Below are positions 1-64,000 of a DNA stretch of 64,000 nt, piece after piece. The notes under the pieces are model-generated. The model made no database searches and was not told the origin of the DNA. It worked only from the letters and a program-made list of their open reading frames with translations. The position numbers and the translations under genes are program-made. The stretch covers positions 5,766,001-5,830,000 of the forward strand of contig OX597839.1 of NCBI GenBank assembly GCA_951406725.2, in the 5' to 3' direction. Position 1 is the first letter of the stretch; each line of letters begins with the position of its first letter. Source of the DNA: Octopus vulgaris. Taxonomy: Eukaryota.

Positions 1-157
1 AAGAAATAGGTTGAATTTGACATTAGAACGTAATGTCGGAAGAAATTCTACGAAGCATTACCTCTGGCACACTAACAGCAGGAGCAACAAGAACAACAAC
101 AATGGCAGATGTAGTGACGACAACAACAACAGCACCGAAAGCAACAGTAACAGCAGT

Positions 158-510
158 GGAGGCGCAATGGCCCAGAGGATCGCGGTTTCGATTCCCAGAC
201 CGGGCGCTGTGTGTGTTTATTGAGCGAAAACACCTAAAGCTCCACGAGGCTCCGGCAGAGGGTGGCGGCGACCCCTGTTGTACTCTTTCACCGCAATTTT
301 CTCTCACTTTTTCTTCCTGTTTCTTGTCCCCGACTTCCTACGCAACCACTGAGCCTGGATGTGCATTCATTCATCCATCCGTCGATGCTCTCGGTGTCGG
401 GGGTTGACCTGCTTTCTTTTCTGCGGGTCATACGAATAGCAAAGGACCACATTTCGGACTTCTCCTGAGGCGCGATCTTGCGAGCTCTGGGACGAAGACC
501 GCTACGTTCA
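158..510 (+). mobile_element. tRNA-derived SINE family A, tail type 1 (internal deletion in head)
   Basis: GGAGGCGCAATGGCCCAG head, GGTTTCGATTCC B-box-like motif, shared core GTGTTTATTGAGCGAAAACACCTAAAGCTCCACGAGG; matches copies at 534 and 62012. Confidence 0.85.
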
Positions 511-533
511 ACATCAACAGCAACAGCAGCAGT

Positions 534-885
534 GGAAGTGCAATGGCCTAGTGGTTAGGGCAGCGGACTCGCGGTCGGAGGATCGCGGTTTCGATTCCCA
601 GACCGGGTGTTGTGTGTGTTTATTGAGCGAAAACACCTAAAGCTCCACGAGGCTCCCTGTTGTACTCTTTCGCTCCAACTTTCTCTCACTTTTTCTTCCT
701 GTTTCTTGTCCCCGACTTCCTACACAACCACTGAGCCTGGATGTGCATTCATTCATCCATCCGTCGATGCTCTCTGTGTCGGGGATTAACCTGCTTTCTC
801 TTCTGCGGGTCTTACGAATAGCAAAGGACCACGTTTCGGACTTCTCCTATCTTGCGAGCTCTGGGATGATGACCGTTCACTCAAC
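534..885 (+). mobile_element. tRNA-derived SINE family A, tail type 1
   Basis: A-box TGGCCTAGTGG and B-box GGTTTCGATTCC; body matches 158-510; ends in a CAA/CAG-rich tail. Confidence 0.85.
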
Positions 886-1065
886 AGCAACAGCAGTCTG
901 ATTTCTAACTGTTCAACAAGCAGCAGCAGCAACAGCAGCAGCATGACGTGAATTATGCAAGCAACAAAGAACACTTTTAAGTGCAAGCAAGCAAATCAAC
1001 AGAAGAAAAACAACAAAAGCAACTACAACAACAATGCTGAGGATGAGGATGATTAGGATGATAAT

Positions 1066-1663
1066 CTTTCCTACTTTTGTTTTTTTTTTCTACTCAAGGC
1101 ACAAGACACGAAATTTTTGGGGAGGGGACCAGTCGATTAGATCGACCCTAGTACGCAACTAGTACTTAATTTATCGATCACGAAGGGATGAAAAGGCAAA
1201 GTCGACCTCGACGGAATTTGAACTCAGAACGTAACGGCAGACGAAATACCTAAACACAGAGAGGACAAACAGGGGCTAAACACAGAGAGGACAAACAAGG
1301 ACAGACAAACGGATTAAGTCGATTATATCGATCCCAATGCGTAACTGGTACTTATTTACTCGACCCCGAAAGGATGAAAGGCAAAGTCGACCTCGGCGGA
1401 ATTTGAACTCAGAACGTAATGGCAGACGAAATACCTATTTCTTTACTATCCACAAGGGGCTAAACACAGAGAGGACAAACAGGGACAGACAAACGGATTA
1501 AGTCGGTTACATCGACCCTAGTACGCAACTAGTACATAATTTATCGACCCCGAAAGGATGAAAGGCAAAGTCAACCTCGGCGGAATTTGAACTCAGAGCG
1601 TAATTGCAGACGAAATACCGCTAAGCATTTCACCCGGTGTGCTAACGTTTCTCCCAGCTCGCC
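1066..1663 (-). mobile_element. multimeric tRNA-derived SINE family C (one head, three tandem bodies)
   Basis: Minus-strand head GGCGAGCTGG..GTTAGCAC, GAGTTCAAATTCC B-box, and GCCTTTCATCCTTTCGGGGTCGATAAA core repeated three times. Confidence 0.85.
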
Positions 1664-1834
1664 TGATGATAATAATAATGATAGTGGTGATAGAGATGAT
1701 GATGAGGAGGAGGAGGAGAGGAGGAGGGGGCGTTGACGTGGATATCTTCGATATGCCACACGAACGACTAACGAGGGGTAAATTACAAGGAAAGCTTACA
1801 ATTGCAGTGAGGGAATAACAAGAGTAATAATAAT

Positions 1835-2020
1835 ATTTTCTACTAAAGGCACAGGGCCTGAAATTTGTGGGTGGGGGGTCAGACCAGTCGATTACAGTGC
1901 TTCACTGGTAATTAATGTATCGACTCCGAAAGGCAAAGTCAACCTCGACGGAATTTGAACTCAGAACGTAGCGATGGACGAAATCCCGTGAAGCATTTCG
2001 TCCAGCGTGCTTAACGATTC
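1835..2020 (-). mobile_element. SINE family C, diverged copy
   Basis: AAAGGCAAAGTCAACCTCGACGGAATTTGAACTCAGAACG shared with 1066-1663. Confidence 0.75.
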
Positions 2021-2710
2021 CAATGGTACTCAACCGGAGTCCATATAGATCGTAAGAGTCCACATAATTTTTTTTTTGCGGGGGGGAGTGAGGGGCACGT
2101 AACAAAATCGTAAATTTGGGATCTACGATACCATTTTAAGGGCCCCCTGAAAAAGGTTTGCTTTAGACGTATACATTAGTATGTGTTGCAAGAAACGACG
2201 AGGTTTCTTTCTCTAATGTTTTACATAATTCAACGGTGGAGGCGCAATGGCCCAGTGGTTAGGGCAGCGGACTCGCGGTCGTAGGATCGCGGTTTCGATT
2301 CCCAGACCGGGCGTTGTGAGTGTTTATTGAGCGAAAACACCTAAAGCTCCACGAGGCTCCGGCAGGGGATGGTGGTGATCCCTGCTGTACTCTTTCACCA
2401 CAACTTTCTCTCACTCTTACTTCCTGTTTCTGTTGTACCTGTATTTCGAAGGGCCGGCCTTGTCACTCTCTGTGTCACGCTGAATATCCCCGAGAACTAC
2501 GTTAAGGGTACACGTGTCTGTGGAGTGCTCAGCCACTTACACGTTAATTTCACGAGCAGGCTGTTCCGTTGATTCGGATCAACCGGAACCCTCGTCGTTG
2601 TAACTGACGGAGTGCTTCCACATAATTCAACCTTCATAATTTAATGTGAGAAAGACAAAATAGGAATTTTGAAAGAAATTTCTATAAAACTAGTTTTTAA
2701 ACATCGAATG
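2021..2710 (+). mobile_element. hAT/Charlie-like DNA transposon relic, interrupted by a SINE
   Basis: Begins CAATGGTACTCAACC (CAGTGGTTCTCAAC-type TIR); homologous in reverse to 61727-61902; right boundary approximate. Confidence 0.55.
2235..2619 (+). mobile_element. full-length SINE family A, tail type 2, with 12-bp TSD
   Basis: Intact A/B boxes; TSD ACATAATTCAAC at 2223-2234 and 2620-2631. Confidence 0.92.
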
Positions 2711-2914
2711 GTGGTAGGGGGATACTTTATTTTATCGACCTCAAAAAGGATGAAATGCGATGTCGACGAACGGTGGGATTTGAACTCTGAACGTAAACAG
2801 CCGGAACAAATATGGCACAGCACTTTGTCCGTTCTAACTGCTGTGTCGCCATCTTAACAAGAAAATTATGAAGAAAAAGAAAACGATAACAAACTAGTAC
2901 AACAACAATGATTT

Positions 2915-2935
2915 CTAGTAGTAGTAGTAGTGGTG

Positions 2936-2990
<55 letters not shown>

Positions 2991-3078
2991 CAGCAGTAGC
3001 TGCATCGATTATCACATCACCAACAATAAGAAATGATCATGGTACCAACTACAGCAGCAACAACAATAACTATCATAG

Positions 3079-3175
<97 letters not shown>

Positions 3176-3323
3176 CATTATTATTATTATCATAATTAAT
3201 ATTATTATTATTATTATTATTATTACTATTATAATTATTATTATTATCATTATTATTATTATTATTATCATTATTATTATTATTATTGTTGTTGTTGTTG
3301 TTGTTATTCACGATGATGATGAC

Positions 3324-3370
<47 letters not shown>

Positions 3371-3400
3371 TAACAACAACAACTACAGTAACAAATAAAT
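2915..3400. repeat. compound trinucleotide microsatellites (TAG/TGG/CAT/ATT/AAT)
   Basis: Seen directly. Confidence 0.95.
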
Positions 3401-3769
3401 ATTATAAATAATAAACATAAACGAAATTCGAAAATAATAAAGGAAAAAAACAAACTTGGGTGGTTAAGCTAAAAACACAAACAAAAACACTACCGCAACA
3501 AACAAAACGACCACAAACGACCACAACACATACTGCCAGCTTCCATTACACAATAAATTTGTTTTCATTGAATTCTATTTCTCTCTTTATGAGAAATTAA
3601 TGGGCATAACGGACACTAAGAGTAAAAATGTATTAAAAAAACACACACAGCGCAATTTGTTGTAGTTTTGTTTCTTTTATAAAACTGTTACATCTGAAAC
3701 TGTCTATGCAAAATCGTTAAATATATATAATCAGCAAAATGATTATATATATATGTGTGTGTGTGTTTA

Positions 3770-3925
3770 TGTCCCCGTTACTTAGCGGTTCGGCAAAAGA
3801 GACCGATAGAATAAGTAGTGAGCTTACAAAAGAATAAGTCCTAGGGGTCGAGTTGCTCGATTAAAGGCGGTGCTCCAGCATGGCCGCAGTTCAAATGACT
3901 GAAACAAGTAAAAGAGTAGAGTAAG
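3770..3925 (+). mobile_element. SINE family B, 3' half
   Basis: CTTAGCGGTTCGGCAAAAGAGACCGATAGAATAAG..GACTGAAACAAGTAAAAGAG matches the full copy at 34437. Confidence 0.85.
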
Positions 3926-3943
3926 AAACATATAATATACATG

Positions 3944-4053
3944 TACATTCCTTTATGGGTTCTGTTTTTATATTTAACCCTACAGTCTCTTATGTGGTGG
4001 TTTATATATGTGATATATTATCTGGTGATATATTTGATTTAGATGTATATTTT

Positions 4054-4058
<5 letters not shown>
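3944..4058 (+). repeat. short dispersed repeat (second copy 60841-60990)
   Basis: TACATTCCTTTATG..TTTATATTTAACCCTACAGTCTCTTAT..GATTTAGATGTAT shared; both copies run into (TA)n. Confidence 0.7.
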
Positions 4059-4096
<38 letters not shown>

Positions 4097-4111
4097 ATGT
4101 GTGTGTGTATA

Positions 4112-4310
4112 CTCTTTGACTTGTTTCAGTCATTTGACTGTGGCCATGCTGGGAGCACCACCTTTAGTCGAGCAAATCGACCCCAGGACTTATCCTTTGT
4201 AAGCCTAGTACTTATTCTTATCGGTCTCTTTTTTGCCGAACCGCTGAGTTACGGGGACGTAAACACACCAGCATCAGTTGCCAAGCGATGTTCGGGGGAC
4301 AAACTCACAC
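4112..4310 (-). mobile_element. SINE family B, 3' half
   Basis: Reverse complement of the family B tail. Confidence 0.85.
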
Positions 4311-4601
4311 ACACACACACACACTTTTTTGACAGGGTAACAAATAAATAAAATTAAACTTCTAAGTGGAAGGGTTCCCCTTTCCAACCTTTTTCTCTTC
4401 TAATGGATAGAGACTCTTGACATACAGCAGAAACAGATGTGACCAGTTTGAAGCCAATTCCATGATGGCTGTTCCCTTGTCAGTCATTCATTAATATTAT
4501 GCTCTATACCAGCCTAATACATTAATCTAAAGAATATGTATATTGAGTTTTAACCACTGGTTATTAGTTTCATTATATGATGAAATCCTTACATACATAC
4601 A

Positions 4602-4645
<44 letters not shown>

Positions 4646-4649
4646 TACG

Positions 4650-5035
4650 TCCTGTTTTTTCTCTTTTTTGCTCTTTTTTCTTTCCTTTTTTTACCCCTCT
4701 GCAAAAGAATTTTATTTAATTCATTTTACAGGAAGGACTGCTTCGGCCGGATCGTGTTCTGCCCTTACCTTCGAAACACGCATTGAGTCGAACCAGGGAC
4801 AGCTGATGAAGGGGAATATTCTTTGTATTGTTTAACTTGTACCCTGTTTTTTCGTTGTTATAAAAAGTTCGTTTCCTTGTTTGTTTTTATGTTTTCGTTT
4901 CTCGTTGTGTTCTACGTTTATTTGTGGTGTCCTGTACTCATATATATATATGCATGTATATATGCATATAGATGTAGGTATATACATATATGTATGTATG
5001 CATATGCTTTATTTGTTAAATTGTTATTATGTGAC
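4650..5035 (+). repeat. dispersed repeat, possibly a PLE 3' end (reverse copy 41040-41470)
   Basis: CTTCGAAACACG..GTCGAA.CAGGG.CAGCTGA and GTTTTCGTTTCTCGTTGTGTTCTACG shared. Confidence 0.7.
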
Positions 5036-5174
5036 TGAGCGCCTTGCGTCGTTTCTTATCTTCCAAGTAAGTTTATATATATATATATATGTTTTTGTTT
5101 TTGTTTTTGTTTTTGTTTTTTCCAGTTGTTATTATGTGACTGAGCGCCTTGCGTCGTTTCTTATCTTCCAAGTA

Positions 5175-5223
<49 letters not shown>

Positions 5224-5224
<1 letters not shown>

Positions 5225-5697
5225 AGGTCACTTTCGAGTGCTACTGGTAACATGTAACCCAGTACAACCTGTTGCATGGTCGGGTCGTCGGTGACTAAAC
5301 CGGCAACCCCAGCTTACTTGGTGAGGAGGGTGTTTATTGGACACCCTGCAGGATGAAAAACAACTTGAGAGTTAACGGCCATCCAATAAATGTCTTAAGG
5401 CTGTATCATGCGTGGGGACATAGAAATTATCGGACTGAATACCTGATCGTGCGGTTAAACCATTGGAAGTGGAGGACTCCTAGCCTTTGTTAGGGCATCC
5501 TTCTAGTAGAAGGTAACTCAGGTAACTGGGATAACTCCGACATAAAACCTGCGGCTCAGTGGTTACCGATGATGTTGACTTGTTCTTCTTTTCGGATTAT
5601 TGCTGCTGTTGCTTAGTGAGTGAGATTGACTCAGTGCAAAGCCTTTCCTCACTTTAAAAAAATCTTCTTGCACAGGCATTGCACGCTAACAATATTG
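5224..5697 (+). mobile_element. RTE-clade 5'-UTR-like / non-autonomous fragment
   Basis: GGGCATCCTTCTAGTAGAAGGTAACTC..AAAACCTGC resembles the recalled RTE 5'-UTR motif GGGCAACCAGTCTAGGAGAAGGAAAACTC..AAACC; CAGCTTACTTGGTGAGGAGGG resembles RTE 5' starts. Confidence 0.55.
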
Positions 5698-5754
5698 ATT
5701 AAGTTTCGTGCCATACTCGATAACGAGGGGGCAGACACCATATATATACATACA

Positions 5755-5915
5755 ACAACGGGCTTCTTTCAGTTTCCGTCTACCACATCCACCAACGAGG
5801 CTTTGGCGCCACGTGGCGATAGAAGACACTTGCCCAAGGTGCCACGCAGGGAGACTGAATCTAGAACCATCCGGTCGGGAAACAAGCTTTTTACAACACA
5901 ACCGCACCTGCGCCT
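5755..5915 (-). mobile_element. SINE family B, 5' half, diverged
   Basis: GGGCTTCTTTCAGTTTCCGTCTACC..AGAAGACACTTGCCCAAGGTGCCACGCAG. Confidence 0.8.
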
Positions 5916-6246
5916 ATATTTGTAAATAAAAATCTATATAAACTCTACAGTTGTACGTAACGTATTGAGATCTCTTCATTATCGTCTCTACACCTACTTG
6001 TATAGCTTGCTATCTATTGAAAGGTTTGTGGGAGTGTATTGGTTTGAGAGTGTGTTGAGGAGTTTCGTAAGAGCAATTGCAACTGTGCCTGCAAGAATTC
6101 GTATGATTACAAGATTCTATTTCTGTCTCTAGGGGTATTTTGTATTTGTGTAGCTTGAAGCAAATAGCGAACATATACAAATTTCATGCATAGCACACAC
6201 GTCCACACAGTTAGGTATGCATACATGTACATTTAAATGTGTGTGC

Positions 6247-6295
<49 letters not shown>

Positions 6296-6426
6296 ATGTA
6301 TGTATATATATATGTATGTATGTATGTATGTATATATATAAGTATATGTATGTATGTATATATATAAGTATATGTATGTATGTATATATATAAGTATATG
6401 TATGTATGTATATATATAAGTATATG

Positions 6427-6463
<37 letters not shown>

Positions 6464-6877
6464 GTATGTATATATATGTATTTATGTATGTATGTATGTA
6501 TGTACATATATATGTATATGTATGTATATATATATGTATATGTATGCATGTATATATATATGTATATGTATGTATGTATATATGTATATGTATCTATATA
6601 TGTATATGTATGTATGTATATATGTATATGTATGTGTATATATGTATATGTATGTATATATATATATCTATGTATATATATATATGTGTGTGTATATATA
6701 TATATATACACGTGATATTTAAACGTAGATATATAAATACACGTAAATATACATATCTGTACATACATTCAAATATGCATACATGTACGTGCGTATATAT
6801 ATATAGAGATATGTGTGTGAGTATATGTGTGTGTGTGTGTGAGCGCGCGCATCGTGTATCAAACATATCCATATACT

Positions 6878-6911
<34 letters not shown>

Positions 6912-7465
6912 TATATGCATATACATACATGCCTGCACCAGGTTTATGCATATACAGGTGTTTATGTATATATGTGCGAGTATGTATCAGTCGGTCTGTA
7001 TCTAAGATGTAATACTTATACATACGCAAAAGCGCACCGACTCCTGTACGCACAAATTTGCGCAGTCAACATAACAACACACACAATACTTCAACGTATG
7101 TATGCACTCTCTCTCTTTCTCTCTCTCTCTCTCCCTCGCTCACTCTCTCTCTCTCTCTCTCTCGCGCGCTCGCTCACTCACAAAATAAATCTTGTATATT
7201 CAACCATCTCTTGTGTACAGAGAACAACGCACACATACACACAGATACAAATACACACATACACACAGATTACCAAGATGCCTAGCCTTGTAAATCTATA
7301 TATAAATTGGTTGTGTATTGTTCCATGATTTTATAGATAAACAGCTTCTAGCAAACACGATTCTACGCACGTCGACATACAGTATAAGCACATAACTATT
7401 TGTACTACATTTTATTTTTGAAGTGATACGTAAACACTTACAAACACACTTATGTACGTAGTCAT

Positions 7466-7613
7466 AGCTGTGTGGTAAGAAGCTTGCTTCCCAACCACAT
7501 GGTTCCGGGTTCAGTACCACTGCACAGTACCTTGAGCAAGCGTCTTTTATAGCCTCGCGCCCACCAAAGCTTTGTGAGTGGTTTTGGTGGTCGGAAAATG
7601 AAGGAAGCCCGTC

Positions 7614-7615
<2 letters not shown>
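7466..7615 (+). mobile_element. SINE family B, 5' half
   Basis: GCTGTGTGGTAAGAAGCTTGCTTCCCAACCACATGGTTCCGGGTTCAG head. Confidence 0.85.
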
Positions 7616-7675
<60 letters not shown>

Positions 7676-8065
7676 CATACATACATACATAAACATACAT
7701 ACATAATACATATATATATATAAATATATACATACATATATATATATACATACATATATATATATACATACATATATATAATGATACCCTTCCCCCACCC
7801 CTAACCCTAACCCTAAAACAGATTGAAATGCAATAGATCGATACTAGGGTCATACTTATGGGTGACAATTTCATATGATACCGCTAGAAAAAACTGTCGT
7901 TCAAACCGAAAATATCCGAACTAATTGTTTCTACCCTTCTATCACCTAAGAAACGACTCGTACACAAGAACGGCTCAACATTTACCTAGTTTACAAACAT
8001 TCAATTACCAACTTTAAATAAACATTCCAAACATTCACATGTATGTATATTTATTATCAAACTTT

Positions 8066-8100
8066 TTCTCTGATGAAAGACTCTGTACGAAACGTTTAGA
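8066..8100 (+). ncRNA. minimal type I hammerhead-like motif, stem II decayed
   Basis: TCT-CTGATGA-AAGACTCTGTAC-GAAACGTT-TAGA; palindromic stem III, weak stem II. Confidence 0.45.
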
Positions 8101-9229
8101 TTTTCCACTTCCTTCGGCTAGATCACTGCATATATTTTGTCGGTTTTTGTCTATGTGTATATGTTCGTCTCTACGTTTATATGCTTGCGTGAATATACTT
8201 GTATGTGTTTCTCTGTGTTGACATTATATATATATTTATATATATACGCATATATATATGTATTTAGATGCATATACTCACACACATGCATGTTAATTTT
8301 GTCTAACCAGCGGTGAAATTGATTTCACGAAGTCGACAATTCAAAGGAAGGCAAAATGTTTCCCCTTAAGTCTAACCCAGCTCTTTACATATAAATAAAA
8401 GTAAACAATATATATAAATGTAAGAACAAAGAAACAAAGAGTTTTGAAAAGGCGTCTCTACATTCCAGACGTTGAGGCGTCTTAAAGAAATCCCTTAAAA
8501 TTAAGAAAATAGAATAGAAAAGCAAAATGGCAGAAAAGGCGAGAGCGAGAGAGAGAGAGAGAGAGAGAGGAGTGAGGTCTAAAATGAAAATTTGACATTA
8601 TATTGAAGTGACCTAATAATCTAAAATGTAAGACTTCTTTCTTATATGTGTATGTGTGAGTGTGTAACTGTCTCTCAGTCTCCTCCCTATCTTTCAATGC
8701 ATGTATGTTTTAATATATTGCTTTGTTGGTTGTTTGTCTTATCTAGCAAAATGGCCGCCATCGTAATTTCTATTTTTCTGCGGTCTTTCCCGGCTTTTTT
8801 TCCCCTTTTTTAAAAACATTTTTTGTATGTGTGTATGAGAGTACGATTCGTTTTATTTTATTCTATTATCTTATTTCTTATGATTTTTAACTCATTGCAC
8901 CCAGATTTGCTAATTAGGCGAATAATTCGTAATTTTTTTTCTTTCATTATTATTTTTTTCGTTTTCTGTTACTGTTAAATGTTGCTGTTGCTGCGGTTGC
9001 CCTTGATGTTGTTAGTATTTTAGTTCTCAGCGTGTTTGAAGTACGCCTAAATTTGATAATATTGTTGCTTCTGTTTACATCGTGACTGTTGTTGTAATAT
9101 CTTTGTTGTTGTTGTTGCTGTGGATTTTAATATTGCTGCAGCATTATTTATTATTGTTATTCTTGTTCTTTGTTTTGTTATTTTGTTTGAGATTAAGTTA
9201 TCGTTCATATTTGCTGTTTTGTTTCCCAT

Positions 9230-9232
9230 CAC

Positions 9233-9316
<84 letters not shown>

Positions 9317-9368
9317 TATTATTATTATTGTTGTTGTTGTTGTTATTATTATTACTATTATTATTATT

Positions 9369-9418
<50 letters not shown>

Positions 9419-9575
9419 TATTATTATTGTTGTTGTTGTTGTTGTTGTTATTATTATTACTATTATTATTATTATCGTCATCATTATCATCATCATCATC
9501 GTTATTATTATTATTATTATTGTTATTATTATTTTGTCATTATTATTTTCATTATTATTAATATCATTATTATTA

Positions 9576-9624
<49 letters not shown>

Positions 9625-9716
9625 TATTGTTATTGTTATTATTATTATTGATATTATTATTGTCATTAATATTTTCATTATTATTATCAATACTATTATT
9701 ATTATTGTTATTATTA

Positions 9717-9762
<46 letters not shown>

Positions 9763-9776
9763 CATTATTATTATTA

Positions 9777-9814
<38 letters not shown>

Positions 9815-9830
9815 ATTATTATTATTACTG
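9230..9830. repeat. (ATT)/(GTT)/(CAT) microsatellite block
   Basis: Seen directly. Confidence 0.95.
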
Positions 9831-10173
9831 TATACAATGCTGTTTTGTTTTCTTTGCTGTTTACGTGTGTGAGTGTGTGTATGTGTGGTTGTTATAGAAT
9901 ATGATATTATTGTAGCGATTGTTGTTGTCCGTATCGTTGTTGTTGCTGTTGTTGTTGGAGGTGTTTGGTTGCTATTTACTGATTTCAACGTTACCATAGT
10001 TGCTGCCGGTGATATTAATATTGTTGTTGTTGTTGTTGTTGTTGCGGTTACTCTTGGCATTGTTACTCAGTGTTTGAAGTTATCGCTCGCAGTTTTGATA
10101 ATACTGTCGTTCATGTTGATGGTGGTGGCTACAGTATTGGTAATGCCGGCGGCGGTGGTGGGGGTCGTGATAA

Positions 10174-10220
<47 letters not shown>

Positions 10221-10582
10221 TATAGATATTATTGATGTTGTAGTTGCCATTTGTTATTCTTACTGTGACTGTTTTTGTTGTTGCTGTTGTAGTCTTTAAG
10301 GTCCAGGATGATCGATTGATTAAAAAAAGTCCCCTTCGCAATTATGAAGTTTCGGTTTCGATTCCGCTGTTTGGCATCTTAAGTACATACCATAACATGA
10401 TACCTTCGGATATACCCATACCTTGTCAATAAAATAGGATACACGGAAATATGTTGTATGGATTATACCTGTAATTCGAACGGTCCAACCTTGTTACACT
10501 GGATAACTTAATTCCACCCGATTATTACATCAAATGTATACATGCCTGTGGAATACTCACACACTTAAATATCCAGAGGTAA

Positions 10583-10674
10583 TGCGGTACGATCGTTTCA
10601 TGCGACTCCATTTAAATGGACAAGGCAATCATTTCATTACATTAATTTGAAATGTAGAGCAATCTTCAGCTGCA
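10583..10674 (-). ncRNA. type I hammerhead motif with expanded, branched stem II
   Basis: Minus strand: TGCAG-CTGAAGA-TTGC..GCAT-GAAACGATCGTA-CCGCA; stem I 4 of 5 bp; inner hairpins TACATT/AATGTA and TCCATT/AATGGA. Confidence 0.6.
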
Positions 10675-10769
10675 CAAAGACATTGAATTTAATTAAATTA
10701 GGACACATTAGTATAATTTTACCCAAAATCTCCAAGAGGGTAAGGAGATAGACAAAGAACATGTTTTAC

Positions 10770-10848
<79 letters not shown>

Positions 10849-11532
10849 ATATTTCGGAATGGTCATATTGCCAGTTTAGCCAATAAAAACACACGCACTA
10901 TATATTTGGTGTTATTTTGCTTCAGTGATATTTATTTTTTACATTAATCTTAATCTTATTTCGGCCAAAGTTCTTTCGTCACACTCCTGTGACCGCATCA
11001 GTGGTCCTTTGTTTTCTTCTCACTTACTTGTGTCTCTCCTTACTAACCGTCAGCCATTTTGTATTTCTATTGTATGTCTTCATTTGCGCATGCTTATATC
11101 TCTATGTGCGTCTATGTTTATTTAGTGTGTGTGGGGGGGGATGTCTGTAATATTTGTATCTTCTGGTTATATACATTCTTGTAATTTGTATTTTGTTTTT
11201 GTTGTTGTTGCTTTTGTTCTAATTTTGTTCATGTGTTTACATCCACCCATTATTATCATTACATATGCTTGTATGTATGTATAACAACAATATTAGTAAT
11301 AATAATAATAAATCTAATCGAGAAAAAAAAAAAAAAAAAAAAAGAAAAAAAATATACATATACATATATATATATATACATACATATACATATACATATA
11401 TATATATACATATATACACACACATATACACATATACATATACACATATATACACATATACATACACATAGATATTCATTTCTATTTCTTTAATTACCTG
11501 TGTATTTATTATGTTTGCAGGATCCACTATTG

Positions 11533-12146
11533 TCATATGTTGTGGTGTGCGCTATTGCTCCATTCTAGTTTTCTATTCAGGCTAGGTTTATTTTCTATTA
11601 TATGTGTAGCTTCTGTAATTTGTCTAATTGTTGCATCTGTTCTATGTGTGGACAATATCTTAATCTCTATGTTATTGATTGATCCCCCGTGTTCTTGTTC
11701 GGCGTGTTGGTACAGAATCGATGAGCTTTTACCTTCCTTGAGTTGTCTCCAATGTTCATTCACCCGCTCACCAATGCTTCTTGCAGTTTCCCCTACGTAT
11801 GTTACTGTCTTGTTACTGCATCTTCCCTCTATACATCTTATACTATAGACCACATTTCTGGCTTTACAGTTCGTTTGTGGGCTAAATCTACATACAGTGC
11901 AATAGTTATCCGTACAGAGAGTTCTACTAAAAGGATAGGTTCTACCAATTATAGATCTGATAGGGTTGCCTGGCTTTTCAACAACCTTAATTCTTAGTTT
12001 AAGTTTATCTAGGGTCCTTCTAAAGCGGTACGCTAGTTCACCTCCAGGGGTGGTGTCAACGAACATGACACTCTGGTATTTATGGCTATCATACCAAGAG
12101 TTGGCCTTCCTTATTTTCTTTTTTGTCCTTTCTATAGTGTTCCATG
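11533..12146 (-). pseudogene. inverted copy of the PLE ORF C-terminus (GIY-YIG endonuclease)
   Basis: Translation identical to the last 177 aa of 12144..12968. Confidence 0.9.
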
Positions 12147-12968
12147 GCAGACCTCGTCAGAATAATGAGAAATGTGTCACGCATGTGCGAGCCTACAGAA
12201 TTAAAGAGACACATACAGTATTTCATTCACCGCATGCAGTTCTCAGGTTACAGCCATAAAGAAAGGATCAGAGTATACAAAGGAGCCATGAAGAAATTTG
12301 ATAATATATTATGTAATGATAGGAATGGGATTTGCCCACTCTATAGGAACAAGTCATGGAACACTATAGAAAGGACAAAAAAGAAAATAAGGAAGGCCAA
12401 CTCTTGGTATGATAGCCATAAATACCAGAGTGTCATGTTCGTTGACACCACCCCTGGAGGTGAACTAGCGTACCGCTTTAGAAGGACCCTAGATAAACTT
12501 AAACTAAGAATTAAGGTTGTTGAAAAGCCAGGCAACCCTATCAGATCTATAATTGGTAGAACCTATCCTTTTAGTAGAACTCTCTGTACGGATAACTATT
12601 GCACTGTATGTAGATTTAGCCCACAAACGAACTGTAAAGCCAGAAATGTGGTCTATAGTATAAGATGTATAGAGGGAAGATGCAGTAACAAGACAGTAAC
12701 ATACGTAGGGGAAACTGCAAGAAGCATTGGTGAGCGGGTGAATGAACATTGGAGACAACTCAAGGAAGGTAAAAGCTCATCGATTCTGTACCAACACGCC
12801 GAACAAGAACACGGGGGATCAATCAATAACATAGAGATTAAGATATTGTCCACACATAGAACAGATGCAACAATTAGACAAATTACAGAAGCTACACATA
12901 TAATAGAAAATAAACCTAGCCTGAATAGAAAACTAGAATGGAGCAATAGCGCACACCACAACATATGA
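12144..12968 (+). CDS. PLE ORF C-terminal part: RT thumb/linker plus Zn-binding GIY-YIG endonuclease; RT core missing
   Basis: RMQFSGY, PLYR, VMFVDTTPGGELA, IKVVEKPG, CxxxxCxx[41 protein letters not shown]; no internal stops. Confidence 0.9.
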   Translation: MADLVRIMRNVSRMCEPTELKRHIQYFIHRMQFSGYSHKERIRVYKGAMKKFDNILCNDRNGICPLYRNKSWNTIERTKKKIRKANSWYDSHKYQSVMFVDTTPGGELAYRFRRTLDKLKLRIKVVEKPGNPIRSIIGRTYPFSRTLCTDNYCTVCRFSPQTNCKARNVVYSIRCIEGRCSNKTVTYVGETARSIGERVNEHWRQLKEGKSSSILYQHAEQEHGGSINNIEIKILSTHRTDATIRQITEATHIIENKPSLNRKLEWSNSAHHNI

Positions 12969-13490
12969 CAATAGTGGATCCTGCAAACATAATAAATACA
13001 CAGGTAATTAAAGAAATAGAAATGAATATCTATGTGTATGTATATGTGTATATATGTGTATATGTATATGTGTATATGTGTGTGTATATATGTATATATA
13101 TATATGTATATGTATATGTATGTATATATATATATATGTATATGTATATTTTTTTTCTTTTTTTTTTTCTCGATTAGATTTATTATTATTATTACTAATA
13201 TTGTTGTTATACATACATACAAGCATATGTAATGATAATAATGGGTGGATGTAAACACATGAACAAAATTAGAACAAAAGCAACAACAACAAAAACAAAA
13301 TACAAATTACAAGAATGTATATAACCAGAAGATACAAATATTACAGACATCCCCCCCACACACACACTAAATAAACATAGACGCACATAGAGATATAAGC
13401 ATGCGCAAATGAAGACATACAATAGAAATACAAAATGGCTGACGGTTAGTAAGGAGAGACACAAGTAAGTGAGAAGAAAACAAAGGACCA

Positions 13491-13533
13491 CTGATGCGGT
13501 CACAGGAGTGTGACGAAAGAACTTTGGCCGAAA
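13491..13533 (+). ncRNA. hammerhead-like core in the PLE 3' repeat; stem I not found
   Basis: CTGATGC-GGTCA..TGGCC-GAAA; the family copy at 26064-26106 has canonical CTGATGA. Confidence 0.45.
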
Positions 13534-13712
13534 TAAGATTAAGATTAATGTAAAAAATAAATATCACTGAAGCAAAATAACACCAAATATATAGTGCGTG
13601 TGTTTTTATTGGCTAAACTGGCAATATGACCATTCCGAAATATAACAATATCTGTTTCAACACACGACTTCACATAAAAATCTTGCACAACAAATATTTA
13701 AACGTATATATA

Positions 13713-13748
<36 letters not shown>

Positions 13749-13854
13749 TTATGTTTGTATGTATGTATTATGTTTGTATGTATGTATTATGTTTGTATGT
13801 ATGTATTATGTATGTATGTATGTATGTGTATACACGCACACACACATATGCACA

Positions 13855-14175
13855 CTACGGACTTCTTTCAGTTTCCAACTACCAAATTGACTCACATGGT
13901 CAGCCCGGGGCTATAACAGAAGACACTTTCCCAGGTACCACGCATCATCATCATTGTTCGACCGTGGTCGAGACAATGGAATTTACTATGTTACTACGCC
14001 AGACTTCACGGTCCATCATAGCATTACGGAGGTCCTGTTGCTGGATGCCTGTATCCCTGGAGATTACACTCACCTACCCTGAAGTAATCTCCGGGTACCA
14101 CGCAGTGGGACTGAACCTGAAGCCATGTGGTTGGGAAGCAATCTTCTTACCGCCGCGCAACCATTTCTGCGCCTA
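13855..14175 (-). mobile_element. SINE family B interrupted by an RTE fragment
   Basis: SINE B sequence resumes at GGTACCACGCAGTGGGACTGAACC. Confidence 0.85.
13945..14092 (-). mobile_element. RTE 3' end with 5' inversion and about 14-bp TSD
   Basis: Reverse complement of the RTE end near 19050-19170 with (GAT)n tail; TSD CC(A/G)GGTACCACGCA at 13931-13944 and 14091-14104; 14066-14092 lies in the opposite orientation. Confidence 0.85.
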
Positions 14176-14614
14176 CGCAGCTCAAAATTTGGAACGTCTT
14201 CGATCATCGACAAACCTAATAAGGGCTTACACGTGGCCAAACAACAACAACAACAACAACAACAAAAACCCAATAGAAGAAGGTACACTGAGGTACACGT
14301 GCTAAAGAGTAAATGACTTAGTAAAGTTCCCATCAAAACCATACTGGTTTGAGTAGAGTTTGAACTCAGCAACGATGAGTATGTTTTTATTCAAATTATC
14401 CATTCACTCAGTTTATCTTCTCGGTCATATGACTGTAGTTGTGGGAAGAGGTGAGAGTGAGAGCCTGGCACGTTTTCTCCCAGCTTCTCTTAAAATTCTG
14501 TAAGTATAGGTCTATGTGTTTGTATTTCTTGCTCCCCCTCTCTCTCTGTGTCTCATAGATGTATGTGTGTGTATATGCATGGGAGAGTATGGTTGTGTGT
14601 GTATGTATATATAC

Positions 14615-14675
<61 letters not shown>

Positions 14676-14746
14676 TATATACATATATATATGCATATAT
14701 ATACATATATACACATATACATATATATATACATATATATATATAC

Positions 14747-14777
<31 letters not shown>

Positions 14778-14872
14778 CATATATATACATATATATATAT
14801 ACATATATATATACATATAAATATACATATATATATACATATATATACATATAAATATACATATATATATAC

Positions 14873-14903
<31 letters not shown>

Positions 14904-14948
14904 CATATATATACATATATATATACATATATATACATATATATACAG

Positions 14949-15017
<69 letters not shown>

Positions 15018-15052
15018 AAGACACACAAACACTTATCTACATATTTCTTCGC

Positions 15053-15087
<35 letters not shown>

Positions 15088-15919
15088 TGCTAACCGAGCA
15101 TACACATACATATAGATAGATATGCACACAAACACTTGCAACGTTAATATCTATGTATATAGGTGTATATGCACATATATGCATATTGTCATGTGCATAT
15201 AATGTATATATATATATATTGTGTGTATGTATGTGTATATACACATATAAATATTTTGGTGTTGTGCGCGCGCGTTTGTATATATATATAAACACCTGTA
15301 TATATGCATATCCAACATACACACCTACACACACATAAGGACGTGTGTATGTGTGTGTGTTTGTGTGTGCGTATGTGTGTGTATATGTGTGTATATGTGT
15401 GTGTATATGTGTGTATATGTGTGTGTGCGTGCACCAATTACATACGCGTCAGAACGTATGATTTTGAAAACGTCTTTTCATTACTTGCGACTGACTTCTA
15501 AACGTTAAAGCTGTTCCGTGTAATTATTCGCATTTAGTTCTTCTCCGTTTCGTCTAGTTGTTATTCCGTGCCATATTCCTTTGATAGATGAAATTCTATA
15601 GAATTTACCGTTCAAGCTAGTCAAAGACATACTTCCGAGGAAGCTGCACGCTGACGATGAGTTATACAAACATATACAATAAGCTGCCCGTTTGTTTCAA
15701 ACGATGTAATTCTCGTTTCGCTGATTTCTTCAGACCAAACTTTGAAGAGAATCTTTGTACAAGTCTATTTGGAATGCAATACTTTCGAAATACCAACAGC
15801 TAACTTTTAAAATGTTTTTGTTATTCAAATGATCCAAGCCAGATTCTGTTTCAAGTGCGTAGATTACGTTTCCTCTCGTCTTTTCTCCCACTCACCCCCT
15901 TTACAAATACATTACCATA

Positions 15920-16081
15920 GGCGCAGGTGTGGCTGTGTGGTAAGAAGCTTGCTTCTCAGCCACATGGTCCCGGGATCAGTCTCACTGCGGGGCACTTTCA
16001 GCAAATGCCTTCTACTATAGCCTCGGGGCGACTAAAGCCTTGTGAGTGAATTTGGTAGACAGAAACTGAAAGAAGTCTGTC

Positions 16082-16083
<2 letters not shown>
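15920..16083 (+). mobile_element. SINE family B, 5' half
   Basis: GGCGCAGGTGTGGCTGTGTGGTAAG head through GAAAGAAGTCTGTCG. Confidence 0.85.
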
Positions 16084-16112
<29 letters not shown>

Positions 16113-16113
<1 letters not shown>

Positions 16114-16315
16114 TTTATTTAAAGCAGCAGAAAATTCAACAAAACCTGTTACTCTGAGTTTCACGTTCCCAAAAACTGTCCGACGAACGGGAACGTGAAA
16201 CTCAGAGTAACAGGTTTTGTTGAATTTTCTGCTGCTTTAAATAAAGCATATTACTCTACCACTGGTATTTGAGTACTCTTTTTTCCACCTTGTTTCACAT
16301 TTATGTGTTTACTCC

Positions 16316-16317
<2 letters not shown>
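16113..16317 (+). mobile_element. miniature HHR-bearing PLE-type element with 58-bp inverted arm
   Basis: Arms 16113-16170 and 16189-16246; TA-flanked; second family copy at 59581. Confidence 0.85.
16176..16213 (+). ncRNA. minimal type I hammerhead, CCGACGA core variant
   Basis: Stem I CTGT/ACAG; stem II ACG-GGAA-CGT; GAAACT-CAG-AGT-A; predicted cut after 16209. Confidence 0.8.
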
Positions 16318-16376
<59 letters not shown>

Positions 16377-16379
<3 letters not shown>

Positions 16380-16578
16380 ATCCAAAAATGAAGACACAAA
16401 GAGAAAACACAACAACGCGAGGACGTGGAACAAATATAGTATTATTGGACACTCAGGAAAGAAGGAAAGAAGGAGGGTTTAACGTTTCGAGCGGAGCTCT
16501 TCGTCGGAAACGTAGGAGAAGGAAAGATCCAGAGAAGGGAAGACAAAGGAAAAAAAATCGCCAACGGTGCACACGCGG
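16377..16578 (-). mobile_element. miniature HHR-bearing element (HHR 16477-16511, CCGACGA core)
   Basis: Minus strand: GTTT-CCGACGA-A-GAGC-TCC-GCTC-GAAACGTT-AAAC. Confidence 0.75.
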
Positions 16579-16755
16579 TAGGGAGAGTTTACGAAAAAAA
16601 AAACAAAAGACGAAGACAGGTGGTGTACAAAACAAACAGATGTATTAGTATAACGCTCAGGAATAGAAAAAGTCTTTTACGTTTCGAGCCTACGCTCTTC
16701 TACAGAAAGGGACACAGAAAAACAAGGAGAGGAAAAAAAAGGAGAGAAAAAAATA
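16579..16755 (-). mobile_element. miniature HHR-bearing element (HHR 16674-16709, CTGTAGA core)
   Basis: Minus strand: CTTT-CTGTAGA-A-GAGC-GTAG-GCTC-GAAACGTA-AAAG; second copy 32690-32855. Confidence 0.78.
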
Positions 16756-17582
16756 TATATATGGGGCACAGAAAGTGTGTCAATAGCCAGCTGGAGAAGG
16801 TGTTCTCCTGGGGCTACAAGCTACAGTAACATCCACCCTTAGTTTATTTTTGGACTACTTCACTTTGAAGGTGCGAGTATTAGCGGTGTTGTGTTAAGTT
16901 CTGTACTGGTACATCTGACAGTCATTGTTGTTCCTATTTAGCCTAAGCTAATTTGTCTCTGACAGTCCGAGACTTGATAGCAACCAGACATGTTAATGAT
17001 GATATCGTCAATGGTGACGAAAGGGACGAAAGGGCTTTCATAAGCTTAGTTGATTGATTTGCCGAACGACTGATCAAACAGTCTATTAGTTAATTGGCCA
17101 ACTCTCTAACCAATTGACTAATAAAATTAAAGAAGTGAAATACAACCAATGCATGTGTTTATTATGGCAGTGTGACCCTCACTACACGAGTTTGTATCAA
17201 TAATGTTGCAAAACAGCTTGAATGATTGCCCTTGTATTTGAGTGTGAACTGAGGGAGATTTTGCTGCTGTTACTAACAGAGCCACGAATCCTCACCTAGA
17301 CATTCTTCCACTGACTCTCCCCCTTCCTCTCCCTTCACCTCTCTCTTCATCTCTTCACTTCCCTTTCTCAGTTTCCTCCCTCTCTCTCTCCCGCTGTCTC
17401 TCTCTCTCTTTCTCTTTCCCCTCTATCTCCCTCTCTAGGTCTTTCCCTCTCTTTTCTCTCGATGTCTCTCTCGTAGCGCCTACAGGTCTGAGTTACTACT
17501 ACTTAAATCCTAGAACAGTTTCGATTTTTTCTTTACACACACATACACACACACACACTCACGCACACACATACACACACAT

Positions 17583-17654
<72 letters not shown>

Positions 17655-17771
17655 GCACACACACACGCGCACACACACACACACACACACACGCGCACAC
17701 ACACACGCGCACACACACGCACATACACACACACACACGCACACACACAAACGCGCGTACACACACACACG

Positions 17772-17828
<57 letters not shown>

Positions 17829-17848
17829 ATACATATACATATATATAC

Positions 17849-17972
<124 letters not shown>

Positions 17973-18419
17973 CAGACTGCCTATATCGTGCATGGAACTT
18001 TTTGTTTCATATTTGTGGAAGCGAATGAAAGCATATAAACATATGAACTGTCTGTCTCACTTAACATCACCCAGATGATTAAATTTGGAACTGATCGCAT
18101 TTACAGTAATTATTAAAATAACGAAACATCATTCAGAGAGAAAAAAATGGATATATGATTGTGTAATTATTGTTGTTGTTGTTGTTGTAGCTGTTGTTGT
18201 TGTAAATACAATAGACTGACGGAATTGTTAGAGCTCAAGTACCTTCAAATATGTTTTTAACTATCTTCTAAGTTCAAATCCTGTTGATGTCATCTTTGCG
18301 TTTTGCTCCTTTGGATTCGATAAAATAATGTACCAGTCAAGAGCTGAGGTCCTGGGGTCCTCAAAAATAGCAAAGTATAACAGACTACGTGCTTGATAAT
18401 AATAACAAGCACCTATGTA

Positions 18420-19175
18420 ATGATACGCATAAGATCTGGTCATCAAATCTAAGTAGGGACTTCAAACTTGAAATCTTCAAAGCCACAGTCGAACCAATTC
18501 TACTATATGGCTCAGAAACCTAGACGTTATCAAAGAGGCTTGAGAGACAGTTGGATGGAACTTACACTCGCCTCCTTATGAAAGCACAAAATCTCTAGTG
18601 GAAGCGTCATCCAACCAAATTACAATTATATGGAAAATTACCACCTGTATCATCTCTTGTGAAAGGTAGAAGAGTCCAGTTTGCTGGACATTGTTGTAGA
18701 GCTAAAAACGAGGTAATTTCTGCTCTTCTCCTCTGGAAGCCACCTACTCGCAATACCAGAGGGCGCATACACTCCTACCCTGATGTAATCTCCAGGGATA
18801 CAGGGATACAGGCATCCAGCAACAGGACCTCCGTAATGCTATGATGGACCGTGAAGTCTAGCGTAGCATAGTAAATTCCATTGTATCGACCACGGTCGAA
18901 CAATGATGATGATGATGATCTCTTGTGAAAGGTAGAAGAGTCCAGTTTGCTGGACATTTTTGTAGAGCTGAAAACGAGGTAATTTCTGCTCTTCTCCTCT
19001 GGAAGCCATCTACTCGCAATACCAGAGGGCGCACACTCTCCTACCCTGATGTAATCTCCAGGGATACAGGCATCCAGCAACAGGACCTCCGTAATTCTAT
19101 GATGGACCGTGAAGTCTGGCGTAGCATAGTAAATTCCATTGTCTCGGCCACGGTCGAACAATGATGATGACGATG
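18420..19175 (+). mobile_element. 5'-truncated RTE-clade LINE with tandemly duplicated 3' end
   Basis: Translates KIWSSNLSRDFKLEIFKATVEPILLYGSET*..RRVQFAGH..DREVWR; two (GAT)n tails; TSD AGCACCTATGTA at 18408-18419 and 19176-19187. Confidence 0.92.
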
Positions 19176-19427
19176 AGCACCTATGTACTTGGCCAATTGA
19201 AAACTATGTAATTACCGTTCGTAAATGTTTTTACGAACAAACTCATTTAATGAATATTTCACTTTTGGATTTGGTTTGCAAGATTCTTTATGTGAGTTCG
19301 TGTGTTGAAGCATATTCTGTTGTGTCTGGGGAGAGTCATTTTCTTTTTGTGCCTTATTATTTAACACATTCACTGGTAAAATTTCCACTTCGGTAATTTG
19401 GTACGATCGTTTCACGCAACAAATTGT

Positions 19428-19580
19428 ATGGGCTTCCTTCAGTTTCCGTCTACTAGATCCACTCACAAGTTTTTGGTTGGTTCGAAGCTATGATAGGAGG
19501 CACTTGGCCAAGGTGCCACACAGTGGGACTGAACCTGGAACCATGTGGTTGGGAAGCAAGCTTCTTTCCACACAGCCATG
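19428..19580 (-). mobile_element. SINE family B, 5' half
   Basis: Reverse complement of the family B head. Confidence 0.82.
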
Positions 19581-19748
19581 CACACAAAGATGGAGTGTGT
19601 GTGTGTAATCTGTCTGTGTGTTTCGTTGCATAAAAGAAGGAATCAACGTTTCTAAATAAGAAGAAAAAAAATCAGGAACACCTTTGAAGAATGTATACAC
19701 TAAAGAGTCAAACATATATATATATATAATACACACACACACACACAC

Positions 19749-19795
<47 letters not shown>

Positions 19796-19820
19796 CTTTA
19801 ACGCACACACACACATACAC

Positions 19821-19858
<38 letters not shown>

Positions 19859-20088
19859 TTATAACCTCTTTAACGCACACATACACATACACACACACAC
19901 ATGCATACATACATATATATATATACACACACTATTTAACACACACATGTACATATACGTATGCACACATATACAGATAATACGTATAATGTGCATCGAC
20001 TGATGTATTTATCTGCTAAAATCACAGTCTCAATGTAAGTATAAATGCGTACGTCTATGCTTATATATAATTATACATACATACAAAC

Positions 20089-20132
<44 letters not shown>

Positions 20133-20949
20133 ATATAATATAATATTATATAAATATATATATACACATACACACACACAGACACACACATATATATAAA
20201 TATATATATATATATATAGATAGATATATTTATATACCCTATACCCGCGCAGAAATTTGTGTGCATACATATGTATATATCAAGGCCTATTCGCGTTTCC
20301 ATAGTAAAGATTGAAGAACAGTGTACAGCGTGACTTTAAGTTTGTATACTCTCGCATTTCTCAATCTATTTGCATATCCGAGTGTACGTATAAAAATACA
20401 TACCTACAATATACATAGACACGTGTATGTAAACACACCTATACATCCACACAAACGCATTTATATATGGAGGAGGATATCCATATTGGTGTACACGAGT
20501 GGATATTAATAGCAAACGTGCCATACAATGTAGCCAACAGAATTGGAATGCAAGAAGCAGATATGCAAATATAGGAAATGCGTGTATACATTGTTTACTC
20601 TATGCATGAAGGGGTACATCTATTGATGGATGTTTAACTTTGTGCATCCATATATAAATTAAATGCATAGATCCGAGTGTACATAACGTGGATGTGTGTG
20701 TGTGTCTGTGTGGGCATGTTCGTGTGTGTGTGTGTTTGCGTTCGGGAATGTGTAGATGTACTTCGTGTTTTATATATATATATTTTTTTTTATATGCATG
20801 AAAGTGTAAATGTATATGTATGTATGTATTATGTATGTATATATATATATGTTCGTAGACCCGCATACATACCTGCGTGCATGCGTAAGTATGCGTGGGT
20901 GCTTATGTATACACACACACACATACACATATATATATATATATGCATA

Positions 20950-21029
<80 letters not shown>

Positions 21030-21061
21030 TGCATGTATATATATATGTATATATATGTATA

Positions 21062-21120
<59 letters not shown>

Positions 21121-21419
21121 TATGTCAGTCGAAGTATCACTCTCTTGTGCTTGTGAAATATTCGTAAGTAAAGACGGTGTGTCTTGTGTGTGTATATACG
21201 TAGATACATATTACTGTGCTCGTCCACTTATATATATATATAAACATGTTTATGTGTACGCTTGCGTGTGTGTGTGTGTTGGAGATCATATGTGCGCCAT
21301 TACTCATTTATATATTCACGTCATTTCAGTATACACGCATTCCCATATATCCATGCATATATGCAATTTTTACTTGCATGAATATACATATACATACATG
21401 CACTCCACACAAACACACA

Positions 21420-21488
<69 letters not shown>

Positions 21489-21693
21489 AAGAGAATTATA
21501 CAAACGTATATATACACACTTGTGTGTATACAGCCACTGCTATACATTTGTTTAAGAATGCATAAATGCATAAGTCTACCTGTATATATTTAGCTATGCA
21601 TCGTTGCATCTACTTGAATGTTTTTCCTTGCATGTGTCTGAGCGACTGCGTGTGCACGAATACAAGAACATGCATACTGCACAATTTTATACA

Positions 21694-21732
<39 letters not shown>

Positions 21733-21992
21733 TTTCACCATTAATCATTTCCTGTAATATACCTGTACATAGGTATGATTATATGCGCATATGCATATGC
21801 ATCTCTTTGAGTTGTTTGTTAGATGCAGTTTTTGTGTGTGGTGTGTGTGGTGTGTGTGTTTGTGTGATATTTGTTATGTATTGAATGCGATATATATGCG
21901 ATAATCATATACTCACATAATATATTTCTATACGATCAGACAAACGCTGAAGCATGCATATATATATATACATATATATATACATATATATA

Positions 21993-22111
<119 letters not shown>

Positions 22112-22674
22112 TATATATATATATATATGTATGTATATAAATGCATATATATATATGTATGTATATATATCCATATATATATATGTTTGTATATATATCC
22201 ATATATATATATATATATGTATGTATATATATATATGCATACACACATACTTAAACGCAAACGAGCATAGATATTTATGTGCATATGGAGACATACAGAC
22301 AGACACACATACTTAGATATATGTGAATAACAATATATATATATATATATATATATCCCTTCACACAAACACTGGAGCATATATATACACATACTTAAAC
22401 ACGCACAAACGTATTTATGCACATGTGAAGACGCACAAACGCACACACATACTTGAATATACGCGTATATGCATAGACACACATATAGATATACTTAAGT
22501 ATGCGCATATACATATACTTATATATACACATATAACAATATGTTTCTATACATTCACGAAAACACTGAAGTGCATATTAGAGAAAATACTAGAGAAATA
22601 ACTGGGTAACCAGAAGCGTGTATCTGAATAACATAGACAACTGCGTGTATACCAGACAGCATACTACATGCATT

Positions 22675-23036
22675 ACTCTTGTACTTGTTTCAGTCATTTG
22701 ACTGCGGCCATGCTGGAGCACCGCCTTTAATTGCAAGCAACTCGACCCCGGGAACTTATTCTTTTGTAAGCCCAGTACTTATTCTATCAGTCTTCTTTTG
22801 CCGAACCGCTAAGTAACGGGGACGTAAACACACCAGCATCGGTTGTCAAGCAATGCTAGGGGGACAAACACAGACACACAAACACACACGCATACATATA
22901 TATATATATACATATATACATACGACAGGCTTCTTTCAGTTTCCGTCTACCAAATCTACTCACAACGCAGTGGGACTGAACCCGGAACCATGTGGTTGGT
23001 TAGCAAGCTACTTACCACACAGCCACTCCTGCGGCT
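22675..23036 (-). mobile_element. SINE family B with internal deletion
   Basis: Tail through head present; segment between CTCACAA and CGCAGTGG missing. Confidence 0.85.
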
Positions 23037-23366
23037 ATATATATATATATATATGCACTTTTGTAATACTTAGATATTGCATATGTACGTCTGGCCACAT
23101 GTATGTCTTTAACAAATATATATTATATCTTTATTATAACACACCAGCATCGGTTGTCAAGCAATGCTAGGGGGACAAACACGGACACACAAACACACAC
23201 ACATACATATATATATACATATATACGACAGGTTTCTTTCAGTTTCCGTCTACCAAATTCACTCGCAAGGCATTGGTCGGCCCGAGGCTATAGCAGAAGA
23301 CACTTGCCCAAGGTGCCACGCAGTGGGACTGAACCCGGAAGCATGTGGTTGGTTAGCAAGCTACTT

Positions 23367-25349
23367 TATTTCAAAACATTTGCCATAAAGGCAGTACACA
23401 GATTAAGTTAGCTTTGCGGGCTGGACGAGGACATTAATGAGGTGAATGATAATGAAAGAAAGATGATAAGGATGGGAGAAGACAGAAAGCGCCCGCCGAC
23501 TTTTGCTTCTCTAAAACATTGTTCTTTTTAAAAAAGATTAACACAAAACGAGGTATTAAACCTCTTACAATTTTTCCAATTTTGGGCTTAGCAGTCCATT
23601 ATTAATACAAAACGAGGTATTAATCCTCTTACAATTTTTCAATTTTTGGACTTAAGTCCATTACTAATAATACATATCGTCCTCGAAATAGCTTGTGCCC
23701 GCGCCCTCCACCATCAACCACGCCTCCCTCAGAACGTAGTCAAGTTCCGAGTTCGCGTCGCCCGGGACCAAGTTATAGTCTTCATTGAGCTCCTTTAGCC
23801 CTAGCGTCACGTCGAACGCCACGGCCTCCACAGCTACCTGCGGAGGCCATTCGGGGTCCTGTGTGAAGGCTAAAGGTGCTCCCTTGTAGTGCTCTTCCAT
23901 CACTTTTTCAATTTCTCCTCCTCTATAGAAGAGGACCAATACATTCAGTTCTTTCGTTGGCGGCACAGTTTCCGCCAACGGTATTCCTTCTCTTGTCGGT
24001 GGCACAACCCCAACCGACGTAGTTCCGCGACATTCCGGTGCCACACTGACAGCCGGCAACGTCCCGTTTTTCTTCCTCTTTTTCTTTTTTTTTCCCTTTT
24101 CAACTGAGGGAGGGTGCGTCTCCTCCGTGGCTGGAAGATTCGCCCTCCTCTCCTCATCCCTATTATCCTTTGGTGAGCACCCATTGTTGCTCACCTTCCT
24201 CTTTCGGCCTCTGCTTGAGGAGTCCTCTGCTTTCTCGGCTGTTATCGTTCCCTCTTCTAGAGGGGTTTTACTTAACTGTTCCGGGATCCTATTTTGTTCC
24301 CGAGGACAGTTCTTCTTTATGTGGCCGGACTCCAAGCACCGATGACACTTAGGGGGCGACCCTCAAGCATCACCGGGTACCTGCACCCGGCCATTTTCAA
24401 AAATCTGGAAAAACCAGATTGGCTGATTGGGTCCACAGGGTCAAAACTGCTTTCGAGCCAACCCAAGCAGCCGCAGGAAGAACTTTTACATTGAGGAGCT
24501 TAGTTTCGCTGTCACCCAGACCCCGGCGGATAGTCTCCTCTATCCACTCGGGTTCTATGTCGGGTGGCAGTCCGCAGATCCAAGCTTTCATTAATTTCTT
24601 TTTTTGTAAGTGGGCAGGAATAAGATTTCCTTACCCTCCAAGGGTTCGCTAGCAAATTTGCAAGCCTCTTCAGGGGTGTCAAACAGCAACCACACCGTTC
24701 CATATTTGACACCTCTGGAAATGAATTTAATTGTTGGCAAATACTCCTCCAACTCCTCCTCAATTGCCGTCTTTTCGAATAGGGCGATGGTGTCAAGTGC
24801 CTTGGAGTAGGTTCTCAACACCACCGTCCTATCTTCACGGTCCTTCAACCACTTTTTGGGTGGTATGATTTCCCACTCCAAAACTTTGTTATTTTTCATT
24901 GCCATGTTTTTTAAAAAATATATTCAAATTAGACTCAAAAGCAGGAAGAAAAAAGTTCAAAAGTCTAAATAAATTTGATAGATTTTTGAAAAAACAAAAA
25001 GGAGAAAGCACAACAGAAGGGAAGAAATTAACGGAAAGTCGCAATAAAGAAAAAACAAAAGGGGGGGGGGGGTAAATGAAGTTCAAAAGAAAGTTAATAA
25101 ACAGAAAAAACACAGCAAAAATATTCTGCGGTACTCCCGGCCTGGGTTGAACCTGGAACGCCGCAACTGCAACACAACCTCCACAAAAATGGGTCCGAAA
25201 GGTAATCCAATAGTGGCTTATTTTTATACTTTTCTTGCGAAGTACTCTGACAAGGGAATAAATTCAGCAAACTCAAACACAGCACTGGTTACTGCCAACG
25301 GTAATTTTAACAGTAACTGTATTGAATCTTGAGTATACGCCCCTCCACT

Positions 25350-25380
<31 letters not shown>

Positions 25381-25598
25381 TTCAATGAACACAAAAACGG
25401 CAGCCGCCTAGCGCAGGCGAAATTGTCTCAGAGTTGGACACAACCTACTGAAATAATAATTGGCACGCAATAAATTATGCCCAACTCACAATAAACAAAA
25501 TCACTTACCTCGACAACTTTCCGTTTTTGGTCTTTTTCTTTAGTTGGACTCACGTCCACTCTAGCTCAACAAGAAGCAACCGACTAACTGCGCATGTC
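23367..25598 (-). mobile_element. apparently complete ORF1-only (HAL1-like) L1/Tx1-type non-LTR element
   Basis: TSD TGGTTAGCAA(A)GCTACTT at 23350-23366 and 25599-25616; 5' CAGTTAGTC..GGACGTG; 3' AATAAA; no ORF2. Confidence 0.8.
23664..24905 (-). pseudogene. LINE ORF1 (RRM-like region plus CCHC zinc knuckle), about 410 aa, two frameshifts
   Basis: Three frames: MAMKNNKVLEW.., AWICGLPPDIEPEWI.., YPVMLEGRPPKCHRCLESGHIKKNC (CX2CX4HX4C), then basic KKKKKRKK. Confidence 0.82.
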
Positions 25599-25835
25599 TG
25601 GTTAGCAAAGCTACTTACCACACAGCCACTCCTGCGCCTCTATTCTTTAATTATAAAGATTATCTCCGGCTCTGGATGATTTATTGTAATTACGAAAAGG
25701 CAATTAAGATTAACTTTATCTGAGAAGGAGAGACGATCTCAAAAATTAAGAATTTCTCCAAAGCTAACAAGCGAGTAAAGAAATATGGACAAGCTTACTG
25801 TCTGCAGATAGGACAACAGCTTTTCTGGAGACGTT

Positions 25836-26277
25836 GTTGTATTTAGGTTGGTCATTTTTGCCAGTTTAACCAATAAAAACACACGCACTATATATCTGGT
25901 GTTACCTTGCTTCAGCGTTATTCATTTTTTACATTAATCTTAATCTTATTTCGGCCAGAGTTCTTTCGTCACACTGCTGTTACCTCATCAGTGGTCCTTT
26001 GCTTTCTTCTTGCTTATTTGTGTGTCTCTCCTTACCAACGGTCAGCCATTTTGCAAAGGACCACTGATGAGGTCACAGGAGAGTGACGAAAGAACTCTGG
26101 CCGAAATGAGATTAAGATTAATGTGAAAAAATGAATAACGCTGAAGCAAAGTAACACTAAATATATAGTGCGTGTGTTTTTACTGGCTAAACTGGCAAAA
26201 TGACCATTCCTAAATACAACAATATATGTTTCAACAGACGATTTCACATCAAACATCATGCAAAACAAATATATAAA
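25836..26277 (+). mobile_element. non-coding miniature of the 10841-13703 PLE family, inverted arms, 15-bp TSD
   Basis: Homologous to 13430-13700; TSD TTTTCTGGAGACGTT at 25821-25835 and 26278-26292; CTGATGA..GAAA at 26064-26106. Confidence 0.9.
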
Positions 26278-26431
26278 TTTTCTGGAGACGTTTCTGGTTC
26301 AATAGCCATCGTTACCAAGATAATCGTTCAACCATATCTCCATTAACCAAAGAACTTAGGCTTATTCAGAAAAGAGTAGAAAACATTTATGGTTTCGGTT
26401 CTTTCCACAATTTAAACGAAAATGCTCTGTG

Positions 26432-26833
26432 TGGCTGTGTGGTAAGTAGCTTGCTTACGAACCACATGGTTCCGGGTTCAGTCCCACTGCGTGGCACCTT
26501 GGGCAAGTTTACTTGTACTTGTAGCGACATTCATCCTCGGCGGGTTGAGTCGGCTTCTTCCACCACCCTCGAGGCATAATTCATGGAAGATGTTTCGTGG
26601 GAATATGTGGATTTCACAAGCAGTCCCTAACAATCCCGCATGTAGTGACATCCTGTTTGCCGCAGGTTGTCCGCAGACGCAGGGACAGAACGACCGACGA
26701 GCCGCCGGTTGCCGAAACAGACAGTCCGAGGATTTCCGAGGACGCTTGGGCAAGTGTCTCCTGCTATAGCCTCGGGCCAACCAAAGCTTTGTGAGTGGAT
26801 TTGGTAGACGGAAACTGAAAGAAGCCCGTCGTA

Positions 26834-26929
<96 letters not shown>

Positions 26930-27140
26930 TTGTGTGTCTGTATTTGTCCCCCCAACATCGCTTGACAACCGATGCAGGTGTGTTTACGTCCCCGTAACTT
27001 AGCGGTTCGGCAAAAGAGACCGATACAATAAGTACTAGGCTTACAAAAAATAAGTCCTGGGGTCCATTTGCTCGACTAAAAGGCGGTGCTCCAGCATGGC
27101 CATAGTCAAATGACTGAAACAAGTAAAAGAGTTAAAGAGT
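26432..27140 (+). mobile_element. SINE family B interrupted by an insertion at 26509-26744
   Basis: Complete head, (TA)(TG) middle and tail. Confidence 0.9.
26509..26744 (-). mobile_element. 5'-truncated non-autonomous RTE-derived element, 11-bp TSD
   Basis: TSD CTTGGGCAAGT at 26498-26508 and 26745-26755; (ACAAGT)n tail; homologous to 56876-57090. Confidence 0.85.
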
Positions 27141-27402
27141 AATATGCAATCGTCAAGAAGCTCATACCGCTAATACGAACCTGTGCTGTTTTGAACGACC
27201 GATAGCATCTAAACTCACTTTCGCATTACATTCGGTAGAACACTCATTTATATATAACTTATTTAAGTCTAGCTTAAAATGACTGTCCTTCCTTTTTAAG
27301 TCAGTTGGCCGTGATGAAAGATACATCTTGTGGCTATTTCTAAAATCTCAGTTTCGTATTAATTCACATTTTTCTCTCTGTTGAAATTACTCTCTTTCAC
27401 AG

Positions 27403-27436
<34 letters not shown>

Positions 27437-27663
27437 GTCTTTCTTGTCACTCTCTCTCATTCTCTACTACTCTCCTCCCCTCTGTTTCTCACTCTCTTCC
27501 CCCTTCTAGTCTCTTACCATGGTCATTTTCTCTGTCCCTCTTTCTCTCTTTCTACCCTCTCTGTCTTTCTATCCTACTTCTCTCTCCTATATTTCTCTCT
27601 CACTATCTATCTATCTAGCTAGCAATCTATCTATCTTTCTATCTGTCCATCTATCTATCTGTG

Positions 27664-27707
<44 letters not shown>

Positions 27708-27863
27708 CATATATATATATATATATATATATCGCATTTTCTATCTCACTCCCATCTAAATTTCAGTTCTACTTTCACTTTCCTACCATTAACTTGCCTT
27801 CTATCTTTTTCTCTTTCTCCCTCTCTCTCATTATATATATATATATACTCCCTCTCATTCCCT

Positions 27864-27946
<83 letters not shown>

Positions 27947-28297
27947 TACTACCATAATTCTGGTGACACTAAGTCTATAAGATATCACATGTACAGTGTG
28001 ATATGCCCAAGCTATCGAACATCGGGCGTTTGATTTATTCACCTCGTCTCTTCTGTTTTGCTTCTTCATTACCGTGTATTAAGTGTGATGCGAGAGGTTG
28101 TGTGTTATGTACGAGAAAGCACACGATATATATAATCACGTGTGTGTATGTGTGTGTATAAGGCCTATATGTTTGTGTGCTTGCTATGACGTATGCCTTT
28201 GTGTGGAAAGGAAAAGGAACAGAATGTGTGCGCATGTGTAAGTATGCATTGTGTGTAAAGACACAATGTCCAGTTTTGATTATCATGTCTCAATAAG

Positions 28298-28328
<31 letters not shown>

Positions 28329-28518
28329 TCACTATTGAATGTGTATGTGCGTATGTACGTGTATGTGTTTATGTATATATATATATCCGTGTAGGTATAC
28401 GTGTGTACATGTGTGGGTGTATGTCTGCCTGCGGTGTATGTGTGTATGTATACATAGATGGTGGTGGATCTCCGTCTTTTTCGGCAATGGAGGTTTGTTT
28501 CACATATTTCTTTGTGTG

Positions 28519-28675
28519 TGGCTGTGTTGTGAGATGTTTGTTTCCCAAACACGTGGTTCCGGGTTCAGTCCTGCGGCATGGCACCTCGCCTTTGGCAAAT
28601 GTTTCCGGGCCAATCCAAGCCTTGTGAGTAGATTTGGTAGACGGAAACTGAAGGAGTGTGTGTGTATGTGTGTGA

Positions 28676-28719
<44 letters not shown>

Positions 28720-28990
28720 GCATACACATATATACTCACACATACGACAGGATTATTTCAGTATGTGGGTGTGTATGTGCATTTTTGTGTCTGTGTTTGT
28801 CCACTACTACCGCTACACAACCGGTGTTAGTGTGTTTACATCCTATAACATAACGGTTCAGCAAAGAGTCTAATAGAATAAGTACGAGGCTTAAAAAACA
28901 TAAGTACTAGGGCTGATTGGTTCGACTAAAATTCTCCAAGAACTATGCCTCCACACGATCGCAGTCAAATGACTGAAACAAATAGAAGAT
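28519..28990 (+). mobile_element. SINE family B, old diverged copy
   Basis: Head and tail motifs recognisable (GCAGTCAAATGACTGAAACAA). Confidence 0.75.
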
Positions 28991-29515
28991 AAACACACAC
29001 ACACACACACATGCGTATATATACGTGTGTGTGTGTGTGTTGTGTGGTAGTAGAACACCCCCATTTGGTTGGATCCTAATGGACTGTGCCACAATATAAA
29101 TGGACAGTGTGACGGAGAGTCAGTGAGCTGTGTAAAGTCGAGAGTTGCGTATTGTCGTGTGTAATTACAGGTATTGTGTATCTTGAGTAGAACGATTTGC
29201 GAGGACGTTATCATTCTGTTATATCGTTCGTCGAACGGCTGAGTATTCCACAGACGAATCAAACCTTAACGTAATTCTCAGATAAAATCAATATTACGAA
29301 GTAAGTAACAACTCTGTATTTTGTGAATAACCAGTGCAGTCTACCCGTCGGGTTTTTATACAGATTACTTCGACCTGACTTCATTTATGATAGAGATCGA
29401 CTCGAGTTTAGAGAAAATGACACATAGCGAGTCCGATCTCGAGATCTTGTGGTGGCTATGTGTACTTTACCATCATACAATACTGAACCTACAATTTCAC
29501 ACACGCATGCATACG

Positions 29516-29574
<59 letters not shown>

Positions 29575-29577
<3 letters not shown>

Positions 29578-29865
29578 ACACTTCAATTCTCACAATGTTA
29601 AGGTCAGTTACACCTGCTTAGACAACATCACTTCAAACCTCGCATGCACATACAAATTCAATTTCCAATCTACTTTCCAGCTTGTAACTTCCAAAATTCT
29701 GTCAGCCTCCCACTGGGAGGTTACTGCCTCTCAAAGGTTGTATTTTATAGAGTCACCCTCACACAACCTGGTAGCATCACAAAACACTACACGGGCATGA
29801 CAGACAGTGATGTTTTAAAGGAATGTATACAAAGTATATACACTCCTTCAGGTATCGGGTTATAG
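29575..29865 (+). pseudogene. decayed PLE linker plus GIY-YIG fragment (second PLE lineage)
   Basis: KHFNSHNVKVSYTC.., frameshift, ACNFQNSVSLPLGGYCLSKVVFY..HYTGMT; resembles the recalled PLE pattern KIFNRNTVKVSYSC..CNC..CPLxGxCL..VVY..YIG. Confidence 0.72.
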
Positions 29866-29924
29866 AAAATTCCACCTCCTCTCACACACGTACACCGCGT
29901 ACACAAGAAGACGCAGCACACGTT

Positions 29925-29977
29925 CCGATGAAGCTATAAAGTGCTACTCAGGCACTCAAATTGCAGAAACGGGGTTT
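29925..29977 (+). ncRNA. hammerhead-like relic downstream of the PLE fragment
   Basis: CCGATGA-AGC..AGTGC/GCACT..GCA-GAAAC-GGG-GTT; stem I poor. Confidence 0.45.
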
Positions 29978-30429
29978 AAACTAATGAAGCTGATAATATA
30001 ATAGTTTACTCCGTTGTCATATCACACACACAGAAATTTTAAAAATATGACCAACATCGCATCTGTTATTACTTCAACTGGAATATAAGTGATGATGTGC
30101 TGTACGAGAAAAATTATGATGCAGAACCGTTTTTGTGACAACACTGACAATTTACCTCTAATGATGGTTAGAGGCACACTCAAGAAAATATCAACATTAA
30201 AATATATATAAATGCTATACGGATATTTTAACACAGGATTTGTTAACCGAAAGATATTTATGTAAACCATGGTACACATTTAACAATAAAAAAAACCTTT
30301 TCGTGGGAGCCATAAATATTTTTTTTAAAATATGCTTTGCAAGTCTGTATATCAAATAGATTTGAGAGGAGGCGTTCTTGATGCGCTTCTCAAAGAATAT
30401 GAATGATAAATCTATGAATAATAATTTGA

Positions 30430-30880
30430 TGATGATGGTGGTGATGATGAGGATGACTACGAAGATGTCGATGAGGCGGAGGAGCAGAATGGTGGTGGTG
30501 GTGGTGGTGGTGGTTGTGGTGGTTGTAGTGGTGGTGATGAGGATGACGACTTTTATGACGATGAGGCGGGGGAAGAATGGCGGTGATGATGAGGCGGAGG
30601 AGTAGCATGGTGGAGGTGGTAGTGGTGGTGGTGGTGGTGGTGGTGGTGATGATGAGGACGACTTTTATGACGATGAGGCGGGGGAAGAATGGCGGTGATG
30701 ATGAGGCGGAGGAGTAGCATGGTGGAGGTGGTAGTGGTGGTGGTGGTGGTGGTGGTGGTGATGATGAGGACGACTTTTATGACGATGAGGCGGGGGAGGA
30801 ATGATGGTGATGATGATAATGACTGTGATGAGGATGAGGTGGTGGTAATGAGGATGATGACGGTGAGGAGGAGGAGCAGA
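30430..30880. repeat. GTG/GAT-rich tandem repeat of about 110-bp units
   Basis: GACGACTTTTATGACGATGAGGCGGGG recurs near 30546, 30657 and 30770. Confidence 0.85.
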
Positions 30881-30889
30881 TGGTGTGGG

Positions 30890-31605
30890 TACACACACAT
30901 TCATACACACTGCATACACACACACTGCGTACACACACATCGCGTACACACACAAACACAGACACACCACGTATACACACATTCAGTACGTACACACACA
31001 CACACGCACACACACGCACACGCCGCATACACACACGTATTGCATGTGCATACACACCACGTATGCACACACACATACACGTACACCGCGTACACACAGA
31101 CACACACCACACGTTCACATACACACACACACCACGCATACACACACATACACGTACACCGCGTACACACATGGAGACGCAGCACACGTTCACACACACA
31201 CACACACATACCACGTATACACGCACACACATACACGTACATCGCGTACACACAAGGAGACTTACCACGCGTTCACACACACACACACACACACACACTA
31301 CGTATACACACATACATACACGTACACCGCGTACACACAAAGAGACGCACCACGCGTTTTCACACACACACACACACCACGTATACACACACACATACAC
31401 GTACACCACGTATACACGAGACGCACCACAGGTTCATACACACACAAACACACACACACCACGTATATACACACACACACATACACGTACACCGCGTACA
31501 CACAAGGAAACTCACCACGCGTTCACACACACAGACATACGCACACTGCGTACACACACAGACACTACATCCACACACGCCCCCCCACACACACACACAC
31601 GCACA
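30890..31605. repeat. compound CA-rich minisatellite, about 60-bp unit
   Basis: Recurrent CATACACGTACACCGCGTACACACA..GAGAC..CCACGCGTTCACAC. Confidence 0.85.
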
Positions 31606-32291
31606 AAGGAAATGAATACAAACACGCATGTACGTAAGCATCTCTGTGCGTTTATGTATATACATGTTAAGTGCGTGGGTGCGAGTATAAGTAACTGTAT
31701 GTACGAGAATGAGAGGAAAAGGAAGAGAGATTGATAGAGAGAGAGAGAGAGATTAAAGTGAGAGACAGACAGTAAAAGACGAACACAAAGAGTCATAGCA
31801 GGAAAGAGATTAAGAAGAGGAGAGCGATGGGAAAGGGAGACAATTATACGAGGCGATATATAAATCTACAGGAAATGGATATTTGTCACGTTAGAATATT
31901 GGGTAGGGGTAAATTCTGTGATAGATTAAGGGGTAAATATATAATTTGTGAACATACCATCAATAACTGATTGACAGGCAGTGTATAGAATTCTGTATAT
32001 ATAGATACACTCACCCTACCTTACTTTTCATAAAGCTATAATGAAAAGGTAAGTTATATGCAGCTATGCTATAAATTTATATATATTGAATGTTTGAAAT
32101 AAATATATATGAATGTATACAAATACGTGACCACAGGCACATGCGTGTGTGTGTGTGGGTGTGTTTTTGTGTGTGTGTGTGTGTGTGCTTGAAACCAGGG
32201 AGTAAGTCAATGGATTATATATGTGGATGGATAGATAGACAGATAAAGAGATGAATAGACAAAAATGTAGAGAGATAGCTAGCTAGCTAGC

Positions 32292-32371
<80 letters not shown>

Positions 32372-32430
32372 AAGATAGATGGGTATGTAGGTAAGTAGGT
32401 AGGTAGGCAGGTAGGTAGGTAGGTAGAAAA

Positions 32431-32492
<62 letters not shown>

Positions 32493-32689
32493 GGATGGGT
32501 AGATAGATAGATAGATAGATAGAAACGTAGATACACACAAACATGTAATATTTGGTTTGACGTGTTTGTGTAGGAGTGTGAAAATATATGGTCAACTTGT
32601 ATGAATATGCATTTACACATAGAAGTATGTATATCAAATATATACATACATAAATGCATATATATGTGTGTGTATGTATATATATATAT

Positions 32690-32855
32690 AAGGAGAGTTT
32701 ACAAAAAGACGAAGACAGGTGGTGTACAAAACAATCAGATGTATTTGTATAACGCTCAGGAATAGAAAAGATCCTTTAGGTTTCGAGCCTACGCTCTTCT
32801 ACAGAAAGGGACACAGAAAAAGCAAGGAGAGAAAAAAAGGAGAGAAAAAAGGAGA
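32690..32855 (-). mobile_element. second copy of the CTGTAGA-core HHR mini-element (HHR 32773-32809)
   Basis: Closely similar to 16579-16755; stem III mutated (GAAACCTA). Confidence 0.8.
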
Positions 32856-32893
32856 TATATATATATATGTATGCATGAATGTATATATATATG

Positions 32894-32947
<54 letters not shown>

Positions 32948-32969
32948 TAGATGTATTTTCATTTATACA

Positions 32970-33150
32970 CACAAGGGCTGCACAAAAGTTCCTTGCCTTT
33001 GGGTAACAGAAAATAAAGGGATATCAATTAATTATGATTTTATTGAACATATTCCCCCTCTCAGATTCACATACTTATTTCAGCGGTCGTTCAACTTACC
33101 TAAGCCCCGGGAAAGGACACTGAAGGTTCGGTTGCAATCAAGGCCTTTCA
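32970..33150 (-). mobile_element. mariner-like transposase C-terminus plus terminal repeat relic
   Basis: Minus strand translates LGKLNDR*NKYVNLRG-EYVQ (mariner KLxxRWxKCxxxxGxYV), followed by TIR-like AAGGGCTGCACAAAAGTTCC. Confidence 0.65.
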
Positions 33151-33193
33151 GCACGCGAGCGCGCGCGTCTGTGTGTCTGGATGTATATTTGTG

Positions 33194-33232
<39 letters not shown>

Positions 33233-33348
33233 TGACAGATGGCGATACACAGAAACAAAAGTGGAAGAACATATTTAAAATATTTTCTAAACAAGTGGTT
33301 CTTGCCTCATTTGTTAATAACATTACCCGCTTTGCTTACATATTCTTA

Positions 33349-33401
<53 letters not shown>

Positions 33402-33545
33402 TGTATATATATATATATATATGTATATAAATATATATATATAAGTATATGTATATAAATATATATATATATGTATATAAACATATATATATGTATATAA
33501 ATATATATATATATGTATGTATATAAATATATATATATATGTATG

Positions 33546-33610
<65 letters not shown>

Positions 33611-34010
33611 ATAAATATATATATATGTATGTATATAAATATATATATATATATGTATCTATAAAATATATATATATATGTATGTATATAAATATATATA
33701 TATATATGTATGTATGTATGTATGTATATAAATATATATATATATATATATATGTATATAAATATATATATGTATATAAAAATATATATTTATATGTATA
33801 TATATATATGATGTCTGTATATATGTACGTGCATGTGTGTGTATGTATATGAATGTGTATGTACCTGTATATGTGTGTAGATGCGTATGTTTGTATATGT
33901 ATACATATATGTGTGTATATACATCTATACAAAATGTACATATAAGCTTGTATATACATATATATACACGTACATTTGTGTATATATACATATTTATATA
34001 CATACACACG

Positions 34011-34046
<36 letters not shown>

Positions 34047-34436
34047 GATCTGTATGCATATATGTAGCCATACACACACATGCACATACATTTTTATACA
34101 TACAAACATACAACCAACTATGTGTGTGATGTGTGTGTCAAGTACCGGTTGTCCGTAAAAATCTTTTAATCTAAGAATTGGCAAGAATTCCAGAGGTCGC
34201 CTTTGTCTGAGTGTTTACTGACAATATTTCAGTTTGGCGAAAGAATAGTCTAGAACAGAATTGGACGAAAGATATTGAGAAGAACGAAAATAAGAATAAC
34301 GACCGTTTTGATATCCTTGGTTTTTATTGTTTTGTTCTGAGGTCACAAAACCAGACTCGCCCGGTTTTGCTCTTTTTTTTGTTTTTGTTTTTTTTGGGCG
34401 GGGGGGTTCTTTTGTGTTCTATATGCATTGTATATA

Positions 34437-34848
34437 GGCGCAGGAGTGGCTGTGTGGTAAGTAGCTTGCTAACCAACCACATGGTTCTGGGTTCAGTCCC
34501 ACTGCGTGGCATCTTGGACAAGTGTCTTCTGCTATAGCCCCGGGCCGACCAATGCCTTGTGAGTGGATTTGGTAGACGGAAACTGAAAGAAGCCTGTCGT
34601 ATGTATGTATATATATATAAGTGTGTGTGTGTATATGTTTGTGTGTCTGTGTTTGTCCCCCTAGCATTGCTTGACAACCGATGCTGGTGTGTTTACGTCC
34701 CCGTCACTTAGCGGTTCGACAAAAGAGACCGATAGAATAAGTACTGGGCTTACAAAGAATAAGTCCCGGGGTCGATTTGCTCGACTAAAGGCGGTGCTCC
34801 AGCATGGCCGCAGTCAAATGACTGAAACAAGTAAAAGAGTAAAGAGTA
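34437..34848 (+). mobile_element. full-length SINE family B (reference copy)
   Basis: A-box-like TGGCTGTGTGG, B-box-like GGTTCAGTCC, internal (TA)(TG), tail ..GAAACAAGTAAAAGAGTAAAGAGTA. Confidence 0.92.
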
Positions 34849-35209
34849 TATTCTGGAATGGCTATATGCTTAAAAAGCTGCCTTTGCAACCAAACGTATT
34901 CGGGTTCTGTCCTTACTGCGCAACACTTTTAGTAAGTCGTCTTTTGACCGTAATCCCAAAAACCAGGTGATCCAGAATGGCCCGTGTCTCAACAGTGAAA
35001 TCGATGAATGAATTTTAAAGAAATGAAAAATAGATATTTGGTATAATAAGATGCACTCAGATTTGGCTAAAGTTTTCTGCAATTCTAATGAGAGGAAATG
35101 CTAAAAAAAAAGTATTTTTTATGAATTTGTGAGCTTTTATACGTGGGTATTCTTCTAATCTTTGATTTGTTTCAGTATTTCAACAAATATTTATATATGT
35201 ATTGTATAC

Positions 35210-35867
35210 ATGTATACATACATACATACATACATACATACATACATACATACATACATACATAAGTACGTACGTACATACATACATGCATACGTACGTA
35301 CGTACATACATACATACATACGTACATACATACATACGTACATACATACATACGTACATACATACATACGTACATACATACATACATACGTACATACATA
35401 TACATACATACATACGTACGTACATACATACATACGTACATACATACGTACGTACGTACATACATACATACATACATACATACATACATACATACATACA
35501 TACATACATACATACATACATACATACATACATACATACGTACGTACATACGTACATACATACATACATACGTACATACATATATACATACATACGTACG
35601 TACATACATACATACATACATACATACGTACGTACGTACATACATACATACATACATACATACATACATAAATACATACATACGTACGTACGTACATACA
35701 TACATAAGTACGAACGTACATACATACATACGTACGTACGTACGTACGTACATACATACATACATACATACATACAACGTACGTACGTACGTACGTACAT
35801 ACATACATACGTACATACATACATACATACGTACATACATACATACATACATACATACGTACGTACA

Positions 35868-35901
<34 letters not shown>

Positions 35902-35910
35902 CATACGTAC

Positions 35911-35941
<31 letters not shown>

Positions 35942-36095
35942 CATACATACATACATACATACATACATACGTACATACATACATACGTACATACATACGT
36001 ACATACATACGTACATACATACATACATACATACATACATACATACATACGTACATACATACATACATACATACATACATACATACGTACATACA
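35210..36095. repeat. (ACAT)n/(ACGT)n tetranucleotide array
   Basis: Seen directly. Confidence 0.95.
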
Positions 36096-36852
36096 TGTGG
36101 GTGAGTGTGTGTGCATGTATATGTATACATACATGTAAAAAAATATATATTTGAATGTGTATGTTCATCTGTTTGTGTGTGTAGAGGTGGTGATTCTAGG
36201 CCTGTGCAAAGTATATACATACGCGTATGACTGTGCTAGATCTTTTTCCTGTGTATGTTGTGTGCGTACGTGTGTGAGCGCGCTTCCATATTTTTTCTTT
36301 GTCTATATAAAGTTTAATGCGCAGTCTTATCTCCACTTCTGCCCTCTGCCCTACCATCCTCTAAAACCCACGCAATATTACAGCATAAACTCCGCTCTAA
36401 TACAATCTTAATATCACATTATGATGTTATATATAATAAATATTACAGTCGTTTTCCTTTTTAATCCGTTCATATATTTTCTCTGGATTTGTTGATTCTC
36501 TTCGTTATCAAAAACATTCAGAAACATCTATCTCTACTTGAATCCTTGTCGCAATGTGCACAATACCAGGGTTTCAGCCAATCAGAAATCAGCTGGTACT
36601 AATAAGCAGAAAATGTCCTGTTTCTCGGTGTATGTTATGTTAGGCAATGCAATGTTATGCATAAGGATAGCAATACAAGGGTGTGGGTTTTGTGTTCGAG
36701 CCCTTGGCACAGCATATTACTCACGCGACGTTCTAATACCCTTGGGAAGTGCAAAGCTTATTAAGTAAAATTTGTTATAAAATTTAGGCAGGAACTTAGT
36801 GTAGTTTTCTCATATATTTATCTGTATATATATGTATGTATATGTGTATATA

Positions 36853-36925
<73 letters not shown>

Positions 36926-37021
36926 GTGTATGTGCGTGTATATATACATATATATGTGTGCGTGCACAGATATATATACACACATGTATAAGTATGCATA
37001 TCTATATATATAGAGAAAAAC

Positions 37022-37071
<50 letters not shown>

Positions 37072-37075
<4 letters not shown>

Positions 37076-37470
37076 CCAAAGCGTACGTACGCCGCTATAT
37101 GTTTTATATATAAAAAATACAAAGTGGGACAAGAACGCAAAACATCCAGACATTTAGGTGAAACAAAAAAAGGTACTTCGGCCGCCGCCCGTGCAATATC
37201 TATATTCCTCCCTGTGCCTGTGAAATCTTGTATCCCTGCCGTAAGTCTTTACTTCCTCGCACGCCAGCTTAATTTAATTCGTCCTAAGTCGAAAGACAAC
37301 TGTTGTTATGTCCTGTTATTTGTATTTGTGTAACATTCTCCGTTTTCGTCGTCCTTGTTTTCGTACACATTCGCTGCTTTCCTCCATGGAATCTAATGCT
37401 CTTAGTTCTTCTTTAGGGATGGCGAGATTAGAGCAATCTCGAGTATAAGCAACCGAAATTGACAAAAAGA
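37072..37470. repeat. fragments of an unclassified dispersed family shared with 43685-43810
   Basis: AAATACAAAGTGGGACAAGAACGCAAAACAT is the near reverse complement of 43771-43801; CA(A/G)CCGAAATTG shared. Confidence 0.6.
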
Positions 37471-37484
37471 CAGATAGATAGATG

Positions 37485-37549
<65 letters not shown>

Positions 37550-37590
37550 GTAGGTAGGTATAGATAGATAGATAGATAGAACGGTGGATG

Positions 37591-37647
<57 letters not shown>

Positions 37648-37671
37648 GTAGGTAGGTAGGTAGGTAGGTAT

Positions 37672-37740
<69 letters not shown>

Positions 37741-38012
37741 CAGATTAATAGAACGATGGATGGATAGAGTGGATGACTAGATTGAAGGATAGATAGATCG
37801 ATGGCTAGGATAGATGGATGGATGGATGGATGGATGGATAAGTACAACGGGCTTCCACAAGACTTTCCAAAGCAAGGCCATGGAAGTCAGCCCATGTGGT
37901 TTGTCAGAATCCATGCATTGGAGTCGATTTCATTATAGGAAACTCTGAAGGTCAAGCTAAGTGGGTGTTCCATATGATGCTCATAGAAGTGCAATATATT
38001 TCTCTTGCTTTA

Positions 38013-38620
38013 GGTTACGAGTTGGCAGAATTGTTAGCACGCCAAACGAAATGTTTAGCAGTATATCGTCTGTCGCTACGTTCTGAGTTCAAATTCCGCC
38101 CAGAGCGACTTTGCCTTTCATCCTTTCGGGGTTGATTAAATAAGTACCAGTTACGCCCTGGGGTTGATATAATCGACTTAATCCGTGTGTCTGTTCTTGT
38201 TTGTTCCCTCTGTGTTTAGCTTTTTGTGAGTAGTAAAGAAATAGGTATTTCGTCTGTCTTCAAGTTCTGAGTTCAAGTTCCCTCGAGGTCGACTTTACCT
38301 TTCATCCTTTCAGAGTCGATAGATTAAGTACCAGTGAAATACTGGGGTGGATGTAATTGACTAGTCCGTTTCTCTGTCCTTGTTTATCCCCTCTATGTTT
38401 ATCCCCTTGTGTGCAATAAAGAAATAAAAATCGTTAGCACGCCGAACAAAATGCTTCGTGGCATTTCCTCCGTATTTGCGTTTCTCAGTTCAAATTCCGC
38501 CGAGGCTGACTTTATCTTTCAGCCTTTCGGGGTCGTTAAAATACGTACCAGTTGTACAATGGGGTCGATGAAATCGACTAATATCATTCTCAGCAATTGC
38601 TGGCTCTGTGCAAAAATTTG
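38013..38620 (+). mobile_element. multimeric SINE family C
   Basis: Three bodies; junction AAAGAAATAGGTATTTCGTCTG is the same as in 1066-1663. Confidence 0.82.
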
Positions 38621-38649
38621 AAACCAATACAGCTCCCTTTCTTTACCCC

Positions 38650-39150
38650 CCTCTCACTCTCTCTCTCTCTCTCGCTTCCTTTCTCTCTCTCTACTCTTCT
38701 TCCTCTTTTTCTCGCTTACTCTCTCTCTCTCTACTCTTCTTCCTCTTTCTCTCTCACTTCCTCTCTCTCTATTCTTCTTCCTCTTTGTCTCTCACTTCCT
38801 CTCTCTCTACTCTTCTTCCTCTTTTTCTAGTTTACTCTCTCCCTCTCTACTCTTCTTCCTCTTTTTCTCGCTTACTCTCTCTCTCTCTCTCTCCTCTTTT
38901 TCTCACTTACTCTCTCTCTATTCTTCCTCTCTCTCTCTCCTCTTCTCTCTCACTTCCTATCTCTCTATTCTTCCTCTCTCTCTCTCTCTATTCTTCCTCT
39001 CTCTCTCTATTCTTCCTATCTCTCTATTCTTCTTCCCCTCTCTCTCTCTCACTCTTTCTCAATTCCTCTCTCTCTCTATCCTTCTTCCTCTCTCTCCCAC
39101 TCTTTCTCGCTTCCCCTCTGTCTACTCTTCTTCCTCTCTTTCTCTTTTCT
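38650..39150. repeat. polypyrimidine minisatellite, about 35-bp unit
   Basis: CTCTACTCTTCTTCCTCTTTTTCTCGCTTACT recurs. Confidence 0.85.
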
Positions 39151-39474
39151 CATATTGCTTCGTCTCTTTCCAATATAACTAAATACTTCGTAATAACAGA
39201 AATATTAAATCTATATTTAATATATTTGATAACAAGCAAAGATAAGCCCGAGTAGATTACGAGAGACCGTGGAAGGGAGAGAGAATTGAGAGAGATAGGA
39301 GAAATGGAGAGAGGAGCCGGAGGAGTGGAGCAAAACGAGAGTAAGGAGAGAAAGGGAGGGGTAAAGAAAGAGAAGCGAAGGATAGACATAGTGAAATAGT
39401 GAGAGGTGGGGGAGAGAATAGAGAATTAGGCAGAGAGGGGGAGAAATAGCGAAATGGTGGGAATGAAAGACAAT

Positions 39475-39515
<41 letters not shown>

Positions 39516-39527
39516 TCAGACGGCAAG

Positions 39528-39609
<82 letters not shown>

Positions 39610-39749
39610 GGGCGGGGAGAAACAAAGAAAATGAGTAATTGTGCCTTTGTGTGAATACATACACACACACATATATACATACATAGAGGGAGAGAGAGAA
39701 AGAGAGAGAGAGAAAAAGAAATTATATATATATCTATATATCTATATAT

Positions 39750-39833
<84 letters not shown>

Positions 39834-39938
39834 TAATTTCTCTTGTGTGGTACGACGTAGAACACATACACACACACACACACATAGAGGGAGAGAGAGA
39901 AAGAGAAATTTATATATATATATGCATATATCTATCAT

Positions 39939-40013
<75 letters not shown>

Positions 40014-40017
40014 TGTA

Positions 40018-40065
<48 letters not shown>

Positions 40066-40576
40066 ATTTCTCTTGTATGGTACGACGTAGAACACATACA
40101 CACACATATATATATATGTATATATACACACACACAGAATAGAAAACACAGCTTGAGACACAGAAGGTTAGACGCACAAAGACTGACATAATGAGCTTAA
40201 TGTGAGAGGGGGAGAGAGGGAAAGTGAAAGTAAGATAGGTGCGCGCGTGCGTGTTTGTGGAGAGAGAGGGGGGGGTTATATAAACTGTATCAGTTAGTGA
40301 TGTATTAGATTAGCAAAGTAACATTAAGTGCTTGGTTGTTATAAGATTTCATATTTAACCAATTAGATTAAACTAGTATGATAACAATATATGATTAGCA
40401 GTGTATGGCAATTATAGATCAGAGCAGATAGGTAGGTAGGTAGGTGGATGATCAGAGAGAGAGAGAGAAAGAGAGAGAGGGGTGAGACATGATGAGAGAA
40501 CAAAGAAAACAGCTGTATTAATTAACCATCACCATTAGTATCATGATCAAGATTGGCAATGCAGCTAAATAAGAGA

Positions 40577-40619
<43 letters not shown>

Positions 40620-40621
40620 AT

Positions 40622-40872
40622 ACACCAAGCATCGGTTGTAAAGTGATGTTGGGGAGACAAACACAGACACACAAACATACATACATAAATACAAACATAC
40701 ATATATATACATATATATGCGACGGGCTTCTTTCAGTTTCCGTCTACCAAATCCACTCACAAGGCTTTGGTCGGCCCGAAGCTATACTAGAAGACAATTG
40801 CCCTAGGTGCCACGCAGTGGGACTGAACCCAGAAACATGAGGTTGTGAAGCTTCTTACCACACAGCCACACC
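40622..40872 (-). mobile_element. SINE family B
   Basis: Reverse complement match. Confidence 0.85.
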
Positions 40873-41784
40873 TATAACGGTTAAGGGATATGTGCGGAAT
40901 AGCATATTTATGATGATGATGATACTTTCTAATTTTGGCACAATGCCAGCATTACTGAGAAGGGAGGACAAGTCGGTTGCATTAACCTCAGTACTTGACT
41001 CGTGTGGTTCGTAAGCAAGCTACTTACCACACAGCCATATATATAATAACAATTTAATAAAACATATGCATATATACATACATATATGTACATACCTACA
41101 TCTATATGTATATATACATGCATATATGGGTACAGGACACCACAAAAAACGTAGAACACAACGAGAAACGAAAACATAAAAACAAAACATGGAAACGGCC
41201 TTTTTTCAACAACGAAAACTCAGAGTACAAGACATACAACACAAAAAACATTCCCCCTTTTTCAGCTGCCCCTGCTTCGACTTATTCCGTGTTTCGAAGA
41301 TAACGGCAAGACACGACTTCGTTGAAACAGTTCTTCCCGCAAAGCAAATTAAATAATATTTGGGATGATTTTTTGCGGGGGAGGGGGTAAAAATAGTCAC
41401 AAGAACAAGACAGTAAAAGCCAAACGAATAAAGATAAAAACAGTAAAAGACAAGACAAGGAGACAAAGCATGACGAAAGAGAAACAGTTGGAATGATTTG
41501 GATCATATAATTGTTTGATCGGGGTTGACTCGGTGTTATAAAATACCGTCACCACCACCGATATGTTACATAGATCAATATTTCGCCTCTGTTATGCTCT
41601 TAGTGTGCCATATGTTGATTAAATCAACAAAGATATTGATATCAGTAATTATAAAATAATAATAGTTATTGCTACCGTTTGTTAATTCCAGCTCTGATAC
41701 ATTTCTTAAGATGAGAAGCAGATGTATATCTGAAAAGGATTCTATTATGCTTCGTATGCATTGTTCTATAAATATATATATATG

Positions 41785-41817
<33 letters not shown>

Positions 41818-41841
41818 GTATATATAATGTATATATATATA

Positions 41842-41942
<101 letters not shown>

Positions 41943-42278
41943 GCACTGTTCTGTAAATATATATATATATATATGTATGTATGTGTGTATGTATGTGTGT
42001 ATGTATGTGTGTGGGCACAAATACATTGTATTGTCAGTATATATTAATATAATATATATATATATATACAAATGTATGCATGCACACACATATATGTATA
42101 TGTATATATACACACACATGCATCTACACATATTCACGTACGATTTTTCATTGTTAGCATCATAATGAACCGAAGGAATATATGTCGCCATATCAAACAC
42201 GCATACACGGGTATACATGCACATTAACACACATAGATACACACACATACACGCCTGTATATACATACATATATATAA

Positions 42279-42338
<60 letters not shown>

Positions 42339-42600
42339 ATGTGTGTGTGTGTACATATATATATATATATATACACACGCATACATAAATACAGATATAT
42401 GCAAAAATATATTTGTATTTACACACACTCACACACATATATGCTTATGCACAAATTTATGCGGATGCAAACATGCATATACTTACATGCATGGGTGTAT
42501 GTTTGTATTTAATAAACACACATACACACACATACATATGTATAATTTCACACACTGACATATACATACAGATTTATACATAACTATACGCATATATATG

Positions 42601-42830
42601 TTTCTTTTTTACCCACAAGGGGCTAAACATAGAGGGGACAAACAAGGACAGACAAAGGGATTAAGTCGATTACATCGACCCCAGTACGTAACTGGTACTT
42701 AATTTATCGATCCCGAAAGGATGAAAGGTAAAGTCGACCTTGGCGGAATTTGAACTCAGAACGTAACGGCAGACGAAATACGGCTACGTATTTCGCCCGG
42801 CGTGCTAACGTTTCTCCCAGCTCGCCGCCT
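42601..42830 (-). mobile_element. SINE family C monomer
   Basis: Head, core and tail intact. Confidence 0.88.
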
Positions 42831-43084
42831 TCTAACTACACACAGGTAAACACTTGCGAAGATATATCGGAAGCATGCGCCCACATAATCCTGCATACAC
42901 AGACGCATATCTGTTATTGACCGACGGAAATCCTCCACAATAAAGCATTCAATGTTAAACACAGTCTATGATTTTATGTATTACATCTTTTCCAATCCTG
43001 TATATTTTTTATATATGATGAAAGCATCATGTAGTTCTGTAAACGCCACTGTGTTTGTATTTGCCTCTGTGTGTATACATTATA

Positions 43085-43488
43085 GGCGCAGGAGTGGCTG
43101 TGTGGTAAGTAACTTGCTTACCAACCACATGGTTCCGGGTTCAGTCCCACTGCGTGGCATCTTGGGCAAGTGTCTTCTACTATAGCCCCGGGCCGACCAA
43201 AGCCTTGTGAGTGGATTTGGTAGACGGAAACTGAAAGAAGCCCGTCGTATATATGTATATATATATATGTATATGTGTGTGTGCGTGTATGTTTGTGTTT
43301 TTCCCCCTAGCATCGCTTGACAACCGATGCTGGTGTGTTTATGTCCCCGTAACTTAGCGGTTCGGCAAAAGTGACCGATAGAATAAGTACTGGGCTTACA
43401 AAGAATAAGTTCCGGGGTCGATTTGCTCGACTAAAGGCAAACCCGGAACCATGTGGTTGGTTAGCAAGCTACTTACCACACAGCCACT

Positions 43489-43490
<2 letters not shown>
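43085..43490 (+). mobile_element. SINE family B ending in an inverted copy of its own head
   Basis: 43441-43490 is the near reverse complement of 43091-43140. Confidence 0.85.
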
Positions 43491-43534
<44 letters not shown>

Positions 43535-43570
43535 CAAATATACGTAAACATACTATATACATGCATATAT

Positions 43571-43609
<39 letters not shown>

Positions 43610-43627
43610 CTATCTATCTATCTATCT

Positions 43628-43686
<59 letters not shown>

Positions 43687-44448
43687 CCGAAATTGCGAGG
43701 ATGATCCGGTTCTCGACTGAAGATTAGAGGCTTCGAATGACCCGTCCGTTTTTTTGTGTCGTCTACTTGAATGTTTTGCGTTCTTGTCCCATTTTGTATT
43801 TTTATATATTTTTTATACATATATATATATATATATATACGTAAATCTGTGTATATATACACTTATGTGTTTATGTGTGTGTGTGTGTCTATATATATAT
43901 ATATATATACGTAAGTGTGTGTATATATACACATATGCACACACATGTGTTTGTGTGTGTATATATATATATATATATGCATGTACACATACCCATCTTT
44001 GTGGCTTTGTTTTTATTTTGGTGAAGGACGTAGCAAGTGGAGAAAATATAGAATGGGTACATAGGGGGGCAAGGAACCACAGGAAACGGATTGACACCCA
44101 GACAAACTTCCAAAGGGAGTGAGAGACTGGCATACACGTTGATATAGCAGAAGGTATTTACCCGAGTGTGAAAACAGAATAAACTTGTTGAAGAATTCTG
44201 GCACCGAAATGTTATACACCGTTCAGTAGCGGTTGTCATAGTGGTGGTGGTTGTTCTTGTACCGATATGAATACCACTAGTGTGTGTGTGTGTGTGTGTG
44301 TAATGTATAGGCATAAATGTATAGACATATATACATGCATAAAGATAGAGATATAGAGATATAGGTATACGTATATACAGTGAGGGGAAATAAGTATTCG
44401 TATATGTCAAAATTCTTTATTTAATTTCTAATGAGCATAAATAGGATA

Positions 44449-44749
44449 TCACGTCACGTGACCGACCAGACCATCAGATGCTGTTACACATCGCTGGTCA
44501 CAATGCGTTTGCATTGTTTTAGCCTTCGAAGGACGCCACCCCGCTGGCTAAGCGAGCAGGCCAACAGAAGAAAGAGTGGGAGAAAGAGTGGTGAAAGAGT
44601 ACAGCAGGGATCATCAGCCCCTGCCAGGGCCTCGTGGAGCTTTTAGGTGTTTTCGCTCAATAAACACTCACAACGCCCGGTCTGGGAATCGAAACCGCGA
44701 TCCTGCGACCGCGAGTCCGCTGCTCTAACCACTAGGCCATTGCGCCTCC
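44449..44749 (-). mobile_element. SINE family A, tail type 3
   Basis: Same head and core; different tail ending GGTCACGTGACGTGAT. Confidence 0.88.
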
Positions 44750-44969
44750 ACAAATGGGATATACCAATACTATATTTGCATACACATGCATGAACTAAGA
44801 ATACGCAAAAGAAATTAATCCCTGGGATTGAACCTGGAACTATGTGGTTGGCAAGAAAGCTACTTAACACAGGGCCACTTCTGCGCCTATATATACACAC
44901 ATAGAATATACAGACATAGGTGTGTAGTAAATGCCTTGGTAGTTGTCTCCTGTTTTAGGTATATAGAAG

Positions 44970-47900
44970 TATGGATGGCTAGATAGATGGAAGAGATGTA
45001 TGGATGGATAGATAGATGGAAGAGATGTATGGATGGGTAGATAGATGGAAGAGATGTATGGATGGGTAGATAGATGGAAGAGATGTATGGATGGGTAGAT
45101 AGATGGAAGAGATGTATGGATGGGTAGATAGATGGAAGAGATGTATGGATGGGTAGATAGATGGAAGAGATGTATGGATGGGTAGATAGATGGAAGAGAT
45201 GTATGGGTGGGTAGATAGATGGAAGAGATGTATGGATGGGTAGATAGATGGAGGAGATGTATGGATGGGTAGATAGATGGAAGAGATGTATGGATGGGTA
45301 GATAGATGGAAGAGATGTATGGGTGGGTAGATAGATGGAAGAGATGTATGGATGGGTAGATAGATGGAGAAGATGTATGGATGGGTAGATAGATGGAAGA
45401 GATGTATGGATGGGTAGATAGATGGAAGAGATGTATGGATGGGTAGATAGATGGAAGAGATGTATGAATGGGTAGATAGATGGAAGAGATGTATGGATGG
45501 GTAGATAGATGGAAGAGATGTATGGATGGGTAGACAGATGGAAGAGATGTATGAATGGGTAGATAGATGGAAGAGATGTATGGATGGGTAGATAGATGGA
45601 AGAGATGTATGGATGGGTAGATAGATGGAAGAGATGTATGGATGGGTAGATAGATGGAAGAGATGTATGGATGGATAGATAGATGGAAGAGATGTATGGA
45701 TGGGTAGATAGATGGAAGAGATGTATGGATGGGTAGATAGATGGAAGAGATGTATGGGTGGGTAGATAGATGGAAGAGATGTATGGATGGGTAGATAGAT
45801 GGAAGAGATGTATGGATGGGTAGATAGATGGAAGAGATGTATGGATGGGTAGATAGATGGAAGAGATGTATGGAATGGGTAGATAGATGGAAGAGATGTA
45901 TGGATGGGTAGATAGATGGAAGAGATGTATGGATGGGTAGATAGATGGAAGAGATGTATGGATGGGTAGATAGATGGAAGAGATGTATGGATGGGTAGAT
46001 AGATGGAAGAGATGTATGGATGGGTAGATAGATGGAAGAGATGTATGGATGGGTAGATAGATGGAGAGATGTATGGATGGATAGACAAATGGAAGAGATG
46101 TATGGATGGGTAGATAGATGGAAGAGATGTATGGATGGGTAGATAGATGGAAGAGATGTATGGATGGATAGACAGATGGAAGAGATGTATGGATGGGTAG
46201 ATAGATGGAAGAGATGTATGGATGGGTAGATAGATGGAAGAGATGTATGGATGGGTAGATAGATGGAAGAGATGTATGGATGGGTAGATAGATGGAAGAG
46301 ATGTATGGATGGATAGATAGATGGAAGAGATGTATGGATGGATAGATAGATGGAAGAGATGTATGGATGGGTAGATAGATGGAAGAGATGTATGGATGGG
46401 TAGGAAGATGGAAGAGATGTATGGATGGGTAGATAGATGGAAGAGATGTATGGATGGGTAGATAGATGGAGGAGATGTATGGATGGGTAGATAGATGGAA
46501 GAGATGTATGGATGGATAGATAGATGGAAGAGATGTATGGATGGGTAGATAGATGGAAGAGATGTATGAATGGGTAGATAGATGGAAGAGATGTATGAAT
46601 GGGTAGATAGATGGAAGAGATGTATGGATGGGTAGATAGATAGAAGAGATGTATGAATGGGTAGATAGATGGAAGAGATGTATGGATGGGTAGATAGATG
46701 GAAGAGATGTATGGATGGGTAGATAGATGGAAGAGATGTATGGATGGGTAGATAGATGGAGAGATGTATGGATGGGTAGATAGATGGAAGAGATGTATGG
46801 ATGGGTAGATAGATGGAAGAGATGTATGGATGGGTAGATAGATGGAAGAGATGTATGGATGGGTAGATAGATGGAAGAGATGTATGGATGGGTAGATAGA
46901 TGGAAGAGATGTATGGATGGGTAGATAGATGGAAGAGATGTATGGATGGGTAGATAGATGGAAGAGATGTATGAATGGGTAGATAGATGGAAGAGATGTA
47001 TGGATGGGTAGATAGATGGAAGAGATGTATGGATGGGTAGATAGATGGAAGAGATGTATGGATGGGTAGATAGATGGAAGAGATGTATGAATGGGTAGAT
47101 AGATGGAAGAGATGTATGGATGGGTAGATAGATGGAAGAGATGTATGGATGGGTAGATAGATGGAAGAGATGTATGGATGGATAGACAAATGGAAGAGAT
47201 GTATGGATGGGTAGATAGATGGAAGAGATGTATGGATGGGTAGATAGATGGAAGAGATGTATGGATGGGTAGACAGATGGAAGAGATGTATGGATGGGTA
47301 GATAGATGGAAGAGATGTATGGATGGGTAGAAAGATGGAAGAGATGTATGGATGGGTAGATAGATGGAAGAGATGTATGGATGGGTAGATAGATGGAAGA
47401 GATGTATGGATGGGTAGACAGATGAAAGAGATGTATGGATGGATAGATAGATGGAAGAGATGTATGGATGGATAGATAGATGGAAGAGTTGTATGGATGG
47501 GTAGATAGATGGAAGAAATGTATGGATGGGTAGATAGAGGGAAAAGATGTATGGATGGGTAGATAGATGGAAGAGATGTATGGATGGGTAGATAGATGGA
47601 AGAGATGTATGGATGGGTAGGAAGATGGAAGTGATGTATGGATGGGTAGATAGATGGAAGAGATGTATGGATGGGTAGATAGATGGAAGAGATGTATGGA
47701 TGGGTAGATAGATGGAAGAGATGTATGGATGGATAGACAGATGGAAGAGATGTATGGATGGGTAGACAGATGGAAGAGATGGATGGGTAGACAGATGGAA
47801 GAGATGTATGGATGGGTAGACAGATGGAAGAGATGTATGGATGGGTAGACAGATGGAAGAGATGTATGGATGGGTAGACAGATGGAAGAGATGTATGGAT

Positions 47901-48320
47901 GGGTAGATAGATGGAAGAGATGTATGGATGGGTAGATAGATGGAAGAGATGTATGGATGGGTAGATAGATGGAAGAAATGTATGGATAGGTAGATAGATG
48001 GAAGAGATGTATGGATGGGTAGACAGATGGAAGAGATGTGTGGATGGGTAGACAGATGGAAGAGATGTATGGATGGATAGATAGATGGAAGAGATGTGTG
48101 GGTGGGTAGATAGATGGAAGAGATGTATGGATGGGTAGATAGATGGAAGAGATGTATGGATGGGTAGATAGATGGAAGAGATGTATGGATGGGTAGATAG
48201 ATGGAAGAGATGTATGGATGGGTAGATAGATGGAAGAGATGTATGGATGGGTAGATAGATGGAAGAGATGTATGGATGGGTAGACAGATGGAAGAGATGT
48301 ATGGATGGGTAGATAGAGAT
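44970..48320. repeat. 29-bp minisatellite GGTAGATAGATGGAAGAGATGTATGGATG, about 115 copies
   Basis: Seen directly; almost C-free on the + strand. Confidence 0.97.
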
Positions 48321-48375
48321 GATAGCTAGAGAGACATTGAGAAAATAGATATATAAAGGTAGAGATACGCAAAGT

Positions 48376-48406
<31 letters not shown>

Positions 48407-48417
48407 TAGATAGATAT

Positions 48418-48470
<53 letters not shown>

Positions 48471-48481
48471 TAGATAGATAA

Positions 48482-48536
<55 letters not shown>

Positions 48537-48538
48537 TA

Positions 48539-48714
48539 TTTCTTTGCTACCCACAAGGGACTAAACACAGAGAGGACAAACAAGGACAGACAAAGGGATT
48601 AAGTCGATTACATCAACCCAGTGCGAAACTGGTACTAAATTTATCGACCCCGAAAGGATGAAAGGCAAAGTCGTCCTCGGCGGAATTTGAACTCAGAACG
48701 TAACGACAGACGAA

Positions 48715-48716
<2 letters not shown>
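48539..48716 (-). mobile_element. SINE family C body inside a (GATA)n tract
   Basis: Core match. Confidence 0.85.
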
Positions 48717-48761
<45 letters not shown>

Positions 48762-48762
48762 T

Positions 48763-48812
<50 letters not shown>

Positions 48813-49460
48813 TTCTCCGTTTTTCTCTTTTACTCTCTCACAACAGCTTTACTCTTTCCGTTTCTCACGCTGCCTTTCCCTCTCTCTTTCCTTCTCCTCT
48901 CTCTCCCTCATTCCTGCTCCTCTCCCCCTCCCCTTCCCCCTTCTCACAAACACAATCCCAAGACGAAGACCAGTGACCAGACAATATCTCACAAGGCGCT
49001 GTCCGTCAACCAATACAATTTCATGGTCAGCCGACCGTGTCGCTGGACATTTCCACAAGCATTAAATAGGTGCTGACGTCACTGACATTTTCGACGATGC
49101 GTAATTAGACATTGGTATACTTTGTATCTGTAAGTTTATAAGAGTGTGTGTGTATGTGTGTGTGTGTGTGTGTGTGTACTCGTGTGTGTTTGTGTATGTG
49201 TGTGCATGCGCGCACACATTTGTACGTGCATACGTATACATGTACACACACACTTCTAGTGATCACGTCAAGTCGATTTATCCTCCTCCCCACTCTGTTT
49301 CACATCAATTCTGACAGTCTCTACCCCCCTCTCTTTTCGTATGTGTGTGTGTACGTGTATACACAAATACGCACACATATACATATAAAGACAAACAGGT
49401 ATATGTGTATATATATTTATATATATATACACATATATACATATACATATATATATATAT

Positions 49461-49606
<146 letters not shown>

Positions 49607-49823
49607 TATACATATATATATATACATATATATACATATGCAAAACAGAAGGAATAGATATAGAAGGAATTTTGCATATGTGAATTACAGGGTTTGTCGT
49701 GCCCGAGTCCCACTTTGATAGAAATAAGCATTCTTGACTGCTATTTCTATTTTTATATATGCGGTCAAGCAACCTGTTTTATATACATATTTCTTATATA
49801 CATATATATATATATATATATAC

Positions 49824-49910
<87 letters not shown>

Positions 49911-49925
49911 TACATATATATATAC

Positions 49926-49974
<49 letters not shown>

Positions 49975-50007
49975 TATACATATACATATATATATATATA
50001 CATATAT

Positions 50008-50063
<56 letters not shown>

Positions 50064-50093
50064 ATATATACATATATATACATATATATATAC

Positions 50094-50136
<43 letters not shown>

Positions 50137-50240
50137 CATATATATATACATATATATATATACATACACACATATATATGTACACAAACATACGTAAGTA
50201 CACATATATATTTATAAATATATATATAAACCCCGTTCCC

Positions 50241-50286
<46 letters not shown>

Positions 50287-50865
50287 TACGGGGTTTAGCT
50301 GTTCCAGCTATAAAAAAATACTCCAATTTCGCACAGTCCCCTTACAAATCGCCCTTCGTCGTACTCGTACTTTCACTCACTCCTTAAATGGATCTTCCCT
50401 AAAACATCTTTAGTTTTACTGGATTTTAATTGACCATTTCGTTTGTCTTTTTATATATATATATATATTTCTTTCTTTCTTTCTTTCTTACTAACATCAT
50501 TTGAGGGGGCCAGCCCAGACCCAAAGAAAACACGACAAAATAGTCCCGGAAGACGGAAATAAATATGACACGGTTTAATCATTTGTTAACGGAAGTTGTA
50601 AAGCAATACGCCTGGGTTTAAACATTTTTCTAATGACCGTAACACGTCACAAATTGACTCTACCATTTCATCTCCACCAACCGAGTCATCGTTACTGGTG
50701 TAGTTATTGCTGACTTTGTTATTCAGCCCCAGATCAACAAACTTCGTGGATGTGATTTATATTTAAAAGCATTCCAGTCTTGACCAATTCCGCTATTTTA
50801 GGCTTATGTCGTTAGTCCACGGTGCTCTGTAAGGAGTATAGGGTCCGTTTCCTGGTTCCTCCGGC

Positions 50866-51211
<346 letters not shown>

Positions 51212-51533
51212 TATATATATATAATAATTATTTGAGGGAATATAAATCTAAACTTTACAGGGGAAAAAAAATTTAGAAATACTAAATCAATTTAATATTT
51301 ATATATAAAAAATTAGAAAAAAAAACACCTTTTTATCAATTCAAAATGAACAATTAAATTACACCATCTAGAAAATTACATATAATAGAAATATTAAGAT
51401 CAAAATAATTATAAAATATTAATAATTAAGTAAATTGGATAAAAATAATAAAAACGTTTATAATTGGTAGAATAACCACTTGGCCATTGCACCTCCACTA
51501 TATATATATATATACGCCGGAAGAACCGGGAAA

Positions 51534-51745
51534 CATGCCCTTTTCAAGCCTAGCCAGGCTCATGGGCCTGGTTTCCCGGTTCCTATGGAATATGTGTTCC
51601 TCCCATCTGGACGGGATGCCAGTCCATCGCAGCGTTACTCAAGAAACAGGAAGACGGAGTGAGAGAAAGTTGGGGCGAAAGCGTACAACAGGGTTCGCCA
51701 CCACCCCCTTCCGGTGCCTCGTGGAGCTTTGGGTGTTTTCGCTTA
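51534..51745 (-). mobile_element. SINE family A, 5'-truncated, tail type 4
   Basis: Shared core followed by CTGCGATGGACTGGCATCCCGTCCAG. Confidence 0.8.
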
Positions 51746-51816
51746 AGGGCCCCAATTTGCTCAGTGCCCAATTTGAACAATTCTGTTTAATTGGCTTTAG
51801 CACAGGCCCTGCTTGT

Positions 51817-51860
<44 letters not shown>

Positions 51861-52092
51861 GTAATTGTTCCGGTTTTCTGAATATGTACATGTGTGTGAA
51901 TTTGTCTGTGTATATGCGTGTCGGTGTATGCACACATAACGTGTGTATATATATGCGAGCGTATATCAATGGATATAAGTGTAGATACATCAGTAAATGT
52001 CTGTATGTGTGTATGTGTGCGTAATTATTTGTTTTCTAAATGTGTATATGTGTATGAATTTGCCTATGCGTACATGCATGTAAGTATATATA

Positions 52093-52305
52093 CTCTTTAC
52101 TCTTTTACTCTTTTACTTGTTTCAGTCATTTGACTGCGGCCATGCTGGAGCACCGCCTTTCGTTGAGCAAATCGACCCCAGGACTTATTCTTTGTAAGCC
52201 CAGTACTTATTCTATCGGTCTCTTTTGCCGAAACGCTAAGTTACGGGGACGTAAACACACCAGCATCGGTTGTCAAGTGACGTTGGGGGGACAAACATAG
52301 ACACA

Positions 52306-52396
<91 letters not shown>

Positions 52397-52535
52397 CATA
52401 TACATATACATATATACGACGGGCTTCTTTCAGTTTCCGTCTACGAAATCCACTCACAAGGCTTTGGTCGGCCCGAGGCTATAGTAGAAGACACTTGCCC
52501 AAAGTAAACAAGCTACTTACCACACAGCCACTCCT
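52093..52535 (-). mobile_element. SINE family B with deletion in head
   Basis: Reverse complement match. Confidence 0.88.
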
Positions 52536-52981
52536 ATATATATTTATATAACCTGTGTACAAATATGCGAGCATTGGTCAGTGTATGTAAGTATATATGT
52601 GTCTGTAAATGGCAAAGTAAATATATATGTGCATATATTTTTTCTGCATAAGTGTATCTGTATAAAATCACGTGTGCAAGATTATCCGCGAAAGTGTATA
52701 TCAAGGAATCTTTCTGTATATAAACATGTATACTGACCTGTGTGTAAATGGCTCTGGGAGTGTTTCGATGTGGCTGCTTTTTTGTATATGTAGGTGCATA
52801 TGTGCCTTTCTCTGTATGTCCATGTGTGTTTCTCCCACCTATGGCGCTAACAAGCAATCGCAAGTCACAAAACTAGTTAATGACTAACCAAATATTCCAT
52901 CGATTATTTTGGTGAATCCTAGATTGCTGACTTCTTACTTATGCGCACAAACACATATACATGTCATTATGTGCGTGTGCG

Positions 52982-53040
<59 letters not shown>

Positions 53041-53182
53041 ATCACGCTCTAGCTTTCGAGAGCTTGTTAAAAATAAATGAACACAACTGTAGTCTGATTC
53101 TCGCTATTTCGTGTCCTACTAAAATGTGTGTGTGTGTATGTGTCTGTATATAAATATATATGCATATATTTCTACACATACA

Positions 53183-53226
<44 letters not shown>

Positions 53227-53227
53227 G

Positions 53228-53270
<43 letters not shown>

Positions 53271-53325
53271 CATACATACGTACATACACATGCATATGTT
53301 TCTACACATACAAATAAATTTGCAT

Positions 53326-53370
<45 letters not shown>

Positions 53371-53565
53371 GTATATTCATATGTATATATATATATACAT
53401 ACATGCTTGTTTCTACTTATGCATGTAAGTATGCATTATATGTATGTATGTATGTACTTGCGCATTACAAACAACCACGCGTATAAAACTATTCTCAGAT
53501 ATGTTCATATACATGTACATTCGTACAAACATATATGGGACTATATCTATCTGCCACTGTAGCTT

Positions 53566-53628
<63 letters not shown>

Positions 53629-53673
53629 GGGTGGATAGATAGATAGATAGATAGATAGATCGATAGATAGATG

Positions 53674-53714
<41 letters not shown>

Positions 53715-54277
53715 GTGTATATACAGATTCATATAAACATGTCCACATATGTTTGCCTATATATGTATAAAGATATAGAAATATATAAAATTGGATATAT
53801 GCATGTGTGTGTGTGCATGCGTGCACGTTTATGCATTCCTACATATATATGCAAGACTCTCTTCTATACCAAGATGGCGGTTTATTAAAATCTGACAGAA
53901 CATCACTGCTTAGTCATGACGGTCTAAATTGATGTATTTACATTACTAACAAATATTAACGGTATAAAGATTTCAAAAAAAAGAGATACATGTGTATATG
54001 CAAGTACGTAAAGGGAAGCGTTTATACATATGTGTTTGTGAATATAAGTGCATATATATATGCCTGTAGATATATATATATATATGTGTGTATATACCTG
54101 TATATGTATGTACATGCGTACATACGTATTTTCTTATCTCCCTACAAGTGTGTTTGTATGTATACGTTTATATGTATGTACGCTTGTGCACGCATATATG
54201 TGTGTGTGTGTGTGTATGTGTGTGTGTGTATACGTGTGTGTACATGCACATATGCGTGTGTTTATATATATGTGAAA

Positions 54278-54346
<69 letters not shown>

Positions 54347-54421
54347 CAAAAAAAAATATATAATACACGTGGAAATGTAGGGTAAAATATGAAAAATCAA
54401 CGAAAATGCACTTTGAAAATG

Positions 54422-54463
<42 letters not shown>

Positions 54464-54490
54464 TATAAAATATATAACGAAAATGCACAT

Positions 54491-54525
<35 letters not shown>

Positions 54526-54527
54526 TA

Positions 54528-54567
<40 letters not shown>

Positions 54568-55116
54568 TGAAAATGTATTTATGCATGTATCTATTTTTAT
54601 GTATGTATATGTATATATATTATACGTGTACAAGATACAAAGGCCGTTCTGGGACCAGGATTCTAACAACAACCCATCTCATCTAACTTCTCAGTCGTCA
54701 CCTGCCCAGACAACAGGTCTATATACAAATATCATATATCATACGAGATAATACAGCTTATTTTAATAACTCCAGTGAACATAATATAACGGTCTTTCAG
54801 TAGTGAGTCACATATCTCTATCAGATGTGATTGGGTTTTTTTTTTTTTTGTTTTCTGGGTTTTTTTTTCTGAAAACATTTGCGTAGATGTTTGTGTTTAT
54901 GTAAATGCATAAACGCGTGTATGTGTGCAAGAATTCCCGTACCGAGATTAAATTAACTATACGGAATTGATCCTTCTTTATCAAATAAGGATTTCTGTTT
55001 TATTCAGTTATTTAGTTCGTAAAAGCTGAGTTTTCATTTTAGGAAGACAGTAGTCCCTAGAAAATTTGTATTTCCTCCTACACATACATACATACATACA
55101 TACATACATACATACA

Positions 55117-55148
<32 letters not shown>

Positions 55149-56078
55149 CAAAAGCAATTTACAAAAAGATGGTGACAGTGACTTCGAAGTTCAGGCCTGC
55201 CAACCATCGCGAGACTGCCTATCACTCACATGAAGGCTAGCAGACCGAAACGGCGAAGTCGCTGACATTATACTTGCGTAGTCTACAAAATGTATTGTGT
55301 AATGTTTCAGCTTAATGTTAAAGTGTTCCGACTAAATCTCACCACCAGAACATCACCCTCTGCTAAATATTGTATCCTAAGCATATCTCTCCCTCTCTTC
55401 TCTCACCATCTTTTTCTCTCACTCTTCGTTATCCTCTTCATCTAACCACGAGTTTGGCCTTATTATACATCTTTCTTCTTCCTCACTTGTTTCTCTACTC
55501 ATCCTCCCCCCTTCCCTCTCTCTCTTCCCATTTTATTCCACCTCTTACTCACTCCACCTCCACTTCTCTAACTAAAGAATAATGGGCGAAAGCGGAGGCA
55601 GAATGCATTCTGCACCATAAGCCAATTGAATCTCTCACTTGGTAATTACTGCAATGTAGTTTGTTCAAATAGAACATCCACGGTTAAATAGGAATAAACA
55701 TAAATTACGTTATATGATATAAATATTATATTTTAACTGAAGTCAAATGACTTACTGAAAGATCTAACATTTCATCTCATGAATCATCACAGTGATAAGA
55801 CAAATTCGCCTCCGCAAATAATGCATCTATGTATGTGTGTATCTACGTACACATATAGGCCCATGTACGTGGGTGTGCGGGGGCGCATGTGTATATATGG
55901 ACATGCGTGCTTACGCGATTACTATGAACATTTTTACTCCTTTACCTTTACTCCCTCCCCTTACTTAGCGGTCATTCTAACAGCTCTTTTGTCTTAATAA
56001 CGGTCAGTCACACAGTAATTACCCTTTGTTTTAACGGTCATTTTCATAGCATTTTTTCTTTCCTTTTTTTGATGGCAC

Positions 56079-56139
56079 GATAACTGAAGAGATGCCGGCG
56101 TGGGTTTCCGCCCCGACATCCGAAACTCGGAGTTTTATC
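56079..56139 (+). ncRNA. type I hammerhead with long GC-rich stem II
   Basis: GATAA-CTGAAGA-GATGCCGG..CCGACATCC-GAAACT-CGG-AGT-T-TTATC; predicted cut after 56134. Confidence 0.75.
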
Positions 56140-56248
56140 ATGGCTACCGAATAATTGTCACATATTACATTTACAGATAAATTGCTCTATTTACATAATA
56201 TCGAGGTCTCTTTCATTCTTTTATTGTCTTACCATTATTATTACTATG

Positions 56249-56293
<45 letters not shown>

Positions 56294-56409
56294 TTGGTGA
56301 CGTAAACGAGAAAATAGAACTCAAAATATCAGTATATGTATTTTTTTATTAGTTTTTATGAGAAGCAACAGAGTGACTCACGGACCGATCTAGTTTGATA
56401 AGTGCCAAC

Positions 56410-56466
56410 AGACAGACGGACGGACGGACGGACGGACGGACGGACGGACGGACGGACGGACGGACG

Positions 56467-56560
<94 letters not shown>
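56410..56560. repeat. (GACG)n(GACA)n
   Basis: Seen directly. Confidence 0.95.
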
Positions 56561-56562
<2 letters not shown>

Positions 56563-56873
56563 TGTGCATAAGCTTACGTATAATCCGACATATTTTTGCC
56601 GAACTATAAACTGCAATTTATCATCCGCCATTATGGTTAAATAATCCTGTTTCTATTTTTTAAAAAATTATTTCGATTTACTTTATATGAATATTTTGTT
56701 ATTACTCTTACACTCGACCCAGTTCCTTTAAATTACTCAATAAAGCAAATGGGTTGCCGTCGATTTCGACGATGACTGTTCAGTTATTTATCAAATGTAC
56801 TAATTACCTATGCATTGAATTTACGAATAAGTGTTTGAATATTTGGATATATCGCTTTAAACCGCATCCATTG

Positions 56874-57255
56874 GCACTTGTATTTGTACTTGTGGCGATA
56901 TTCACCCTGGGCGGGTTGAGTCGACTTCTTCTACTCATGGAAGAAGTTTCGTGGGAATATGTGGATTTCACAAGCGGTCCCCAACAATTCCGCATGTGGA
57001 GACATCTTGTTTTCCGCAGATTGTCCGCAGACGCAGGGACAGAACGACCGAGGAGCCACCGGTTGCCGAGCAGACACTCTGAGGATTTTCACCAGAGCCC
57101 CGTCTGCCGGGTGGTGGCCCTAATACCACTCGGTGTCAGACCAATCCGCCTTGGGTGGCCCTACCAGGAACCGAGGTTCCCGACGGCATAGCACTGACAC
57201 TACCGGTCACCAGCGTCCCCACCACGGTGAGGAGGGGATGGACTTTGGGGACGCT
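56874..57255 (-). mobile_element. bipartite non-autonomous RTE element (RTE 5'-UTR motif fused to a short 3' tail)
   Basis: Minus-strand GCTATGCCG..CCTGGTAGGGCCACCCAAGGCGGA resembles recalled BovB/Expander 5' UTRs; 3' part matches 26509-26744. Confidence 0.72.
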
Positions 57256-57625
57256 AGGTACAGTAACCTGAATAACAAGATTAAACCTTTGAATAACCGA
57301 AACAGTACATTCGACCGTCTTCCGTAAACATGCAATTGATGCTACGAAGCAGGGAGACACGCTTAGTACGCTACCCAAACATAGTAACGATGCTTTCAGC
57401 AGTTTCTGCCCACCGAATTTCTCTTACGCAGCTTAGGGCGTGCCGAGGCTATGGCAAATAGTCTGGCCAAGACTGCACATGAATAGATCGAACAAGGTGT
57501 CGGACTGTGAGGAGAACGTTTTAAACTTAACATATTTCTCCAGATTGCGTAACTTTTAGCGTCTCTCAACTATCTGACGACTCACATGATGACACGACAC
57601 ATTTCGTGCTTTAAATAACATATAT

Positions 57626-57715
<90 letters not shown>

Positions 57716-57720
<5 letters not shown>

Positions 57721-57792
57721 ACTGACGATCTACAGATAAGTTGTGTAAGTAAAATTACGTAATTTATTGATAGTGAAACAATTGTTTGTGAT
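57716..57792 (+). ncRNA. type I hammerhead, canonical core
   Basis: Stem I ATCACA/TGTGAT; CTGACGA; 14-bp stem II hairpin; GAAAC-AATT-GT-T; predicted cut after 57786. Confidence 0.8.
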
Positions 57793-58061
57793 TAATCTAT
57801 ATTTTTGTTATTTTTCATTTGCCTTGCTTGCTTACGTTTCTGGTGTGCTAAATTTTTGGGTGAACAATTCTTAGTGGTTGAGACCATAGCGGATCTTCTT
57901 CTAGCGTAAGGGTTTCCACATAGTGGTTCCCTTTTATATTTATGTATATATATAAAACTTATAAACATCTTATTAAAGTCGAAAAATTATCAGAAAAGAA
58001 ATTTTTATTCATTTTTTTTTCAAATATATAATATTGCATCAAGGAATTCTATTTTTTATTC

Positions 58062-58119
<58 letters not shown>

Positions 58120-58419
58120 GACTGTCTGTATATATATACAGATGCACATATGACTGTATATACATATATGTATATATATACATGTATATATATATATATA
58201 TATGGACATGTGTGTATATATATATATATACACACACACACACATGGACAGAGAGTAATACACTAAATTTTTGGAATTTATTTCAGCCAAGACCTTGAAT
58301 GAAAGAAAATCACACAGCTGGTAATGTTATTGGATCGTGTGTTGGCATTAACTAAACATATTTTGTATATATCTATTCATTCTCTCTCTATCGCCTGCAC
58401 ATACATATACACGCGTGCA

Positions 58420-58458
<39 letters not shown>

Positions 58459-58521
58459 CATACTATGTATTTGTCTAAACATTTACATATATATATATAT
58501 GTATATATATACACATATATA

Positions 58522-58574
<53 letters not shown>

Positions 58575-58747
58575 GTAACTCGAATTTTTACGAATTGGAC
58601 AGCCATGAAACGATCGTAGTGTTATACTCATTATCTTTTTTTAATATTTTGATATATATTTAAAATAATATAAATTAATTAATCTTATGTATTGGCTTAA
58701 GTTTTTCATTGTATGATTTGCCTAATAGTGGTTTTATCTCTAATTTA

Positions 58748-58793
<46 letters not shown>

Positions 58794-59039
58794 GTGTGTG
58801 TGAATGAGTACATATAATTTTTATTCGTACACACATACTCCAAATATAAGTGAAAAGAGTAAAAGTATAAAAGTTTCCTTGTATATGCGCGTATGTATGT
58901 ATTTATGTATGTCTATGTTTACGGTGGGAGAGTGGCAGAAAACGTATATATATATATATATATGAAAAATAAGTTTGATCATGCAAATTATACAAAGATT
59001 TGTTTATACATAAGTATACATGCGTGTGGGAGGGTCATA

Positions 59040-59505
59040 TGAGCAAATTCTCAAGCCTCCACGCCCACAGCTCCTCCTCGATAAAGCTGTATTACCCGCC
59101 TGGGTTCCTTTTTTGCTCTTGCTCCTGGTGTCACAGCTGCGTTTTGTTTTACTTTTCCCCACCGGACACAGGCACCGGACCTGACTACCATACTTTCCAC
59201 ATTAAATATGCCTTCTGTTGCATTTCTACAAATATGATACAAGTGCTCCAAAGTTCCGTTTATAATGTTTTCTACTTACGACAAAAACGGCTGCCGACTG
59301 GCTGATAGGTTTGCAGAGTACCTCAGACATCCCTCTGGGCAACGGGTCTCCTGCCTTTCGACACTTCTACTCCACCGACCGTTCCATTCAACCCCCTCAT
59401 GATTTTCAACGTGGTCGCCATTCCTGGCTTCTCTACAAATCCAGAGGGAAACGGGACCATTTTTTAAAAAGCTATATTCCTTTCAGTCTCAACTCTTTTT
59501 CGTAA
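59040..59505 (+). pseudogene. decayed Neptune-like PLE GIY-YIG fragment
   Basis: PGFLFCSCSWCHSC..GPDYHTFHIKYAFCCISTNMI.., frameshifts, CRLADRFAEYLR..SPAFRHFYST..PFSLN; matches the recalled Neptune pattern. Confidence 0.72.
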
Positions 59506-59509
59506 TTAT

Positions 59510-59580
<71 letters not shown>

Positions 59581-59582
<2 letters not shown>

Positions 59583-59670
59583 GGTGTAAACACATAAAAA
59601 ATGTCCGATGACCGGCAACGGGAAACTCAGAGTAACAGGTTTTGTTGAATTTTCTGCTGCTTTAAATAAA

Positions 59671-59671
<1 letters not shown>
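59581..59671 (+). mobile_element. second copy of the 16113-family mini-element (HHR 59602-59637)
   Basis: TGT-CCGATGA-CCG-GCAA-CGG-GAAACTCAGAGTA-ACA; leading 18 bp is an inverted family 3' terminus. Confidence 0.82.
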
Positions 59672-59707
<36 letters not shown>

Positions 59708-59863
59708 TACATCCGCACATGTATACATACATACAAAGAGACATCACTGTCTTCTTCATAGATAGATAGGCATAAAAGTATACATACAAATATTAATAAA
59801 CTCTCACACACACACATCTATATATATATATATACGGTGATATATACGTACAACAATCTAGAG

Positions 59864-59933
<70 letters not shown>

Positions 59934-60308
59934 TAACCACATATGTAGATATCGAGATTGACAATTATGAATATAGATATATATTTGTGGTCATATTGTG
60001 AATATGAATCTTTGTTCTCAACGGTATCACAGACGACAAAAGATGTTTACGTATTTGCTGAGACCTTTCGGCCAAAACGCGGGAATCCAACGCAATCGTA
60101 ATCTTTCCTCCTTCTACCATTATGGTCAGTGAAAGGTTAAATTCTCGTGAAAGGTCGTGCTGATATAACACGTAATTCGACATTCCTGTTGTGTGATATT
60201 TTCTCTAATAACTGGAGAGAACGAAAGGACGTAATCGTTTGTTCAAGTTTCAATCACATGACGTGGACTCCATCTTCTACCCTTGAGCAACCCAGAATTA
60301 ACGAATAC

Positions 60309-60363
<55 letters not shown>

Positions 60364-61018
60364 ATATATATATATATATATATATGTTATATATATATAT
60401 ATATATATATAATGTTATAAAATAATACATAATATAACACACATACACATACACACATTCACACTCACATACTTGCAGAAACGAGTATGTTGCCATGGAA
60501 ATTGTTTTATAAATGTTCGCATTTCTGTTTGACTTGCAAATTTATTATAAATATTATAAATCTGCATAACCTCGTTTCATTATGTTAGAGATAACGATTT
60601 GAGCTTTGGTTTCGTCCTAAAGTAAAGGTTGTTTAATACGTTACACTCAAACGCATACCTTGGCGAGCGGAATATTATCATAAATTATATAATATTTTAT
60701 ACGTAATTTAAAATGATATAATGAGATACCAATATACAGTATGGTGAGTGTGTTTGTATATATATATATATATATATATATACAAATTGAGATATATTCT
60801 ACTTATTATACAACATTACTCTTTTATGTACACTTTTTTATGTACATTCCTTTATGTACACTGATTTGTTCTGCATTTTTATATTTAACCCTACAGTCTC
60901 TTATTTGGTGGTTTAATAAAGTAAGTGATTGAGTATTATCTTGGTAATTGATATTTGATTTAGATGTATTTCTCCATTTTCTTATCTTGTATATATATAT
61001 ATATATATATATATATGT

Positions 61019-61246
61019 TTCTTTATTGCCCACAAGGGGCTAAACATAGAGGGGACAAACCAGGACAGACAAAGGGATTAAGTCGATTACATCGACCCCA
61101 GTGCGTAACTGGTACTTAATTTATCGACCCCGAAAGGATGAAAGGCAAAGTCGACCTCGGCGGAATTTGAACTCAGAACTTCACGGCAGACGAAATACGG
61201 CTACGCATTTCGCCCGGCGTGCTAACGGTTCTGTCAGCTCGCCGCC
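61019..61246 (-). mobile_element. SINE family C monomer
   Basis: Head, core and tail intact. Confidence 0.88.
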
Positions 61247-61254
61247 TGTGTATG

Positions 61255-61310
<56 letters not shown>

Positions 61311-61591
61311 CGCAATGTCGGGGTCGACCCGAAACTTTCCCTCCCTTTCTTCCACCCTGTCTCCCCTTCCTCTCCCCCTCTATCTCTCTTCTATCCTACA
61401 ATACCTGTTGACATTCTTTGACATGTGCTTCTACACAAAACTTAAACCTTTGTATACCTGACGATATATCGGAATATAAAGTGGGATGGTCACGTTTGGC
61501 CACATCTTTCATCATAAATTGACTGGTCACTACTGACCTGTAGCTAAATAACGACGTCGACCACAACGAATTTATCATTATCACTACTACC

Positions 61592-61727
61592 TATTTCTTT
61601 ACTATCCACAAGGGGCTAAACACAGAGAGGACACACAAGGACAGACAGACGGTTTAAGTCGATTATATCGACCCCAGTGCGTAACTGGTACTTATTTAAT
61701 CGACCCCGAAAGGATGAAAGGCAAAGT
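61592..61727 (-). mobile_element. SINE family C, 3' part
   Basis: Core match. Confidence 0.8.
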
Positions 61728-61902
61728 AAAACGTTAGGGAAAGAAACCTGGCTATTTCTTGTAATACGTACATCGAAAACAGAATTTTTCTGGGGCCCTT
61801 AATATAATATTGTGGATCCCCAATTTACTATTTAGTTAAGTGGATCCAAAAAAAACTTGTATGGATCCTCAGGGGCCATAGGGCTCCGGTTGTGAACCAC
61901 TG
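61727..61902 (-). mobile_element. hAT/Charlie-like relic
   Basis: Minus-strand start CAGTGGTTCACAACCGGAG; homologous to 2021-2230. Confidence 0.6.
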
Positions 61903-62011
61903 GTTTAGGATGAAAGGCAATTTATAACAGGCACTCTGGATAAAGAATTTCACGGGTCTTAGAAAATATAGATTCGCCATTATCCTTCCGGTCATTATCA
62001 GCTGCAGCAGT

Positions 62012-62560
62012 GGAAGCGCAATGGCCCAGTGGTTAGGGCAGCGGACTCGCGGTTGGAGGATTGCGGTTTCGATTCCCAGACCGGGCGTTGTGTGTGTTTA
62101 TTGAGCGAAAACACCTAAAGCTCCAAGAGACTCCGGCAGGGGGGGCGACCCCTGTTGTACTCTTTCGCTCCAACTTCCTCTCACTCTTTCTTCCTGTTTC
62201 TTGTCCTCAACTTCCTATGCAACCGCTGAGCCTGGCCCAGTGGTTAGAGCAGCGGTTCGTGGTTTCGATTCCCATACCGGGCGTTGTGTGTGTTTATTGA
62301 GCGAAAACACCTAAAGCTCCACGAGGCTCCGGCAGGGGGGGGGGGCGACCCCTGTTGTACTCTTTCACTCTTTCTTCCTGTTTCTTGTTCCCCGACTTCC
62401 TACGCAACCGCTGAGCCTGGATGCGCCTTCATCCATCCGTCGATGCTCTCGGTGTCGGGGGTTGACCTGCTTTCTCTTCTGCGGGTCTTACGAATAGCAA
62501 AGGACCACGTTTCGGACTTCTCCCTCTACAGACGTGGGACGAAGACCGCTTCGCTCAACA
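62012..62560 (+). mobile_element. tandem dimer of SINE family A, tail type 1
   Basis: First unit breaks at GAGCCTGG and restarts at TGGCCCAGTGG (microhomology). Confidence 0.85.
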
Positions 62561-62819
62561 AGCATACATCAGCTGCAGCCAATCAACCATCAGCACCACC
62601 GTCATCATTATTGTCATCACTATCGTCGTCATCATCATCAGCAGCACCATCACCATTGTTATCACCACCATTATCACTACAGCCACCACCACCACCACTA
62701 ACATCATCATCATCATCACCATCATCTTCAACTTCTTCCTATTCTACGTTTTCCTCTTCAATTACTTTCAAAATTTTTTCGCTTTTGTTTTTATTTTACA
62801 GTTGTTGTTGTTGTTCTTC

Positions 62820-62962
62820 TTCTACTACTACAACTACTACTATTACAACTACTATTACTACTACTATTACTACTACTACAACTACTACTATTATTACTAC
62901 TACTACAACTATTACTATTACTACTACTACTACTACTACTACTACTGCTGCTTTTGCTGCTG

Positions 62963-62999
<37 letters not shown>

Positions 63000-63196
63000 T
63001 ACCACCACTACTACTGTTTCTTTATAGTTCCATCCACTTCAGTTACCTTTTTTCCTCTTCCTCTACTACTACAACTACTACAACTAGTACTATTACTACT
63101 ACTACAACTACTACTATTACTACTACTACAACTACTACTATTACTACTACTACAACTACTACTATTACTACTACGACTACTACTACTACTACTACA

Positions 63197-63228
<32 letters not shown>

Positions 63229-63636
63229 AACTACTACTGCTGCTATTGCTGCTGCTGCTTCTACCACTACTACTACTACTACTACCACTACTACTGTTTC
63301 TTTATAGTTCCATCCTCTTCAGTTACCTTTTTTCCTCTTCCTCCTCTGATATATATATGTTCTCTTTGTTCTCTATCTTACATTCTCACTCTCTCCCTCT
63401 CCTCTGCATACATACACACGCACATACATGTATATACACAAATTTAGGAATGTAAATATATACATACATGTGTGTGTATATCTATTTGTGTATGTGTGTA
63501 TATATATGTGTATGTGCGTATGTGTATGTATGTGTGTGTGTGTATGTATATATATATGTGTGTCTGTGCGTGTGCGTGTGTTAATGTGTATATAGATATA
63601 TATGTGCGTGTGTGTATATATTTGCGTGTGTGAATG

Positions 63637-63670
<34 letters not shown>

Positions 63671-63778
63671 AATGTGAATGTATATATATGTGTGTGTGTG
63701 CGTGTGTGAATGTGTATATATATGTGTGTGTGTGTGTATGTATATATATATATGTGTGTGTGTGAATGTGTGAATGCT

Positions 63779-63810
<32 letters not shown>

Positions 63811-64000
63811 AATGTGTATGTGAATGTGTATATATATGTGTGTGTGTGTGTATGTATATATATATATGTGTGTGTGTGTGTGTGAATGTGTATGTGAATG
63901 TGTATATATATGTGTGTGTGTGTGTGTATGTGTATATATATATGTGTATGTGTGTGTGTGAATGTGTATATATATATGTGTGTGTGAATGTGTATATATG
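62820..64000. repeat. (ACT)n block with a duplicated spacer, then a (TG/TA)+GAAT compound repeat
   Basis: Seen directly; CTACTGTTTCTTTATAGTTCCATCC occurs near 63011 and 63291. Confidence 0.9.

Follow-up and report, generated by a model that had tools for sequence, protein, structure and literature searches.

Two short hammerhead-bearing insertions in the genome of Octopus vulgaris are truncated ends of a Hydra-like Penelope-like retroelement with two fixed end points

Two short repeats carrying a hammerhead motif, each composed of an inverted and a forward arm and flanked on both sides by (TA)n runs, were found in a 64,000-nucleotide stretch of Octopus vulgaris DNA (contig OX597839.1, positions 5,766,001 to 5,830,000; hereafter, the window). 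Copies 1 and 2 share exactly 50 identical bases 3′ of stem II, and their arms end at the same two points, S (..AATAAAG) and L (..ACTCCGG), in the opposite arrangement. The locus thus raises the question of what kind of element leaves such insertions, how their two arms are primed, and what part the ribozyme motif plays in the process.

Both copies are 5′-truncated ends of a Penelope-like retroelement and are probably dead. According to a pattern search of the 64-kb window, they are the only members of the family there. The coordinates of their parts are given in Table 1. In copy 2, the inverted (L) arm and the S arm show zero overlap in element coordinates, and the first bases of the forward arm overlap an A run common to the inverted arm. 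Copy 1, like several other copies of the family, sits in the TA tail of a SINE-like repeat; this repeat (164 bp, window positions 15920-16083) ends in a TA run and has at least seven further long copies in the window.

Table 1. Features of the two insertions in the window (positions are those of the window).
Feature	Position	Strand	Basis or remark
(TA)n target left of copy 1	16084..16112	.	sequence
Copy 1 inverted arm, 58 nt, ends at short end point S (..AATAAAG), hammerhead 3′ half only	16113..16170	-	sequence
Copy 1 forward arm, 147 nt, 5′-truncated pseudo-LTR, ends at long end point L (..ACTCCGG)	16171..16317	+	matches 3′ end of locus L096 unit
Copy 1 type I hammerhead motif	16171..16219	+	sequence; cleavage is a prediction only
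Copy 1 hammerhead stem I, 5′ strand	16171-16179	+	sequence
Copy 1 hammerhead core CCGACGA (U4C, C7)	16180-16186	+	sequence
Copy 1 stem II ACG-GGAA-CGT	16187-16196	+	followed by GAAA, then palindromic helix III CUCAGAG
Copy 1 GUA (GTA in DNA)	16207-16209	+	cut predicted 3′ of 16209; 3′ strand of stem I begins at 16210
71-nt tail of copy 1, between S (16246) and L (16317)	16247..16317	+	end-point comparison
(TA)n target right of copy 1	16318..16376	.	sequence
Copy 2 inverted arm, ~19 nt, L end only	59581..59599	-	18/19 identical to L end
Copy 2 forward arm, ends at S	59596..59671	+	sequence
Copy 2 core CCGATGA	59605-59611	+	sequence
Copy 2 stem II CCG-GCAA-CGG	59612-59621	+	private A>C at 59612
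Copy 2 GUA	59632-59634	+	sequence

A 26-nt anchor starting at GAAAC gave 3,883 exact matches in the 2.8-Gb genome, whereas the controls, including a reversed one, gave 0; therefore, the family is not a chance pattern. A one-letter variant of the anchor gave 4,468 matches, so that the two variants sum to at least 8,351 arms inserted in (TA)n (all genome counts were made with sequence patterns). Walking through longer copies revealed a GIY-YIG-type endonuclease-like frame 1.3 kb upstream, and its peptide had 9,735 candidate genomic places, many of them in open frames of about 727 codons. At locus L096, a 3,431-bp tandem unit with three hammerheads was found, in which a 726-codon frame is followed by the 3′ UTR, the hammerhead and a tail running into the next frame. 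Based on motif reading, this frame includes YRDD of an RT at position 360 and VVY..YTG of a GIY-YIG domain at 596. The identity of the protein is based on motifs and architecture; Pfam returned 0 families for either query (the endonuclease-like peptide and the 726-codon protein). A total of 1,540 protein homologs were obtained, and the best 120 of them showed 42–58% identity and were nearly all unnamed; one homolog carries PF01541, which we take to be GIY-YIG. Many frames of 726–727 codons are intact and differ by only 0.2–4% in the 3′ region, as would fit a family that is, or was until recently, active. The hammerhead motif of the window belongs to the pseudo-LTR of a protein-coding Penelope-like element, which is absent from the original prediction.

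The element shows the features of EN+ Penelope-like elements, namely a single ORF with an RT followed by a GIY-YIG endonuclease (motif reading), tandem units forming pseudo-LTRs (L096), a hammerhead motif within the pLTR, and an inverted 5′-truncated copy with an optional tail at one end, the last being a stated Penelope-like feature (PMC8557442, in excerpt; PMC3846280). Within this group, C-terminal EN+ elements of the Hydra clade insert into (TA)n (Craig et al. 2021, PMC8557442, in excerpt). The octopus protein has the RWK and DKT (replacing DKG) motifs of this clade (RLRWK at 51 and DKT at 129; 94 and 112 of the best 120 homologs, respectively), CxxC and CxH around conserved E and N (CKLC..E at 682, CRH at 710), and no CCHH inside the GIY-YIG core, as there is no Cys in 596-615. 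However, its linker reads CNFKNESSC, that is, C-x-F-x5-C instead of the CxCX5C of the clade, which is found in 115 of the 120 best homologs. Because one linker cysteine is Phe, the element is to be called Hydra-like rather than a Hydra-clade member, a placement based on motifs. It also differs from the Hydra clade, as described in the same excerpt, in its unit (3.4 kb versus under 3 kb), its tail (71 nt versus 30–40) and its thousands of copies with many intact frames. The Neptune clade, our initial guess, was rejected, with CX2-5CxxC before the EN found in 0 of the 120 best homologs. A non-LTR retrozyme was rejected as well: such elements are non-coding tandem monomers of a few hundred bases without an ORF of their own (10.64898/2026.07.22.740005, in excerpt), whereas the motif here is contiguous with a coding element.

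The arm ends were tabulated for 132 arms located at the beginning of contig C1 (100 anchor places, 30 variant-anchor loci and 2 more inside them). Seventy arms ended at S, 61 at L (71 nt beyond S) and 1 elsewhere. The element reads CATAT after S and TGTA or TCTA after L, so both end points are followed by a short imperfect match to the TA repeat (4-of-5 and 3-of-4, respectively); the letters at most junctions are those of the target and, at a few, those of the element. Among 98 scorable two-arm insertions, 96 combined one S with one L arm (one-sided binomial p = 1.5e-26 against 0.5), while a fraction of 0.498 would be expected were the arm ends independent. The C1 sample contributed 59 reciprocal insertions (49 scored automatically after one duplicate was dropped, 5 read by eye, 1 resolved later and 4 long ones confirmed) and 1 discordant one. 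All 13 two-arm insertions of a second set of 20 regions were reciprocal, a third set of loci gave 9 reciprocal and 1 S/S, and a held-out set chosen by coordinates alone gave 15 out of 15. Six further insertions were unscorable and lie outside the 98, as do the two window copies, which both obey the rule. Single-arm copies in C1 numbered 41 (23 S, 18 L). The original prediction of two fixed points used in either order was thus upheld, with 131 of 132 arms in two classes and ends that were fixed and non-random in the samples tabulated; the letters that it had read in copies 1 and 2 (cores, stem II, 50 identical bases, reciprocal ends) were borne out on re-reading.

The 98 insertions included 1 S/S pair and 0 clean L/L pairs. 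The S/S pair (L046/L047, C11:23307418-23307676) is clean, and both of its arms carry a G5>A core change; in the second exception (C1:1514664), the partner of an L arm extends some 24 nt beyond S. In one further locus (L212, C1:2221300-2223300), the partner arm is a composite of an approximately 19-nt L end joined to a piece 527–669 nt upstream, which suggests a template jump after priming at L. Loose ends joined to TA behind both S and L were also present in 4 of 4 presumed-RNA sequencing runs, an observation uninformative on start, strand, cleavage or expression.

To trace the source of the arms, ten young insertions in which each arm measures about 1 kb or more were compared (L102 and L115 were left out, as one arm was shorter than the analysis window). 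Thirty-four doubleton substitutions were shared within insertions versus 1 between insertions, and the arms were sisters in 9 of the 10. Judged by these variants, the two arms of one insertion are shown to come from a shared source locus; they do not single out one RNA molecule, and the same pattern would be produced if the arms had undergone gene conversion. In the long pairs, neither arm was consistently longer, and the arms may each exceed one unit. Among 51 short pairs, the S arm reached further 5′ (by more than 5 nt) in 26 and the L arm in 15, and in 10 the L arm stopped at or before S, without overlap, as in copy 2; these counts are biased by the anchor, and what matters is that non-nested pairs exist. 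Since a fold-back copy must nest in its template, each arm is primed on the RNA separately.

The 5′ ends of the arms pile up at −34 to −25 from GAAAC (53 ends versus 4 at −44 to −35; values of −64 are extension artefacts). At position −34 lies the A of CCATTCT, a sequence that presumably fits the initiator consensus YYANWYY (Inr-like), and from these DNA ends we infer an internal RNA start at −34. A CTAG palindrome at −31 to −28, where many junctions lie with both arms ending at −31 to −33, could contribute to this peak. For Penelope of Drosophila virilis, too, an initiator-containing internal promoter has been described (PMC2377424, in excerpt).

Based on the above results, we suggest that the copies likely originate by twin target-primed reverse transcription from two fixed RNA sites 71 nt apart, one per strand (probability about 0.7). 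An internal promoter would start the RNA at the 5′ cliff, 34 nt upstream of GAAAC. The enzyme of the element would cut a (TA)n run on both strands, each of which would prime at a different one of S and L. A protein dimer would then make both cDNAs on a single uncut RNA, with the second cDNA displacing the first, and their 3′ ends would be joined, frequently within the CTAG palindrome. If priming took place in the pseudo-LTR at the 5′ end and synthesis ran off the RNA 5′ end, many tiny insertions such as copies 1 and 2 would result; the arms expected in this case, of about 85 and 155 nt, are the most frequent class and correspond to the form of copy 1. The exclusivity is most simply explained by one RNA that has a single S and a single L site. 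The stricter proposal of an obligate asymmetry, in which one enzyme dimer on a single uncut RNA uses each fixed site once per target strand, has in our estimate only slightly better than even odds. In LINE-1 twin priming, the second target strand reportedly primes on the same RNA and gives rise to an inversion, the second site being variable and the pieces non-overlapping. The octopus process would resemble it in the second priming and the resulting inversion; however, both sites are fixed here, and most arms copy one stretch twice.

Two RNAs of one source locus could also be held in an asymmetric complex, for example via the palindromic helix III, with one primed at S and the other at L. The computed self-duplex of CUCAGAG (−9.4 kcal/mol), arms that may both be longer than one unit without a fixed order, and shared variants that fit a shared locus are consistent with this arrangement. 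We nevertheless regard it as unlikely, because an extra asymmetry would be needed to avoid S/S and L/L pairs, so rare among the 98, and because many near-identical sources predict some mixed pairs, whereas only 1 of 35 doubletons crosses insertions. Another possibility is single priming at L followed by fold-back of the cDNA at the palindrome, copying back to S, or else self-priming that uses an antisense template, endonuclease resolution then leaving the tail; resolution and self-priming have both been discussed for Penelope-like ends (PMC3846280; PMC8557442, in excerpt). The one-of-each rule would then come by itself, and the many junctions at CTAG would fit. With fold-back, however, the S arm would be contained within the L arm, in conflict with the short pairs in which S reaches further or the L arm lacks overlap (copy 2 among them), and 23 partnerless copies end at S. 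For this octopus family, fold-back is largely refuted by the non-nested pairs; we consider it quite improbable as the general route, and it could still explain a minority of nested palindromic junctions.

The original prediction had instead seen an independent, selected CCGA-core ribozyme family in which stem II is kept by a compensatory A-U to C-G change. The genome contains 3,479 C4 and 4,048 U4 cores (7,527 in total), so the C4 core is abundant; the core, the GNRA loop and the helix III palindrome are retained from one subfamily to the next, and U4C, which is known from nature, reduces activity in vitro but is sufficient in a viroid in vivo (PMC3088659, in excerpt). However, the C10.1-G11.1 form occurred at only 2 genomic places, one of which is copy 2 itself, and the change is a single private A>C on a common A.G background. 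By hand count, position 10.1 was always A in the first 100 cores listed of either type, while 11.1 drifted (T 54, G 41, C 4 and A 1 in C4; A 97 and T 3 in U4), so there is no stem II covariation and the compensatory change failed. The youngest intact subfamily even has an A.A mismatch at 10.1-11.1. In addition, the 58-bp inverted arm of copy 1 would sequester the 3′ half of the ribozyme in read-through RNA. This explanation is the least probable of all, with a very small chance of being right.

What remains of the CCGA-core family is that C4 marks the older subfamilies; the young subfamily with intact frames has canonical CUGAUGA, and the hammerheads beside long open frames in 20 regions were all U4. 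The type I core CUGANGA..GAAA..UH is present in the young subfamily, whereas the window copies have C at position 4. The age order of the subfamilies comes from pairwise divergence in small samples: 5.9% for C4 A-U (4 arms), 3.2% for C4 A.G (11) and 1.4% for U4 A.A (9). The lineage seems to have lost the 10.1-11.1 closing pair and gained the canonical U4 via C>T at a CpG.

Helix II consists of 2 bp plus the drifting A.N, and helix I is long (12/13 pairs). For a young copy, the prediction includes helix I and a helix II of 2 bp capped by a GNRA loop, but the best fold of the monomer mispairs the core; monomer folds of the window copies were no more stable than shuffles (z +1.0 and +1.2). A search of positions 16113-16317 against Rfam at E ≤ 10 gave no hammerhead, only hairpin-driven microRNA matches; with the window and the element as queries, no hammerhead family was among the matches listed (best 150 of 479), only microsatellite- or hairpin-driven microRNA matches. 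Genome counts fell by 4.96% across the predicted cut and by 5.38% across the next 3 nt (8,503, 8,081 and 7,646). Since these genome-wide pattern counts give no excess of 5′ ends at the predicted cleavage site, uncut RNA is the likely template. The hammerhead is likely a weak, dimer- or protein-dependent passenger, dispensable for insertion.

Other hammerhead-like sequences were found during the analysis. An older diverged relative (L002, ~1600-1790) has helix III CUCUGAG, in which the palindrome is kept, a longer possible helix I and the same L end. Beside copy 1, a different repeat on the minus strand (window 16376-16745) includes two minimal hammerhead-like motifs, each with a 4-bp stem II, whose cores at 16507 and 16705 are one CCGACGA and one CTGTAGA; U4C therefore occurs also in a second family. 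A related copy of this repeat lies near 32704-32843, and at least 100 bp of it were present in 27 retrieved sequences. Two more cores, at 26064 (+; CTGATGA with a 5-bp stem II) and 26694 (+; CCGACGA), are unrelated to the Penelope-like family.

The closest published parallel in priming is Poseidon_Ac (PAc) of the anole (Frangieh et al. 2024, PMC11167929, in excerpt). Like the octopus element, PAc has two internal RT start sites bounding the tail, an AT-rich target with both strands extended, and a hammerhead just upstream; in vitro, its protein cuts and extends both strands, and hammerhead mutants insert normally, so that insertion there needs no hammerhead. PAc belongs to another clade; its start sites are within the ORF and are described as lacking homology to the target, whereas those of the octopus element precede the ORF, with the 4-of-5 and 3-of-4 TA-repeat matches after them. 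The PAc start site was alike on the top and bottom strands, exclusivity being outside the tests of that study, and the one-of-each rule found here is not reported in the excerpt. As in other metazoan PLE hammerheads (Cervera and de la Pena 2014, PMC4209133, in excerpt), a type I motif with a palindromic helix III lies in the pLTR, and most copies are dispersed and truncated, with pairs on opposite strands; with their small palindromic helix III, those ribozymes are thought to cut as dimers, weakly. They differ in having a long helix II with a conserved G10.1-C11.1, compared with the short helix II, long helix I and, in older subfamilies, U4C seen here. Penelope families have also been counted in an octopus, ribozymes being unmentioned in the excerpt (PMC13282606).

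It should be noted that the tail, the inverted copies, the palindromic hammerhead, two RT start sites and natural U4C are already in print. Strict one-of-each use, shared-source arms and the 5′ cliff at an Inr-like site were not found stated in the openly available texts searched; the supplements of PMC8557442, PMC4209133 and PMC11167929 may list the octopus family, a C4 core or statistics on arm ends.

A useful negative emerges for the ribozyme: subfamilies that have U4C and lack a closing pair in stem II were amplified thousands-fold, and the inserts bear no trace of cut RNA. Penelope-like elements are the sister group of telomerase, and the origin of their inverted ends and tail is still debated. 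The 96 of 98 one-of-each insertions, together with single-source, non-nested arms, exclude simple fold-back here and give a sharp in vitro prediction. If the obligate asymmetry is true, the "optional tail" would be a fixed product of every two-arm insertion, and the octopus family, which is young, intact and present in thousands of copies, and whose presumed RNA 5′ end is mapped, would lend itself readily to demonstrating it.
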